NCBI GenBank assembly: GCA_963816145.1
Contig: CAWFJP010000003.1
Span: 288,001-352,000, forward strand
Direction: 5' to 3'
Source: an uncultured delta proteobacterium
GTDB lineage: Bacteria; Desulfobacterota; Binatia; UBA9968
DNA length: 64,000 nt
Positions 1 to 64,000 of this stretch are shown here, one piece after another (the first letter of the stretch is position 1; every line of letters begins with the position of its first letter). Both the position numbers and the translations under genes were made by a program. The notes beneath the pieces are model-generated. The model saw only the letters and a list, made by a program, of their open reading frames with translations, was not told the origin of the DNA and did not search any database.

Positions 1-1179
1 TGGAAAGAACTACTCAAGGGCGTAAAGCCCGTACCGCCGCGGGTGGTCAAGACTGGCCCCATATTGGAGAACGTCAAGTCCGGCGCCGATGTCGACATGA
101 CGATTTTTCCGACGCCGCACTGGCATGAACTCGACGGCGGCCGTTACATCGGCACCGCGGACTGCGTCATCACCGGCGAGCCCGAAGAAGGCGGCTGGGT
201 CAACGTCGGTATCTATCGAGTGCAGATTCACGACAAAAACACGTTGGGCCTTTATGTCTCCCCCGGCCATCATGCGCGGATCATGCGCGAGAAATACTGG
301 GAGCAGGGCAAGAGCTGTCCGGTGGTCGTCACCTTCGGCCAGGACCCGCTCCTGTTTCTCGTCGCCGGTCAGTCGATGCCCTACGGGATGTCCGAATTGG
401 ATTATTACGGCGGCTTGCGTGGTGCGCCGATCGATGTGATTCGCGGTGAACTCACCGGCCTGCCGATTCCGGCCCACGCCGAGATCGCCATTGAGGGCGA
501 AGTGCCGCCGCCGCAAGAACAGATGCAGATGGAAGGACCGTTCGGCGAATGGCCAGGCTACTACGCCCACGGCGCCGCCAAAGAGCCGGTGATCCGCGTT
601 AAACGAGTTTATTATCGCAATGATCCGATTCTCTGCGGCGCGCCGCCGTTGAAACCGCCGTTTGTCACCTTCGGTGTGCCGATCGGCGCTGCGGCGATCT
701 GGAATTATTTGGAGAAAGCCGACGTGCCTGACATCAAAGGCGTCTGGTGCGCCATCGGCAGCTCGGCGGCCGCCGGCGGCGCGCCGTTTATCATTGTTTC
801 GGTCAAGCAGCGCTATCACGGCCATGCGCAGCAGGCCGGCCTTGCCGCCCTCGCTTCGCGGGGCGGCAATTATCATGGCCGCTTTGTCATTGTCGTCGAC
901 GACGATATCGACCCGTCGGATATGAAAGATGTCATCTGGGCGGTGTCGACGCGCTGCGATCCCAAGACTGCGATCAGCATCATCGACGGCTGCTGGAGCA
1001 CGCCGCTCGATCCGGCCATGCATCCGGACCAGCGCGATGCCGGCAACTTCGTCAACAGCCGCGCCGTAATCAACGCCTGCCGGCCGTACGCATGGCGCGA
1101 CCGCTTTCCGCCGGTCAATGCCTTGAGCCCGGATCTCAAGCGCACGATCAGCGAAAAGTGGCGCAAAGAATTGGCCTGA
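1..1179 (+). CDS. UbiD-family (prFMN-dependent) decarboxylase, 5'-truncated by window edge
   Basis: Frame open from base 1 (WKELLKGVKPVPPRVVKTGP...). Motifs DGGRYIGT, NVGIYR, EGPFGEWPGYY, VDDDIDP..DVIWA..TRCDP. Confidence 0.92.
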   Translation, partial: WKELLKGVKPVPPRVVKTGPILENVKSGADVDMTIFPTPHWHELDGGRYIGTADCVITGEPEEGGWVNVGIYRVQIHDKNTLGLYVSPGHHARIMREKYWEQGKSCPVVVTFGQDPLLFLVAGQSMPYGMSELDYYGGLRGAPIDVIRGELTGLPIPAHAEIAIEGEVPPPQEQMQMEGPFGEWPGYYAHGAAKEPVIRVKRVYYRNDPILCGAPPLKPPFVTFGVPIGAAAIWNYLEKADVPDIKGVWCAIGSSAAAGGAPFIIVSVKQRYHGHAQQAGLAALASRGGNYHGRFVIVVDDDIDPSDMKDVIWAVSTRCDPKTAISIIDGCWSTPLDPAMHPDQRDAGNFVNSRAVINACRPYAWRDRFPPVNALSPDLKRTISEKWRKELA

Positions 1180-1232
1180 CTCCGGGAATCGTCCAATTGC
1201 CTATCGAGCGTAACCATGGCACCATCCATAAT

Positions 1233-1859
1233 ATGGAAATGCTCATGGATTTATTTCAGCGAATTTATGACGTCGAATCGCTGGTTCGCGTCGGCGGGCT
1301 GATCGGCCTAACGGCCATTGTATTTTGTGAAACCGGCTTGCTGATTGGCTTTTTCCTGCCGGGGGATTCGTTGTTGGTCACAGCCGGCCTGTTTTCCGCG
1401 CGCGGCGATCTGAGTGTCAGTTCACTCCTGATAAGCTTGAGCTTGGCCGCCATTCTCGGCGATACATTGGGTTACAATATCGGCGCGCGCACCGGCCCGA
1501 AACTGTTCAGTCGTCCCGACTCCTGGCTCTTCAATCGCAAACATCTGCTGACGACCAAGGAGTTCTATGAACGCCACGGTCCCTTCACCATCGTCATTGC
1601 CCGTTTCGTGCCAATCGTCAGAACCTTTGCGCCGGTCGTTGCCGGCGTCGGCGCCATGGCTTACAAACGCTTCATCGTTTATAACGTGGTCGGCGGCATT
1701 GGCTGGGTGCTCTCGATGATCCTGGGCGGCTTTTTTCTCGGCCATTTGGTTCCCAATATCCACAAGAATATCGACAAGGTCATTCTCGTCGTAATCTTCC
1801 TCTCGCTCCTGCCGATTATCATCAAGTATCTTAGAGATCGAAAAACCCGCGCCGCCTGA
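1233..1859 (+). CDS. DedA/VTT-domain membrane protein
   Basis: ETGLLIGFFLPGDSLL, GDTLGY, ARFVPIVRTFAP motifs. Start trimmed to ATG 1233 from ORF 747..1859. Confidence 0.9.
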   Translation: MEMLMDLFQRIYDVESLVRVGGLIGLTAIVFCETGLLIGFFLPGDSLLVTAGLFSARGDLSVSSLLISLSLAAILGDTLGYNIGARTGPKLFSRPDSWLFNRKHLLTTKEFYERHGPFTIVIARFVPIVRTFAPVVAGVGAMAYKRFIVYNVVGGIGWVLSMILGGFFLGHLVPNIHKNIDKVILVVIFLSLLPIIIKYLRDRKTRAA

Positions 1860-1978
1860 TCGCCGCGCGCGTTATTTTGGCTTGCAGCATCGCGAGCCAA
1901 TCGATTAAGAAGGATCATCCCGGCAGCGCCCGCAATCGGCTGCCGCCGCCACGGCGTTTTTGCCAAGAAGGAGCCAAG

Positions 1979-3114
1979 ATGATCAACGGCTACAAGATAT
2001 TTGACGCCGACGCCCATGTCATGATGGGCCCGAAGATGTGGGAAGATTTACCCAAAGAATTTGCTCCCCGCCGGCCGAGGCCGTTAGAAATCGCCGATAC
2101 CGCCGGCGTGGGAATACGCCGCACCGGCTGGCTCATCGAAGGCCGGATGGAGCCGCACGCTTATGGTCCCGGCGCTCAGGGAGCGAACACTCCGACCACG
2201 GTCATGCCGGAGTTCGGCGCCACGCCAGGAACACTGGGATCCCTCGATTTGTCCCAACCGGACAAGCGACTGCGCGATCTCGACGCGCTGGGCATCGACG
2301 CGCAGCTGCTGTTCCCGTCGAGCCTTTATGCCTGCATGGGCGCCGATCCGTTTTTCGAAGCGGCGATGTTCCGCGCTTACAACCGCTACGCCGGGCGTCA
2401 ATGCAGAGCCGACTCGAAGCGTTTAAAATGGGCGGGGTTGTTACCCCTGCGCGATACTCAGTGAATCCATCGCGGCGCTCGGTGAGATGCAGGAACTGGG
2501 CGCCAGCACAGCCATCGTCTTCGGCACCGTCGGCGAGCGGTTGTTGTCCCACAAAAGTTTCACGCCGATCTGGGATGAATTCGCCCGCACCGGTCTGCCG
2601 CTATGCGTGCACATGGGCCGCAGCTATCCGCCCTTCGATCAATTGGTCGAAAGCAGATTGGAAGCCCATGTCATCGCCATGGGTATGCCGGCGCAATTGG
2701 GGTTTGTCGCGGTGGTCGCCCAGGGTATGCTCGACCGCTATCCGAATCTGAAAGTTGCGTTCTTGGAGTTCGGCGCAGAATGGCTGTTCTACGTCGTTGG
2801 CCGGCTAGCGCACTATCTTGCCGAGCTACCGCAGGGATCCCACGGTGCAGGCCATGGGCCGGCTGCCGGAAAAGGCGATCGAAGAGTATCTCAAGTCCGG
2901 CCGCTTCTTCATCGCCCCCGAAGCCGACGACCCCTTGTTGCTGCAAGAAATCGCCCTGGTCGGCGCCGAGCATATCTTGTTCTCATCGGACTACCCCCAT
3001 GGCGAAGGCCGCGATAACGCCGCCAGCGAGATTTTGGAGCGCCATGATCTAACCGACGCACAGAAGCGGAGTATCTTGTACGACAATACCGTCAGGTTTT
3101 GTGGCGAACCTTGA
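1979..3114 (+). CDS. Amidohydrolase_2 family protein, two frameshifts (~2461, ~2820)
   Basis: DADAH N-terminus, LPLCVH, AFLEFGAEW and FSSDYPH spread over ORFs 1877..2464, 2487..3017, 2818..3114. AAGGAG RBS before ATG 1979. Confidence 0.8.
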
Positions 3115-3189
3115 TGGCACTATCAGGCCGAACGAAATCTCTCGGCTCCTCGATATACTCACACCGGAATTCCAGAAGAAGTAATAGTT

Positions 3190-3268
3190 CGTCATACCGG
3201 CGAAAGCCGGTAGGTTCGATTTCAGTTGGCTTACAAAAGCCTGGATTCCGGCCTGCGCCGGAATGACG
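3190..3268. repeat. ~80-bp paired palindromic element, GTCATNCCGGCG...CGCCGGAATGAC family (copy 1)
   Basis: Inverted arms gtcataccggcgaaagccgg / ctggattccggcctgcgccggaatgac; four more copies in the window. Confidence 0.8.
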
Positions 3269-3349
3269 GAAGGAAGAAACGATTTTCAGTCGACGAATTC
3301 AAAACCCCCTCGGCAAAAAAAACCGCGCCCAGCGAAACCACATTCATGC

Positions 3350-4348
3350 TTACTTCAGGCTTCCTTCGGCGCGCAGCTCCTGCTGGGCGGTCTTGAGAAT
3401 TTTCTCGTTGACGACCTGATCGACTGTGAATTTGGCGTCGATCAGATTATTGCGCTTATCTTCGTCGAGCATCACCTGCAGGCCGGCGATATTGACTGAT
3501 AGATCGCCGCTGAATCCCGGCGCAAATAAGTCGTAAGCCTGTTGAACGATCTCCGGCTCGCCTTGTAGTTTCGCTTCGAATCCGGCCTTGATCGAATCCG
3601 TCTTATTGGTCTTCGCGTAGTGAATGCCTAAAACCAATCCTTTCAAAAACCGTTTGGTGATATCCGGTTGCTTGCCGAGATAGTCGTTACGCGCGGTGAT
3701 CAGGGTCTGGGGAATATTGAGAGTATCGCTGAAGTTGGCGATCAGGGGAAAGCCCATGCGCATTAACCGCACGGTATCCTCGGGAGCAAATGGCGCCGCG
3801 GCAACCAGCCCTTTCTCCAGTGCACCCACGCGTAGGTTGCTGCCGCCGATGGCGCGCAGCAAAACATCCTTGTCGGGATCGATGCCTTTACGGCGCAGAA
3901 AAGTTCGCGTCGCGAAATCGGAAAACGCCCCGGCGCCGGTGACGCCGACGAGTTTGCCTTTGAGATCTTCCAAGCTGCGCGTCGATTTACTGCCGACTAA
4001 TTGGTAGGCCACCGCATTGGAGATGGCACCGATAATCGCGACATCCAAACCGCGCGCCCGGCTGCGCATGATCGCCTGTGCCCCGCCGATCTCGGCAAAA
4101 TCGACTTCGCCGGAGGATAGTGCCGCCAGAGCGGCAGGGCCGCCGCGCACGAAGATCGGCAGGATCTCCAGCCCCTGACTCTTGAAGAAGCCGCGCGCCA
4201 AGGCCACGCGAAACGGCAACTCGCTGTTCCACGCCAGTCCGGTGAAGACCACCCGGAGAGTTTTCCTTTCCTGGGCATGAGCCGGAGATTGGAGCAATAG
4301 GACGGATACGAACCATAGCACAACGTGAAAAAGATGCTTCATGACCAT
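3350..4348 (-). CDS. ABC substrate-binding protein, SsuA/THI5(NMT1)-like
   Basis: Signal peptide (..AHA-QE), ALSSGEVDF, LEDLKGK.VGVT motifs; paralog of the next gene. Confidence 0.88.
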   Translation of the reverse strand: MVMKHLFHVVLWFVSVLLLQSPAHAQERKTLRVVFTGLAWNSELPFRVALARGFFKSQGLEILPIFVRGGPAALAALSSGEVDFAEIGGAQAIMRSRARGLDVAIIGAISNAVAYQLVGSKSTRSLEDLKGKLVGVTGAGAFSDFATRTFLRRKGIDPDKDVLLRAIGGSNLRVGALEKGLVAAAPFAPEDTVRLMRMGFPLIANFSDTLNIPQTLITARNDYLGKQPDITKRFLKGLVLGIHYAKTNKTDSIKAGFEAKLQGEPEIVQQAYDLFAPGFSGDLSVNIAGLQVMLDEDKRNNLIDAKFTVDQVVNEKILKTAQQELRAEGSLK

Positions 4349-4351
4349 GAG

Positions 4352-5353
4352 TTACTGCTTCAACTTACCTTCGGCGCGCAGCTCTTGCTGGGCGATTTTG
4401 AGAATCCGGTCGTTGATCACACGATCGACGGTGAAGTTTTTTTCGACCAAACCGGTGCGGATATCTTCATCGAGCATCTGCTGGATGCCCGGCACGGCGA
4501 TCGTCAGATCGCCGGTTAGCCCCGGCGAATAAAGATCCCAAGCGGCGCTGACAATATCAGGGTCGCCCTGCATGCCGGCATCGTAGCCTGCTTTGATGGC
4601 ATCACGTTTGTTGTATTTAGCGATTTGCATGCCTTGAATATAGGCTTTGAGCACGCGCTTGCTGGTTTCAGGATATTTATCCAGCACTTCATTGCGCGTG
4701 ACGATAATATTTTGTGGAATGCCCAAGGACTCGTTCATGTTGCTAATCACAACGTAACCGGAGCGGATGAGCCGGACGGCGTCTTCGGTTGAAAACGGCG
4801 CTGCGGCAATAATCCCCTTCTCGATCGCGGCGGCGCGCAACACCGTGCCCCCGATGGAGCGCAATACGACGTCCTTATCGGGATTGATATTGTGCTTCTT
4901 GAGAAACGCTTTGACGGCGAATTCCGAATAAGTGCCGGCGCCGGTGATGCCGATCGGCTTGCCGCGCAGATCTTCGACGCTGCGGGTTTGCTTGTTGCCG
5001 AGTAGAATATAATTGGTGGTACTCGAAATGCAGCCGATAATCGTCAGATCCAGGCCGCGTGCTTTGCCGCGAAAGATCGCCTGTGCCCCGCCGATACTGG
5101 CGAAGTCCACTTCGCCGGAAATTAGAGCTGAAATCGCCGCCGGCCCGCCGCGAATCAAGATCGGCTCGATCTGCAATCCCTGCTGCTTGAAATAGCCTCG
5201 CGCCAACGCCGCGCGAAAAGGTATTTCGCTATTCCACGCCAGACTGACGAAGACCATGCGGATATTTTTCTTTTCCTGGGCCGACGCCGTCTCGGCGCAA
5301 AAAGCCGCGACGATAAGGCAAATCCCGACTTTCAATATTTTCCGTATGCTCAT
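4352..5353 (-). CDS. ABC substrate-binding protein, SsuA/THI5(NMT1)-like
   Basis: Signal peptide (..ASA-QE), ALISGEVDF, EDLRGKPIGIT; tandem paralog of 3350..4348. Confidence 0.88.
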   Translation of the reverse strand: MSIRKILKVGICLIVAAFCAETASAQEKKNIRMVFVSLAWNSEIPFRAALARGYFKQQGLQIEPILIRGGPAAISALISGEVDFASIGGAQAIFRGKARGLDLTIIGCISSTTNYILLGNKQTRSVEDLRGKPIGITGAGTYSEFAVKAFLKKHNINPDKDVVLRSIGGTVLRAAAIEKGIIAAAPFSTEDAVRLIRSGYVVISNMNESLGIPQNIIVTRNEVLDKYPETSKRVLKAYIQGMQIAKYNKRDAIKAGYDAGMQGDPDIVSAAWDLYSPGLTGDLTIAVPGIQQMLDEDIRTGLVEKNFTVDRVINDRILKIAQQELRAEGKLKQ

Positions 5354-5395
5354 CACTCCACCACTCCAATACTCCAGTATGTCAATCTCGCGAGG

Positions 5396-5863
5396 TCACC
5401 GCTTCGCGTACACAGTGGTCTTGCCGTTCTTGTCGAACGTGAGCACGCTATACGGCTCCGGTGTGCCGCCCTCCATGCCGGGCGATCCTACCGGCATTCC
5501 CGGAACCGCCAGACCGACGATGGGTGGTTTTTCCTTGAGCAATTTTTCGATTAGGTCAGCCGGTACGTGGCCTTCGATAACGTAACCCTCGATTATCGCA
5601 GTGTGGCAGGCGAAAAGTTGTTCCGGCACACCGCGCTGACGCTTGAGGTCGGTGAACGCCTTGCCAAATAAAATTTTCTTGTTGACTTTAAATCCGCTTT
5701 TTTCCAGGTGCACGACCCAGCCATCGCAGCAGTCTCAGGTCGGAGTCTTGTAGACCGTGATCGATTTTGCCGCGGCTTTCGCCGGCGCTTGCGCGGACGC
5801 CGGGGAAAGCAGAAACAAGCTCAAGGCGAGAACGGTATATGCGGCAAAACGGTTATTTCGCAT
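5396..5863 (-). CDS. DUF411/CopG-family secreted metal-binding protein with in-frame TGA (putative selenocysteine) at 5735..5737
   Basis: ATG 5863 reads MRNNRFAAYTVLALSLFLLSPASAQAPAKAAAKSITVYKTPT*DCCDGWVVHLEKSGF... in frame with ORF 5396..5713 (CHTA, IEGHVPA, LAVPGMPVGSPGME). Confidence 0.85.
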
Positions 5864-5898
5864 CGATCCACCCAACCCCGACTAATTTACCAGATACG

Positions 5899-5929
5899 TT
5901 GACATAAATGCGAGCGCTGTTGTAACGAT
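5899..5929 (+). promoter_or_regulatory. Possible sigma70 promoter for the amidohydrolase gene
   Basis: Perfect TTGACA at 5899..5904 with only a weak -10 (TGTAACGAT); AAGGAGG RBS follows. Confidence 0.25.
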
Positions 5930-5954
5930 CATCAATACAATAAGGAGGTCGGCC

Positions 5955-7094
5955 ATGACCAGGAACGGCATGAAGGTCTTGGATAGCGATATGCACCTGA
6001 TGGAGCCGGTGGATCTTTGGCAGCGCTACATCGACGCGAAATTCAGCAGCGAGGCGCCGCGCGGCGTCACCAGCGAAAATGTCCGCGACTTGCGCATGGT
6101 GCATCCCGACGGTCGGCTCTGGGGTCTGCCGCCGCGCCACAGCGAACGGACCGTGATCAATCCCGGTCACAATTTCAAAAAGAACCAAAGCACCTATCGC
6201 GGCCACTCGGAACGCGGCTGGACCGCCGAAGTCCAGCTCGAAGCCATGGATGTCGAAGGCATCGACGTCGCCGTGCTCTATCCGACCCGCGGGTTGAATG
6301 TCCTGAGCGAGCCGCATATGGAACCCAACTTCGCCGACGCGTTGGCGCGGGCGTATAATAATTGGCTCTACGATTTTTGCGAGAAAGATCCCAACCGGCT
6401 GCTCGGCGCCGGCATGCTGTCGACTTTCGATATCGATGATGCCGTCAAGGAAGCCAAGCGCTGCGTTAAAGAGCTCGGCTTTCGCGCCGTGTTTCTGCGC
6501 TCGAACATCATGAACGATCGCAATTGGCATGAGGATTATTACGAGCCCCTGTGGAGCGCGCTGGAAGAGCTCGCGGTCCCGGTCGGTTTTCATGAGTCAT
6601 CGTCATCTGCGGCGCGCCAGACCGGCGATTGGTTCGAGCCCAATTTCATGATGCGCCGAGCGGTCGCCCAACCGATGGAACAGATGCTCGGCTTGGTGGC
6701 GATTTGCTCCGGCGGCGTGCTCGCCCGCCATCCCAAGCTGCGGGTGGCGTTTCTCGAAGCCAATTGCACCTGGTTGCCTTGGCTTTTATGGCGTTTGGAC
6801 GAAGGTTGGGAGCGTGAAGGCGATATCTGGGCCAAGGATCTGACGATGAAACCGAGCGATTATTTCAAACGGCAAGTGTTTGTCTCCGTCGAACCGGACG
6901 AAGCCGGCGTAAAATATGTCATCGATTACATCGGCACCGACCGGCTGGTTTTTTCCACCGACTATCCCCATGGCGACTCGAAGTATCCTCAGGCCGTGAA
7001 TAGCTTTCTTGAATTGAAAATCGCCGACGAAGACAAGCGCAAGATACTTTGGGACAACTGCGCCGAGTTTTACAAAATCGATAACAGGCCATAG
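5955..7094 (+). CDS. Amidohydrolase_2 family protein
   Basis: LDSDMH, VLYPT, AYNNW, GFHE, FLEAN, FSTDYPHGD motifs; strong RBS. Confidence 0.92.
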   Translation: MTRNGMKVLDSDMHLMEPVDLWQRYIDAKFSSEAPRGVTSENVRDLRMVHPDGRLWGLPPRHSERTVINPGHNFKKNQSTYRGHSERGWTAEVQLEAMDVEGIDVAVLYPTRGLNVLSEPHMEPNFADALARAYNNWLYDFCEKDPNRLLGAGMLSTFDIDDAVKEAKRCVKELGFRAVFLRSNIMNDRNWHEDYYEPLWSALEELAVPVGFHESSSSAARQTGDWFEPNFMMRRAVAQPMEQMLGLVAICSGGVLARHPKLRVAFLEANCTWLPWLLWRLDEGWEREGDIWAKDLTMKPSDYFKRQVFVSVEPDEAGVKYVIDYIGTDRLVFSTDYPHGDSKYPQAVNSFLELKIADEDKRKILWDNCAEFYKIDNRP

Positions 7095-7177
7095 CTGGAA
7101 CCCGTTCCACGTTGCTTGCGGGTAGTGCGCACTCCTGCTAACAAAGAGGAATTCTCACAAGCGAAAGAACTGACTTT

Positions 7178-8389
7178 ATGGCAAGTGAAAGTCCAACCAG
7201 AAAGCTCAAACTCGGCATTGTCGGCATCGGCGTCGGCGCGTCGGAAATCCTGCCGGCCATGGAGCAGATTCCCGAGTTCGAGCTCGCCGCCGCTGCGGAT
7301 GTCAACCCGCGCGTGCTCGAGACCTTCCGCGAGCGCTACGGCGCCAAGACCTATGACAGCGTCGAGAAATTATGCGCCGACCCCAACGTCGAAGCGGTCT
7401 GGATCTCGACGCCCAATCGCTTTCACGCCGCTCATACGATCATCGCCGCCAACGCCGGCAAGCATGTCGTGGTCGAGAAACCGATGGCGATTTCGCTTCA
7501 AGAGGCCGAGAAAATGATCGAGGCGACGATCAAGAACAAGATCAAACTGCTATGTGGCCACACGCAGAGCTTCGGGCCGCATATCCGCACCATGCGCAAG
7601 ATCATTCGCGCCGGTGAACTCGGCCGGTTATGCGCCCTTCATGTCTGGGCCTACACAGACTGGATGCTGCGGCCGCGCACCGCCGATGAATTGGACATCA
7701 ATCAGGGCGGCGGCGTGCCCTATCGCCAGGGTCCGCACCAGATCGACACCTTGCGCTTGCTCGGCGGCGGGTTAGTGCGCAGCGTGCGCGGCGCCACCGG
7801 GCAATGGTTCAAGGGCCGGCCGATTCCCGGCTATTATTCAGCGTTCATGGAATTCGAAGACGGCACGCCGGCTACGCTCATGCACAATGGCTACGGCTAT
7901 TTTCTCGCCTCGGAGTTAGTTCCCTGGGGCGGTCAAAACAGCCGCTACTCGGAAACGGAGCGCGCCGCGGTGCGCAAATCGCTGCTTGACGGCACGCGCA
8001 ATGAGAACGCCGATAAGGACGCCATGCGTATCGGCGGTGCCAACGAACGGGAGATTCGTGATCGAAGCAAGACCAAGCCGTGGCTGCCGAATGATTTAGG
8101 CATTCTGATCGCAACCTGCGAGAAGGGTGACATTCGCCAGTCGCAACACGGCCTGTTCGTGCATAGCGACGAAGGCACCAAGGATGTGCCGCTCATCGGT
8201 GGCGGCGGTCCGTCGCGGCGCGGCGAGCTGATGGAACTCTACAACGCCGTCGTTCTCGACGAACCGATCCGCCACACCGGTCCCTGGGGCATGGCGACGT
8301 TGGAAGTCTGCTTGGCGATTATCGAGTCGGCCAAACAAAGAAAAGAAATCTATCTGAAGCACCAAGTGCCCGCGCCGGAGGGAGACTAA
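7178..8389 (+). CDS. Gfo/Idh/MocA oxidoreductase (phthalate cis-dihydrodiol dehydrogenase-like)
   Basis: GIVGIGVG Rossmann motif, GKHVVVEKPMA, YTDWMLRPR..ELD...GGG...RQGPHQID. Confidence 0.88.
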   Translation: MASESPTRKLKLGIVGIGVGASEILPAMEQIPEFELAAAADVNPRVLETFRERYGAKTYDSVEKLCADPNVEAVWISTPNRFHAAHTIIAANAGKHVVVEKPMAISLQEAEKMIEATIKNKIKLLCGHTQSFGPHIRTMRKIIRAGELGRLCALHVWAYTDWMLRPRTADELDINQGGGVPYRQGPHQIDTLRLLGGGLVRSVRGATGQWFKGRPIPGYYSAFMEFEDGTPATLMHNGYGYFLASELVPWGGQNSRYSETERAAVRKSLLDGTRNENADKDAMRIGGANEREIRDRSKTKPWLPNDLGILIATCEKGDIRQSQHGLFVHSDEGTKDVPLIGGGGPSRRGELMELYNAVVLDEPIRHTGPWGMATLEVCLAIIESAKQRKEIYLKHQVPAPEGD

Positions 8390-8404
8390 CATCTGCTTCC
8401 ATTC

Positions 8405-8485
8405 CGTCATTCCGGCGAAGGCCGGAATCCAGGCCCTAAACTGAAGCGAAATCGAAGATGGATGCCGGTTTTCACCGGCATGACG
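8405..8485. repeat. ~80-bp paired palindromic element (copy 2)
   Basis: cgtcattccggcgaaggccggaatccag ... tggatgccggttttcaccggcatgacg. Confidence 0.82.
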
Positions 8486-8547
8486 ATCAGCGTAGGGTGA
8501 AGCGAATCAACTATTCATAGCAAATCGAACCAAAACAAGGAGCATTT

Positions 8548-9528
8548 ATGTACAACAATCAAATTACCGTCGACGTTCACGGTCATATGACTACCCCCGC
8601 CGTGTTTCGCCAATTTTTAGCGGAGACGGTCTCGCAGAATACGCCGAACCGTAAACTCGATATGAGCGACGAGCAGCTCGAAGCTGCCCAGCAGCGCCAT
8701 CTTAAATTCATGGACGACCGCGGCATCGATGTTCAACTGATCGGCCCGCGCCCCATCGCCATGTGGCATTGGATGCGGCCGTTCCTGCAAGAGTTCTGGG
8801 CCTTCACGACCAACAATGTGATTGGCCGTATAGTTAAGCTGCATCCCGATCGCTTCCGTGGCATGGCGCAGCTACCGCAATCCCGCGACCGGGACACGCG
8901 CTTCTGTCTTCCTGAGTTCGAACGCTGCATCAAAGAGCTCAACTTCGTCGGCGCTTATCTGAATCCCGATCCTGCAGGTGACAAGCAGACGCCGGGCGTC
9001 CACGAGGAGTATTGGCATCCGCTGTACGAGAAAGCCGTGCAGTTGGATGTCCCGCTGATGGTCCACCCGTCGACGACCTATGACCGCAGACTGGAGATCA
9101 TCCCAGCGAACTATCAGATGAATAATTATTTGGAAGAGTTCGTCGCCATGAATCTCTACATGCACAGCAAGATTTTTCAGACCTTTCCCAAACTAAAAAT
9201 TGTCATCTGCCACTGCGGCGGCGGCCTACACCGGTTCATCGCCAACGATCACCATGTCGGCCAGGGCGATTTCAGCAATAACTTATTTTACGATTCCTGC
9301 GTCTACGACGTGAACTATCTCGAAGCCGGCATCAAGCAACGCGGCGTCGACCAGGTCCTGTTCGGTACCGAATCCCCCGGCTCCGGCGGCGCAGTCCGCA
9401 AAGACACAGGCAAACCTTCCGACGACATGATTCCGGTGATCGACGGTCTTGGTTTCTTGAGCGCCGAGGATAAGATGAAGATCTTTCAGAAAAATCCGTT
9501 GAAGGTATTTACCAAAGTGAAGATCTAG
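8548..9528 (+). CDS. Amidohydrolase_2 family, LigJ (4-oxalomesaconate hydratase)-like
   Basis: VDVHGH.TT, PDRFRGMAQLPQS, NPDPAG, YWHPLYEKAV.LDVPLMVH, LFGTE resemble LigJ; substrate not established. Confidence 0.8.
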   Translation: MYNNQITVDVHGHMTTPAVFRQFLAETVSQNTPNRKLDMSDEQLEAAQQRHLKFMDDRGIDVQLIGPRPIAMWHWMRPFLQEFWAFTTNNVIGRIVKLHPDRFRGMAQLPQSRDRDTRFCLPEFERCIKELNFVGAYLNPDPAGDKQTPGVHEEYWHPLYEKAVQLDVPLMVHPSTTYDRRLEIIPANYQMNNYLEEFVAMNLYMHSKIFQTFPKLKIVICHCGGGLHRFIANDHHVGQGDFSNNLFYDSCVYDVNYLEAGIKQRGVDQVLFGTESPGSGGAVRKDTGKPSDDMIPVIDGLGFLSAEDKMKIFQKNPLKVFTKVKI

Positions 9529-9532
9529 GAAG

Positions 9533-9594
9533 GTCGAGGATCGACGATGGAGGATTGAGAAAGCCTTGCTCTATCCTCGATCTTCGATTCTCGG
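9533..9594. repeat. Inverted array of ~7-bp units (GAGGATC-like)
   Basis: tcgaggatcgacgatggaggattgaga ... tctatcctcgatcttcgattctcg. Confidence 0.55.
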
Positions 9595-9648
9595 CCGGTA
9601 TTGAACTAAAGCCGTAATCACCAACACAACAGCTGACGGAGAAAGTGA

Positions 9649-11874
9649 ATGGCCTACAAAAGCGTCAACAGATCAGTTCCCCGCATCGAGGGTGCGGATA
9701 AAGTTTCAGGCAACATGCGCTATGCGGCAGACTTGAAATTCCCAGCAGCCTTGTCAGCGAAGATCTTACGCACCTCCCTGCCTCATGCACGAATCGTTAA
9801 CATCGATACGTCCAAAGCGGCTAAGTTGCGCGGCGTGCGCGGTATTATCACCGGCGCCGATGTCAAAGGCGTGATGGTCGGGCTGCGGATGAAAGACATG
9901 CCGCTATTGGCCCACGACAAGGTGCGTTATGTCGGTGAACCGGTTGCGGCGATTGCCGCCGACACCGACGAGATCGCCGAAGAGGCTTTGAATCTCATCG
10001 ACGTGCAGTATGAGGCCTTACCGTTCGTTACCGATCCGGTGGAGGCGACCGCGGTCGGCGCTCCTGTGTTGCACGACGATCCGATGGTTTACAAGAATGC
10101 GCCGGAGCGCGACATCGATCTGCCCAACGTGCAGTCCTACGGCAAGTGGTCCAACGGCGATCTCGATGCTGGATTCAAAAAAGCGGCGCGAATTTTCGAG
10201 CATACCTTCCGCACGCCGTTGGGCTTTCACGGCTACATCGAACCGCATGCTTGCACCGTGCAGATCCACGACGACGGCCAAGTCGAAATCTGGGCGTCGA
10301 ACAAAGCGCCTTTCTCTTTGCGCACAAGATTTGCCCGGGATGTTGGCGTCGAGGAAGCCAAGGTCAAAGTTCACATCCTGCCGGTTGGCGGCGATTTCGG
10401 CGGCAAGACCTCCGTCGTGGAGGCGCCGGTCTGCTATTTTCTCGCCAAGAAAACCGGCAAGGCGGTTCGCATGGTCTTGGAATACACCGAAGAGGTTACG
10501 GCGATCTCGCACCGCCATCCCGCGGTGATCACGCTGCGCACCGGCGTCGATGGCGATAACAAGATTTGCGCCATGGCCATCAAGGCGGTTTTTAGCGGCG
10601 GCGGTTATGCGGCGCTCAAAGCGAATGCGGAAGTGACGGTTCAGGGGCCGCGGCGTGCTGCAAGCTACTATCGCTTTCCCGCGATCCAGGTTGAAACCTT
10701 ATGCGCGTACACCAATCAAGTGCCCTGCACCCAAACGCGCACGCCGGGAAGCCCACAGACGACGTTCGCGGTCGAATCGCAGATCGATATCATTGCCCGC
10801 GAACTCGGTCTCGATCCCGTCGAGTTTCGCATGAAGAATCTGCTTAACGCCGGCGATCCGACGCCTTTCGGTCAAAAGCTTCAAGGCATCGTCGTCAAGG
10901 AAACCCTGAACAAGGCTTTGCAAGTTTCCGGCTGGAACAAACCGAAGGCAAAGAACGTCGGCCGCGGTCTCGCGGTCTACGAGCGTCCATCCGGCGCCGG
11001 CAAATCCGGCGCGGCGATAACGGTCGAGGCGGACGGCAGCGTCAGCATTAATCTCGGCGTGCCAGATGTCGGCCCCGGCATTCACACGGTCGTCCAGCAA
11101 ATCGTCAGCGAGGTTTTGGATTTGCCGCGCGAGCGCGTCAAAGTTGTCGTCATCGATACCGACAATTCACCGTTTGACTCCGGCACCGGCGGCAGCAAGT
11201 CGACCAACAGCGTCGGTACCGCCGCCTACCAAGCGGTCACTGAAATCAAAGAAAAACTTCTCTCGCTCGTGGCAGCGAAGTTTGGCTGCAAGAGCGAGGC
11301 GATTGAGGAATCAAAGGGGCGGTACAACGTGCCAGGGCAAAAGCCGATGTCTTGCACCGACATGATGTGTCACGCCGTCGGGCAGAATGGCGGGTCGCTA
11401 ACACACTTGAGCATTTACGAACCGGCCCGTGCGCCGATCACTTCGTTTGCTGTGCAGGTGGCCGAGGTCATCGTCGATCACGGCACGGGGCAAGTCAAAG
11501 TGACCAAACTCACCACCGTCCACGATTCCGGCACCGTGTTGAACCACCTTAGCTACACCGGCCAGATCGACGGCGGCATCGTCACCGGTTTAGGCTTCGC
11601 ACTGATGGAAGATAATTCGCTAATCGACGGCAAAATGGCCACGATCAATCTCGGCGAGTTCAAGATGGCCAGCATCGCCGATCTGCCGAAACTAACTACA
11701 GTATTGATGGAAAGCCCCGCTGGCCCGATCCCCTATCATGGCAAAGCCATAGCGGAGATTCCCAACGTGCCGACCGCAGCCGCCATTGCCAACGCCGTGC
11801 AGGATGCCTGCGGTGTGCGGATTTTGGATTTACCGATAACCGCGGAGAAGGTTTATGGGGCGCTGAAGAATTAG
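9649..11874 (+). CDS. Xanthine dehydrogenase family molybdopterin-binding (large) subunit
   Basis: PHARI..IDTSKA, VRYVGEPVAA, VGGDFGGK, DVGPGIHT, GQIDGGIVTGLG.AL.E, KAIAE. Confidence 0.92.
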   Translation: MAYKSVNRSVPRIEGADKVSGNMRYAADLKFPAALSAKILRTSLPHARIVNIDTSKAAKLRGVRGIITGADVKGVMVGLRMKDMPLLAHDKVRYVGEPVAAIAADTDEIAEEALNLIDVQYEALPFVTDPVEATAVGAPVLHDDPMVYKNAPERDIDLPNVQSYGKWSNGDLDAGFKKAARIFEHTFRTPLGFHGYIEPHACTVQIHDDGQVEIWASNKAPFSLRTRFARDVGVEEAKVKVHILPVGGDFGGKTSVVEAPVCYFLAKKTGKAVRMVLEYTEEVTAISHRHPAVITLRTGVDGDNKICAMAIKAVFSGGGYAALKANAEVTVQGPRRAASYYRFPAIQVETLCAYTNQVPCTQTRTPGSPQTTFAVESQIDIIARELGLDPVEFRMKNLLNAGDPTPFGQKLQGIVVKETLNKALQVSGWNKPKAKNVGRGLAVYERPSGAGKSGAAITVEADGSVSINLGVPDVGPGIHTVVQQIVSEVLDLPRERVKVVVIDTDNSPFDSGTGGSKSTNSVGTAAYQAVTEIKEKLLSLVAAKFGCKSEAIEESKGRYNVPGQKPMSCTDMMCHAVGQNGGSLTHLSIYEPARAPITSFAVQVAEVIVDHGTGQVKVTKLTTVHDSGTVLNHLSYTGQIDGGIVTGLGFALMEDNSLIDGKMATINLGEFKMASIADLPKLTTVLMESPAGPIPYHGKAIAEIPNVPTAAAIANAVQDACGVRILDLPITAEKVYGALKN

Positions 11875-11952
11875 CAACGGAACGGTTAGCCGCAAAAAAC
11901 GCAAAACCGATTACGGGATGTAGAAACAACCCCCTGTGGTTGCCCTTCCGAT

Positions 11953-12243
11953 CTAAACACCATCAACAAAATACTGCTCCGCCCGCGCGATATGACGCGC
12001 TGGATCAGGATCGAGGGAGCGGCGCTCATCCGACTGATAGAAGGCTTGATTCTGGGTATCCCAATCTTCCGAATCGTCGCGGCTCAAGAACCAAACGAAT
12101 TGGTTGGTCTCAGTGATCTTCCAACCACCGCTCACATGAAAGCCAAACTTTGCTCGTAGTGGTTTGATCTGGTCACGCCACTCGGTAGCAAATGCGTCAA
12201 GAGCGCCGCGGTTGATCGTGTAGATGTGAATTTGAGTGGGCAT
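11953..12243 (-). CDS. NIPSNAP-family small protein
   Basis: 96 aa; Q.HIYTI..G..D.F...W...I.PLR.K.GF...G.W......FVW pattern. Confidence 0.7.
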   Translation of the reverse strand: MPTQIHIYTINRGALDAFATEWRDQIKPLRAKFGFHVSGGWKITETNQFVWFLSRDDSEDWDTQNQAFYQSDERRSLDPDPARHIARAEQYFVDGV

Positions 12244-12318
12244 GAGATCCTACGGCCTCCAATGGGGCAAGCACCTCTAGCGTTAATCCAACTTTCTGCT
12301 CTACAGGGAATTGGAAAG

Positions 12319-12407
12319 TCCGTCATGCCGGCGCAAGCCGGCATCCAGGCTCGATTTCGGTTTAGACTCAAACAAACCTGGATTCCGGCCTCCGCCGGAA
12401 TGACGGA
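12319..12407. repeat. ~80-bp paired palindromic element (copy 3)
   Basis: tccgtcatgccggcgcaagccggcatccagg ... cctggattccggcctccgccggaatgacgga. Confidence 0.85.
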
Positions 12408-12485
12408 AAGGTAAACCGAGATCCGGTCAACAGTCGCGTTCTATCGCGGTTCTAACAACTTGCCAACCTGATCTCCATTGCCAAG

Positions 12486-14070
12486 TTATGATTCCGAACT
12501 TTGCGCTAACTCGAACTTGCCATCCTTATCCTGCCTAATCTTCCCATCCTCGTATAACTGCGCCACCGTGTTGGCGACGGTTTTATAATCCACCTTGGCA
12601 AAATTCTCCAGTAGATCGGCGAAGAAGCAGTGCGACTTACCCAGTGCTGCAGTGATTTTTTCACTCAAGGTCGCGACGGTTTCAGTCTGCTTGATTTCAG
12701 CTTTCCGTTTGGCCGTGATTTCCGCCGCGCCCAGATAGTCACTCAATTGGACCTTGTCTTGATTAAAATAGACGATCCGCTTGTAGCGTTCCGCGGGAAT
12801 ATTTTCCGGGATCGTTGCGTCGATCCCCATCTTGGCGGTGGTCGGCACTTTGCCATGGATGGGCAGGGACAGCGACGGATCGAGGGGTTTCGATCTGGCG
12901 TTGGAGACGATGACTACGTCACGGTCGGCTTGAACCCGCGTCGCCACCGCCCACTCGACATCGACGGGGTCGAATACATCGATATCGTCGTCGACGATGG
13001 TGACATGCTTGATATCCGCGATGGACAAAAGCGCCATGATCGCGTTCTTGCCGTCGCCCGGCACTTTCTTGATCGACGCGACGATATGCCAGTGACAGCA
13101 GCCGCCGGGGGTAACGTTGATGGCGACCGTCTGCACGCCGGCTTCGAAGAGCACCCGGCGGGCGGCAGCTTCATAGATGGGCGCCGACATCCAAATGTTT
13201 TCCCAGGGCATTTGCAGTGCGTAATACATCGCGTCCTTGCGATGCATGATCGCTTTGATGCGCACTCGCGGGTTCATATGCATGCCGCCCATGAGCCGGT
13301 TGAACTCCGAGAACGGCCCTTCAGTGTGCACCCAACCTTCTGGCAAGGATTTCCCCTTCGAGGACGATCTCCGCGTCGGCGATGCACGGCACCGGCACGG
13401 TCTCGCCATCGGCGAGTCGCAGCGGTTCATGGCGGAGGCCGCCGGCAAAGGTCAATTCGTTAACGCCGAGGTTGGCCTTGAAGGTTGACGCGACGAGTTC
13501 GTAGGGATGGGTGCCGATGGAAATCGAGATCGGCAACGGCTTCTTCTTTGCCAACGCCCGCTCGGCGAACCGACGCATATTGTTGGGCGTGACGATGTCG
13601 ATGCCGGTGACGTTGCGTTCTTTGAGCATTAGACGGTAGATGCCGGCGTTGATGCCGAACTCCGGGTCCTCGGCGATGACCACCCCGCCGGTGATCATCG
13701 GCCCGCCGTCCATCACCGAGAACACCGGCACCGGCAGATCGAAGAGATTAACTTTCTTGCCGGTGATTTTGACTTCTTTCACCGGCGCGTTGGCGACCCG
13801 CTTGGGCTGAATTGGCTTGTCCATCGCCTTGCCCAGCTTGTCGGCGATGTTTGCATAGTCGACACCCATGCCCAGAGCGATGCGATTGCGGGATTGCAAC
13901 AGACCAGAAGCCAACGACATGGAATAACCAGGTAGATTTTTGAACAGCAAGGCCTTTTCCGACTGCGCGACTAGGGCGGCGACATCGCGCAGATCCACCG
14001 GCTTGGTAATCTCCAAAAGTTCGTTGTTTTTGCGCAGAATCTCGATGTAATCGCGAAAGCTCGCCTTCAT
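12486..14070 (-). CDS. UbiD-family decarboxylase with C-terminal extension, one frameshift (~13355)
   Basis: N-half 13321..14070 (DGGPMITGG, NAGIYR, ADAEIVLEG) and C-half 12486..13448 (EGPFSEF, TPGGCCHWH, VDDDIDVFD..DVEWAVATRVQAD). Confidence 0.88.
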
Positions 14071-14342
14071 GAATGGACTCCCAGGGGTTTGATTGATGGA
14101 GACTTAACATGGGAATGTGGTTAATTCCAATGTTGATAAAGCAAGCAAAGAGATTTCTCCCTGCGGTCGAAATGACAGAACGGAATTGCGAATGTCTAGT
14201 TAGCGAGAAACTCACGGAGATGAAAATTCCGAACTTCGTGCCCTTCGCGCCTTCGTGGTGAGTCCTCTCTGTCACACATTTCGCAATGCCACCGCTATGT
14301 GTTATAAACGCGGGCGAACTTATCGAATTTGAAAGGCGACCT

Positions 14343-15341
14343 ATGGCTACCTTCGGACTTACTTTGGCAAACCGCGGCGTGATCATCGGCGCGGTGACGG
14401 TACCGGAGCTCTTCGACATGGCGAAACGCGGCGAGGACTCCGGCGCCTTTAGCGCAGTTTGGGTCGGCGACAGCTTGCTCGCCAAGCCGCGCTTGGAGTC
14501 CATCGCCCTGCTTTCTGCGCTCGCGGTGGTGACCAAGAAAGTAAAACTCGCTGTCGGTTGCATGGCGACGTTTCCGCACCGCCATCCGGCCCTATTGGCG
14601 CAACAATGGGCGAGCTTAGACGTGATCTCCGGCGGCCGCTCCTGGTTGGCGGTCTGCCTCGGTGGTCCCAACGAGCAGAGCCCCGCCCAAGCGCTTGAAC
14701 ATAAGGTGATGGGTATCAAGGACACCGAGCGCGTGGCGCGGTTGGAAGAAGGCATCGTCATTCTGAAAAAGCTTTTTCACGAAGAAAAGGCGTCGCACAA
14801 AGGGCGCTTTTATGAATTCGAAGGCGTGACCATTCAACCGCACCCGGTGCAGAACCCGCTGCCGATCTGGATCGCCAGCAATCCCACCGGTCTTACTTGG
14901 AAAGATGGCGCCAGCGCGCCCTCGCCCGCGGTCGAAAAAGGACTGCGGCGTGTGGCCAAATATGCCGACGGCTGGATGACCAACAAGGTCACGCCGGAGG
15001 AGTTCAAATCGCAGTGGACGCGGATCTTGGCGATGGCCAAAGAAGAAGGCCGCGATCCGTCAAAGATCGGCAGTTCGCTCTATCACAACATCAACATCAA
15101 CGAGAGCCGCCAAGCCGCATTGGACGAGAGCAAAGCGTTTCTCGACAAATACTATACCTCCAATTTCAGCATGAAGTTCGTCGAAGGCTTCACAACCGCC
15201 GGCAGCCCGAAACAATGCATCGATGAGCTCAAAGCCTATTTCGCCGCCGGCATCGAACACATCACCCTGCGCATGACGTCGTGGGACCAGGGCGGCCAAC
15301 TCAAGCGCTTTCTCGATGAAGTCGTGCCGGCGTTTAAGTAA
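14343..15341 (+). CDS. LLM-class flavin-dependent oxidoreductase
   Basis: AVWVGDSLL.KPR, HPALLAQQWASLDVISGGR, RVAKYADGW. Confidence 0.9.
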   Translation: MATFGLTLANRGVIIGAVTVPELFDMAKRGEDSGAFSAVWVGDSLLAKPRLESIALLSALAVVTKKVKLAVGCMATFPHRHPALLAQQWASLDVISGGRSWLAVCLGGPNEQSPAQALEHKVMGIKDTERVARLEEGIVILKKLFHEEKASHKGRFYEFEGVTIQPHPVQNPLPIWIASNPTGLTWKDGASAPSPAVEKGLRRVAKYADGWMTNKVTPEEFKSQWTRILAMAKEEGRDPSKIGSSLYHNININESRQAALDESKAFLDKYYTSNFSMKFVEGFTTAGSPKQCIDELKAYFAAGIEHITLRMTSWDQGGQLKRFLDEVVPAFK

Positions 15342-15439
15342 AAGGAGGAGCGTTGCAGTGGTGAGATAATGGAGCGATGGGTCGAAACACTTTCCACCCG
15401 CCGCTCTGGACAGCATTACTCCGACATCCCAATTAGTCC

Positions 15440-16210
15440 ATGATACAAGGCATCGATCATCTCGTCATAGTGGTTAAGGATCTCGATGAAGCGGCGCGAG
15501 ACTATCGCCAGTTGGGCTTCACCGTCGTGCCCGGCGGCCAGCATCCGGTAGGCAGCCATAATGTCTTGATCTCTTTCGCAGACGGCTCTTACCTCGAAAT
15601 CATCGCTTTCTACCGCGACGCGATCGATCATCGTTGGTGGGACCCGCTGCACAAGGGCGAACGACTGGTCGATTTTTGTTTTCAGACCGACGATCTGCGC
15701 GGTGATACCAAGAAGCTCCACGACGCCGGCGTCGCGATCAACAACCCGGTGCCTTGGTCGCGCAAACGGCCCGACGGCTTCGAACTCAAATGGTTGCTGT
15801 CGTTGGCCACCGGCAGCCACCGTGGCGTAGCGCCGTTCTTGATCGAAGACGTGACCCCGCGCGGCGAGCGCATCCCCCAACAATTTAGCCATGCCAACCA
15901 GATCACCGGAATCGAAAAAGTGATCCTCGCGGTCGGGGAACTTGGGCAAATCGACAAATGGTACAGCGCTCTTCTAGATGTCAAAGGCGAACCGTTTGCC
16001 GACACTGCACTCGGAGCGGACGGACTGCGCTTTCAGGTGGGCGCCCAGCGTTTTGAATTCTTGACTCCACGGGATGCCGCCAGCCCGCTGATCTCTTGGC
16101 TGCGCGAGTTTGGCCCGTCGCCCTATGCGGCGGTCTTGAAGTCGGCCGGCGGCGCCGCGCAGTCTCTCGATGTCAGGCTCACGCATGGAGCTCAGTTATT
16201 GGTTTGTTAG
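15440..16210 (+). CDS. VOC/glyoxalase-like (Glyoxalase_3) protein
   Basis: IDHLVIVV.DL, GGQHPVGSHN.LI.F.DGSYLEI, RPDG..L.W, PFLIED.TPR. Confidence 0.85.
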   Translation: MIQGIDHLVIVVKDLDEAARDYRQLGFTVVPGGQHPVGSHNVLISFADGSYLEIIAFYRDAIDHRWWDPLHKGERLVDFCFQTDDLRGDTKKLHDAGVAINNPVPWSRKRPDGFELKWLLSLATGSHRGVAPFLIEDVTPRGERIPQQFSHANQITGIEKVILAVGELGQIDKWYSALLDVKGEPFADTALGADGLRFQVGAQRFEFLTPRDAASPLISWLREFGPSPYAAVLKSAGGAAQSLDVRLTHGAQLLVC

Positions 16211-16255
16211 AGCTTTCGTGCGGTCCATAGTCAACTCTGCCGAGGAGAATCAAAG

Positions 16256-16948
16256 ATGACGTTGCAAGAAAAACTCGCGTTGGCCTGTCGCATTCTGGCG
16301 ATGCAGGGGCACAACGATATGATCTACGGTCATGTGTCGGCCCGCACCGAACGACCCGACCAGTATTGGATCAAAGGCTCGGGCATCGGACTCGAAGAGG
16401 CCACCGCCGACGACATGGTGCTCATCGACTTCGACGGCAACACCCTCGCCGGCAGACGCAAACGGCACAACGAGTTCCCGATTCACAGCGAAGTCTACCG
16501 AACCAACCCGGATATCATGTGCGTGATCCACACCCACCCGACGTACTCGACTATCATCGCCTCGTCCGATAAGTCGATTCTGCCGATCACCAATCTGAGC
16601 TGCGCCTTCTATCCGCCGGCCATCGACAAGTTCGAGGAGTCCTCGGATCTGATCGTCACGCCCGAGCAAGGCATTTCGGTGGCCAAACTTTTGGGCGAAC
16701 ACAAGATCGTGCTTTTGCGCAATCACGGCATCGTCGTCGCCGGCCCTAACATCGAGGAGACCTGCATCCGCGGTGTGCTGCTCGAACATAGCGCCAAGAC
16801 CCAAGTCACAGCGGCCTCCATGGGCGTGTTTACCTGGGCCACCGACGCCGACGCGTTATTGAAGCGAAAGCGGATTTACCGTCCCGATGCCATGCTGAAT
16901 CTGTGGGAGTATTACCTGCGGATGTTGCAGAGACACGAAAGCAAATAA
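16256..16948 (+). CDS. Class II aldolase/adducin family protein
   Basis: GHVSAR, E.PIHSEVY, VIHTHP, LLRNHG Zn-binding His motifs. Confidence 0.9.
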   Translation: MTLQEKLALACRILAMQGHNDMIYGHVSARTERPDQYWIKGSGIGLEEATADDMVLIDFDGNTLAGRRKRHNEFPIHSEVYRTNPDIMCVIHTHPTYSTIIASSDKSILPITNLSCAFYPPAIDKFEESSDLIVTPEQGISVAKLLGEHKIVLLRNHGIVVAGPNIEETCIRGVLLEHSAKTQVTAASMGVFTWATDADALLKRKRIYRPDAMLNLWEYYLRMLQRHESK

Positions 16949-16973
16949 ACGCTCAATCGGCTGATGACAGCCT

Positions 16974-17053
16974 CCGTTCAAAACGTTCAAGTCGTTCAAA
17001 CCGTTGTCTCCCGACGTTTTGAACGATTTGAACTGCTTAAACGTTTTGAACGG
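16974..17053. repeat. Inverted array of 9-bp units (TTGAACGNT)
   Basis: Three cgttcaa units facing four ttgaac-like units, between convergent genes. Confidence 0.7.
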
Positions 17054-17067
17054 CGCGCTTTGCGCGC

Positions 17068-18258
17068 CTATCGATGTATCCCCAAAAACGCGAAGACCTT
17101 CGCCGCATTGAAAACATTGTTCAATGCCACCAGATCATGATCGGTGTGCTGAAAGCGAATGTCGCGGGAGCCGTAGTTGATCGCCTGGATGCCGCGATGA
17201 TTGAATAGGCCGGTGTCGTTGGCTGCGGTCGAGTAGGAAAACTTCGGTTCATAGTTGAGCATGGTTCGTATCCCCTGCTCCAGCACCTGCACCACTTCGG
17301 CGTCTTTGGCGACTTCGCTCGGATACATGAAATCGCGCGGCTGAACTTCGATCTCGAACGGCTCGATCTTGCCGATGGCATCGATCATCTGCTGGATCGC
17401 TTTGGCGGGATCGTCGCCAGGCAGCAGCCGGCGATCGAACATGATGCGGCATTCGCTCTGGATCGTGTGGGTCGCTTTGGGGAAACTTTCGATGGCGTTG
17501 GTGGTGAGACTCACGTTGCCCAATTCCGGATGATGCTTATCCTCTGGTGTCGGCATCAACGGCTTGAGTTTTTCCATCACCTGCATGGCGCCGTCGATGG
17601 CGTTGATCCCTTCCCAGGGCCGGCTGCTATGGGCCTGCTTGCCTTTGACGACGATCAGTACGTCGACCCGGCCTTTATTGCCGAGTTGAATTTCCGGCGG
17701 ACCGTCGATGACGCACCACTCCGCCTGCACGTTGGCGTTATCGAGCACGTAAGCCAGCGAGTCATGTTTGCCGGTTTCGCCAGCAGTGCTAACGACAAAA
17801 TAGAGATCGCTGGGCAGTTCGACATTGTTGGTACCGATAAATTTAACCGCCGCCATCATCGCCGCTAAGCTGCCCTTTTGTTCACAAGCGCCGCGCCCCC
17901 AAACGCATTCGCCGCCGAGCTTATAGGGCGCGCCATCGACGATTTCGCCGGAATAGGGATTTTTCATCGTGCTCGGCGCCGCGCACATGGCGTAGCCGAC
18001 CAACATCAAACGGCCCTTGGGCTGGCGCCCCTTGATGATGAGAATCAGATTGCCCATCTTGTCGATGAACGGCTTGAGCCCGGACTGCTGCAGCTCCGGC
18101 ATGACCACATCTTTGATCAGTGCGAGAACCTGCGGCTCTGCCTCGAGCAACCGCGTCTGCGGACTGGCATGTTGCACCAGCTTCACGGTCAGCCGCTTCA
18201 CTTCATCGTAATTCAGATTCTTGTCAATCAATTTCTTGGCAGTACCCGCATCCAGCAT
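17068..18258 (-). CDS. M20/M25/M40 peptidase-fold protein (ArgE/DapE-like) with altered metal ligands
   Basis: WGRGACEQKG, GKQAHSSRPWEGINAI, dimerisation domain DRRLLPG; canonical HxD replaced by YAM. Confidence 0.8.
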   Translation of the reverse strand: MLDAGTAKKLIDKNLNYDEVKRLTVKLVQHASPQTRLLEAEPQVLALIKDVVMPELQQSGLKPFIDKMGNLILIIKGRQPKGRLMLVGYAMCAAPSTMKNPYSGEIVDGAPYKLGGECVWGRGACEQKGSLAAMMAAVKFIGTNNVELPSDLYFVVSTAGETGKHDSLAYVLDNANVQAEWCVIDGPPEIQLGNKGRVDVLIVVKGKQAHSSRPWEGINAIDGAMQVMEKLKPLMPTPEDKHHPELGNVSLTTNAIESFPKATHTIQSECRIMFDRRLLPGDDPAKAIQQMIDAIGKIEPFEIEVQPRDFMYPSEVAKDAEVVQVLEQGIRTMLNYEPKFSYSTAANDTGLFNHRGIQAINYGSRDIRFQHTDHDLVALNNVFNAAKVFAFLGIHR

Positions 18259-18288
18259 ACAAATCTACCTCTCGCGTCAAATCGACTC

Positions 18289-20004
18289 TCAATACCGCTC
18301 AAACCCGCTGACTTTACCAATCTTGCGGGCGATCAAGATTAGCGTCATGCAGAGCACGCTCACGACCAGCGCCAGCGAACACATCGGCCCCAAATTGCCG
18401 TCGACGTAAAAATGATAAAGCAAGGGTCCCAAGGGCTCGGATCCCGGCGAATAAAGAAATACCGAGGTGCTGAACTCGCGCAAATAGATCGACGCCAAGA
18501 GAATCCAACCGGCGATGAATCCAGGCCGCAACAAGGGCAAAAGAATTCGCCGAAAGGTAGTCAAAAAACTCGCGCCGCACACCATCGAGGCCTGCTGCAA
18601 GTCATCGTGCAATTGCACAATCGTGCTGGTCATCGTGCGCAAACCGTAGGGCAAAAATCGCGTGATGTAGGCGATCATGAGGATCCACAACGTACCGTAT
18701 ATCGGCAGCGGTATATACACATAGGTCCAAAGCAACCCGATCGCCAACGCGGTACCGGGAAAGGCCCAAGGGATAAATGTCAAGGCTTCGATCACGCCGC
18801 GGCCGGTCACTTTGGTCTTGGTGGTGACCCAAGCGGTGAGCGCCGCCAAGAGCATGCAAACCGTCGCGCCGCCGATGGCGAGAAATAGGCTGTTTTGCAA
18901 CGCCCGGTAGGTGCGCGTATCGGCGAGATTGGTCGCGTAGTTCTCCAGCGTCAAGAGCTCCCAGGTCTTGGCGCCCGGCACATGGATATAGGTAATGAAA
19001 GAAACATAGATCAACACCAACGACGGCAGGACGACAATCAGGATCAGGATCGCTGCCGCTAGCGCCGACGCCGCGTAACGCCAAGGCCCCAAGTCGATGA
19101 TCATCGGCCGATAACCGCGACCGGTCACCGTCACGTAGCGCTCCGAGCGCGCGGTCATGTGGCGATAGAAGTAAACGAAGATCATGGTGATGAATAGCAA
19201 GGTCACGCCGTAGGCGGCGGCAAGATTCTGATTGGGCGGGAACGCACCGATCGCTTCGCGGTAAATCTTGGTGGTGAAGACTTCGATGCGCGCCGGCAGC
19301 GCGATGATCGCCGGCGTATCGAAGCTTTCGATGGCGCGAACGAAATTCAACATCGCCGAAGAGAGCAAGGCCGGCCGGACAATCGGCAAAGTGATGCGCC
19401 AGGCGATCTGCAAATTGCTCGAACCGGCAACCCGCGCCGACTCCTCGAGCGAGGGGTCCATCGAGTAGAGCGCGGCTGAGACCATCAGGAACGCCAGCGG
19501 TGTGGTAATCAAACTCTCGACGAACACCATGCCCCAGAGCGAGTAAATGTTGAAAGGCGCTGCGGCCAGATCGAAGCTCGCCATGAGAAAGCGATTGATC
19601 AGCCCGGTGCGCGGACTCAACAACACTGTCCATGCCACCGACAACATCACCGGCGGAAAAATATTCGGCACGATGGCAGCGATCTCAAAGAACTTACGAA
19701 ACGGCGCGTTGGTGCGGATCGAGATCCATGCCAGGGTTGCCGCCAGTGCCGTGGCCACAACGGCTGAGCCTCCGGCGAAAATAAATGAATTGAACAACAG
19801 CTGATAGGTGAGCGGATCGCTGTAGGCGCTGATATAGTGCGCCAAGGTGAATTCGCCGGGGACGCCCAACGGCTTGCTGCGAAAGCTGCCGTAAAACAGC
19901 ATCACGGTCGGCGACAGGCTTAGATAACCGATCACCACGCCAACGAACAGCACCACCCCCAATTGCGGGTCGCGTCGAAACATACCGACTAGCCGGGAAA
20001 TCAT
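18289..20004 (-). CDS. ABC transporter permease, FbpB-like (two EAA modules)
   Basis: Many TM helices; DPSLEESARVAG and LQQASMVCGA loops. Confidence 0.9.
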   Translation of the reverse strand: MISRLVGMFRRDPQLGVVLFVGVVIGYLSLSPTVMLFYGSFRSKPLGVPGEFTLAHYISAYSDPLTYQLLFNSFIFAGGSAVVATALAATLAWISIRTNAPFRKFFEIAAIVPNIFPPVMLSVAWTVLLSPRTGLINRFLMASFDLAAAPFNIYSLWGMVFVESLITTPLAFLMVSAALYSMDPSLEESARVAGSSNLQIAWRITLPIVRPALLSSAMLNFVRAIESFDTPAIIALPARIEVFTTKIYREAIGAFPPNQNLAAAYGVTLLFITMIFVYFYRHMTARSERYVTVTGRGYRPMIIDLGPWRYAASALAAAILILIVVLPSLVLIYVSFITYIHVPGAKTWELLTLENYATNLADTRTYRALQNSLFLAIGGATVCMLLAALTAWVTTKTKVTGRGVIEALTFIPWAFPGTALAIGLLWTYVYIPLPIYGTLWILMIAYITRFLPYGLRTMTSTIVQLHDDLQQASMVCGASFLTTFRRILLPLLRPGFIAGWILLASIYLREFSTSVFLYSPGSEPLGPLLYHFYVDGNLGPMCSLALVVSVLCMTLILIARKIGKVSGFERY

Positions 20005-20054
20005 CGCCGAATCTTAACTCCCTCAAGGATGCGGGCTCGGATTGTCAAAATAAC

Positions 20055-20081
20055 AAGGGCCAGCCGGTGTGGCTGGCCCTT
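20055..20081 (-). terminator. Hairpin (terminator or mRNA stabiliser) between SBP and permease genes
   Basis: aagggccagcc-ggtgt-ggctggccctt 11-bp stem followed by T-rich sequence on both strands. Confidence 0.55.
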
Positions 20082-20114
20082 CTTTATTCCCTAATCGTAA
20101 CCGCTTTTCAAGAA

Positions 20115-21137
20115 TTATTTGGCGTAGAAGATATCGCGAAACGTGCCGCTCATCAGTTTCTTGAATTCATCCTCGCTGGGATTTTCCATGAACACCATCT
20201 TGGGCGCGACCTTGTCGGCGTCTTTGATCGGCGGGTAAACTCCAGGGGCAAGCACAAACTCGCCATCTTCGGCGATTTCCTTCTGACCTTCTGCGCTACA
20301 GGCAAAGTCGATATACAGCTTGGCCGCATTGGCGCGCGTCGATTTTGCGCTCAGACTCAAATAGTTGGGATCGGTTAAGTATCTATCCATCGGGACAAAA
20401 TCAACTGGACCCTTGTACTGTTTGATATACTTAATATAGGTGATGCCCACGGGCGCTTCACCTTTGATGATAGTGGTAGTTACCGGAGCTAGGGAATCGA
20501 CCAGGACAGGATTTTGCTTCGCCAGAGCTTTAACGTAATCCAGCCATTTGTCGCCCTTGAACTCTTTGCGGCGCAGATTCCAAAGAAATTGCGCGGTGGT
20601 GGTGTGGCGCGTGGGATCGGGGATGGAAATTTTCCCGCTCCACTTTGGGTTCAATAGGTCATCCAAAGTCTTCGGCAGGTCCGTCGTCTTAACCATTTCC
20701 GTGTTGTAGAGGATACTGATCGGCAACACCCGCCAGGGTGTAATCAGATTGTCTTTCTCTTTGAACCGAGCGGGAAATTTTTCCGACGCCGGCGGAATGT
20801 ATTTGGCGAACAGCCCGTCGTCCTTCATGATCAACTGTACGCCGCGGTTTCCCTCAACCACATCGTAACCTGGCTTGCCGGCGCGCCATTCGGTGAGCGC
20901 GCGCTCGGACACCTGCGTCGAGGAACCGCGCCAGTATTCGACCTCGATGCCGTATTTCTTTTTGAATGCTTGGTGCAGACCCTCCATGGACTGCGGTGGA
21001 ACCGAGCCGTAAACAACAACTTTACCTTCCTTCTTGGCGGCCTCCAGGTTGGCTTGTTGCGCTAAAAGCGGCGCCGCATTGCTAACCAGCGCGACCCATG
21101 CAGCGAATAGAGCTAGATAAGTTCTAGTATGTTTCAT
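20115..21137 (-). CDS. Extracellular solute-binding protein, Fe3+/polyamine-type ABC family
   Basis: Signal peptide, EAAKKEGKVVVYGS, DLLNPKWSGKI.IPDP, NAAKL.IDF..S.EGQ. Confidence 0.88.
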   Translation of the reverse strand: MKHTRTYLALFAAWVALVSNAAPLLAQQANLEAAKKEGKVVVYGSVPPQSMEGLHQAFKKKYGIEVEYWRGSSTQVSERALTEWRAGKPGYDVVEGNRGVQLIMKDDGLFAKYIPPASEKFPARFKEKDNLITPWRVLPISILYNTEMVKTTDLPKTLDDLLNPKWSGKISIPDPTRHTTTAQFLWNLRRKEFKGDKWLDYVKALAKQNPVLVDSLAPVTTTIIKGEAPVGITYIKYIKQYKGPVDFVPMDRYLTDPNYLSLSAKSTRANAAKLYIDFACSAEGQKEIAEDGEFVLAPGVYPPIKDADKVAPKMVFMENPSEDEFKKLMSGTFRDIFYAK

Positions 21138-21220
21138 TAAAGCCTCCAGCAAGATGGCCCAAAAAGTACCGATGCGTCCGGATTAAGTCAAGTATGTCTG
21201 TTATATCCTCCATGCTGTTG

Positions 21221-22357
21221 TTACTTGGCAACAAACAGCTGGCGGAAATCGCTGAGCAGTTTTTGCAACTGCTCACTGCTGGGATCTTCCAGCAGTTGCA
21301 TGTTTGCCATGATCCGGTCGGCCCCTTTGATCGCCGGATAGACGCCCGGCGACAAGACGAACTCATGGGTCTCGGCTACTTTCTTCTGGCCCTCGGGAGA
21401 ACAGAGGTAGTCGATCAAGAAGCGCGCGGCGTTGGGATTCACCGCCTTGGCGCTGATCGCCGCATCGCTGGGATCGGCAAAAACCTGATCGATCGGCGCG
21501 AAGCCGATCGGCCCCTTGGTTTGCGGCACATACTGAATATAGGAAATCCCCAGCGCAGCTTCGCCGCGAACGATGGCGCTGGGCACCGATGAATAGGACT
21601 CGACTAGCTGCGGCCTTTGCTTTGCGAGCGCGCGCACAAAATCCAACCACTTGTCGCCTTTAATCTTTTGCAGATTCCACAAAAAGGTCGCGGTACTAGC
21701 ATGGCGCGAAGGATCGGGCATGCTGATCTTGCCTTGCCATTTGGGGTCCAACAGGTCGTCCAGACTCTTTGGCACATCGGCAGGCTTAACCAGTTCGGTG
21801 TTGATCAGGATACCCACCGGCGTAATGCGCCACGCAGTCAACTGTCCGTCCTTGTCGCGAAATTTGGCCGGGAAATTCGCCGCGCTGGCAGGCGTAAACT
21901 TGGCATAAACGCCATCGGCCTTCGCCAGCGACAACGGGCCGCGCGCGCCGAGCGCCATGTCGAAGCCGGGCTTGCCGGCGCGCCATTCGGTCAACATGCG
22001 GTCCACCACCTTGGTCGCATCGCCGCGCCAGTACTCGATGTTGACGCCATACTTGGCCTCAAAGCCGGCCTCGATCAATTTCATCACCTGCGGAACAATC
22101 GTGCCGTAGACAAAGACTTTGCCTTCCTTCTTCGCCGCCTCAAGACTGACACTCTGGGCGGACGCTTGCGACCATAGTGCGACAAGTAGCAATAGCGGAA
22201 CCAGCAACACGATCTGCGTCTGTGAAGTCGGACTAACAAAAATTCGCCCCGGTCCCCTCTTTTTCAAAGAGGGGTAACTCTTGCACGCATCTAACTTCCC
22301 CCTTTGAAAAAGGGGGATCGAGGGGGATTTTCCACTACGCGCAGTGACGTTCTTCAT
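21221..22357 (-). CDS. Extracellular solute-binding protein, Fe3+/polyamine-type ABC family; N-region contains a translated palindromic repeat
   Basis: GAGG RBS before ATG 22357; EAAKKEGKV, DLLDPKWQGKI, PNAARFLIDY. Confidence 0.85.
   Translation of the reverse strand: MKNVTARSGKSPSIPLFQRGKLDACKSYPSLKKRGPGRIFVSPTSQTQIVLLVPLLLLVALWSQASAQSVSLEAAKKEGKVFVYGTIVPQVMKLIEAGFEAKYGVNIEYWRGDATKVVDRMLTEWRAGKPGFDMALGARGPLSLAKADGVYAKFTPASAANFPAKFRDKDGQLTAWRITPVGILINTELVKPADVPKSLDDLLDPKWQGKISMPDPSRHASTATFLWNLQKIKGDKWLDFVRALAKQRPQLVESYSSVPSAIVRGEAALGISYIQYVPQTKGPIGFAPIDQVFADPSDAAISAKAVNPNAARFLIDYLCSPEGQKKVAETHEFVLSPGVYPAIKGADRIMANMQLLEDPSSEQLQKLLSDFRQLFVAK
22238..22331. repeat. CCCCCTTTGAAAAAGGGGG-type paired palindrome (copy 1, intragenic)
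   Basis: cccctctttttcaaagagggg ... ccccctttgaaaaagggggatcgagggggattt; second copy at 55595..55692. Confidence 0.78.
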
Positions 22358-22418
22358 AAGTGCCTCATGTTCAATCAGGTTTTAGACGATTATTTTCAAA
22401 AAATCGGTTGCGGATCGG

Positions 22419-23402
22419 CTACCCGACAATCTCGCGCACCATCCGCACCACGCGTTTCCGCGCCTCTTGAGTACCGGTTGGCAGAACGATCGGCAAATCA
22501 AGTCCGCCCTTGGTGAAGGCTTCGATCTGCTTTGCACAATCGCCCGGCGTGCCGGCCACCGAGTGAGCGAAGACCACTTCATCGCTGATAAACTTCTTGG
22601 CCGATTCCCAATCACGTTTGCCCACTGCCGCAGCCAACCCCTCCTGATCGACCGTGCCGCCACCAAGCCGAATATTCTCGGCGTGATGAACATTGCGGAA
22701 AATATACGCTAGAAAATGCTTATTGGCTTCGATCGCCTCTTTGGCGCTGTCCGATACCGCCGCCGTGACAAAGCCGGCGACATCGACATCCATGGACGAT
22801 TTACCGCTCTTCTGCGCGCCGGAACCGATGTTATCGGCGCACTTGCGGATGTAAGCGGGAGCGCATCCCGCCGAAAGCAAGACCCCGTCGCCGATCTCAC
22901 CGCCCAATTGGAGCATGCGCGAGCGCACCGCGGTGACATACATTTTGATCGGCGCCGCCGGCGCGAAACCCATCTTGGCGCCGTTGATGTGAAATATTTT
23001 GCCGTGAAAGTTGACCGTGTCGCCTTTCAAATAGCGCCGCAAAATCTCGACATACTCGCGCATGGTTTGCAGCGGATGCGGCGACTCCATGCCGGCTTCT
23101 TTGAGCGCCGCGGCGTTGCCCGTGCCGGGGCTGCCGATGACCCGGCCCGGCGCAAATTCGTCCATGGTCGCGAGCGCCATCGCCGTGATAATCGGATTAC
23201 GCGAATAGGGACTCGCCGGCGCCGCTGCAACCTTGATCTTCTTAGTCGAAGCGAGCAACGCCATCGACGTAGTCATGGAATCGCGAAAACAGAGATGGTC
23301 CGACATCCAGATCGAATCCATGCCGATATCGTCAGCCAATTGCGCCAGTTCAATCATTTCCTGAATCGAATAAAATCCGTCAAAGCAAAGTCCTACGCGC
23401 AT
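22419..23402 (-). CDS. LLM-class oxidoreductase (Mer-like)
   Basis: DSIWMSDH, PYSRNP...AMA.AT.DE.APGR, GEIGDGVLL. Confidence 0.88.
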   Translation of the reverse strand: MRVGLCFDGFYSIQEMIELAQLADDIGMDSIWMSDHLCFRDSMTTSMALLASTKKIKVAAAPASPYSRNPIITAMALATMDEFAPGRVIGSPGTGNAAALKEAGMESPHPLQTMREYVEILRRYLKGDTVNFHGKIFHINGAKMGFAPAAPIKMYVTAVRSRMLQLGGEIGDGVLLSAGCAPAYIRKCADNIGSGAQKSGKSSMDVDVAGFVTAAVSDSAKEAIEANKHFLAYIFRNVHHAENIRLGGGTVDQEGLAAAVGKRDWESAKKFISDEVVFAHSVAGTPGDCAKQIEAFTKGGLDLPIVLPTGTQEARKRVVRMVREIVG

Positions 23403-23411
23403 AGAAATCTC

Positions 23412-24518
23412 CTAAAAACCATCGGCAAGAATAGCCGGCAAACGTTCGGCCGACACTTTGTCCAACCCCATCTTAGCCAGAGTCAAACCCTCGGAGCGAA
23501 AATCGATCCCGAGCGCCGTCGACGCCAGAGTGATCAGAGCGTCCATCATCGGCGACTTGACGTCCAGCAGTTTACCGACCTCCGCCATTGGCACCAGTCC
23601 GTAGCCGACATCTTCGCGGATGTAACGATGATCGAGCGACGGCGGCGCTTTGATGGTAAAGTTGGGTCCGCTGTTGCGAATCGCTTGGTACGCCGAACCC
23701 GTATCGCGCGCTTCGGCGGTGGTCAAACCAGCCTGGTGAAAAATATCGACAAAGCGCTGTGGTGGTAAGCCAAGCCGCCGAACGATTTCCAGCCGTTCCT
23801 GATCGACGGCATCGATCCAGGCGCCGATCGCCGGCGTGATACCCTCGCGGTAATAGAGAAAATCACCGCCGCTCTTCTCGATCCAGCCGGCGTTGCCGAG
23901 CATCCCCGCCGGATGCATGATCGCGTTGATGTTGGCAAAGCCGGTTTCCATGACGTTCGCGGCCGGGACGACATTGGGGAAGACATCTTGAATTTCCGGC
24001 ACCAGAGTCGCCGTGAGTTTGCCGGGAAATGCGGCGCAGCGCAGGTTTGTCGTGCGGCGGTAAACTTCCACCCGGCCGAATTGCGGCATGCGGCAAATGT
24101 AGGTGAGCGTCACCGTTTCGCACAGCTTGACCTGAGCCTTGCACCCTGCCTGGCGTAAAGCGTTGGCGAAGTGCATCGCACCGCCGGTGTGGCCGGGATT
24201 GAGTAAGATCCTTTGACCATCGGTCAAATAGTTGGCAATCCCCTGCGCCAAGTATTCATGGCCCACCGCCGGCGTCGTCACCACGATCAGATCGACTCCC
24301 TGCACCACCGGCGGCAAATGCGGGCTCAAAAAAAACGGCGCAGCCTTTTTACTGACTCCGCCCTCGATCAACTCGATCTCGCCGATCTTGCCGAGTTTGA
24401 CTGTAGTACTCTCGGATCGCGAGAATAAGCGGACCTCAAAACCGCGAAGGGTCAGATCGGCCGCAGCCGCGCAGCCGCCGTTGCCGGCACCGAGGATCGC
24501 GATTTTGTGGATGGTCAT
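23412..24518 (-). CDS. NAD/NADP octopine/nopaline (opine) dehydrogenase family protein
   Basis: ILGAGNGG, NPGHTGGA, ET.TL.Y.CR, N.NAIMHP, HRYIREDVGYGLVP. Confidence 0.9.
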   Translation of the reverse strand: MTIHKIAILGAGNGGCAAAADLTLRGFEVRLFSRSESTTVKLGKIGEIELIEGGVSKKAAPFFLSPHLPPVVQGVDLIVVTTPAVGHEYLAQGIANYLTDGQRILLNPGHTGGAMHFANALRQAGCKAQVKLCETVTLTYICRMPQFGRVEVYRRTTNLRCAAFPGKLTATLVPEIQDVFPNVVPAANVMETGFANINAIMHPAGMLGNAGWIEKSGGDFLYYREGITPAIGAWIDAVDQERLEIVRRLGLPPQRFVDIFHQAGLTTAEARDTGSAYQAIRNSGPNFTIKAPPSLDHRYIREDVGYGLVPMAEVGKLLDVKSPMMDALITLASTALGIDFRSEGLTLAKMGLDKVSAERLPAILADGF

Positions 24519-24554
24519 GGAGTTAACTCATTTGCAAACTGACCTGCGGCGCAT

Positions 24555-24604
24555 CCCCCTCCTCTTTCCTCCCCCGCGACGCGGGGGAGGATGAAGGTGG
24601 GGGG
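24555..24604. repeat. CCTCCCCCGC-N-GCGGGGGAGG palindrome (copy 1)
   Basis: Near-identical copy at 50244..50291 (cctcccccgc...gcgggggaggatgaaggtggggg). Confidence 0.75.
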
Positions 24605-24623
24605 ATGAACCGTTTGAACGCGT

Positions 24624-25778
24624 CTAATCGATCCGATAATGCTTGATTTTATCCTCGTCAAGCTCGATCCCCAGTCCCGGCTTCGATGACACGATGACAT
24701 CGCCGTCTCTATATTCGAACGCTTCGGTGATGATATCGTCCTGATAGTAAATACCGGCGATACCGCTCTTGCCTTTGCCTTTGGGCGTCGACACCGGCAC
24801 GACGCAGCCGTAGGTCACTACGCCGGTCGAGGCCGCAAGGTGAATGTTGGCGGCGTTGCCGACGCCGGTTTCCACCGAGCCGTTGACGTTGCATTTGAGT
24901 CCGGCCGCCTCGGCCACGGCAGCAACTTTTTTGCCCTTGAACATGCCGCCCGGCTTGGTCGTATAGATCGAAATCACATCCGCGGCTTTCTTCTGAATGA
25001 TCTCGATGACATCCTGTGCGGTCCAGGCGCTTTCGTCGGCCATGATCGGCGTATCGACCCGCCGCGTCACTTCGGCCATCTGGTCGATACCTTCAACCGG
25101 CTGCTCCATGTAAAGCAGATTGAATTCTTCCATGGCCTTGGTGATCTTCACCGCGGCCTTCGCAGTCGGATAGCCTTGATTGGCATCGACGCAGATATTC
25201 AAATCGGCACCGATGGCATTGCGGATCTGTTTGACCAACTCCAGGTCGCGCTTTTGTTCGACACCGCCTTTGAGTTTGATCGTCTTCACGCCTTCGGATT
25301 TCGCCTGCAGCGCTTCGTCCACGGCTTTTTCAATTTCCATCAAACCCAAACTATGGGCGATGGGGATCCGGTCGCGGAAAAGACCGCCGAGCAGTTGATA
25401 CGCGGGCACTTTAAGCGCTTTACCGACGACGTCGTAGAGCGCCGCATCGATGGCGGCTTTGCAGTACGGATAACCTTTTACCGCTTTGTCCATCAAGGCG
25501 TGAATCGATTCGAAGCGGCCGGGATCCTGGCCTGCCAATACCGGCGAGAGTATGTCGTTGATGATATGCGCGGTTGTCTGCGGCGTCTCGCCGAAATACT
25601 TTCCGTGATCGCCGCCCCAGTCTTTCAGCACCGGCGCTTCGCCAAGGCCGATCAATCCGTCATCGGTGTAAAGCTTGATGATGACGTAAACGCCGATGGG
25701 CGTCGTAAGACTTGCCCACTGGTGCACGCGCCGGGTCGGCAAGCGGATGGGAATAGTTTCAATTCTGGTAATCTTCAT
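24624..25778 (-). CDS. Enolase superfamily, muconate cycloisomerase/dipeptide epimerase-like
   Basis: KLK, DANQG, EQP, ADES motifs; GLGIE.DE C-terminus. Confidence 0.9.
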   Translation of the reverse strand: MKITRIETIPIRLPTRRVHQWASLTTPIGVYVIIKLYTDDGLIGLGEAPVLKDWGGDHGKYFGETPQTTAHIINDILSPVLAGQDPGRFESIHALMDKAVKGYPYCKAAIDAALYDVVGKALKVPAYQLLGGLFRDRIPIAHSLGLMEIEKAVDEALQAKSEGVKTIKLKGGVEQKRDLELVKQIRNAIGADLNICVDANQGYPTAKAAVKITKAMEEFNLLYMEQPVEGIDQMAEVTRRVDTPIMADESAWTAQDVIEIIQKKAADVISIYTTKPGGMFKGKKVAAVAEAAGLKCNVNGSVETGVGNAANIHLAASTGVVTYGCVVPVSTPKGKGKSGIAGIYYQDDIITEAFEYRDGDVIVSSKPGLGIELDEDKIKHYRID

Positions 25779-25860
25779 TTGGAATAACAACCTCAGCAAC
25801 GTTCACGACAGCTAGCCTGCACAAGGCAGGATTACAGCCCGCATCGTGCGCCGAATCTTG

Positions 25861-26040
25861 CCTCCTCTCCCTCGACGGGAGAGGATTGAGGTGAGGGTGC
25901 AAGAATCTTTCAATACCCCTCACTCTAACTCTCTCCCGCTTCAGACTGTGTCACAACTGTCATTTCGAGGTGAAGCCGAGAAATCTCTTCTTCGTATGTG
26001 GCTGAAAACACGAGATCCCTCGCTGCGCTCGGGATGACAG
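25861..26040. repeat. Composite repeat: CCTCTCCC..GGGAGAGG pair plus CTGTCAT..CGAG..ATCTC pair
   Basis: cctctccctcgacgggagaggattgaggtgaggg / ccctcactctaactctctccc, then ctgtcatttcgaggtgaagccgagaaatctc / gagatccctcgctgcgctcgggatgacag. Confidence 0.72.
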
Positions 26041-26121
26041 ATGTGGGGCATTTGCTCATTACGACACAGCCTCCAAGGGGAGAGAGAACCTGAAGCACTG
26101 CGGAAACCAAAAGCCGATGCA

Positions 26122-27234
26122 TTAACCAACTCTCAACAGCGTATCCGTCGGCGTCACATCGGACAGCAGCTCGCAGCCCTTCTCCGTCACACAGAACATG
26201 TCCTTGTTCTGCATGCCGAAACGCCCGGGAATATAAACCAACGGTTCGAACGCGCCGACCATCCCGGCTTCGACGATCTCATTGCCGTAGCGCCCCATGT
26301 ACGGCTCTTCATGGAGATGAAGTCCGATGCCATGGGCAACAAAGCTGATCGGCGCGAAGCCAAGTTGGCTGAATTTCTCGAGAAACTTGCGATAGATCTC
26401 CGGACAGCTCGCCCCCGGTTTGATCAAGTCCATGACCAGATACTTGCACTCGATCAAGTTGGACCAGATCTTGTACTGCTCCGGCGTCGCGTCGCCGACC
26501 ACGGCGGTGCGGCAGACACCGGTGAGATAGCCGCTTTTCTGGCCGAAAATCTCCATGCGAATGATATCGCTTTGTTTTAACTTGCGCTCGCTCGGTCCAA
26601 CGTTGGGAAACTCGCTACGCTCGCCGCTGGCGATGATCATCAATTTGTAACTGTCAGCGCCGCCGGCAAACAACGTTGTCAGCAAGGTGCCCGCCAGTTC
26701 CATCTCGCTCATGCCGATCTTGGCCGATTGCAGCGCCGTACCGATGGCATTGTCGGTGAGTTTGCTGAGCGAGCGAAGCAAGGCGAGTTCGTTTGCCGTC
26801 TTGATCTGCCGCGCCTTATTGAAAATTCCGTCCGCCGCTAGCCAGTTCACACTCGGCAAGTTTCTTTGCAGCGTCGCGAAGTCCTTCGCCGGCAGGAACT
26901 CCATCTCGATGGCAATTTTGGCGCGATCAAGTTTTAAATCCTTCAGCGCCTCGGCCAGCTTCTCCATCGGATCGTCGCTGAACTCGCGATAGATACGCAG
27001 GTCGTCGACGCCGGCGTGGGCCTTAACGGTCGTCGCTTCCATGTCGATGGCGACCATCGAAATCCGGCCATCCGCGGTCACGATGCAAGCTGCATGACGC
27101 CAGCGCATCAGCGACTGGGACGGCACGACGAAGCCGGAAACGTAGGTAACGTTTTCCGGCGAGATCGCGATGATGGCGTCGAGGCCTTCGTTGACGAAGC
27201 GATTTCTAAGCCGGGAAATGATTTCTTGATCCAT
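26122..27234 (-). CDS. Xaa-Pro peptidase (M24) family protein
   Basis: SPENVTYVSG creatinase-N domain, ARQIKT..E, HGIGL.LHE.P, FEP; several metal ligands divergent. Confidence 0.85.
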   Translation of the reverse strand: MDQEIISRLRNRFVNEGLDAIIAISPENVTYVSGFVVPSQSLMRWRHAACIVTADGRISMVAIDMEATTVKAHAGVDDLRIYREFSDDPMEKLAEALKDLKLDRAKIAIEMEFLPAKDFATLQRNLPSVNWLAADGIFNKARQIKTANELALLRSLSKLTDNAIGTALQSAKIGMSEMELAGTLLTTLFAGGADSYKLMIIASGERSEFPNVGPSERKLKQSDIIRMEIFGQKSGYLTGVCRTAVVGDATPEQYKIWSNLIECKYLVMDLIKPGASCPEIYRKFLEKFSQLGFAPISFVAHGIGLHLHEEPYMGRYGNEIVEAGMVGAFEPLVYIPGRFGMQNKDMFCVTEKGCELLSDVTPTDTLLRVG

Positions 27235-27298
27235 AGTGAATGCTTCGGAGAATATCGGCTGGTTAGTGGACGGTCAAGGGAAACCGTCTAGGGGATCA

Positions 27299-28290
27299 TC
27301 ACTTCGTCGGTGAAGTTACAGCACCGTTTTGCCGAGACAATTTTATCTCCACCGGCGGGCTCCCTGCCTCATCAAAGAATTTGATCAATAGATTGTCACC
27401 GCTGAGCCGACCCTCGTAGCGATTCGTCCCTAACCTGGTGCCGTCGCCGGAGGTCTCTTCGAATCTCACCTTGAAGGTAATCGTCTCGCCGATGATCCGA
27501 CCCTCCTCGATGCCGCGCTTGATGCCGATGAAGGATGCCGTGCCGAAGAGTGTGTTTCCTTCCGGAGTAAAGAAAAACTCTTCTTGATACTTGGCGCCCC
27601 ATGGATACGTCACGTCACCGCGCCAGCGGCCGGCCAGCGTTGCGGCCAGGGTATCGTTGCTGCTTGGCGGACTGGGAGCGGGAGTATTCCCCGCCTGCTG
27701 GCGCCACTGCCACCAGACGGCAAAGCTGACGAGCAGAATGATCAACGGGATCTTCCACACCAGCCGCCGGCGCAAGCGCTGGCGCATCTCTGACTTCCAA
27801 TCGTCACCCGCTTGCGGGACTTGTTTGCGCAGACCTGGCAGCGCTGCAAGCGTTTTGATCAGCTTGGCGACCCCACTTTGAAAATCTTGATCGCTAATCG
27901 TCACCGCATTGCGCTGCGCCAAGGGCTTTAAATCGCTGCGCAGATCCGCGGCTTTGGGCATGCTCGCGCCCTCGACCAGCACTGGGATCACGAGGATTCC
28001 TCGCTGCAATGCTAACGCGACTTCGCGGCTGACCAGATCGTCGGGATCGCTAAGCCGTAACTGCCCCTCGGCGTTGCGTGCCGTGAGCCACTGTTTGCCG
28101 ATCACCGCGAGCAGCGCATCGCATCCGCCAATCTTAGCCCCGATATGGGCGCTGAAGTCAGCCCCAGGCGGGATATCATCGACATCCATGAAGACTTGGT
28201 CGGCGCCGAACTCCGCGCCCAGCCGGTCGCATAGCGACCGGCAGAGGGCGCGCTGTCATCGCGCCGATAACTGATGAAGATGCCGGACAT
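27299..28290 (-). CDS. TIR-domain protein with TM helix and C-terminal beta-rich domain, one frameshift (~28232)
   Basis: MSGIFISYRRDDS (ATG 28290) joins FMDVDDIPPG.DF...IGKQWL...DDLVSREV..AL....IPVLV; TM WKIPLIILLVSFAVWWQW. Confidence 0.85.
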
Positions 28291-28310
28291 GGATGCTGTT
28301 AATTTACGAG

Positions 28311-30046
28311 TCATCGGCGACCGCGCCGTGACTGCCGCAATTTTTCCGTTGCGCCTAGGTCGACAGCCGGTGCGGACTCCTGGATCACGACGCCATAGTC
28401 ATCGCGCGCCCCTCGGAGCGAAACATAGCCGTCCAACACATCGCCCAACACGGCGTCGGGATCGCGCGCTAACGGATCGCCGTAACCGCCGCCGGCGTTC
28501 ATGTTGACCTGCACGGTGTCGCCCGGCTTGAGCGCAGCTTCGCGAATGGTTTCGTCGAGCTCATTGCCGTTTACGGCATAGAAGCCCGTGCGCGCGGCCT
28601 GACCGCCGAGGACGCCCCAGGGCGGACACTTGCTGCGCATGTCGCCTTTGCCGCGCACCCGCACCGCGGCGTCGTCGAGCAACTGATATTCGCGAATGCA
28701 GCCGAGCCCGCCGCGGAACTTGCCCGGCCCGCCGGAGTCCGTGCGTACATCGAAACGGGTCACGCGCATGGGAAATTCGGTCTCGTGAATTTCAATCGGG
28801 CCGGGACGGAATTGGCCGACACCGAGGGTGCCGTGGATCAGCGAGATGCCGTCTTGTTTGCTGCTCGCGCCAAGCGCGGTGTCGAGCAGTTCCATAAACA
28901 CCCAGGGCTTGCCGCTCTTGCCGCCGGAGCTGGCAATGCGCACGCCGCCCCCGCCGCCGGATGAACCGACCGCCCGTGCGGGAGTGAATTTGCCGAGCGC
29001 GTTAAGCACGACATCAGCAGTGAGATAGGCCAGGGGTACGTAATAAGACACCGGCGCGCCGAAGCGCGGACAGACCACCGTCCCCAGTTTGAATTTTGTC
29101 TGCACCACGTCGACGAAGCCATGATTGAAAGGCAAGCTCGCGTCGGTCATCGCCATCAGGCCAAAGTAGCAAGTGTTCTTGATCAACGCCGAAGTGACGT
29201 TGACCGGGCCTCGCGCCTGTTCATCCGAAGCGCTAAAGTCGAAAAGAATCTCCCGGCCCTTTTTCGTCACGGCGACATGAACGCGGCGCTGGCGCTCGTA
29301 GCCAATGCCGTCGTGATCGAGAAAGCCTTCGGCTTCTTGAGTACCATCCGGCATGGCGTCGAGGGCGTCGCGCAACTGTGCGGCGACGCGCGCCATCAAC
29401 TCGCCGCAGCCGTCGCGCACGGTCTCGATCGCCGAATCGCTCACATAGCTCCTGCACCCGCTCGGCGCCAACCCGGCACGCCGCCACTTGGCCGCGCAGA
29501 TCGCCCAGTGTTTCCACGGGAATGCGGCTGTTGGCCGCGATGAAGCGTTCGATCTCGGGATTTACTTTGCCGCGCACGTAGAGTTTGCGTCGGCGGGATC
29601 ACCAATCCCTCCTCCCAAATATCTTGAGGCACATGGGCCTGGCGCGGCCCGCCGAGGTCGGCCTTGTGCGCCAGAGTCGCGGTGAACGCAACGAGCTGCC
29701 CCTGGGCGAACACCGGCATCAGCACCACCGTGTCGTTGGGATGGGTCACGTTGCCGGCATAGGGATGGTTGAAGACGATGACATCGCCGTCTTCGAAGTC
29801 ATCCATCTGGTAATATTCGCCCAGATGATCAGCCACTGCCGCGAACGACCCGAAATGGAGCGGCAGCTTTTTCGACACCGACACCGTGCGCAGGCGCGCG
29901 TCGAGCAGGCCGGCGCTGCCGTCTTCGGATTCGCGCAACACCGTCGAGTATCCGCTGTGAAACAACACGATGCGCATCTCTTCGATGACGCTGGTCACTT
30001 TCGAGTGGATCAATTCCAATGTAATCGGATCGAGTTTAGCCATCAT
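28311..30046 (-). CDS. Hydantoinase B/oxoprolinase family, two frameshifts (~29590, ~29435)
   Basis: DPITLE, YSTVLRES.D, HKADLGG, EEGLVIPP, DSGGPGKFRGGLG, GGGYGDP. Confidence 0.85.
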
Positions 30047-30106
30047 GTGTTCTCCGCATGCCTGTTGAGTGAGTGGCTTATTGATCAAAATTACCAAGCT
30101 TTCACA

Positions 30107-30195
30107 TCCGTCATTCCGGCGGAAGCCGGAATCCATCTTCTGATTGAGCATTTAAAAATTATCGGATGGATACCGGCTTTCGCCGGTATGACGGA
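30107..30195. repeat. ~80-bp paired palindromic element (copy 4)
   Basis: tccgtcattccggcggaagccggaatccatc ... gatggataccggctttcgccggtatgacgga. Confidence 0.85.
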
Positions 30196-30234
30196 AAAGA
30201 ACCGACGCCGTTTCACCCTTGCTTGTGGAAGGAA

Positions 30235-32284
30235 TCATGCCAACTCAATGATGATATTGCCGAACCGGTCGATCTGCGCCGTTTGCCCGGGATGGACCAC
30301 GGTGGTCGAATCCATCTGTTCGATGATCGCCGGGCCGCGCAGGAGATTTCCCGAGCGCAGTTTTTCACGATCATACACCGGCGTATCGTGCCAACCGTCG
30401 AAATACGCTCGGCGCCGCGCTTTGATCGCAGCTTCGCAGTTAGCCCCGTGCGCCGGCGCTTCACCAGTAGCTGGCTTCGGCACAATCACCTTGGTGGTCA
30501 GCCGGTAATTGACGATTTCGACCTTTTGGTCTTCGGCGCGCGAACCGAAATGCTTTTCGTGTATCTCGTCGAAAGCCCGACGCCACGCGGCGACCGCGTC
30601 CGACTTCAACCCCGTGCGCGCCACCGGCACCGGCAGTTCGTATTTCTGAATGCTGTAACGTAGATCGATGGCCCGCTCATGGACAATCTGCTCCGGCGCA
30701 ATTCCCTGAGACTCGAACTCCTGCTGCGCCACCGCCTCCATGCTGTCGAAACGGCGCTGCAAATCGGCGACGATCGATCGATCCGAGATCGGCGAAGTGG
30801 GTTTGGATATAATCGCGCTTCAAATCTGAAACCAACAACCCCATCGCCGAGTGCACGCCAGGAGCAGCCGGAATGATCACGCGAGGAATTTTTAACTCTT
30901 CTGCCAACAATGCGGCATGCACCGGTCCGGCGCCACCGAACGCGACTAAGACGTATTCGCGCGGATCTTCGCCGCGTGACACGGTGACCAAGCGCAGCGC
31001 CTCGACCATGCCGGAGCTAACAATCTTAATGATACCGCTTGCAGCCTCGATGGTTTCCAGTTTCAACGGGTCGGCGATATGAGTCGCGATCGCGCGCTCG
31101 GCAGCCTTGGGATCGAGATGAAATTTGCCACCGACGAAGAATTCCGGATTGAGCCAGCCCAGAGTCACGTCGGCATCGGTCACCGTCGGAAGACTGCCGC
31201 CGTGAGGATAACAAGCCGGACCCGGATCAGCGCCGGCGCTTCGCGGCCCGACTTTGACCAGGCCGCTCTTGTCGATCCAGGCGATGCTGCCGCCGCCGGC
31301 GCCGATCTCGACGAGATCGAGTGACGGTGTCGAAATCAGCCACTCGCCGGCTTGAAAGCGCGGCACGACGCGGGGCTCGCCGTCTTGAACAATTCCGGCC
31401 TTGGCCGTCGTTCCGCCCATATCGAAAGAGATTACTTTGAGTTGCTCGGTCATACGCCCGATATGCGCCGCGCCGAGCACACCAGCGGCGGGTCCGGATT
31501 CGATCATGCGCACGGGAATGCTTTTGAGCGCGCCGCCGGTGAGACTGCCGCCATTGGACTGCATGATATAGAGCGGCTTGGTGATATGGCGCGATTTGAG
31601 GGCTGCTTCGAGTTTGTGAATGTAGCGATTCACCACGGGAGCGACATAAGCGTTGACCACCGTGGTAGTCAGGCGCGGGTACTCACGGATCTGCGGCAGC
31701 GTCTCACAGGACAAATAGACTTGCGCGTCGGGGACGACCTCCGCGACCAGCTCGCGCAAGCGCTGCTCATGGGCTGAATTCATGAATGAGAACAACAAAC
31801 AGACCGCCACCGACTCGACGCCCGTGCCCTTGAGCCGAGCCAAGCGACGGCGGGTCTCCTCTGCATCGAGCGCCTTCAAGACATTGCCGCGGAAATCGAC
31901 GCGCTCGGGAATCTGGATCGTCTCGCGCTGGCGCACCAGCATCGGCGGCTTTGGATAGGAAAGGTAATCGTAAGTTGCGCTGCGGGTTTCGCCCAATTCC
32001 GGAGTTTCGTAAACACCGGTGAAACCTTCGGTGATCAGCAGCCATGTCTTGGCGCCCTTGCGTTCCAAGAGCGCATTGGTCGCCACGGTCGTCGCGTGGA
32101 AGAGAAAGCTAACGTCCTCCGGCAACCGACCGTTGCCGAAAAACTCGTCGAGCGCCTGCATCACGCCCTGGGTCAAATCCGCCGGCGTGCTCAGAACCTT
32201 GGAATTGAAAACTCCGCCGCCTTGCTCGTCGAGCACGGAAAAATCCGTAAACGTCCCGCCAATATCGATGCCGACTCTGTACAT
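30235..32284 (-). CDS. Hydantoinase A/oxoprolinase family, one frameshift (~30775)
   Basis: IDIGGTFTD, ESGPAAG, DMGGTT, GAGGGSIA, SAGADPGPACY, FGGAGP; C-terminal GPAIIEQMDSTTVV in ORF 30235..30762. Confidence 0.9.
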
Positions 32285-32358
32285 CTTTCAAGCCGCCTTC
32301 ATTCGTGGGTCCTTAACCTATTCTCATACTATGAACTGTATCTGCTTTGCGAATCTAT

Positions 32359-32479
32359 CGTTCCAGTAGTTCCAAAGGTTCCAAGCTGTTCCAATCGTTT
32401 TCGGAGGTCCGGAGGGTTCCGAAAACGGCTGGAACCCAGCGCAGCGATGGAACGGTTGGAACGATTGAAACGAGTTCCA
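32359..32479. repeat. Inverted array of ~9-bp TGGAAC units
   Basis: Four gttcca units facing tggaac units around a central hairpin. Confidence 0.7.
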
Positions 32480-32483
32480 ATAA

Positions 32484-33930
32484 TTAAGCCCAATAAGTCG
32501 TCCGATCGATGGGGATATGCTGCAAGACTTCACCCGCAACGAAATCTTCAATGCGAATCCGTGCCATCGCTTCATCGGGGCACTTCGATACCGGCGAGAA
32601 CGGCCGGTCGAGCGGCTTGGTCGCATCGACGATCATCGCCGAAGTTTTGCGCGGGTCGACCATCGACGGATCGATCAAGCTGCCGCGCATGATCTCTTTT
32701 ATGATCGACACTTGCAGGTGTGGCTGGACGCGGGTGGCGACAGCCCAGAGGATCTCCGTGGGATCGTAGACGTTGATGTCTTCATCGAAGACAAAAACGT
32801 TCTTGCACCAATCCCAGGTCAATACCGCCGCCGCGGCGCGGCCGGGATCGCCCTCGGATAGTTTCTTCATCGAGATGAAAACGTTGAGCAGCGCGTGGCG
32901 CCCACTGGTGCAGACCGCCACGACGTTCGGCACCGCTTCGCGGGCGCGGCGCAAATACGCGCCTTCCCGCGCCAGGTCCATCCACGGTTTGTCCCCTTCC
33001 GGCGTGAGAATCGAGGTGTGCATGGCGCCCTTGCGCCGGGTGATCGCCCGAACTTCGTAGTGTGCCGATTGCTGATAACCTTGAAGGCCGAGATAACCAT
33101 TGACCTCGCCGAAGGGTCCTTCGACCATGCGCTTGCCGGGAAGCAAGGCGCCTTCGATGACGATCTCCGCGTCCGCCGGAACCAATAAGCGTTCACCCCA
33201 AGTCTCCGACGGCACGAGACGCAGCGGTTCCTGCATATAACCGCCGATGATATCGTATTCGCTGATCTCGAATCGGCCGCCGTAACAGGCGCCCATCTGA
33301 TAGGCCGGATGATGGCCGATCACCGTCGCCACCGGACACTCTTCTCCCGCTTCCTCGTAGCTGCGGAAGATGCGCCACATATGTTGCAGCGTCATCAAAA
33401 ATCCGGTGTGGTTGCGATCCTTTACCTCCATGCGGTGATAGGAGCAGTTGTAAACCCCGCTGTTGCGGTCTCTGGCGACGCTCGACAGATCGATATACGG
33501 ACCGCCGTCCATTTCATGGTGCTTGAGCAACGGCAGCTCATAGAGGTCCACCGCATCGCCAGTTTGAATAATCTCCTTCACCGGTGCGGTATCTTTGCTG
33601 ACGATTACCGGCCCGATGCTTCCCGCCTCCCGGCGCAAGCATTCGCGCGCCATCTCGGCGCGATCCATGTCCGCCGGCAGCCCCAGCGCGACTTGAATCT
33701 TCTTCTGCGAATTCTCCGCGCTCATGACCACTTTCATGTCAGTCGGCCGGCCATGTGCGTTGAGCGGATTATCGAAGACCAAAACCGGGAATTTTTTCAA
33801 ACGCGCCAAGATGCTTGACGATAGCTGTAATGTCGTAGGTCAGCGGATTGACGGGCTTGGATATATTAACGATCTCGTTCGGGTATGCGTGGCGCATATC
33901 TTCGAGAAACGTTCTGAGGTTTTTAGGCAT
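32484..33930 (-). CDS. UbiD-family decarboxylase, one frameshift near N-terminus (~33800)
   Basis: ATG 33930 gives MPKNLRTFLEDMR...; continues into ORF 32484..33809 with DGGPYI, NCSYHR, EGPFGEVNGY, WAVATRVQP. Confidence 0.88.
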
Positions 33931-33953
33931 GAAATTGACCCCAATCTTCGGAC

Positions 33954-33977
33954 GGGCGATTCATGAATCGCCCCTAC
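33954..33977 (-). repeat. GTAG-family REP overlapping the RAYT stop codon
   Basis: Minus strand GTAGGGGCGATTCATGAATCGCCC. Confidence 0.85.
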
Positions 33978-34539
33978 GTTCTGATTCAAATGCTACCGGA
34001 TTCTCATGGTCGAATTCCCACTGTGCCGGGTTGTCGGAGATGTACTGTCGAATGCGGTTTAGTGATCCGTCGTCACGGATGACGTGTTCGTAATAATTAC
34101 GTTGCCACAGGGGCTGGCCCGACGATCCACGTAAAGCATTGATTTGCTTTGCCGAAACCATTTTGAATCGACCAATCAATTTTGCCAATAACATACGGCG
34201 GCGCTGCGCAACCGGCACCGCGTGTGAGGGCGAATCGTGAATCGTCCCTACAGGCTGATTAATCACGACAACCCCATGCACGTGATTGGGCATCACAACG
34301 AATGCATCCAATTCGATTCCGTCATAGAATCGCGGCAAATCATCCCACACTGAACAAATGATCAGGCCGGCCTGATTCAATTGCATATGCCGATCTACGA
34401 CGTTACCAAACAGGCATTGTCGATCTCTTGCACAAATGGTGATGTAATAGGCCCCAAATCGAGAATAGTCATAACCCTGCAAACGAATCGACTGCCGGTT
34501 ACGTCTCTGGAATGATGAATCCTTGGCCGTTGCTTTCAC
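33961..34539 (-). mobile_element. REP-associated tyrosine transposase (RAYT, HUH Y1 family)
   Basis: RQSIRLQGYDYS..GAYYITIC, MPNHVHG (HUH), WQRNYYEHVIR, YISDNP..W; flanked by GTAG-type REPs. Confidence 0.9.
34228..34251 (-). repeat. GTAG-family REP inside the RAYT coding sequence
   Basis: Minus strand GTAGGGACGATTCACGATTCGCCC, translated as VGTIHDSP. Confidence 0.8.
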
Positions 34540-34577
34540 ACTGCCTCTGCGTCGCCATGTTCCTAATTTGGTTTTAC

Positions 34578-34601
34578 GTAGGGGCGATTCACGAATCGCC
34601 C
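34578..34601 (+). repeat. GTAG-family REP upstream of RAYT
   Basis: Plus strand GTAGGGGCGATTCACGAATCGCCC. Confidence 0.85.
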
Positions 34602-34776
34602 TCCCCGATTATCGCCTCCTGCGGTTCCTATCACGCCAATTATCCATTGGACAACGTCTTCGAAGTCGCAAACCCTCTCGGACTAACGGCTATTCTCCAT
34701 TATCCATTGACTTGCACCCCTCCCACGAGTGAGATATTTCAATAAGAAAGAGCTATTAAGCAAAGGAGTTAATACC

Positions 34777-35859
34777 ATGGGCATTATCGAACGAACCTAC
34801 GGCACGGCGAAGAACGCGCCGACCAATGAATTGCTAATCTCCTCGGACTCCCATGTCATCGAACCGGCGGGATTGTGGCAACGGGAGCTGCCAAAACAAT
34901 TTAAGGACCGGGCGCCGGACTTCGGCGGCCAGCGGCCCAACGATACACCGGGCGGCGCCCAGGACAAGAACAAGCGGGTCGCCGAGATGGCCGCCGACGG
35001 CGTCAGCGCGGAGGTTCTCTACGCCACCCACGGCTTGAAGTGTTTGAGCATAGGCGACCACGAGTTGGAAGCTGCCTGCGCGCGCGTCTACAACGATTGG
35101 CTTATCGACTATTGCAGCGCCGCCCCCGACCGGCTGATCGGCATCGCCATGCTGTCCATGTATGACATCCCCGAGGCGGTGAAAGAGATGGAGCGCTGCC
35201 ACAAGGCCGGCATGCGCGGCTCCGTGATCTGGCAGGTACCGGATCCGGCGCTGCCGTTCTCCTCGCCGCACTACGACAAGTTCTGGGCCGCGTCGCAGGA
35301 TCTCAACATGCCGGTCAACCTGCATATCTTGAGTGGCTTTGGTTACAGCCGCAGCCGTTCCTTCGGCCAGGGCGACACCCCCACCGGCATGACCGCTGAA
35401 CATAACAGCGTCAACATGAAGCTGTTTCAGTCGGTCGATAGCCTTTACGACCTGATCTATTCCGGCGTGCTCGAACGATTTCCCAAACTGAAAATCGTGC
35501 TCGTCGAAAACGAGCTGGGTTGGATACCGTTTGTCTTGGAGCAGTGGGATTACTATTTCAAACGCCACGGCGCCAATCGCGCGGGGTTAGCGATCAAAAA
35601 GCTGCCGAGCGAGTACTTCCACAATCAGATCTACACCACCTTCTTCAACGACGCCGTCGGCGGCCACACGCTGACCTGGTGGGGCCAGGACAACTGCATG
35701 TGGTCCAATGACTTTCCGCACGGCAACTCAACCTGGCCCAACTCGCGCGAGGTCATCGCCCGCGATTTAGGCAACCTGCCGGCCGCAGTGCGCGCCAAAC
35801 TGGTGCGTGAAAACGTCGCGAAGTTGTATAACATTCCGGTGCCGACACCGGTTCAGTAA
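34777..35859 (+). CDS. Amidohydrolase_2 family protein
   Basis: ISSDSHVIEP, VYNDW, PVNLH, ERFPKLK.VLVE, WSNDFPH..STWP; AAGGAG RBS. Confidence 0.92.
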   Translation: MGIIERTYGTAKNAPTNELLISSDSHVIEPAGLWQRELPKQFKDRAPDFGGQRPNDTPGGAQDKNKRVAEMAADGVSAEVLYATHGLKCLSIGDHELEAACARVYNDWLIDYCSAAPDRLIGIAMLSMYDIPEAVKEMERCHKAGMRGSVIWQVPDPALPFSSPHYDKFWAASQDLNMPVNLHILSGFGYSRSRSFGQGDTPTGMTAEHNSVNMKLFQSVDSLYDLIYSGVLERFPKLKIVLVENELGWIPFVLEQWDYYFKRHGANRAGLAIKKLPSEYFHNQIYTTFFNDAVGGHTLTWWGQDNCMWSNDFPHGNSTWPNSREVIARDLGNLPAAVRAKLVRENVAKLYNIPVPTPVQ

Positions 35860-35864
35860 ACGCC

Positions 35865-35905
35865 AAACCGCCGCGGTTTGTCACCGACAAGCCGCGGCGG
35901 TTTTT
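35865..35905 (+). terminator. Rho-independent terminator
   Basis: aaaccgccgcggtttgtc-acc-gacaagccgcggcggttttt immediately after the stop at 35859. Confidence 0.75.
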
Positions 35906-35972
35906 CATCGCCTAACAACAATCCCGCTCTTCAATCCGCTGCCTAAGCGAAAAGCGGATCTCCGCCTGTCGC

Positions 35973-37403
35973 TCAACCAATCCCAGCCAGTTCCTTGGCC
36001 AATCTAACGTACGGACTTAAATCGTAGGCGCCCACGAGCCGCTGTTTGTTGGTGGCCAGGCTGGCGACGTTGAACATCTCGAACAAGAGCTGCCGCGAGC
36101 CGAACGAGTCGCAGGCGTACTCCCAGGCGAGCTTCAACATGCGAAACATTTCTTCGGTGCGATCGTTCTCGCCGACGAAATAGCGCTGGAGGTGGGGGCC
36201 GACCTCTGGATGGTTCATATCGGCTTGGCTCGGCGACATCAGGATACCTGAGCCACACAACTCTCGGATCAGCTGCATCATCTGCGGGTAACCCTCGATC
36301 GAAAAGATGCGCGCTGCCTGGGCCGGTGTCCAGTTGGGCAGGGTTAGGCCCGATGGAGAGCGCACCGGGTTCATCTCAGCAACTTGAATAAATGCTCTCA
36401 TCGTCTCCAGGTAGATGATCGCGTCGGCCAGGGACAGTTGCACATGGGGCTGTTTGAAAGTACCGAGATACTCCGCCATCGAGGCGCAGATGCCGAGCAG
36501 CACCTCCGCCTTGACCGCCAGCCGAACCAGAACATACCAAGGTCCGATGCCCATGGCCCCTTGGAAGAGCCGCGCGTAGAGACCAGGGTCCTCGGGATGG
36601 GATTGGCGCAAATAGAAGACACGTTCCCAAGGTATAAACACATTGTCGAACAGCACCATGGCGTCCATCTCGTCCCAGTGCGGACTCAGCGGATGGTCCT
36701 CGGGGTTGCGCGCCGTCATGGATTCGCGGCAGACGAGCTGGATACCTTGGGCGTTCACCGGCACAGCGAAGTAAACGACCTCATCGGGCTGTAGGTTGGG
36801 TCTGGGTTGGGTGAGGCAGAGAATTTCATTGGCGTAGGGTGCCTGGGTTCCCACGCCTTTGGCCCCGCGCACGACGATGCCGTCGGCCCGTCTCTCCACC
36901 ACCTTCAAGAATTCTTGCTTGGATTCGGGATGGCTTCGGTGGTGAAACGGATCGTTGAAAATGGTGGCGATGCTCAAATCGTTTTCGCGGCAATACTCGA
37001 AATAGCGCGTAACATTCTTCGCGAAATCCGGATTCTCCTGGCCGAAGATATCGCGGCTATCGTGCAGCCCTAAAATCACCGTCGCCAAATGCTGCGGCAG
37101 ACGCGCCGCCACGCCACCGGCCCGCCGCACGAGGAACTCGTACATCTTGCGCTGACGGATCAAATCTTCGACCGATTGGGGCAATAGATAAGCTAAACTC
37201 ACCCGCTCGCCCGTCGCCGGCGAAGCCATGGTCAGCAGCTCCTGATGGGCTGGATCATGTTGTAGATCAAAAACCCCGGCAACGCTGCGCGCGCAGCCTG
37301 CCAAACTCGGATGCGCGGTCACGTCCACCAGTTGACCTTGCAGCCACACGCGCCGCCCATCCCTCAAGCTTTGTAGATATTGCTCTCCTCGACGTATTGG
37401 CAT
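35973..37403 (-). CDS. 4-hydroxyphenylacetate 3-hydroxylase (HpaB) family flavin monooxygenase
   Basis: G.QYL.SLRDGR.VW, GIVVRGAK, DEMDA...FDNVFIPWERVF, LAWE...FGSRQ.LFE. Confidence 0.9.
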   Translation of the reverse strand: MPIRRGEQYLQSLRDGRRVWLQGQLVDVTAHPSLAGCARSVAGVFDLQHDPAHQELLTMASPATGERVSLAYLLPQSVEDLIRQRKMYEFLVRRAGGVAARLPQHLATVILGLHDSRDIFGQENPDFAKNVTRYFEYCRENDLSIATIFNDPFHHRSHPESKQEFLKVVERRADGIVVRGAKGVGTQAPYANEILCLTQPRPNLQPDEVVYFAVPVNAQGIQLVCRESMTARNPEDHPLSPHWDEMDAMVLFDNVFIPWERVFYLRQSHPEDPGLYARLFQGAMGIGPWYVLVRLAVKAEVLLGICASMAEYLGTFKQPHVQLSLADAIIYLETMRAFIQVAEMNPVRSPSGLTLPNWTPAQAARIFSIEGYPQMMQLIRELCGSGILMSPSQADMNHPEVGPHLQRYFVGENDRTEEMFRMLKLAWEYACDSFGSRQLLFEMFNVASLATNKQRLVGAYDLSPYVRLAKELAGIG

Positions 37404-37577
37404 TTAACTAGCTTTCAACCAACTATTTGCGGTTAGTACAAATGAAAGCGACGCGCCGTCATAGCGAGCCCTTCAGCTTCGTCGAAACTATCCGATTACT
37501 TGAAACAAAGTCAATTTGGGCAAAACGGAGGCCAGTTGGAATGTCGGCTCGCACTATGAAAATGAGTTATTGAAAAC

Positions 37578-37770
37578 CTGCTCGCTGGCTAAAACGGATA
37601 CCCCACGGAATTTAACGGATCGGCGGGTGAGCCGTGGACCGCAGGGCCATCGGTTCCATCCGCTGGTTCGACCGCCGCAGGCGGGCGCAACCAGCGTGGC
37701 TCACCCGCCGACCCGTTCGCACGACCTTCTGCGGTCGGGCGAACGTATTACGTTTATACCCGCACAGCAG
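37578..37770. ncRNA. Unassigned highly structured non-coding element (ncRNA or MITE/REP-mosaic candidate)
   Basis: 21-bp stem 37614..37634/37697..37717 enclosing two hairpins, a further hairpin 37714..37745, and imperfect closing arms. Confidence 0.4.
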
Positions 37771-37778
37771 CACCTAGC

Positions 37779-38700
37779 TTAGTTTATTCGTAGAGCGTCG
37801 GCCAGCGCTTCCAACTGCTCGGTGTAGCGGCAGACTGGATTCAAAATCAGATGGTTCACGCCAGTCTCAGCCAGCTCCTCGATCTTGCCACGTACATCTT
37901 CCGGCGTGCCGTAGAACCCCGACTGCGCCGCTCCCTTGGTGTTGCGATAAACGGTCATGAACCAGCGCTCGAGTTCGGCGCGTGCCACATCGGCGTGTTC
38001 GTGCACGGACAGGAAAACGCGCTTCGACAGCGGATAGCTTGCCGGATCGCGGCCGGCGCGTTCCAGCTCCTCTTTCATCAGCGCGATGTCGCGGCGAAAC
38101 GCTTCGAAGCTGCCACCGCCCGCTCCCATCCAGCCGTCGGCGATGGCTGCGGCGCGCCGAATCGCGTCGGGGTGAGTGCCGCCGAGCCAGATCGGCGGAC
38201 CGGGCTGCTGTACCGGCTTTACACCGAGCTTCGCTCCCGTGAGCTGAAAGATGGTGCCGCTGTAATTGACTTCCGAGTCTATCCAAAGACGTCTGATCAG
38301 CTCCACACTCTCGCGAAACCGCGCCACGCGCCGCTCGCTGGGGATCTGAAACTCGGCGTAGTGACTGCTTCGTCCCAAGCCTGCCCCGAGAATCGCCCGG
38401 CCGCCGCTCAAGTAATCCAGATGTCGCAATCTGGTGCGCAACGTGGATCGGGTGGTGCAATGGCAGCACCATCACCGACACTCCCAGTCGAATCTTCGTC
38501 GTCACGGCCGCGGCATAAGTCAGCGCCACTACCGAGTCGAGGCAAAAGACATGGTCCAGGGTATTCTCGGTCACCCAAAGGTCGCGGAAGCCGAGCTCTT
38601 CAGCGCGCTGAGCGACCCGGCGCACCGCGGCGATATCGATTGGTTCCGGAGAACGATGCGGCAACGAAAAGCCGAAAGTTATTTTATCGATGAGAGCCAT
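37779..38700 (-). CDS. LLM-class flavin-dependent oxidoreductase, one frameshift (~38420)
   Basis: AEELGF..LWV.E, IRLGVSV.VLP.HHP...A..IAT / LDYLSGGR..LG.GLG, RRAA.IADGW. Confidence 0.85.
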
Positions 38701-38856
38701 GGTGCGAAATCAACTCACCTTCCATTCGGGCTTAATCGTAGCAATCAATCAGACTTGTATATGCCCATTAGACCCGCACGCCGCGCGTTAGACATGGCAG
38801 GTTCGGTTGCGTTCGTATCGGAAATCTCTGTCACAAATGCGTATGAACGCAGCAAC

Positions 38857-39252
38857 TCACTTGCCGAAGTCTTCGGCCCTCAGCTCGATCGGCTTGCCAT
38901 GCGGCGTGCGATGCATGGCGTGCTCCCAGGCTTGGAAATGGTCGGTGAGCGCCTGCGCGGAGGTCGCGCCTTTTTCGGCGACCATGCGTTCGAGGGTGGC
39001 GAGCCAGTGGTGGTAGTAGGTATCGCCGGTGTCGGGATCGCCGGCGGCCTGGGCTTTCTTGATTTCCTCGCCAAGCATCGCGGACCACTCGGGCCAGGCG
39101 AACAGACCTTTTTCGTGTAGCGCCAGCGCCATCGCGAATGCATGGGCTTCCCAGGGCGCGCGAAAGACCGGACCGGCGGCATCGCGCGGGATGCCCGGAA
39201 CCGCTTCGGCGGCTTTGCGTGCAGCTTCAGGCTCGATCAACTTTTCAGACAT
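38857..39252 (-). CDS. Nitrile hydratase accessory protein
   Basis: PVFRAPWEAHAFA, YYHHWL.TLE, AMHRTPHGKPIEL; overlaps the beta-subunit stop. Confidence 0.9.
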   Translation of the reverse strand: MSEKLIEPEAARKAAEAVPGIPRDAAGPVFRAPWEAHAFAMALALHEKGLFAWPEWSAMLGEEIKKAQAAGDPDTGDTYYHHWLATLERMVAEKGATSAQALTDHFQAWEHAMHRTPHGKPIELRAEDFGK

Positions 39253-39904
39253 GTTCCAGATACGGCTCGAACGCTTCGATGGAAACTTTCAACGTGGGGT
39301 CCGCGTCCGCGCCCCAAAGCTCTTGGGCTTCGAAACGCACTGTGTATAGCCACTGCGGATCGTCGCCTTTGCCGGCAGCGACCGAGTCGGGAAAAGCGTG
39401 AGTGCCGTGCAGGCGCTCGACCATACCGATGTGGCCGCGCGCGTAGCGCGGCAGGCGTGTATGCGTCTTCGGGTGAATGTTCTTGGTGCGCACGCGGTCG
39501 CCGATTTTGAACTGAGCCGGTCTTTGCGCGGGTCGATAAAACGAGCCGCGCTTGGTGACCTTGTCTATATCGTCCAGGGAGAAGGCTCCGCGAGTTTTAC
39601 TTTTTGCAGGGCGCAGGGCGCGGCCGGCGGCAACTTCGTCGGCGTCGATTAGGCCGCGTTCGATGAGCAGGTTTTGATTACGGACAAACCATTTCTCATA
39701 GTATGGCCGACTCAAATAAAAAGCCGGCGTCATAATTTCAATTGCGTAGCGGCTGGTGTCAATGGTCCAAGCGCGGAACACACCGATGGCGCGGCTCATC
39801 GCCAGCACGCGCCCCTCCCAGCGATGATGAAAGACCGGCTCGTTGAACTCGGGCTCGACCTTGCCGAACCCGTCCATGCCGCCCATATCGTGCACGCCGT
39901 CCAT
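39245..39904 (-). CDS. nthB: Nitrile hydratase subunit beta
   Basis: MDGVHDMGGMDGFG, WEGRV, YYEKW, HTRLPRYARG, LYTVRF...LWG; TGATG coupling to alpha. Confidence 0.95.
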   Translation of the reverse strand: MDGVHDMGGMDGFGKVEPEFNEPVFHHRWEGRVLAMSRAIGVFRAWTIDTSRYAIEIMTPAFYLSRPYYEKWFVRNQNLLIERGLIDADEVAAGRALRPAKSKTRGAFSLDDIDKVTKRGSFYRPAQRPAQFKIGDRVRTKNIHPKTHTRLPRYARGHIGMVERLHGTHAFPDSVAAGKGDDPQWLYTVRFEAQELWGADADPTLKVSIEAFEPYLEHV

Positions 39905-40530
39905 CAGGCCACCTCGCTGGGCTTTTTCACCAATCCAGTACCGACCATACTGTCGCGCGTAATCAACTTGGCGAGCTGCGCCTCGCTCCAACCTTCGGTG
40001 CCAGCCGGACGCATGGGCACCACCATGTAGCGCGTCTCGGCGGTCGAGTCCCAAACCCGAATCTCGGTCTCGACCGGCAAAGTCACACCGAAATCCGCCA
40101 GCACCCCGCGCGGATCTTTTACAACTCGCGAACGGTAGGCGAAGGACTTGTACCAGGTTGGCGGCAGGCCGAGCACATCGGTCGGATAGCAAGAGCACAA
40201 TGTGCAGACGATCATGTTGTGCAGCTGCGCCGTGTTCTCGACGGCGATCAGATGCTCGCCCACCCGTCCCACCTGATCGGCAATCGTCGCGACTGCCTTG
40301 CTGGCGTCGTCAAGAAGCGATTGTTTAAAAGTCGGATCGTTCCAAGCCTTGGCGATGACCTGTGCGCCGATATGCGGGCCGATTTTGGTTTCATATAGCT
40401 CGACGATGCGATCGAGCGCGGCGGGTTCGATATATCCTTTGTCGACCAAAATGGTTTCGAGCGCGCGCACCCGCAGATCCATCTCGGAAAGATTCGAGCC
40501 CTCGTCGTGATCATGATCATGTTCAGCCAT
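39904..40530 (-). CDS. nthA: Nitrile hydratase subunit alpha (cobalt type)
   Basis: VCTLCSCY motif (Thr/Tyr indicate Co-type), LGLPP.WYK..AYRSR, VWDSTAE.RY; start ATG 40530 (MAEHDHDHD). Confidence 0.95.
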   Translation of the reverse strand: MAEHDHDHDEGSNLSEMDLRVRALETILVDKGYIEPAALDRIVELYETKIGPHIGAQVIAKAWNDPTFKQSLLDDASKAVATIADQVGRVGEHLIAVENTAQLHNMIVCTLCSCYPTDVLGLPPTWYKSFAYRSRVVKDPRGVLADFGVTLPVETEIRVWDSTAETRYMVVPMRPAGTEGWSEAQLAKLITRDSMVGTGLVKKPSEVA

Positions 40531-40589
40531 AAGCGAAATATAACCAAGGAAACCGGCGGCATGCAATCGAAATATTGCCTCTGCATCTA

Positions 40590-40724
40590 CCCTCACCCCA
40601 GCCCTCTCCCATCGGAATGGGCGAGGGTGTCGGATGCGGATCACGATGCGAGTCGAAGGGTAGCACTTTTTTGAGCAATCCAAGTTCCCTCGCCTGCCTT
40701 TGCGGGAGAGGGTTAGGGTGAGGG
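40590..40724. repeat. CCCTCACCCC.GCCCTCTCCC-type paired palindrome
   Basis: ccctcaccccagccctctcccatcggaatgggcgaggg ... ccctcgcctgcctttgcgggagagggttagggtgaggg. Confidence 0.72.
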
Positions 40725-40793
40725 AATCGCTTAATGAAGTCGTTGACTGCTGGAGACAAACCAAAAGTTGCGGATGCGAAAACTGTCCCCCTC

Positions 40794-41539
40794 TTAATGA
40801 AAGATACTTCCCCCATCCACCACGATCGCCTGCCCGGTCATAAAGTCGCTGTCGGGGGAGCAAAGGAAAATCAATGTGCCCATCAGATCGTCCGGGCGTT
40901 TGCAACCGTTTGATCGAGCGCTCTTTGAGTTGCAATTCGGTTAGCGCTTTGGGAGCATTCTGCCCTTCGTGCTCGACCAGATCCCGGGGCGATGGCGTTG
41001 ACGCAGATGCCGAACTCGCCGACTTCCCGCGCCAGCGAACGGGTCATGCCGATGAGCGCCGCCTTCGATGCAACGTAGTGGAGAAAGTTCGGCGTGCCCC
41101 AGTAGGCGGTCGATGACGAGATGTTGATGATTTTACCCTGCCGCTGCTCTTTCATCTGCGGGAACACCGCCTTAGCGCAAAGAAAGGGTCCCTTAATATT
41201 GACCGCGGAGACTTTATCCCATTCATCGCCGCTGATTTCGTAAAACGGATGGCGCTGGATGTTGATGAAGATCGCTGCGTTGTTGATGAGAATGTCGATG
41301 CGGCCGAACGCTTTCACCGCCTCGGCGGCCATCCGGTTGGTGTCGTCTTCTTTCGACACATCGACCTTGAGCGCCAGCGCTTTGCCGCCCTTGACTCGAA
41401 TCTCTTCGGCGGTCACTTCTCCGTCGAGAATGTCGGCGATCACCACCGCCGCACCCTCTTCGGCCAAGCGCCGGCAGTATGCCGCGCCGATGTGGCGCGC
41501 GCCGCCGGTGACGATGGCAACCTTGCCTGCCAATCTCAT
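40794..41539 (-). CDS. SDR-family oxidoreductase, two frameshifts near C-terminus (~40980, ~40895)
   Basis: VTGGARHIG, NNAA, YVASK, VNAIAPG; C-terminus DDLMGTLIFL.S.DSDFMTGQ.IVVDGG.IFH* in a shifted frame; ATGA overlap with upstream gene. Confidence 0.85.
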
Positions 41540-43158
41540 GTCAGCCCCTTCAGATGTTCGCGGAAGTCCACTGGATTCCACCAGGTCTTTAACCCCAAGC
41601 TCTCGGCAATTACCTTCGCGGCGTTGTAGCCCGGCGCGCCGGTAATGTTGCCGCCCGGATGGCAGGACGAGCCGCACATGAACAATCCATCGATCGGCGT
41701 TCTATACTGCCCCCAGCCAGGAAACGGCCGGTTCTCCAACGCCTGATCGCCGGAGTATTCACCGACCATCCAGTCACCGCAGTACATGTTCTTGTCATGG
41801 CGCTCGATATCGAGTGGCGTGGTCGAATCGGTCGAAAGAATATTGTTCTCGTCCAGATTCGGCGCGAACTTCTGCCACACCGCCAGCTGTTTTTTGAACC
41901 AATCGTCGCGCGCTTTGTCCCAATTCAACGGATTGCCCCAAAGATTGTAGGTCATCAGCTGCCACATGAATGCCGTGGCTTTGCCCGGCGGCGCCTGGGT
42001 TGGGTCGTGATAGGACGGCGTGGCGCCGTTCATGAATGGTTTGCGCGGTAATTGTCCCGTGCGGCAGTCTTCGAACAGATTCTGCAAATCTTCGTAATCT
42101 TCCAGGCCGACGATATGCATGAACGAGCCGGCGACCTCGGGATACTTCTCTTCGGTGATATACTTGGGCCGCTCGTTAAGCGCCAGATTCGTCGCGAAGA
42201 TCGGCGTGGTCTTGGAGAAGCGAAAATTGCTCGCCAAGTCGGCGAACTTCGTATCGAGATTTTCCTTGCCGACGAGTTTGATAAAAGTCTCGACCGGATT
42301 GACGTTGGACGCGACAAATTTGCGCGCCTTGATCACCGTGCCGTCTTCCAACACCACCGCGGTGGCCTGTCCCTTGTCGACCAGTATTCTTTCAACCCCA
42401 TTCGCTTCGATATAATCAACGCCGTTATGGGACATCATGTGCGCCAGATTGTCACCGAGGGCATGCGACGTGCCGCGGCAAAGCTGCGGGTTGACGCCCC
42501 AGGCGATCATCGCCGGGATCAGATAACCGGTCTGCGGGGCATCCAACTCGTAGCCGCGCATCACGCCGAGAAAGCCGATGAAAGCGCGCACGCGCGGATG
42601 CTCGAAATGTTGCAACACGAACTCTTCCGGGGTGGTATCGAAATATTTTAGATATTCGCGCCCTTCCGCGGTTTTTTCGAGCAAGGGTTTCTTTTCGTCG
42701 AACGGCAGCGGCACGGCGTAGGTTTCGGTGAAGACGATCTTCTGCACCACAGGCTGCCAGCGCGTCCAGATATCCATGAACGACGCCGCATCTTTCTTGG
42801 AGAAGCGCTCGATGGTCTCGACGGTCTTTTTCACGTCGCTGAACCAGCCCAAATAAGTCTTGTCGAGAAAGTGATGCACGACGCCGGGGTCAGGCCGGTA
42901 GTAATGAATGCCGAAGTTCTCTAGCTCCAGATCTTTGTACCAGGGCAGCATCATCAAGCCGCGATGGAAGACGGAATGAATGTTATGCCAGAAGCCGGCA
43001 TAGTTGCGGTCCTCGTGGGAATCGAGGCCGCCGCCAACTTCCATGTTCTTCTCGACAACCATGATTTTCTGGCCGCACTTGGCCAGATATCCAGCGCAGA
43101 TCATGCCGTTGTGACCGGCACCGATGACGACGCCGTCGTATTCTAGGATTTTTGCCAT
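41536..43158 (-). CDS. Phytoene dehydrogenase-like NAD(P)/FAD-dependent oxidoreductase
   Basis: IGAGHNG, DPTQAP.GK, TPLDIE, YRTPIDGLFMCGSSCHPGG.ITGAPGYNAA. Confidence 0.9.
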   Translation of the reverse strand: MAKILEYDGVVIGAGHNGMICAGYLAKCGQKIMVVEKNMEVGGGLDSHEDRNYAGFWHNIHSVFHRGLMMLPWYKDLELENFGIHYYRPDPGVVHHFLDKTYLGWFSDVKKTVETIERFSKKDAASFMDIWTRWQPVVQKIVFTETYAVPLPFDEKKPLLEKTAEGREYLKYFDTTPEEFVLQHFEHPRVRAFIGFLGVMRGYELDAPQTGYLIPAMIAWGVNPQLCRGTSHALGDNLAHMMSHNGVDYIEANGVERILVDKGQATAVVLEDGTVIKARKFVASNVNPVETFIKLVGKENLDTKFADLASNFRFSKTTPIFATNLALNERPKYITEEKYPEVAGSFMHIVGLEDYEDLQNLFEDCRTGQLPRKPFMNGATPSYHDPTQAPPGKATAFMWQLMTYNLWGNPLNWDKARDDWFKKQLAVWQKFAPNLDENNILSTDSTTPLDIERHDKNMYCGDWMVGEYSGDQALENRPFPGWGQYRTPIDGLFMCGSSCHPGGNITGAPGYNAAKVIAESLGLKTWWNPVDFREHLKGLT

Positions 43159-43180
43159 AACCTATTTCTGTAGAAACACA

Positions 43181-43264
43181 TGGAACCTTTGAAACCACTG
43201 GAACGATTGGAACAAGCCACGACCGTGGTTCGAATCGTTCCAAAAGTTCCAGCGGTTCCAATCG
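43181..43264. repeat. Inverted array of 9-bp TGGAAC units
   Basis: Four tggaac-like units facing four gttcca-like units. Confidence 0.7.
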
Positions 43265-43275
43265 TTGTCAATCCG

Positions 43276-44856
43276 TTAAAGGTTTAGATCCTTTTTCATC
43301 ACCTTCCAGCAGTTATACCCCGACCCCGCAATCACAGCGTCGGCCGGATGCATTGCCACGCCGACCTGATACAGCCCTTGAATCGGCGTGCGGTAGTCGG
43401 AGATCTGCTCGATGGGGCGCATCTCGCCCATCTGCGTCGGAATCTTGCGCGCCACCCAGACCGAGCCGCGGCGCATGTTGGGCCAGCGCCCGGACATGTA
43501 ATAGGGCTCCATGGCTACTTTCATCGTGATGTTCTCGTCGGTCAAGTTGGTCGCATAGCGCCGCCAAATCTTTAGACACGTCGTCAAGAAATCCATCCTT
43601 TAGTTTGACCCAGTCCTGCGGATTTTTGCCTTTCAATTGAAACGGCACTGGCAAGATAGACCGATGCCGCGTGCTTGCCGGCGGGCGCCTGCAAGGGGTC
43701 GAAGGCGGTCGGACAAATGGCATGGAGACAGGCGTGGGTCGGGAAACTCGCCGGCGCGAATTTCTTGCCACATCGATTCGAGATCGGCCGGTTTCTCCGG
43801 TCCGATGTTGACGTTCATCGCTTGGCCGACCGCTGGGTCGTTGGCTTCGTGCAGGGCGTAACGCACCGGCGCTTTCAATGCCAGATGCACCTGAAAATAG
43901 GAAAACTCGTCGACCTGGATGTCCTTCACCCGCTCGAAGAATGTCCGCGGTAGATAATCCTCCCCCACCATGTCGACCAATGTCGCATAGGGATCGGCGT
44001 TCGACACCACCGCGAGCCGGGCATGCCATTCTCGGCCGTCGCGCAAGCGCACACCGATGGCTCTGCCGTCGGCGTTGATGAGGATTTTCTCGACATGATG
44101 CACCGCACGGATCTGCCCGCCGTTGCCGACATAGGCACGCTGCAAGACCTGGGCGATGGAATGCGAACCGCCGCGCGCCAGCTCGGGCTTCTCATCGCCG
44201 GCGATCAGCTTCAACACCTCGATGCCGCCGGCGGCGTAATCGATGCCGACGCCGCGCGGAATCGCCATCTGCGACAGCACCAGCGTCTTCACTGCGTTAT
44301 TCTCAAATAGTTCATCAACGACTTGCCGCGGCGTCAGCTGCCAGAGCCGTTTGAACTCCTTGCCTTCCGGTTCACTGTCCAGTTTCTGCAAAATCGCCCC
44401 GCTCTGTTGCGGCGACTCATAGTAGTAGGGGATCAAGTAATCGCGGATCAGCTGGTGAAACCGATGATGCAGGAGGCGCCAAGTTTCGCCGTCTTTGGTC
44501 GAAAGCCGTTTGATCGACGTAACCGTATGTTCGATGGACTGATGGTGCGCAATCGATTGACCGTCGGCGAGCAGCAGCGCGCTGATGACCGGCGGGGCGA
44601 CGAACTCGGCGTGGTGGCCATCTTCCCATTTCAGCTCTTTCCAGACCGGCGAGACTTCGCGGTTGTCTTGGAAATAAGCCAAGGTGTTGTGCCAGTAGCC
44701 GGGCCGCGTGATCTCCTCACTGGCGAGCCGTCCGCCGTTCTCCAACCGGCTCTCGCAGATGACGGTCTTGAGACCGGCCATACCGAGATAAGTGCCAAGG
44801 GCAAAATTATTTTGCCCGGCGCCAATCAGAATAACATCCCATTCACTGTCGACCAC
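43276..44856 (-). CDS. Phytoene dehydrogenase-like FAD oxidoreductase (paralog 2), three +1 frameshifts (~43740, ~43655, ~43598)
   Basis: IGAGQN..., GGRLASEE, ARGGSH, then FDPLQAPAGKH, PFQLKG and YRTPIQGLY.VG...HP...GSGYN in successive frames. Confidence 0.82.
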
Positions 44857-44918
44857 GAAATCCCCCAACAAGTGGAACCCCTGAAACGTTTGGAACCTTT
44901 GAAACCTTCTTGCGCAAC

Positions 44919-45935
44919 TCAGTTTTGCAAGAAGATCTTCCGGTACTCCGCCATCTTTTGCGCAAATGCCTCTTTATCCATCTCGATCATATCGACCAAC
45001 TGGATCTTGTTGGCATCCGGCAACGGCGGATAAATGCCCTTGCGAGTGACGAACTCGCCGATATTGGCCATGATCTTAAGGCTTTCTTCGCCGAGAAAGA
45101 AATCGATAAAAGCTTTGCCGCCGTTCACATGCGGCGCCTTGTTGGCCATGGTGATAGATTGTCCGTCGCCCATGAATTTCCCCAAACGGACGTAATCCAG
45201 CGGCACACCGGTGCGACCGTAGAAGACCACGTTTTTCAAAAATGCCACGCCGATGGGCGCCTCTCCCGTGGTGATACGCTCACCGGCAGGTGTCAGCGAC
45301 GACACCAACAGCGGTTTTGACGCAGCCAGGTCATGAATGAACTTATCGGCCCGCTCCTGCCCGATTATCTTGTGCAAGCTGGCGAGCCATTGGGCTGTCG
45401 TGGTGTGCTGGCTTGGATCGGGAAACACAACCTTACCTTTGTACTGCGGTTTTACCAGATCTTCGAGCGATTTGGGCGCATCAGCCGGTTTGACGATGCT
45501 GGTGTTGTAAACCACGCCGATCACCGTGCTGCGATAGGCCGGACCGAGATTGGGATCGATGACGGTTTTGGGGAAAGCCTTCGCCGACGGCGAATCGTAT
45601 TTGGCCAAAAGGCCATCCTTTTGAATCAGCCGGAGCGTCGAAGTCGTGGTCAACACGACGTCGGCCTGCGGTTTGCCGGCGCGCGCTTCAGCGCTCACCC
45701 GGTCGGTCACCTTATTCGCCGCATCGCGCCAGTAGTCGACCTCGAGCCCGGTCTTCTTTTTGAACGCCGCGGACAACAAGTCCATGGTATCGTTTTCCAG
45801 CGAGCCGTAAACCACGACTTTGCCGCCTTCTTTTTTCGCCGCTTCGATCAGTTTAGCATCCTGGGCGCGAGCATCGCTGTGCCAAACCAGCAGGGATAAA
45901 GCGAGGATTGCGAGCGTTTTCGAATGTTGCATCAT
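44919..45935 (-). CDS. Extracellular solute-binding protein, Fe3+/polyamine-type ABC family
   Basis: Signal peptide, EAAKKEGGKVVVYGS, PKSLEDL..P.YKGK, APH.N.GK.FIDF. Confidence 0.88.
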   Translation of the reverse strand: MMQHSKTLAILALSLLVWHSDARAQDAKLIEAAKKEGGKVVVYGSLENDTMDLLSAAFKKKTGLEVDYWRDAANKVTDRVSAEARAGKPQADVVLTTTSTLRLIQKDGLLAKYDSPSAKAFPKTVIDPNLGPAYRSTVIGVVYNTSIVKPADAPKSLEDLVKPQYKGKVVFPDPSQHTTTAQWLASLHKIIGQERADKFIHDLAASKPLLVSSLTPAGERITTGEAPIGVAFLKNVVFYGRTGVPLDYVRLGKFMGDGQSITMANKAPHVNGGKAFIDFFLGEESLKIMANIGEFVTRKGIYPPLPDANKIQLVDMIEMDKEAFAQKMAEYRKIFLQN

Positions 45936-46133
45936 GATAAACGGTGTCCTTTCCTATTCTTGGTGGAAGACCCTTAACTGCGTTATATCTATTAGCCTCA
46001 TGCCAGCATCGAGGCGCCACACGCTCGGTTGTACCGAGAAAGATTCTTCTAGGCAACACGAAAGATCGCCGCCTGGCGTGTTGTTCCATTGTCTGACCTG
46101 GTCCCATTTGCTAACCTAGCAACCAAATTGGAT

Positions 46134-47252
46134 ATGACCGCACAAGAAAAGCTTAAAAAAATCCGCGAAGAATTAAAACAAATGTTCCTCGAGCGCGGCG
46201 ACCTGATCGACGGCGCTCTGGCGGCATTGCTGTCGGCGCAGCATTTGCTGATCATCGGCCCGCCCGGCACGGCCAAGTCCATGCTCGCCGACGAGCTGTG
46301 CCGGCGCATCGAGGGGGCGAATTACTTTCAGTGGCTACTCACCCGCTTCACCACGCCCGAGGAGATCTTCGGCGCGGTGAGTCTCAAGGCCCTCGAGCAA
46401 GACGACTACCGCCGTGTCACCAACCGTAAACTGCCGGAAGCGCATATCGCCTTTTTGGACGAGATCTTCAAAGCCAACTCGTCGATCCTGAATTCGATAT
46501 TGACGCTGATCAACGAGCGGCTGTTTCACAATGGTAAAGAGATTGTCAAAGTGCCGCTCTTGACCCTGTTCGGCGCCAGCAACGAACTGCCCGAAGAAGA
46601 AGAGCTGACCGCGCTCTATGACCGCTTTCTGCTGCGCTTCGTGGTCGGCTATATCACCGAGGACTTCCGCTTTCTGCGCATGCTCGAGTCGCAAACCGCG
46701 CCGGAACGAACGATCTTGTCACTCGCCGATCTCAACGAAATCCAGCAGCAGACGCGCCAGGTCACGATCCCAGCTCACGTCTATCGCAGCATCGCCGATA
46801 TCCGCCGCGAGCTGAACAAGAAAAACATCCAAGCGTCGGACCGGCGCTACCACCAATGTCTCGGCCTGCTTCAGGCGTACGCCTTCATCGAAGGCGAAAC
46901 CGAAGTTTACGAAAAGCATCTCTTCTTCCTCGAGCATGTGCTGTGGCGCGACCCCGCCGAGCATGAACCGGTGCGAAATACGATTCGCGAGCTGCTGCTC
47001 GGTTACGAGGAAGAAATCACCGAGCTTTTGTACGAATCCCGGGAGGTTCGCGAATCGGCATTGCAAGCCGGCCGCTCCAGCGAAGAACGCGCACGCGCCT
47101 TGATCGAGTTGCATACCAAGCTCAAAAATATTCTCGTCAAAGTCGATCTGATCCTCGACAAAGCTAAACGCATGGGCCGGCCGCTCGATCGCGTCAATAC
47201 CGTGCGCGGCGAGATCGAACAGTTGCAGAAAGACATGCTGGAGCAGTTCTGA
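46134..47252 (+). CDS. MoxR/RavA-type AAA+ ATPase
   Basis: GPPGTAKS Walker A, FLDEIFKANS.ILN.ILT..NER, GASNELP, ALYDRF, SDRR. Confidence 0.92.
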   Translation: MTAQEKLKKIREELKQMFLERGDLIDGALAALLSAQHLLIIGPPGTAKSMLADELCRRIEGANYFQWLLTRFTTPEEIFGAVSLKALEQDDYRRVTNRKLPEAHIAFLDEIFKANSSILNSILTLINERLFHNGKEIVKVPLLTLFGASNELPEEEELTALYDRFLLRFVVGYITEDFRFLRMLESQTAPERTILSLADLNEIQQQTRQVTIPAHVYRSIADIRRELNKKNIQASDRRYHQCLGLLQAYAFIEGETEVYEKHLFFLEHVLWRDPAEHEPVRNTIRELLLGYEEEITELLYESREVRESALQAGRSSEERARALIELHTKLKNILVKVDLILDKAKRMGRPLDRVNTVRGEIEQLQKDMLEQF

Positions 47253-48827
47253 TGCCGCCAAGGCAGACCAAGAAAGCGCCGGCCAAACGGGTCTTCCAGC
47301 CACTTCCCAGATAACAGCTTTTGGATCGACAACGACGCCTACGACCGGCGCGTCTGGGAACACCTGCGCCGGGAATCGCCGTCCCTGCGCGAATTGGAAA
47401 ACAACGGCGCCACGCTGTTGCCGCACTTCGGACCGCTCTTGCAGGATATTTTTTGCCTGCTCTTCAAGAACAACATTCATTACCATGCTGACTCCGAAGT
47501 CTTGCCGAGCGCGCTGCTCAACCGCAAATTCCTCGACGCCGTTCACCAGGGCAGCCAGTACGACTTTTTGCGCGACCAAACTTTGTTGAATGAAGCCCAT
47601 GCCGGCCTTTCGACGCTGATACTCGGTGAACGGCTGCTCGCTCTTGTGCGCGAGGAAAAGTTTCTCAATCGGCGCGACCTGCGCGATCTCTGGGATATTC
47701 AGAAACAAGAAGACCTGGTCAGTCAGAAGATCGAAGAATACGACAATGCCGACACCATCCCCGAGGATCAGCTTTCCGAAACGGGCAAGAAGGCCTTGCA
47801 GAAAGCCAAGGAAAAGATGGCGGGTGAGGTCCAAGGCGCCGAAGCGCTGCTGCACCATAAGACCGCGCAACTCAAAGAAGACTTGAAGCAGCTGGCAGCT
47901 CAGGCGAAGAATCGAATGCAAGCCGAAGCGATCAAGGTCGCGCAGGAACTCGAAGACGCCACTGAAGAAGCCGAAACCTGGGGCAACACCATCGGCACCG
48001 GCGAGAAATCCCCGCCGGGGCAGAAACTGGAATTGGGCCGCCGGTTGGCCGGCAATGAGAAGCTGAAAAAGCTGGCGCGCATGGTCGGGCGCATGAAGTT
48101 TCATGCCCAGGCGTTGCGCAAAAAGGTTTTCGAGCGGTCGAACGAAGAACTCCTGGAAATCGAACAAGGCGACGCGCTCCATCGCTTGCTGCCGCACGAA
48201 ATGCTGAGCCTGCACCATCCGCTCCTGCGCAAGGACTTTTACCGCCGCTTTCTCGATCAGGAGCTGATTCAATACTCGCTGCGCGGCGTCGAAGAAAAAG
48301 GCAAAGGACCGATGATTGTCTGCCTCGACGGCAGCTCGTCGATGTCGGGTGACAAAGAGATCTGGTCCAAAGCGGTGACGCTAACGCTACTGGAAATCGC
48401 CCGCAAACAGCGCCGGCTGTTTCGCTCGATCTGTTTCTCCTCGGCGGAGACACCGCTGCAAGTCCTCGACATGAATCCGCGCGACCGCTACGAGGTCGAG
48501 ACCAAGACGATCATGGATTTAGCCGAATACTTCCCCGGTGGCGGCACTGACTTTCAAAAGCCGCTCGACGCCGCGTTGGAATGCCTGCGCGAATCCCGCT
48601 TCAAGAAAGGCGACGTTATTTTCATCACCGATGGCGAGTGCCAGGTCGATCCCCAGTGGGCGGAACATTTTCGTGAGGAAAAAGAAAAACTCGGCTTTTC
48701 ACTCTTTTCGATCTTGATCGACATGGGGCCGGCATCTCTGGGGACACTCAAAGAATTCAGCGACCGGATTTCGACCATCAAGCAATTGACCGGCGACGAG
48801 GCGAAAGAGATCTTTGTCAAGTTTTAA
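47252..48827 (+). CDS. VWA-domain protein (ViaA-like), one frameshift (~47305)
   Basis: TGATG coupling to the ATPase; RLLPHE, GPMIVCLDGSSSM (MIDAS), GGGTDF..PL, FITDG. Confidence 0.88.
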
Positions 48828-48878
48828 TGCCGCTGGGAAAATGTCTGAATCCCTCCCCGTCCGGAAAATTTTAGACTT

Positions 48879-48958
48879 GTCATGCCGGCGTAGGCCGGCA
48901 TCCAGGTTGGATTTCGGTTGTATCAAAAATACGAGATTCCGGCCTACGCCGGAATGAC
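48879..48958. repeat. ~80-bp paired palindromic element (copy 5)
   Basis: gtcatgccggcgtaggccggcatccagg ... gattccggcctacgccggaatgac. Confidence 0.82.
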
Positions 48959-49077
48959 GCGGATAAGGATAGACCTCTTGTCGGTGGAGGCTTTGGACCC
49001 CATCGGCCTTAACCTCAATTCATTCAATTCTTTCGCGTGATCCCCTTCATCAGCCGCATCCACTCACTCTTCACTCC

Positions 49078-50205
49078 TTACGCCGATTTCCGCGGGTACA
49101 GCGCATCGATCATCGCCCGCTTATGATAGAGCGGTGTGCCGAGATACTGATACAGCGAATGGGCCAACACGCTGTGCGCCATGAGTGGATGCTTGTAGTC
49201 GGTGCCGGCGCCGGCAAAAACCATGTGGGAAAAATTACACGACTGATAATACCCTTCGCTGGCGACCGCCTTGGCTTGGTGCACGCTAGACCGCGCCTCA
49301 ATGCCGGCGTCGAGTTTCCACAGGGTTTCGTACGTGATCCAACGGGCGCCGTCGAGATGGATCGAGATGTCTACGCAGTGATCCTGCACTCGCTGAAAGC
49401 GGCCAATGGGCTGGCCGAAGACCACGCGGGTGCGAGTATATTCGTTGGTCATTTCGAAAATTTCCTGGCACGCGCCGACTTTGTAGGCGCACAGGATCGG
49501 CAAGACTTTGCCCAGCGCCGACTCCACCACCGACCAGCCGCCGCTCATGCCGTTGAGCAGCCCGTCCCTGCCGACGGAAACGCCGTCAAGCTTCACCTCA
49601 GCCGCGCCGATCATGAAGCCGTCGACAACGTTTACCGTCACGCCCGGAGCGTTGCGGTCTACTAGCGCCAAAACAACTTGGCCGACCTCGTCACGCGCCG
49701 CGATAACGAAATGGCTCGCCGTCGCACCGTCCTGAACGAAGCGTTTGGTGCCGATGAGTTTATAACCATCGCCCGATTTGAATGCCCGCGTCTGCACCGA
49801 GCGGGGTCCGAATTGAATTTGATCGTCGGAGAGCGCCGGGATCACCACGGCGCTACCGTCACATATCTTCGGTAACCAATCTTTCTTCTGCTGCGCCGAA
49901 CCGCCGTCGAGAATCAGTTGCGCCGCCAGCACGCCGCACGAAAAATAAGGCCCCGGCAGCGGGCCGCGGCCGAGCTCTTCAAAGACTACCGCGCAATCGG
50001 TGCAAGACGCCCCGCCACCGCCAAATTCATCCGGCACGATCATGCCCAACCAGCCCAAATCGGCGGTCTTCTTGTAGAGCTCGGGTATGAACGCGACCTT
50101 TTTCTGATACCAGTCGGTAATCACATAGGGCGGTGCTTCAGACTTGAGAAAATCCGCCGCCACCTTTTTCAACATCTTCTGGTCGTCATTTAATTTGAGA
50201 TCCAT
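49078..50205 (-). CDS. Acyl-CoA dehydrogenase family protein (short, beta-type subunit)
   Basis: LGWLG..VP.EFGG.G, EELGR...PGP, R..FGQPIG.FQ.VQ. Confidence 0.88.
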   Translation of the reverse strand: MDLKLNDDQKMLKKVAADFLKSEAPPYVITDWYQKKVAFIPELYKKTADLGWLGMIVPDEFGGGGASCTDCAVVFEELGRGPLPGPYFSCGVLAAQLILDGGSAQQKKDWLPKICDGSAVVIPALSDDQIQFGPRSVQTRAFKSGDGYKLIGTKRFVQDGATASHFVIAARDEVGQVVLALVDRNAPGVTVNVVDGFMIGAAEVKLDGVSVGRDGLLNGMSGGWSVVESALGKVLPILCAYKVGACQEIFEMTNEYTRTRVVFGQPIGRFQRVQDHCVDISIHLDGARWITYETLWKLDAGIEARSSVHQAKAVASEGYYQSCNFSHMVFAGAGTDYKHPLMAHSVLAHSLYQYLGTPLYHKRAMIDALYPRKSA

Positions 50206-50243
50206 GAGACTTCTTTCCTCTCTGCATTCTTGGTACTGCTACT

Positions 50244-50291
50244 CCCCCTCCTATTTCCTCCCCCGCAAGCGGGGGAGGATGAAGGTGGGGG
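50244..50291. repeat. CCTCCCCCGC-N-GCGGGGGAGG palindrome (copy 2)
   Basis: Matches 24555..24604. Confidence 0.75.
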
Positions 50292-50333
50292 TGCGCCCTT
50301 TGCTAAGTCCTTTGCGGCCAAACCCTCTTCTTC

Positions 50334-51548
50334 CTAAACCGTCGTCGGTGCCGCTTCTTGCGCCGGACGGCCCAGGCCAAGCCGGCGCGCGATGATCAGC
50401 CGATCCGTGTCCAGCGTGCCGCCGCCGTGGAGCCAGCCCGGACCGCTGCGCACGGTGTACTCGAAATCCGCCACTTCATGCACCGAGTTGTCCGGCACCA
50501 AGGCGTCATAGCCGAGAATCCGCTGCACCCGTTCGGAGTTGCGCAGCCGGACCATGCGCTGGAAATAGAGATACTGCGGCCCGCCGTAGGTATGCGGTTC
50601 GCGCACATAGCGGTGCCAGAAATTGCGCAGACCCATCAAGCGCTGCACGTCAAGGTCGATCAGCATGTCGGCGATCTCGTCGCGGATATCCTGATCTTCC
50701 ATCAGGCTTTCACCGTCAAAATTGGTTTTTTGGCAATGCTCGATAATCCGTTTGAACAGCGGCTGTTCCGCCACGCTACCGCCGCCGCCATGCTCCAGTT
50801 CCAAATAGCTGTTGGCGACTTTCCAGCCGTTGTTCTCGCCGCCGACCAGATATTTGGCGGGCACCCGCACGTTGTCGAAAAATACGGCATTCTTGATGCC
50901 CATCATCAAGTGCATGTGCTGCAGGGTGATTCCCGGCAAATTGGCGGGGATATAAAGCCAGCCGAGATTCTCGTGGCGTTTGCCGGCGGGGTTGGTGCAA
51001 ACAAATGTCCAAAGATAATCGGGCGGCAGGTGATGTCCGACCAAGACCTTCTGGCCATTGACTACATAGTGATCGCCGTCGCGGATCGCCTTGGTCTGGC
51101 AGTTAGCGACGTCGCTGCCGCCCTGCGGCTCGGTCAAGACTTGCCACACCGCCAGTTCGCCGCGCGCCATCGGCGGCAAGAACTCCAATTTTTGCTCTTC
51201 AGTGCCGAACTTCATCAAGGCCGGCGCCACCAAACGCGCTAGGGTATAGAACACCGAGCCCAAAGACAGGCCGTACCGATCGATTTCGGTTTCGAGAACG
51301 AACTGGTGATCCAGGCTCAGACCGGCGCCGCCGTATTTCACCGGATAGGTTGGAAACAACCAGCGCTTTTGTCCTAATTTGCCCGCCAGCGCGCGGCGAA
51401 ATTTATACTCTTCATCGTTCTCACGGGTAGACCAGTTGCCCGACCAGCGCAGGTGCTCGCTGCCCTTCATATTCTCCGCCAACCAGGCGCGCACTTCTTG
51501 GCGAAACGCGCTGATTTCCGGGGTATCCTGCTGTAGACTGAAATCCAT
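50334..51548 (-). CDS. Acyl-CoA dehydrogenase family protein (alpha-type subunit)
   Basis: FRQEVRAWL, TEPQGGSD.A, YVVNGQK, VFFDNVRVP...VG.EN.GW, GGGT....IIARRLGL. Confidence 0.88.
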   Translation of the reverse strand: MDFSLQQDTPEISAFRQEVRAWLAENMKGSEHLRWSGNWSTRENDEEYKFRRALAGKLGQKRWLFPTYPVKYGGAGLSLDHQFVLETEIDRYGLSLGSVFYTLARLVAPALMKFGTEEQKLEFLPPMARGELAVWQVLTEPQGGSDVANCQTKAIRDGDHYVVNGQKVLVGHHLPPDYLWTFVCTNPAGKRHENLGWLYIPANLPGITLQHMHLMMGIKNAVFFDNVRVPAKYLVGGENNGWKVANSYLELEHGGGGSVAEQPLFKRIIEHCQKTNFDGESLMEDQDIRDEIADMLIDLDVQRLMGLRNFWHRYVREPHTYGGPQYLYFQRMVRLRNSERVQRILGYDALVPDNSVHEVADFEYTVRSGPGWLHGGGTLDTDRLIIARRLGLGRPAQEAAPTTV

Positions 51549-51687
51549 TGTTATTCTCCTTTTTTGTTACGCTTTCACTTGGTAAAATTTGACTGCTTCT
51601 TAGCACCGCGCGAAAAGCCGTAAGGGGTCAGGGGTAAAGGGTGGAGTGGTCCGCTCCGCAACGCCTGACGCCTCGCCAATCTTCCAG

Positions 51688-52203
51688 TCAGACATTCCAA
51701 TCTCCTCCGACCAGCCGCGGAATAATCGGATGGAGAATGCGATAGGACAAACCCCATAGTCGATGCTCACCGATACGATAGTACGATACCTGTTCGGCTT
51801 TCTGCCAAGTCGGGAAGCGGTCGATCATCTTGTCGTGAGCACCGGGAATAACCAGATCGCTGAGTCGGACGTCGACGATCTCGGCAACCTCGCACTCGGC
51901 GATCTCCCAGCGCTCCGGCACCGCGATCCGCGCCACGTAAGGGAAAACTCGATAACCCGTGGTGCGCGTCTGCTCCATTGGCAGCTCGGCCAAGATATCC
52001 TCGCGCGGCACGATCAAGCCGAGCTCTTCGCGAGCTTCGCGCAGCGCGGTATCGAGCATGGTGTCGTCTTCCGGATCATGCTTGCCGCCTGGAAAGGCGA
52101 TCTGCCCGCCATGCACGCCGCCAGGCTTGCGCAAAATCATAACGATGTGCAGTTCGCCAACTTGCGAGCGATAGACAGGAATGAGCACGGCGGAGTCGAT
52201 CAT
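51688..52203 (-). CDS. Nudix hydrolase, CoA pyrophosphatase-like
   Basis: SAVLIP, HGGQIAFPGG, TALREAREELG Nudix box, LWGLS..IL. Confidence 0.9.
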   Translation of the reverse strand: MIDSAVLIPVYRSQVGELHIVMILRKPGGVHGGQIAFPGGKHDPEDDTMLDTALREAREELGLIVPREDILAELPMEQTRTTGYRVFPYVARIAVPERWEIAECEVAEIVDVRLSDLVIPGAHDKMIDRFPTWQKAEQVSYYRIGEHRLWGLSYRILHPIIPRLVGGDWNV

Positions 52204-52326
52204 CACGATTTACCTGAACTTTGCTTCTACTACACTTGGCCGTCCTGTGGCAAAGATTGGCGCGATTTTAGTAATTGCACAGCCAAGGGGTTGTGATATG
52301 AGACAGGCGACGTTGAGGGGCGAAGC

Positions 52327-53934
52327 ATGGAGAAACTGCCAAATTTTCTATTCATCATCACCGATCAGCACCGAGCCGACCATTTGGGCTGTTACGGCAA
52401 TCAGATCGTCAAAACGCCGAGCATCGACCGCTTGGCGCAAGCCGGCACTCGCTTCGACAACTTTTACGTGGCGACGCCGATCTGCATGCCTAACCGGGCG
52501 ACTTTCATGACCGGGCGCATGCCATCGCTCCACGGTGCGCGGCAAAATGGCATTCCTCTTTCTCTCAGCGCAACCACCTTCGTCGAGATCCTACGGTCGG
52601 CCGGCTACGACACCGCGCTGATCGGCAAGTGCCATCTGCAAAGCATCAGCGGCGCTCGTCCGACCATCGGCATGCCGGAAGCCGATCCTGACCGGATTCA
52701 GCCGCCGGAACATTTACGCGAGGCCGACAAGAGTTGGCTCAGCCATGGCCGCTACGATCAGGAACTGCGCTCGACCTGGCAAAACGATCCCGACTTCGGG
52801 CTCGCGCTCCCCTACTACGGATTTAGCCATGTCGAGCTCGCTGTCGGCCATGGTGACGAAGTCGTCGGCCATTATGACCGCTGGCTTAAGGAGCGCGAGC
52901 CCAACGGTGACGCAATGCGCGGGCGCAAGAACCAATTACCGGGCAACAACTTTGTCGCGCCCCAGGCCTGGCGAACGGCGATGCCGGAAGAACTCTATCC
53001 GACCGCCTACGTCGCCGAGCGGACCATCATGTATTTGGAAAACTATTCGCGCAGCGACCGCTCCCAACCGTTCTTCCTGCAATGCTCGTTTCCCGACCCG
53101 CACCATCCGTTCACGCCGCCGGGGCGCTACTGGGACATGTACAATCCGCAAGAGATTCCCTTGCCGCCGTCATTCAACCCCGGCGAGCGGCCCATCGTGC
53201 CGCACCTGCGCCGGCTCTACCAAGAACGCAGCGCTGAGGAAGCCAACAAGGACGGCCAACGCACCTTCGCCGTCACGGAACGAGAAGTACGCGAGGCCAC
53301 CGCGCTCACCTATGGCATGATCTCAATGATCGACGACGCCATCGGCAGTATTTTGGGCTGGCTTAAAACTCTGCGCCTCGATAATGACACCGTGGTGATT
53401 TTTACCAGCGATCACGGTGACTTCATGGGTGATCATCAACTATTGCTCAAAGGCGCGCTGCATTACCGCGGCCTGGTTCGCGTACCGTGCATCTGGAGCG
53501 ACCCGGCGAACGAGACCACCGGCATGCTCAATTCCGGATTGTGCGGCACCATCGATCTCGCGCCAACGATATTGCACCGTGCCGGTCTGGCCGGTCATAA
53601 CGGCATGCAGGGGAAAAGCTTGCTATCCGCACTGGCGGCCGAAACGACAGGCCATGAATCAGTGCTCATTGAGGAACACCAGCGGCGCGGCTATATGGGC
53701 TTGGCGAACAACTTCCGCGCCCGCAGCTTGATTACCAAACAGCACCGCTTGACCATCTACGAAGGCGTCGGCTGGGGCGAACTCTACAATTTCTCGACCG
53801 ATCCCGATGAACTCGACAATCTCTGGAATGACCCAAGCGCCCAAACCTTGAGACATGAACTGACCGAACAGCTAGCGCGAAAGATGATGGAAATGACCGA
53901 CACGAGCCCGCTGGCGACGCATCACGGACCGTAG
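52327..53934 (+). CDS. Sulfatase family hydrolase
   Basis: PNFLFIITDQ, CMPNR (CxPxR), TALIGKCH, SFPDPHHP, FTSDHG, ELY..DPDE..NL. Confidence 0.93.
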   Translation: MEKLPNFLFIITDQHRADHLGCYGNQIVKTPSIDRLAQAGTRFDNFYVATPICMPNRATFMTGRMPSLHGARQNGIPLSLSATTFVEILRSAGYDTALIGKCHLQSISGARPTIGMPEADPDRIQPPEHLREADKSWLSHGRYDQELRSTWQNDPDFGLALPYYGFSHVELAVGHGDEVVGHYDRWLKEREPNGDAMRGRKNQLPGNNFVAPQAWRTAMPEELYPTAYVAERTIMYLENYSRSDRSQPFFLQCSFPDPHHPFTPPGRYWDMYNPQEIPLPPSFNPGERPIVPHLRRLYQERSAEEANKDGQRTFAVTEREVREATALTYGMISMIDDAIGSILGWLKTLRLDNDTVVIFTSDHGDFMGDHQLLLKGALHYRGLVRVPCIWSDPANETTGMLNSGLCGTIDLAPTILHRAGLAGHNGMQGKSLLSALAAETTGHESVLIEEHQRRGYMGLANNFRARSLITKQHRLTIYEGVGWGELYNFSTDPDELDNLWNDPSAQTLRHELTEQLARKMMEMTDTSPLATHHGP

Positions 53935-54000
53935 CCAATATCCCGGTTCTATGCAAAAACGACTGGAACCGCTGGAACGTTTGGAACAGCGGCGAAGCCG

Positions 54001-54972
54001 CTAAACATAGTGTTGTATGCGCTCCAAACTCGGCGCGAAAAACAGTTCTTCGACCTTTGGATTCTTTTTGATCATCCCCTGTTCGAATTCGTAACGAATC
54101 ACCGCTTCTAAGGCTTTGCGATTATCGTCGAGATTGTACGGCCAGGGGTCGGGGCCGAAGATTTCCCTTTGCTCGCGCATCAAGTCTTGCACCCAGACCA
54201 GCGCGAAACTGCGCGGGTCGCTGTTGCGGGAGTAACAGATTTGTTTGGCTCGCTCGAAGGCTTGCACCAGACTGATGCCGACCCACGGATGTTTTTCAAG
54301 AATATGATTTTTCACCACCACCGTGTGCATGATCGGAAAGTGGCCGCCGTTTTTGTAATATTCGATCTCGGCTTTTTTGGGATCGGGAAATAGCAGCGCC
54401 ACTTTGGGATTACCCGAGCGCATTGACGGCAGAGTCTCCGGATAAAGCGAGGCTTCGAGTTCGCCGTCGATTAGCATCTGATCGATATTTTTGCCGTGCG
54501 GCACGCGCTTGACGTTCATCCAAGCCGCCGGTTCGAACGGGATATCCTCTTCCTCCTGGCACCACCACTCGATGGTCTTTAAATCGACGTTGTAATGATC
54601 CTGCAGAATGCCGCGCATCCACAGCCCAGCGGAATTTTGCAAAGTATCGAGCGCGACGCGCGTACCGTTCAAATCGGACGGTTTTTCGATGCCGCAGGCG
54701 GTGCGCTTGACCATGTACTGATGACGGAAACGGCGGTGCGGGAACACTGGAATGGCGTTGTAGCCGCAGCCCTTGTCGCGCGACACCAGATAACCGACCA
54801 GCGACAGCTCGCAAACGTCGAACTCTTCATGTTTCAACATGCGGCCATGGCGCTCCGGCGACGCCATCGTCAGAACGTTGAGATCGATCCCCTGGGGCTG
54901 GATTTCGCCGTTGATCAATGGGCGCAAAAAGTCATAATCGCCGCAGGCCAAGGTCAACTGGAGTTTTGCCAT
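54001..54972 (-). CDS. 4,5-dihydroxyphthalate decarboxylase-like / periplasmic-binding-fold protein
   Basis: L.LACGDYD..RPL..G, FDV.ELSL, IPVFP.RRFRH, WMRGIL, FPIMHTVVV, DPWPY...NR.ALE; no signal peptide. Confidence 0.85.
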   Translation of the reverse strand: MAKLQLTLACGDYDFLRPLINGEIQPQGIDLNVLTMASPERHGRMLKHEEFDVCELSLVGYLVSRDKGCGYNAIPVFPHRRFRHQYMVKRTACGIEKPSDLNGTRVALDTLQNSAGLWMRGILQDHYNVDLKTIEWWCQEEEDIPFEPAAWMNVKRVPHGKNIDQMLIDGELEASLYPETLPSMRSGNPKVALLFPDPKKAEIEYYKNGGHFPIMHTVVVKNHILEKHPWVGISLVQAFERAKQICYSRNSDPRSFALVWVQDLMREQREIFGPDPWPYNLDDNRKALEAVIRYEFEQGMIKKNPKVEELFFAPSLERIQHYV

Positions 54973-55563
54973 TTACTCGCCTTTCACATGTTGCCGGTAA
55001 AGTTCCGGTGTATCGATATCGAGAGTGATGCCCACATCGTCCGTGTCGATCTCCAGCGTGTCCTGGCGATGGGCATTGACCACCGCCTTGGCGCCTTGGT
55101 CCAGCGGCGCGTTGAGTAATTCGTCGAACAGCGGCCGCGAAAATATCACCGGGTGGCCCCGTTTGCCTTGGTGGCGCGGGACAACGATGGAAAACTTCGA
55201 CCCGTCAAAGCGCTGCAGCATAAGGCGCACCAGCTTGGGATCGATGTATGGATGATCGACCAAATGCACCATCATGCCGACGCAATCCTTCGCCGCTTGC
55301 AAATGGCGCACAGCGACTTGCAGCGACGATAGCTGCCCCTGCTGGTAATCCGGATTGACGAGAATCTCCACCGGCAGATGGGTGATCCGGCGCCGCAGCT
55401 CCTCTGCGTTGAAGCCCAAGACGACAACGATACGCTCGACACCGCCCTGCTTGAGCGCGCCGACGATCCGATCGATGAAGGTCTGGCCGTCGATCGGCAA
55501 CAGCGCCTTGGGCCGGCCCATCCGGCTCGATTCTCCGGCGGATAGAACTACGGCAACGATCAT
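54973..55563 (-). CDS. Nucleotidyltransferase family (MocA-like Mo-cofactor cytidylyltransferase)
   Basis: VLSAGESSRMG.PKALL, GQLSSL, VDHP, RGHPV.F, DIDTPE.Y. Confidence 0.85.
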   Translation of the reverse strand: MIVAVVLSAGESSRMGRPKALLPIDGQTFIDRIVGALKQGGVERIVVVLGFNAEELRRRITHLPVEILVNPDYQQGQLSSLQVAVRHLQAAKDCVGMMVHLVDHPYIDPKLVRLMLQRFDGSKFSIVVPRHQGKRGHPVIFSRPLFDELLNAPLDQGAKAVVNAHRQDTLEIDTDDVGITLDIDTPELYRQHVKGE

Positions 55564-55594
55564 GGGCGAATTCGTCGAAGATTGTGGTAGCGAA

Positions 55595-55692
55595 GAATCT
55601 TCCTTAACCCATCTTTTTCAAAGAGGGGGCAAAAGCCAAGCTCCACGTCCACCACCCTCCCACTTTGAAAAAGGTAGATTGAGCGGAATTTT
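55595..55692. repeat. CCCCCTTTGAAAAAGG-type paired palindrome (copy 2)
   Basis: cccatctttttcaaagagggg ... cccactttgaaaaaggtagattgagcggaattt. Confidence 0.65.
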
Positions 55693-55752
55693 CTTAAAGT
55701 TAGAAATCCAATCAAACATGAAAACGAATCTAAAGTTACCTGGGATGCGGAT

Positions 55753-56745
55753 TCATTTGTAAATCTTGTCGATGAAGCCGCTTTTCTCTAGTTCCCGCAC
55801 GATGCTGTCGTCTACGATATCCTCGACACGCAAAGTAGCACCGGGCTTTCGCGAAAGCGCCTCTTTGATCTGAACCTCAGTTCCTTCTCGGGTTACCAAT
55901 GGAACGCGATCATGCAACTTTACGTTGGCGGCCCAGGACGACTCTAAGAACTGCAAATTATTCTGACGCGTGTACTTGGCGATGAATTTCATGGTCTCTT
56001 GCTTACGGGTCTTAAGGAAATGGGTCGCTTCGATCAGCGCCATTGTGAGCTTTCTCATGGTTTCACGGTTGCTGGCGAGATAATGTTTTGTCGTCGTAGA
56101 GCAAATGTACGGAAAGTCGAAACGCTTTTGAAAATCCGCCGTGCTGATCATAATCCGATGAGGCATGCCCTTGGCGAGATGAATCGTTCCGGGAGGTGAC
56201 GGAAAGCCGACGATCTTACCCGACCTAAACGCCGCCGCCCGCTCCGACGGGCCACCTACCTGGATGATCGGCACATCCTTTACCGGCTCCAATCCTAAGC
56301 CTTTGATCAACGCCCGCGCAGCGACATCTGACGCGCTTCCAACCCGGCTGATGCCAACACTTTTCCCTTTGAGATCTTCCGCCGACTTGACGGATTCCTG
56401 GACAATTAACTCGTACGGGAGTGTGTTGATATAACACGCACTCATCACCAAATTGGCGCCGCCCACCACCGCGCTCGCGACCGCGCCGCCCGAGCTGTTC
56501 GCGACTTGGATATCACCCGAAACAAGGGTGGATACGCTCATTGTCGAGCTTTGGATGAAAATGAGTTCAACGTCCAGACCGTACTTCCGGTACATGCCGC
56601 CGTCTAACGCGATAAACCATACAGCATTCGAGGCGTCAGCCGAGCTGTAGGCGATCTTCAAGCGCTCCTGAGCCGCGCTGTGAGTGTAGCTCCCAATAGA
56701 AAATACCAGAAAAAGCGATAAGCTAGTGGTGATCCGGTGTATCAT
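55753..56745 (-). CDS. ABC substrate-binding protein, SsuA/THI5(NMT1)-like
   Basis: Signal peptide, KYGLDVELI, EDLKGKSVGISRVGS.SD, LEKSGFIDKIY. Confidence 0.88.
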   Translation of the reverse strand: MIHRITTSLSLFLVFSIGSYTHSAAQERLKIAYSSADASNAVWFIALDGGMYRKYGLDVELIFIQSSTMSVSTLVSGDIQVANSSGGAVASAVVGGANLVMSACYINTLPYELIVQESVKSAEDLKGKSVGISRVGSASDVAARALIKGLGLEPVKDVPIIQVGGPSERAAAFRSGKIVGFPSPPGTIHLAKGMPHRIMISTADFQKRFDFPYICSTTTKHYLASNRETMRKLTMALIEATHFLKTRKQETMKFIAKYTRQNNLQFLESSWAANVKLHDRVPLVTREGTEVQIKEALSRKPGATLRVEDIVDDSIVRELEKSGFIDKIYK

Positions 56746-56883
56746 GCCAATCAAACCTCCTGCCTCGAACAACTCAGATAGTGATATTGAGTGAATCTAA
56801 TATTGATTTAACGCAACAGAGAGGCGGGAATCAACAATCGGGAAACGCTAATTGGGGTTCATGGGGTGGCGAGCTTGTCATGC

Positions 56884-57987
56884 TCACTGTTCCGCGGGTA
56901 GCGCCATGCATTCCCCGGCAGGTAGCTCGACCCAGACCTGCGTGCCCCGGCGCACCTGCAAGGTGTAACGCTGGTGGGTCTGTAAAGTATTTTTGCCGAG
57001 TTCGATAGCGCAATCGAGATATTCACCGAGAAACATCGCGGCACCCACCTTACCTTCGATAATATTGCCGTCATCGGTAGGCTTTTCCAAGTTCACGTTA
57101 ATGCTCTCCGGCCGGACAACAACGACGACATTGCTGCCGACCGTAAGGCCGTCCAGCAACATGCATTTGAGCTTGCCGTCCCCCGTTGCAACCTCACCCG
57201 TGCCATCAAACTCGATTTTGGTGACTTGGCCGGTCATTTGATTGGTCGATCCGATAAAATTGGCGACGAACTTACTCTTCGGCTGAAGATATACCTCGCG
57301 CGGAGCGCCTTCTTGAATGATCACGCCGCCATTCATGATCGCGATTTTGTTCGACATCGAGAGGGCCTCGATCTGATCGTGAGTGACGTAAACCGTGGTT
57401 ATGCGCAGCCGTCGCTGCAATTCCCGCAATTCGAAGCGCATGCGCTCGCGCAGTTTGGCGTCGAGATTGCTCAAGGGCTCGTCCAAAAGCAACACCTGAG
57501 GCTCGCGAACCAACGCGCGCGCCAAGGCCAGACGCTGCTGCTGCCCACCGGACAATTGCGTCGCCATGCGATCCTGGTACTCGCCGAGTTCTACCTGTTC
57601 CAAGGCGGTCGTGACTTTCTTTTTGACGTCGGCGTTACTGACTTTCTGTTTTCCGACACGTAGCGGGAAAGCGACATTTTCGAAGACCGTGAGATGAGGC
57701 CAAATGGCGTAGCTTTGAAATACCATGCCGATGGGCCGCCGATACGCCGGCACAAAAATCCCTTCGGAATCTGCATAAACTTTTTGCCCGGCAACAATGA
57801 TTTCCCCGCCGTTGGCTCGTTCCAATCCAGCGATACAGCGCAGCGTGGTGGTTTTCCCACAGCCCGACGGGCCGAGCAAAGTGTAGAAACGACCGTCCTC
57901 AACATTGAAGCTGATATCGTTAACGGCCTTGACCCCGGCGTTGGAGCCATCCTCGTAAATCTTTACCAGCCCCTTTACTTCAATCAC
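56884..57987 (-). CDS. ABC transporter ATP-binding protein (FbpC/PotA-like, TOBE domain)
   Basis: GPSGCGKT, LSGGQQQR, LLDEPLSNLD, YVTHDQ. Confidence 0.95.
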   Translation of the reverse strand: MIEVKGLVKIYEDGSNAGVKAVNDISFNVEDGRFYTLLGPSGCGKTTTLRCIAGLERANGGEIIVAGQKVYADSEGIFVPAYRRPIGMVFQSYAIWPHLTVFENVAFPLRVGKQKVSNADVKKKVTTALEQVELGEYQDRMATQLSGGQQQRLALARALVREPQVLLLDEPLSNLDAKLRERMRFELRELQRRLRITTVYVTHDQIEALSMSNKIAIMNGGVIIQEGAPREVYLQPKSKFVANFIGSTNQMTGQVTKIEFDGTGEVATGDGKLKCMLLDGLTVGSNVVVVVRPESINVNLEKPTDDGNIIEGKVGAAMFLGEYLDCAIELGKNTLQTHQRYTLQVRRGTQVWVELPAGECMALPAEQ

Positions 57988-58005
57988 AAAAAGCCTCGCA
58001 ATTTC

Positions 58006-59730
58006 TTATGTCTGGATGCCAATCTTGCCGGTAAGCTTGTAGAAGATCGCGACGATGGTCAATAGCGTGGCGATCATCAAAACGCCGATGGCGGCGACTA
58101 CGGTCACTTGGCCCTGTTCAAACATGGTGAAGAGTAAAATCGACAGTACCCGGCTTTCGCCGGTGGCGAGCAGAACCGACGTCGAAAACTCCCGAAATGA
58201 AACGATAAAAATATAAATCCAGCCCGCCACCAAGCCCGGCCGCAACAGCGGCAATGTGACGCGCTTGAAGGTTTCCCACCACGAGGCGCCGGAAGCCGAG
58301 GCAGCCTCTTCGAGTTCGCTGTGGATTTGCAAAATCGAGCCAGAGGCCGAGCGCATGCCATAGGGTATATAACGAGTCACATAAGCGATGAGCAAAACCC
58401 AGATGGTGCCGTAAATCGGCAGCGGGAAAGCCACGTAGAGCAGAATCAGCGACATGCCCATGACAATGCCCGGGATTGTGATCGGCACAAAAGCTAGGAA
58501 GTCCAAGATCCAAGCACCGCGAAGCTTACTCTTGTAGACAATCCAAGCGATCAATGATGTCAGCACCATCGCTACGGTTGCCGTAAGCGTCGCCAGAATA
58601 ATGCTGTTTTTCATCGCATCCCAGAATGGGCGAAAGCCGTTCAAGTAGCGGTAATTTTCGAGAGTCAGCTTGTCCAGCGCATCCCATCCCGGAGTGGCGA
58701 AAAAGGGCAAAAACGAAGCCCAAAACAACACGAGAAAAGGCAGCAGCACAACGAATATGAAATAGCTCAGCAAGAAGCCGAGCCCAGCCCAGCGCCACGC
58801 CCCCAGTTCGAACTGTCGCGGCCGGAAAGCTTTGCCGGTGACGGTTTGAAACTTCTTGCTTTCTTTGGTCGACCGCGTGTACAGCCAGACGCCGACCGCG
58901 CTCAACAACAGCAACCCAACCGCCAATGCGCCGCCGCGGCCGTAGTCGGGTGGATACTCGTTGAAAGCCAGGTATATCTCACTCGTGTAGACATAGATCC
59001 GCGCTGGGATACCGACCAACGCGGGAGTCTCGAAGGATTCGAGAGTGCGAACAAAGAGAATCAGTAAAACCGATCCAGCCGTCGGCATGAGCAAACGCAG
59101 GGTGACGCGCTTGAAGGTTTGCCAGGTGCCGGCACCGGACATCATGGCCGACTCTTCAAGAGACGGGTCCATGGACTTGAACGCCGCCACCATCAGAAGA
59201 AACGCCAACGGCACCTGCCCCACCGAGTGCACCCAGATCATGCCGGGCAGGGAGAAGACGTTGAATGGCGGCGAGGTTAGGCCAAAGAGATTCATGAGCC
59301 AGACGTTCAGATAGCCAAACTTCGGACTGAGTAAAAAGATCCAGGCGATCGATTCCAGCACACCGGGAAGAATCAACGGCACCACGGCGAGGGGCACAAA
59401 AATCTTACGAAGGGGCGTATTGGTGCGCTCGGTGAGCCACGCGAGCATCGTTCCAAGGGTAAAACTAAGAATCGCCGAACCTGCCCCAAAAATCAAAGAA
59501 TTCGCGAACGTCGAGTAAGTGTATTGGCTGGCATAGGCGGCTTGATAGTTTTTGAGCGTATAGACGAACTCGCGCGGCGCAACTTCGGCTTGAAAGCTGC
59601 CTACAATAAGCATCAAAAGCGGCAAGACTGCTAGATAGATGAGGACGCCGGCGCCGGCCAGTGGAATCAGCCATGCCGGATCAAAATAAAAACTCGCTCT
59701 GTCAGTCCGCGTCATTGTAGCAGTGGCCAT
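58006..59730 (-). CDS. ABC transporter permease, FbpB-like
   Basis: DPSLEESA..SGA and ELEEAA..SGA EAA loops; many TM helices. Confidence 0.92.
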   Translation of the reverse strand: MATATMTRTDRASFYFDPAWLIPLAGAGVLIYLAVLPLLMLIVGSFQAEVAPREFVYTLKNYQAAYASQYTYSTFANSLIFGAGSAILSFTLGTMLAWLTERTNTPLRKIFVPLAVVPLILPGVLESIAWIFLLSPKFGYLNVWLMNLFGLTSPPFNVFSLPGMIWVHSVGQVPLAFLLMVAAFKSMDPSLEESAMMSGAGTWQTFKRVTLRLLMPTAGSVLLILFVRTLESFETPALVGIPARIYVYTSEIYLAFNEYPPDYGRGGALAVGLLLLSAVGVWLYTRSTKESKKFQTVTGKAFRPRQFELGAWRWAGLGFLLSYFIFVVLLPFLVLFWASFLPFFATPGWDALDKLTLENYRYLNGFRPFWDAMKNSIILATLTATVAMVLTSLIAWIVYKSKLRGAWILDFLAFVPITIPGIVMGMSLILLYVAFPLPIYGTIWVLLIAYVTRYIPYGMRSASGSILQIHSELEEAASASGASWWETFKRVTLPLLRPGLVAGWIYIFIVSFREFSTSVLLATGESRVLSILLFTMFEQGQVTVVAAIGVLMIATLLTIVAIFYKLTGKIGIQT

Positions 59731-59770
59731 AGAACACCTTCTGGAGATAACCGCGGCGAATACGGGTCAG

Positions 59771-60787
59771 CTATCTCAGGCTGAATATTTCCTTCCAAAT
59801 CTTATCGTACTTGGGAAATTCTTTAAGGTCGGCCGCAGTGATAAAATAGGTTTTTTCTGTTTTGGTTTTATCGACCGGGTCAACCTTGGGATGAGCGGGA
59901 TTGCGACCCCCTTGGGCCATGACTTTTTGCCCATCAAGACTCGCGACCCAGCGAGCAAACAGCAAGGCGGTGTTCGGATGCGGCGCGTTCTTGAAGATCG
60001 CCGTACCGTTGATCGAAGCGACACCTTCGCTCAGCATGTAATTGACCGGCGCACCCTTCTTGATCCGGCTCGGATAATGATGCGAGTAACAGGTCAGGCA
60101 CACCGCGGCTTGGCCGGCGACCAACAATTCGGCCAATTGCGAATGCCCCTTATGAAACTCGACGTTTTGCGCGGCGATTTTCTTCCAGTAATCGATCGCC
60201 TTCTCGTCGCTTTTGAAACGATACTTGGCAAAGGCCAAGAGCATTTCAAGGTCGCGAGGCTCGGCGATCATGCGGCCTTTCCAACGCGGGTTAAGAAAAT
60301 CGTCGTAGGATTTCGGTTCCTCGTCTTTCTTGACCAGATTGGTATTCCAGGCGGCGATGAAATACTGGAGGTCTGACGAGGTCCAAAAAGAACCTTTCAG
60401 CCCGGCGGGATAATCCGCCGCTTCCGGCAAGGTAATTTCTAGCAATAACCCTTGATCGTGGGCCTGAGTGACGTTTTCCAGGGGAATCTGCAGCACATCG
60501 CCTAGCGTCTTGCCGCCGCGCGCCTCGGTGACGGCCCGAGCGACTAATTTATCAGAAGTGGCATCGACGTGATTGATTTTGATACCGGGAAATTTTTTTT
60601 CAAAAACCGGTAATATTTTCTCGGCATTAACCTGCGCTAACGTGCCGTAAAAATTAAGCGTCCCGCCTTCTTTTAGCGCCTTTTGATGAAGCTCTTCGAG
60701 TGATTGCCCCCGCACGGTAGTGGCGGCCAATGGTCCAAGCAGCCATATAGCTAAAGTGAAAGGGACAATTCTATTGATAAACCGCAT
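59771..60787 (-). CDS. Extracellular solute-binding protein (CxxCxxHH subfamily)
   Basis: Signal peptide, KALKEGGTLNFYG, PRWKGR, CLTCYSHHY, APHPN.A.LF. Confidence 0.88.
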   Translation of the reverse strand: MRFINRIVPFTLAIWLLGPLAATTVRGQSLEELHQKALKEGGTLNFYGTLAQVNAEKILPVFEKKFPGIKINHVDATSDKLVARAVTEARGGKTLGDVLQIPLENVTQAHDQGLLLEITLPEAADYPAGLKGSFWTSSDLQYFIAAWNTNLVKKDEEPKSYDDFLNPRWKGRMIAEPRDLEMLLAFAKYRFKSDEKAIDYWKKIAAQNVEFHKGHSQLAELLVAGQAAVCLTCYSHHYPSRIKKGAPVNYMLSEGVASINGTAIFKNAPHPNTALLFARWVASLDGQKVMAQGGRNPAHPKVDPVDKTKTEKTYFITAADLKEFPKYDKIWKEIFSLR

Positions 60788-60891
60788 ACAACCAAATCCT
60801 CCAATCGAATATTCTGTAGATCACCGGCGTCACAAAGGTTAGGTTTTTTACCAGGCGACGCACGCGGTTTCAACACGGCCTCATTTTTCAA

Positions 60892-61914
60892 TTACCTAAG
60901 TTTGAAAACTTCCTTCCAGACTTTTTCGTACTTGGGAAACTGCTGAATGTCGTCGGCGCCGATGGCGTAGATTTTCTTCGGGCGCACCGGCAAAATGGGC
61001 TCAACATTGGGATGCGCCGGCGTGCGGCCGCCTTTGGCGTAAGCTTCCTGTCCTTCCTTGGACTCCGCCCAGCGGGCAAACAACATCGCGGTGTTTGGAT
61101 GCGGTGCATCCTTCGCGATCGAGACCGCGATGATGCTCGCTATGCCTTCCGACAGCATGTAACCGAGAGGCGCCCCTTTCTTGATCCGTGAGGGGTAGTG
61201 ATGTGAATAACAAGTAAAGCAAGCCGCCGCTTGGCCCGCCACCAGCAGTTCCGCAAGATCGGAATGGCCTTTGTGAAACTCAACGTTATTGGCGGCGATT
61301 TTGACCAGAGTCGCACGGGCCTTTTCCAAGCTATTGTATTTACGCGTCAAACCGATCACTAACTCCGCGTCGCGCGGTTCGGCGATCAATCGGTTCTTCC
61401 AGCGCGGATCGGCGAAGTCATCGAGGGACTTCGGTTCTTCATCCTTTTTCACCTTATTCGTATTCCAAGCGCCAACGAAAAAGATCATATTATTGGCCAG
61501 CCAATAGCTGCCTTTCAGATCGCTCGGATACTCGGCCGCTTCGGGAATCGGTTGGTCCAGCAATAGTTTCTGTTCGTGCAACTGATTGATATTTTCAAGA
61601 CCGAACTCGAAAACGTCAGAGAAAACCTTGCCGCCGCGCGCCTCGGTGATCGCCCGCACCGCGAGCTTGTCGGAAGTCGCGTCGACATGATTGATTTTGA
61701 TGCCGGGAAAACGCTTTTCGAACACCGGATAAATCTTTTCGGCGTTGATCTGCGCCAGCGAGCAATAGCAATTAAGCGTGCCGCCTTCCTTAAGAGCTTT
61801 CTTATAAACCTCATCGAGTGTTTCGGCGCCCGCTCCCCATGTCATGCCGACCAGAACTAGGCCCACTAAACCACCGAATACAGCTATGTTTCGAAATTTG
61901 TGAATACCGATCAT
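60892..61914 (-). CDS. Extracellular solute-binding protein (CxxCxxHH subfamily)
   Basis: Paralog; CFTCYSHHY plus an extra N-terminal CYC. Confidence 0.88.
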   Translation of the reverse strand: MIGIHKFRNIAVFGGLVGLVLVGMTWGAGAETLDEVYKKALKEGGTLNCYCSLAQINAEKIYPVFEKRFPGIKINHVDATSDKLAVRAITEARGGKVFSDVFEFGLENINQLHEQKLLLDQPIPEAAEYPSDLKGSYWLANNMIFFVGAWNTNKVKKDEEPKSLDDFADPRWKNRLIAEPRDAELVIGLTRKYNSLEKARATLVKIAANNVEFHKGHSDLAELLVAGQAAACFTCYSHHYPSRIKKGAPLGYMLSEGIASIIAVSIAKDAPHPNTAMLFARWAESKEGQEAYAKGGRTPAHPNVEPILPVRPKKIYAIGADDIQQFPKYEKVWKEVFKLR

Positions 61915-62031
61915 GAAACCTCCCTTTTACGAACCCCCGTCAATTTTTATGTCTGGCTTGGGGCTGCGATCGCATTTGATTCATACATGTCTGTTTTCGC
62001 GCTTAAATCGGATAACCAAGACAAACTCATT

Positions 62032-62300
62032 TTAGCGGAGATTAATTGCTTCTTTCCAAATCTTTTCGTACTTTTTCCAATCCTTTATCTCTTCAGTGCC
62101 GATGGGGTAAATTTTCGCTGGACGAATTTTGATCTGTGCCAGGGTGCCGTAAAAATTGAGCGTGCTTTCCTCTTTGAGGGCTCTTTGATAAAGCTCGTCC
62201 AGAGTTTCGCTGCGAGCTCCCGGTATCATGCCGAGCAGAAATAGCGTGATCAATCCTACGAATTTAACGGTAAGGTACACACTTTTCGCATTTCGATCAT
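62032..62300 (-). pseudogene. Internally deleted SBP paralog remnant
   Basis: Signal + ETLDELYQRALKEESTLNFYGTLAQI fused directly to KIRPAKIYPIGTEEIKDWKKYEKIWKE; likely ATG at 62300 is out of frame. Confidence 0.8.
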
Positions 62301-62330
62301 AAAACCTATTCTCGCGACAGTCAGCACAAT

Positions 62331-62368
62331 GTGGCGAGCGCTGTTCTCGATTCCAGCGCTCGCGCTAC
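62331..62368 (-). repeat. GTAG-type REP-like hairpin
   Basis: Minus strand GTAGC-GCGAGCGCTG-GAATCGAGAA-CAGCGCTCGC. Confidence 0.45.
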
Positions 62369-62423
62369 AGATTGACTCATTCCGTTCAAGCGCCCAGTTC
62401 AAGATGCCAAGAGCGAACGAAAT

Positions 62424-63443
62424 CTACCGGAGCTTAAATGTCTCCTTCCAGACCGTCTCATATTTTTTCCAATCCTTGATTTCCGCGGTGCCGATCGGGT
62501 AGAGCGTCGCCGGGCGAATTTTTTCGACCGGCTCGACCTTAGGATGCGGCGGTAGGCGACCGCCTGCCGCATAGGCTTTTTGCCCTTCTTCACTGGCGGA
62601 CCAGCGATAGAACAGCTGGGCCCCGTTGGGATGGGGAGCGTCTTTGGCCAAGGCATCGGCGGTGATCGTGGCGATGCCTTCGGTGAGCATAAATCCGAGC
62701 GGCGCGCCCTTTCTGATTCGCGATGGATAGTGATGCGCATAACATGTCACGCAGGCGGCAGCTTGGCCAGCGACGAGGAATTCAGCAAGCTCGGAATGCC
62801 CTTTGTGGAATTCAATATTGTTGGCTGCGAGCCGGCGCAGAAAGTCAAAAGCTTTTTCATCGCTCTTAAACTTATGGCGGGCCAAACCTATCAGCAATTC
62901 GACATCGCGCGGCTCGGCGATCAACTTACCCTTCCATTTCGGATCCGCGAGGTCATCGAACTGCTTGGGCTCGTCTTCTTTTTTCACCAAGTTGGTGTTC
63001 CACGACGCGGTAATGATCACCATGTCCGCGGCCAACCAATTTGAGCTCTTAAGATTGGCCGGGTAAGCGGCGGCTTCCGGCGGCAGCCAGTCAACCGTCA
63101 ACTTCTGGTCGATCACCTGGAGGACATTCTCAAGCGCCATTTGAAACACGTCGGCAAACACCCGCCCGCCGCGCGCCTCCGTGATCGCTCTGGCCGCCAG
63201 TTTGTCCGCTGTGGCGTCGATGTGATTGACCTTCATGCCGGGAAACCGCTTCTCGAAAACAGGCAGAATTCTTTCCGCATTGATCTGCGCCAGAGTGCCG
63301 TAGAAATTGACGGTCCCGCCTTCTTTGAGGGCTTTCTTGTGAAGTTCGTCGAGCGTTTCAGTTTGCGCTGCAAAACCAGAAGGAATAAACCCAAAGAAAA
63401 TTAAAATTAAAACCCACAATTTGATGCCTTTTGTCATTGCCAT
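62424..63443 (-). CDS. Extracellular solute-binding protein (CxxCxxHH subfamily)
   Basis: AAGGAGG RBS before ATG 63443; CVTCYAHHY; paralog of the two downstream SBPs. Confidence 0.88.
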   Translation of the reverse strand: MAMTKGIKLWVLILIFFGFIPSGFAAQTETLDELHKKALKEGGTVNFYGTLAQINAERILPVFEKRFPGMKVNHIDATADKLAARAITEARGGRVFADVFQMALENVLQVIDQKLTVDWLPPEAAAYPANLKSSNWLAADMVIITASWNTNLVKKEDEPKQFDDLADPKWKGKLIAEPRDVELLIGLARHKFKSDEKAFDFLRRLAANNIEFHKGHSELAEFLVAGQAAACVTCYAHHYPSRIRKGAPLGFMLTEGIATITADALAKDAPHPNGAQLFYRWSASEEGQKAYAAGGRLPPHPKVEPVEKIRPATLYPIGTAEIKDWKKYETVWKETFKLR

Positions 63444-63475
63444 AACCCCTCCTTGTTCTCTTCCGTTCAACTCGA

Positions 63476-64000
63476 TTATTTTTTGGCCGGCGTCTTTAAC
63501 ACGGTCTGCAATTTGTTCTTCAAATCGTTGGGCATGCCGAGAAACTCGGTGACCAGCTTGGTGATGGTACTGCCGATCAACGGATCGATTTCCAGGCGGC
63601 CCTTGTCAGCATCGGCGATCAGTTCCTTGTCTTTGAACACTTTGGCAAACGCGCTTTCGAGCGCCGCGGCTCGGTCGGGCACTGTCCCTGGAGGCAAGAG
63701 GTAGACTTTGCCGAAGTCGTTGGGCGTGCTGGTGCCGTACTTGAGCAGCAATCGCTGTTCTTCCGAGCGAGCAATCTTCTGGATGGTCGGCACGTTGGGG
63801 ATGATCAAATCTTTCATCGGGGTTTCGGTGAGTTGAGCCAAAATCACCCATTCGCCGCTTCTGACTTTATCCATGGACGTCACTTTCGAAGATGTCCAAG
63901 TGTTGAAGAAGCCGTCAACCTCGCCGCTGTCCAACGCCAAGCGCACATCAGCGGTGCCCTTGTAGCCGGAAACCACCTTGAGATTGGTATTGAGGACTTC
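63476..64000 (-). CDS. Bug/TctC-family (tripartite tricarboxylate transporter) solute receptor, 5'-truncated
   Basis: LKVVSGYKGTADVRLAL..GEVDG, PPGT..DR...L..AF, DKEL.ADA.K..LEI.P..G; frame open to window end. Confidence 0.85.
   Translation of the reverse strand, partial: EVLNTNLKVVSGYKGTADVRLALDSGEVDGFFNTWTSSKVTSMDKVRSGEWVILAQLTETPMKDLIIPNVPTIQKIARSEEQRLLLKYGTSTPNDFGKVYLLPPGTVPDRAAALESAFAKVFKDKELIADADKGRLEIDPLIGSTITKLVTEFLGMPNDLKNKLQTVLKTPAKK

Follow-up and report, generated by a model that had tools for sequence, protein, structure and literature searches.

The window, that is the whole stretch of 64,000 nucleotides from an uncultured delta proteobacterium analysed here, holds on its minus strand a CopG/DUF411 gene whose reading frame passes through a single TGA (Table 1). 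From the ATG at 5863 to the stop at 5396 this TGA, codon 43, is the only interrupting stop, and the read-through product of 155 residues reads ...SITVYKTPT-U-DCCDGWVVHL..., the part after U being DCCDGWVVHLEK. Our reading of the frame bears out the first-pass annotation of this DNA, in which the listed open reading frame had been described as lacking its N-terminus and as extending, via one TGA, to the upstream ATG. The N-terminal 24 residues (MRNNRFAAYTVLALSLFLLSPASA/QA) look, by eye, like a Sec-type signal peptide in their basic start, hydrophobic core and A-x-A layout, and in all relatives the upstream frame is open for 37-185 codons and contains a similar hydrophobic stretch. On the same strand, 40 nt after the gene, lie two genes for NMT1-type binding proteins, and upstream of it stands a divergent amidohydrolase gene; the neighbours in the window further include UbiD, a VTT domain protein, other amidohydrolases, a GFO/IDH/MocA protein and a molybdopterin enzyme. 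A promoter scan of 3200..6100 returned no sigma-70-like site, a result that is uninformative.

Table 1. Features of the CopG/DUF411 locus, numbered from the first letter of the window.
Feature	Position	Strand	Remarks
CopG/DUF411 full coding sequence	5396..5863	-	155 codons and final TGA; one internal TGA proposed as selenocysteine (Sec)
Putative Sec-type signal peptide, residues 1-24	5792..5863	-	MRNNR / hydrophobic core / A-S-A, judged by eye
In-frame TGA, codon 43, proposed Sec codon	5735..5737	-	At the first Cys of C-x-C-C
Two Cys codons (C45, C46) completing U-x-C-C	5726..5731	-	Invariant columns C11 and C12 of alignment A1
Hairpin of the first-pass annotation, UGC-U-GCGAU / GGCUGG / GUCGU-GCA	5709..5731	-	Overlaps and excludes the conserved hairpin
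Conserved SECIS-like hairpin, CUGGGU-CGUGC-ACCUGG	5704..5720	-	RNAalifold consensus; loop 5710..5714
Shortened ORF of the ORF list	5396..5713	-	GTG start at 5713, 105 aa; without signal peptide and U-x-C-C
V-P-G-M-P-x-G-S-P-G-M segment with two invariant Met (M123, M130)	5474..5497	-	Columns M89 and M96 of A1

TGA is an ordinary stop elsewhere in this genome, as had been remarked at first pass: it is the commonest ordinary stop, terminates 742 of the 1920 open frames of at least 400 codons and also ends the CopG/DUF411 gene itself. A check for another letter at 5735..5737 had been proposed; contigs from three DNA runs of different studies span these positions and keep the TGA with no alternative letter, although one of the runs may be the source sample. 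Small parts of the stretch were also contained in three RNA runs. One RNA-run contig covers 5317..5581 only, stopping short of the TGA; it derives from a 90-95% relative and may be DNA carry-over.

The read-through product matched Pfam DUF411 (PF04214) with 91.5 bits (cut-off 27, E 2.6e-26) and no other Pfam family, and the search of NCBIfam gave no meaningful match and none to its selenoprotein models. A profile of 24 relatives retrieved one solved relative, 6WIS/6WJE, with E 2.2e-36 for 6wis across the whole mature part, and in this alignment the TGA column pairs with the first Cys of C-G-C-C. The AlphaFold model (AF2, built from the alignment of relatives, pLDDT 94.5) was compared by Foldseek with the CopG chains of 6WIS/6WJE, yielding a TM of 0.88-0.91 and an rmsd of 1.3-1.8 A at 43% identity, while the next-best matches, NrdH and glutaredoxins, reached a TM of about 0.4. 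In the model, U follows strand 2-5 and lies immediately ahead of helix 10-21. The N-terminal active-site Cys of thioredoxin-fold proteins occupies the same place before the helix. The invariant columns of A1 include U/C9, C11, C12, W15, H18, C52-H53, EGHVP and VPGMPxGSPGM with its two Met, and both of these, M89 and M96 (M123 and M130 of the protein), are kept in 24/24 sequences. We took M123/M130 as the presumed equivalent of the Met pair of CopG from the profile alignment. The earlier placement of the TGA at the first Cys of a CxxC was thus right as to the Cys, as the 6wis alignment indicates, but the motif is C-x-C-C and not a plain CxxC. Since position 1 of C-x-C-C is the TGA, the motif is complete only if the TGA is decoded as Sec.

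To follow the TGA among homologs, we used the read-through protein as query against 60 related genomes, of which 24 gave a match. Exactly one in-frame TGA was present in 24 of the 26 non-self matches from these genomes, at 49-83% identity; the remaining two were a 42%-identical second copy without the stop (L047) and a 35-residue fragment from an unpublished genome (L045), which was excluded. The TGA occupies one column, VYxxPx-U-x-C-C, in all 25 motif-bearing genes of the window's order, the gene of the window included, an agreement far beyond chance, and the codons flanking it differ synonymously among the 25 genes. A scan in which a single genome stood for each species yielded at least 596 relatives; the best 80, all from named genomes, were kept, and 79 of them were classifiable. 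Among these 79 loci the codon at the column was TGA in 13, TGC in 51 and TGT in 15, that is, non-TGA loci carried a Cys codon in 66 of 66 cases and Trp in none. The MAGs with the TGA form are labelled Candidatus Binatia, 'delta proteobacterium', Gemmatimonadota, Acidobacteria/Vicinamibacteraceae, Rokuibacteriota, Ardenticatenaceae and Ca. Fredericiella, or, in broader groups, Binatia, Gemmatimonadota, Acidobacteriota, Rokubacteria and Chloroflexota. After removal of two duplicates, the totals amounted to 36 distinct TGA (Sec-form) genes, comprising the 24 relatives of the window and genes from MAGs whose labels span five or six phyla, and 67 Cys-form (TGC/TGT) genes. The question whether TGA is aligned to this Cys in independent homologs, raised at first pass, is therefore answered by 36 distinct genes, the MAG labels covering five or six phyla. 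Furthermore, the upstream strand ITVYKTPT is preserved in frame in Sec and Cys forms alike.

The family is unevenly distributed. In a sample of 301 genomes from the phylum of one Gemmatimonadota MAG it was present in 236; one TGA was found in 18 of the 150 matches listed for this sample, a count of in-frame TGAs that is independent of their column position, and the tally includes three unpublished genomes. A sample of 400 further genomes from the whole of the window's own phylum contained no CopG/DUF411 gene and supplied no Cys-form comparators; the distribution there is thus patchy. On a tree of 103 rows, 29 Sec forms fell into one clade, which unites the window, its relatives, named Binatia MAGs, one Acidobacteria MAG and two Gemmatimonadota MAGs, and seven further Sec forms were placed among the Cys forms. 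The tree needs eight changes between Sec and Cys, and its alignment of 122 columns is too short to choose between one origin and several. Since well-supported branches force only one of these changes, we do not claim repeated origins. The clustering on the tree, together with the name of one NCBI protein (P0110), points to Candidatus Binatia as the origin of the window.

The machinery for Sec insertion is encoded in the genome. Profile searches matched selA (616 bits), selB (417), selD (380, with one TGA) and tRNA-Sec (74), all above the curated cut-offs, and the four genes selA, selB, selC and selD, whose presence the first-pass annotation had left to be looked up, are thus all there. The genes selA, selB and selD adjoin on contig 30, and the tRNA-Sec lies about 10 kb further along. 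The TGA of selD stands at G-U-A-A-K, and UxxK is the motif listed for selenophosphate synthetase (Table 1, PMC13188914). A selD gene with a Sec codon of its own means that Sec decoding is in use in this genome. Across other genomes, selA exceeded the cut-off in 12 of the 13 that carry the Sec form versus 14 of the 25 that carry the Cys form, the latter comparison taking in 25 of the 66 Cys-form loci; the Sec-form genome in which selA was not matched is a MAG of 3.6 Mb with the Rokuibacteriota label.

Downstream of the UGA, the Sec forms share a hairpin with a 6-bp stem, which in the window begins 14 nt past the UGA and closes a 5-nt loop, CGUGC, at a UGA-loop spacing of 20 nt. The published bSECIS criteria allow loops of 3-9 nt and stems of 4-16 bp, and require a G within the first two loop positions, a UGA-loop spacing of 16-37 nt and an MFE of -7.5 kcal/mol or lower (PMC13188914, Fig. 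2 legend). In loop, stem, G and spacing the window hairpin lies within these ranges, and the search for a SECIS suggested at first pass thus led to a hairpin of published geometry. Perfect hairpins following the loop, stem, G and spacing rules were found in 36/36 Sec genes versus 55/67 Cys genes, and those at -7.5 kcal/mol or lower in 17/36 versus 3/67. The mean hairpin energy was -6.8 kcal/mol in Sec and -2.7 kcal/mol in Cys genes, and the local 27-nt MFE was -8.8 versus -4.9 kcal/mol, with 26 of the 36 local folds of Sec genes passing -7.5. The loop is mostly GGU closed by G-C, in line with N1-G-[G/U]-N-N2 of the published model. In the 36 Sec sequences 91.2% of the cells are paired, versus 31-50% when the structure is slid along the alignment, and the outer pair swaps between CG and GC (12 and 12). 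Covariation in the 36 Sec forms reached 0.240 versus 0.140 in shuffles, 0 of 500 shuffles being as high, and for the same structure in the 67 Cys forms none was seen above shuffles (279/500 as high); the sequences being related, such shuffle and rank tests overstate the hairpin signal. Moreover, five of the six pairs are set by the W-V-x-H-L codons, so that the Cys forms also pair in 297 of 402 cells. The residues H-L of the 3' arm are present in 35/36 Sec forms versus 32/67 Cys forms, an excess that may reflect either RNA constraint or shared descent.

The window's own hairpin, at -3.8 kcal/mol, is among the weakest, and the 60-nt fold that contains it (MFE -11.7; z 0.18, an uninformative single-sequence score) was equalled or bettered by 111 of 200 shuffles. 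The MFE over offsets 3-55 did not separate Sec from Cys genes (-14.6 versus -15.7 kcal/mol). A wider hairpin (columns 31-51 and 32-50) was dropped, its extra outer pairs being unpaired in 29-31 of the 36 sequences. The hairpin described in the first-pass annotation is present in the sequence and corresponds to the fold predicted for the three closest relatives (L022-L024), but it is not the conserved one, which lies next downstream: 63.9% of its cells are paired in the 36 Sec genes, a value equalled in 40 of 500 shuffles, and it was rejected as the SECIS. That its loop is too near the UGA for a canonical SECIS had been rightly suspected, as it starts 12 nt after the UGA, against a range of 16-37 nt.

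We also examined how these genes appear in public databases. Among the best 120 of 7762 public protein matches, 115 extend over no more than 67-69% of the full reading and begin where the shortened ORF does, at the GTG of 5713; they measure 105-123 aa (one 161 aa), share 75-98% identity and are named 'hypothetical protein' or 'DUF411 domain-containing protein'. The other five of the best 120 are full-length proteins, and at the site they carry Ser in one (P0002, near-identical to the relative L026), Trp in two (P0023, P0052) and Cys in one, the fifth being a tandem double-domain Cys form; the Trp of P0023 and P0052 may stem from gene calls made under a TGA=W code. Whether the family is already catalogued as a selenoprotein had been left open at first pass. 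DUF411, PF04214 and CopG are absent from the 119 prokaryotic selenoprotein families and subfamilies in Table 1 of a May 2026 review (PMC13188914). The same three names are absent from the main texts of deep-Sep, BSepDB, SelCysML and a 2022 review, the supplements of which may list more, and a full-text search for literature tying DUF411, CopG, COG3019 or Binatia to selenocysteine or selenoproteins found nothing relevant.

The gene arrangement of the window recurs in relatives of the same genus, and that in other phyla differs. No copper gene was found within 12 kb of the gene in the window, nor any among 68 neighbour ORFs of 18 Sec loci, where an OEP and an AcrB-type fragment were the only candidates. 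Likewise absent from the window and the 18 Sec loci was any linkage to copA, cusCBA or cueO, which many members of the family have but which is not obligatory. In two of the 18 (L067, L044) a DsbA-like gene lies directly upstream and has its own in-frame TGA at SDYV-U-P-x-C. A DsbA-like protein with Sec is an already catalogued selenoprotein type (Table 1, PMC13188914).

We consider it highly probable, on comparative sequence grounds, that the CopG/DUF411 gene is a selenoprotein gene in which the UGA at codon 43 is decoded as Sec, because dozens of related genes in several phyla keep a TGA at the same metal-binding Cys. The Sec reading first put forward for this locus thus gains support from the conserved TGA column, the sel genes, the SECIS-like hairpin and the retention of the TGA in other assemblies. 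A lone in-frame stop in one genome ordinarily means mutation, and P0002, a related public protein, carries Ser there, yet the same TGA recurs in 36 distinct genes whose identity falls to about 50%, with frames intact on both sides, frameshifts or relaxed constraint ahead of the TGA are not the rule among the homologs that bear it, three other assemblies keep it, and the 115 partial public proteins at 75-98% identity imply many more copies, which leaves a nonsense mutation, a pseudogene or an assembly error with hardly any probability. The UGA might alternatively be read through or bypassed without Sec, either by insertion of Cys or Trp by a near-cognate tRNA or through a 105-aa cytoplasmic product from the GTG next to a separate leader. 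Such an explanation would accommodate the 105-aa ORF given by gene callers, the Trp in P0023 and P0052 and the weakness of the window's own hairpin; against it, the 105-aa product would be without strand 1, U-x-C-C and the signal peptide, parts that are conserved in frame, TGA ends more frames of the genome than any other ordinary stop, homologs at the 66 non-TGA loci invariably carry Cys and never Trp, and the Sec forms accompany selA. We regard it as very improbable.

Accepting that UGA is decoded as Sec, the substrate of the protein has to be considered separately. The first-pass annotation had proposed copper handling, for which the 43% identity to CopG and its motif speak, but nothing nearby is tied to copper, and with no such link in the neighbourhood, homology is the sole ground for a copper function. 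Copper is, on balance, the probable substrate judging from this sequence relationship. A genuine selenoprotein with another substrate, be it a periplasmic thiol/selenol oxidoreductase or a protein handling another soft metal or metalloid such as Hg, Ag, As or Se itself, appears rather unlikely to us. The missing copper genes around the window gene and the 18 Sec loci would suit it, as would the DsbA-like selenoprotein gene as upstream neighbour in two lineages, the placement of U in the model where thioredoxin folds classically carry their nucleophile, and the implication of many metal-linked selenoproteins in Hg or As resistance (2026 review, PMC13188914). It has to contend, though, with the 43% identity to copper-loaded CopG at a TM of 0.9 and with the invariance of the three motif positions and both Met; moreover, Sec and Cys forms intermingle on the tree, which suggests that they share one function.

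If Sec is inserted and copper is the substrate, one intact gene would give rise to an exported thioredoxin-fold CopG/DUF411 protein in which U-x-C-C replaces C-x-C-C. SelB with Sec-tRNA would bind the hairpin, whose loop has a G at position 1 or 2, as the ribosome meets the UGA, and Sec would be inserted; the pre-protein would then be exported by means of its signal peptide. Once the protein is periplasmic, copper would be held jointly by the selenolate, both Cys and both Met, by analogy with CopG in the form of a Cu cluster with a role in copper buffering or in Cu(I) oxidation. A selenium ligand would be more nucleophilic than sulphur, with a lower pKa and easier re-reduction. As a more tentative extension, which may well prove wrong, the U43 selenolate could bridge a multinuclear copper cluster, so as to form a natural copper-selenium cluster protein in which Sec tunes the redox properties for Cu(I) oxidation or buffering at low oxygen, the Sec and Cys versions having apparently been exchanged repeatedly among soil and sediment phyla. 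Were the bridging selenolate real, the copper tolerance of these bacteria would hinge on selenium supply.

Should the Sec reading hold, it would add to the prokaryotic selenoproteome a widespread family, common in uncultured bacteria of soil, wetland and sediment that are thinly covered by selenoprotein surveys. It would also place selenium at the site that holds the copper cluster in the solved homolog, a coordination undescribed for any listed selenoprotein. Gene callers cut these genes to about 105 residues, with loss of the signal peptide and the motif, and in databases the proteins therefore look cytoplasmic and motif-less; the Sec reading thus offers a practical annotation fix for these shortened genes.

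Several known systems invite comparison. The family hairpin resembles the minimal SECIS of Escherichia coli fdhF in being a short stem-loop at a fixed distance past the UGA with a loop that starts with G followed by G/U. The loop of the fdhF SECIS is GGUC, and its function needs no more than the 17-nt upper stem-loop placed 11 nt past the UGA. Unlike fdhF, the family hairpin has no modelled bulged U, its stem comprises 6-9 bp with two G-U pairs, and its sequence is largely set by the W-V-x-H-L codons. As in the thioredoxin-fold selenoproteins (DsbA-like form 1, thioredoxin and thioredoxin-like Sec.2 of PF13192; PMC13188914), Sec would replace the N-terminal Cys of a redox or metal motif where helix 1 starts; catalogued U-x-x-C and U-x-C proteins of this fold and the proposed Sec-CopG are also alike in the abundance of Cys homologs and in the location of the SECIS, here a candidate, within the coding sequence just past the UGA. 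Sec-CopG differs from them in belonging to another Pfam family and in its U-x-C-C motif with a third chalcogen ligand. With the SO_0444 family Cu/Zn efflux transporter (UxC), the cation-transporting ATPase E1-E2 (UxxC) and the CopZ-family (2Fe-2S)-binding proteins (PMC13188914) it has in common a Sec at a presumed soft-metal site, but these three copper-linked selenoproteins are of unrelated fold and reside in the membrane or the cytoplasm, none of them being a soluble periplasmic cluster-binding protein.

The closest counterparts are CopG of Pseudomonas aeruginosa (6WIS/6WJE) and CutG of Rhodobacter capsulatus. According to a review (PMC7558416), CopG is a periplasmic protein in which CxCC and two neighbouring Met bind a tetranuclear Cu cluster; it adds to the resistance to copper in anaerobic conditions, and a role in oxidising Cu(I) and handing copper on to CueO has been proposed for it. 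Unlike in CopG and CutG, the first motif Cys is here encoded by TGA, and linkage to copA, cusCBA or cueO is missing from the loci examined. The proteins agree in their assignment to PF04214, the fold, the place of the motif, the two Met and the apparent export, and since a structure of the Cys form exists, the proposed coordination of copper by selenium is directly testable.

Inspection of the truncated 105-aa ORF (5396..5713) showed that the start chosen by the gene callers, a GTG at 5711..5713 on the minus strand, falls inside the loop (5710-5714) of the conserved SECIS-like hairpin. The selA, selB and selD genes of the genome carrying the window are contiguous and lie, like the tRNA-Sec gene, outside the window, and selD is a selenoprotein gene in its own right, its TGA lying at G-U-A-A-K. 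The DUF411 gene is followed, after 40 nt and in the same orientation, by a pair of NMT1/THI5-like genes, and this arrangement was seen again in same-genus relatives (L034, L036).

Features of the Sec machinery and of the neighbourhoods of the DUF411 genes
Feature	Location	Strand	Remark
selA, selB, selD	G000 (genome of the window), contig 30, 562492-566803		contiguous; loci for whole Sec set: L001, L002, L010, L013
tRNA-Sec	G000, contig 30, 576761-576851		~10 kb downstream of selA/selB/selD
NMT1/THI5-like periplasmic binding-protein gene	window, 3350-4348	-	tandem paralogue of 4352-5356 gene
NMT1/THI5-like periplasmic binding-protein gene	window, 4352-5356	-	tandem paralogue of 3350-4348 gene
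DsbA-like gene (PF01323)	L067:1750-2322	+	immediate upstream neighbour of Sec-form DUF411, Acidobacteria MAG
DsbA-like gene (PF01323)	L044:900-1382	+	immediate upstream neighbour of Sec-form DUF411, family-level relative of the window

Some genomes hold the TGA form together with a stop-free form: this was found in G033 (L039, L047), whose second copy shows just 42% identity, and, among the matches listed and with a single in-frame TGA counted, in G567 and G646. Genome G037 carries two identical TGA-form copies (L043, L046) with about 1.16 Mb between them. A public protein of 230 aa (P0003) is a tandem of two DUF411 domains, the first N-terminally truncated and the second with C-A-C-C.

Three public proteins called at full length differ at the Sec column. 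The 154-aa P0002, known from one contig and almost the same in sequence as locus L026, has Ser at this position (TPT-S-DCC) whereas the others have TGA, and the Ser may either reflect natural replacement of Sec or stem from a misassembly. In P0023 and P0052, both of 156 aa, the column is occupied by Trp (DPG-W-GCC), most probably a product of gene calling on short contigs with TGA translated as W.

The DsbA-like ORFs at L067 and L044 apparently lack their N-terminus, and reading upstream revealed an in-frame TGA 5' of both (...SDYV-U-P-x-C...), so that, together with the adjoining Sec-form DUF411, two putative selenoprotein genes are neighbours at these loci.
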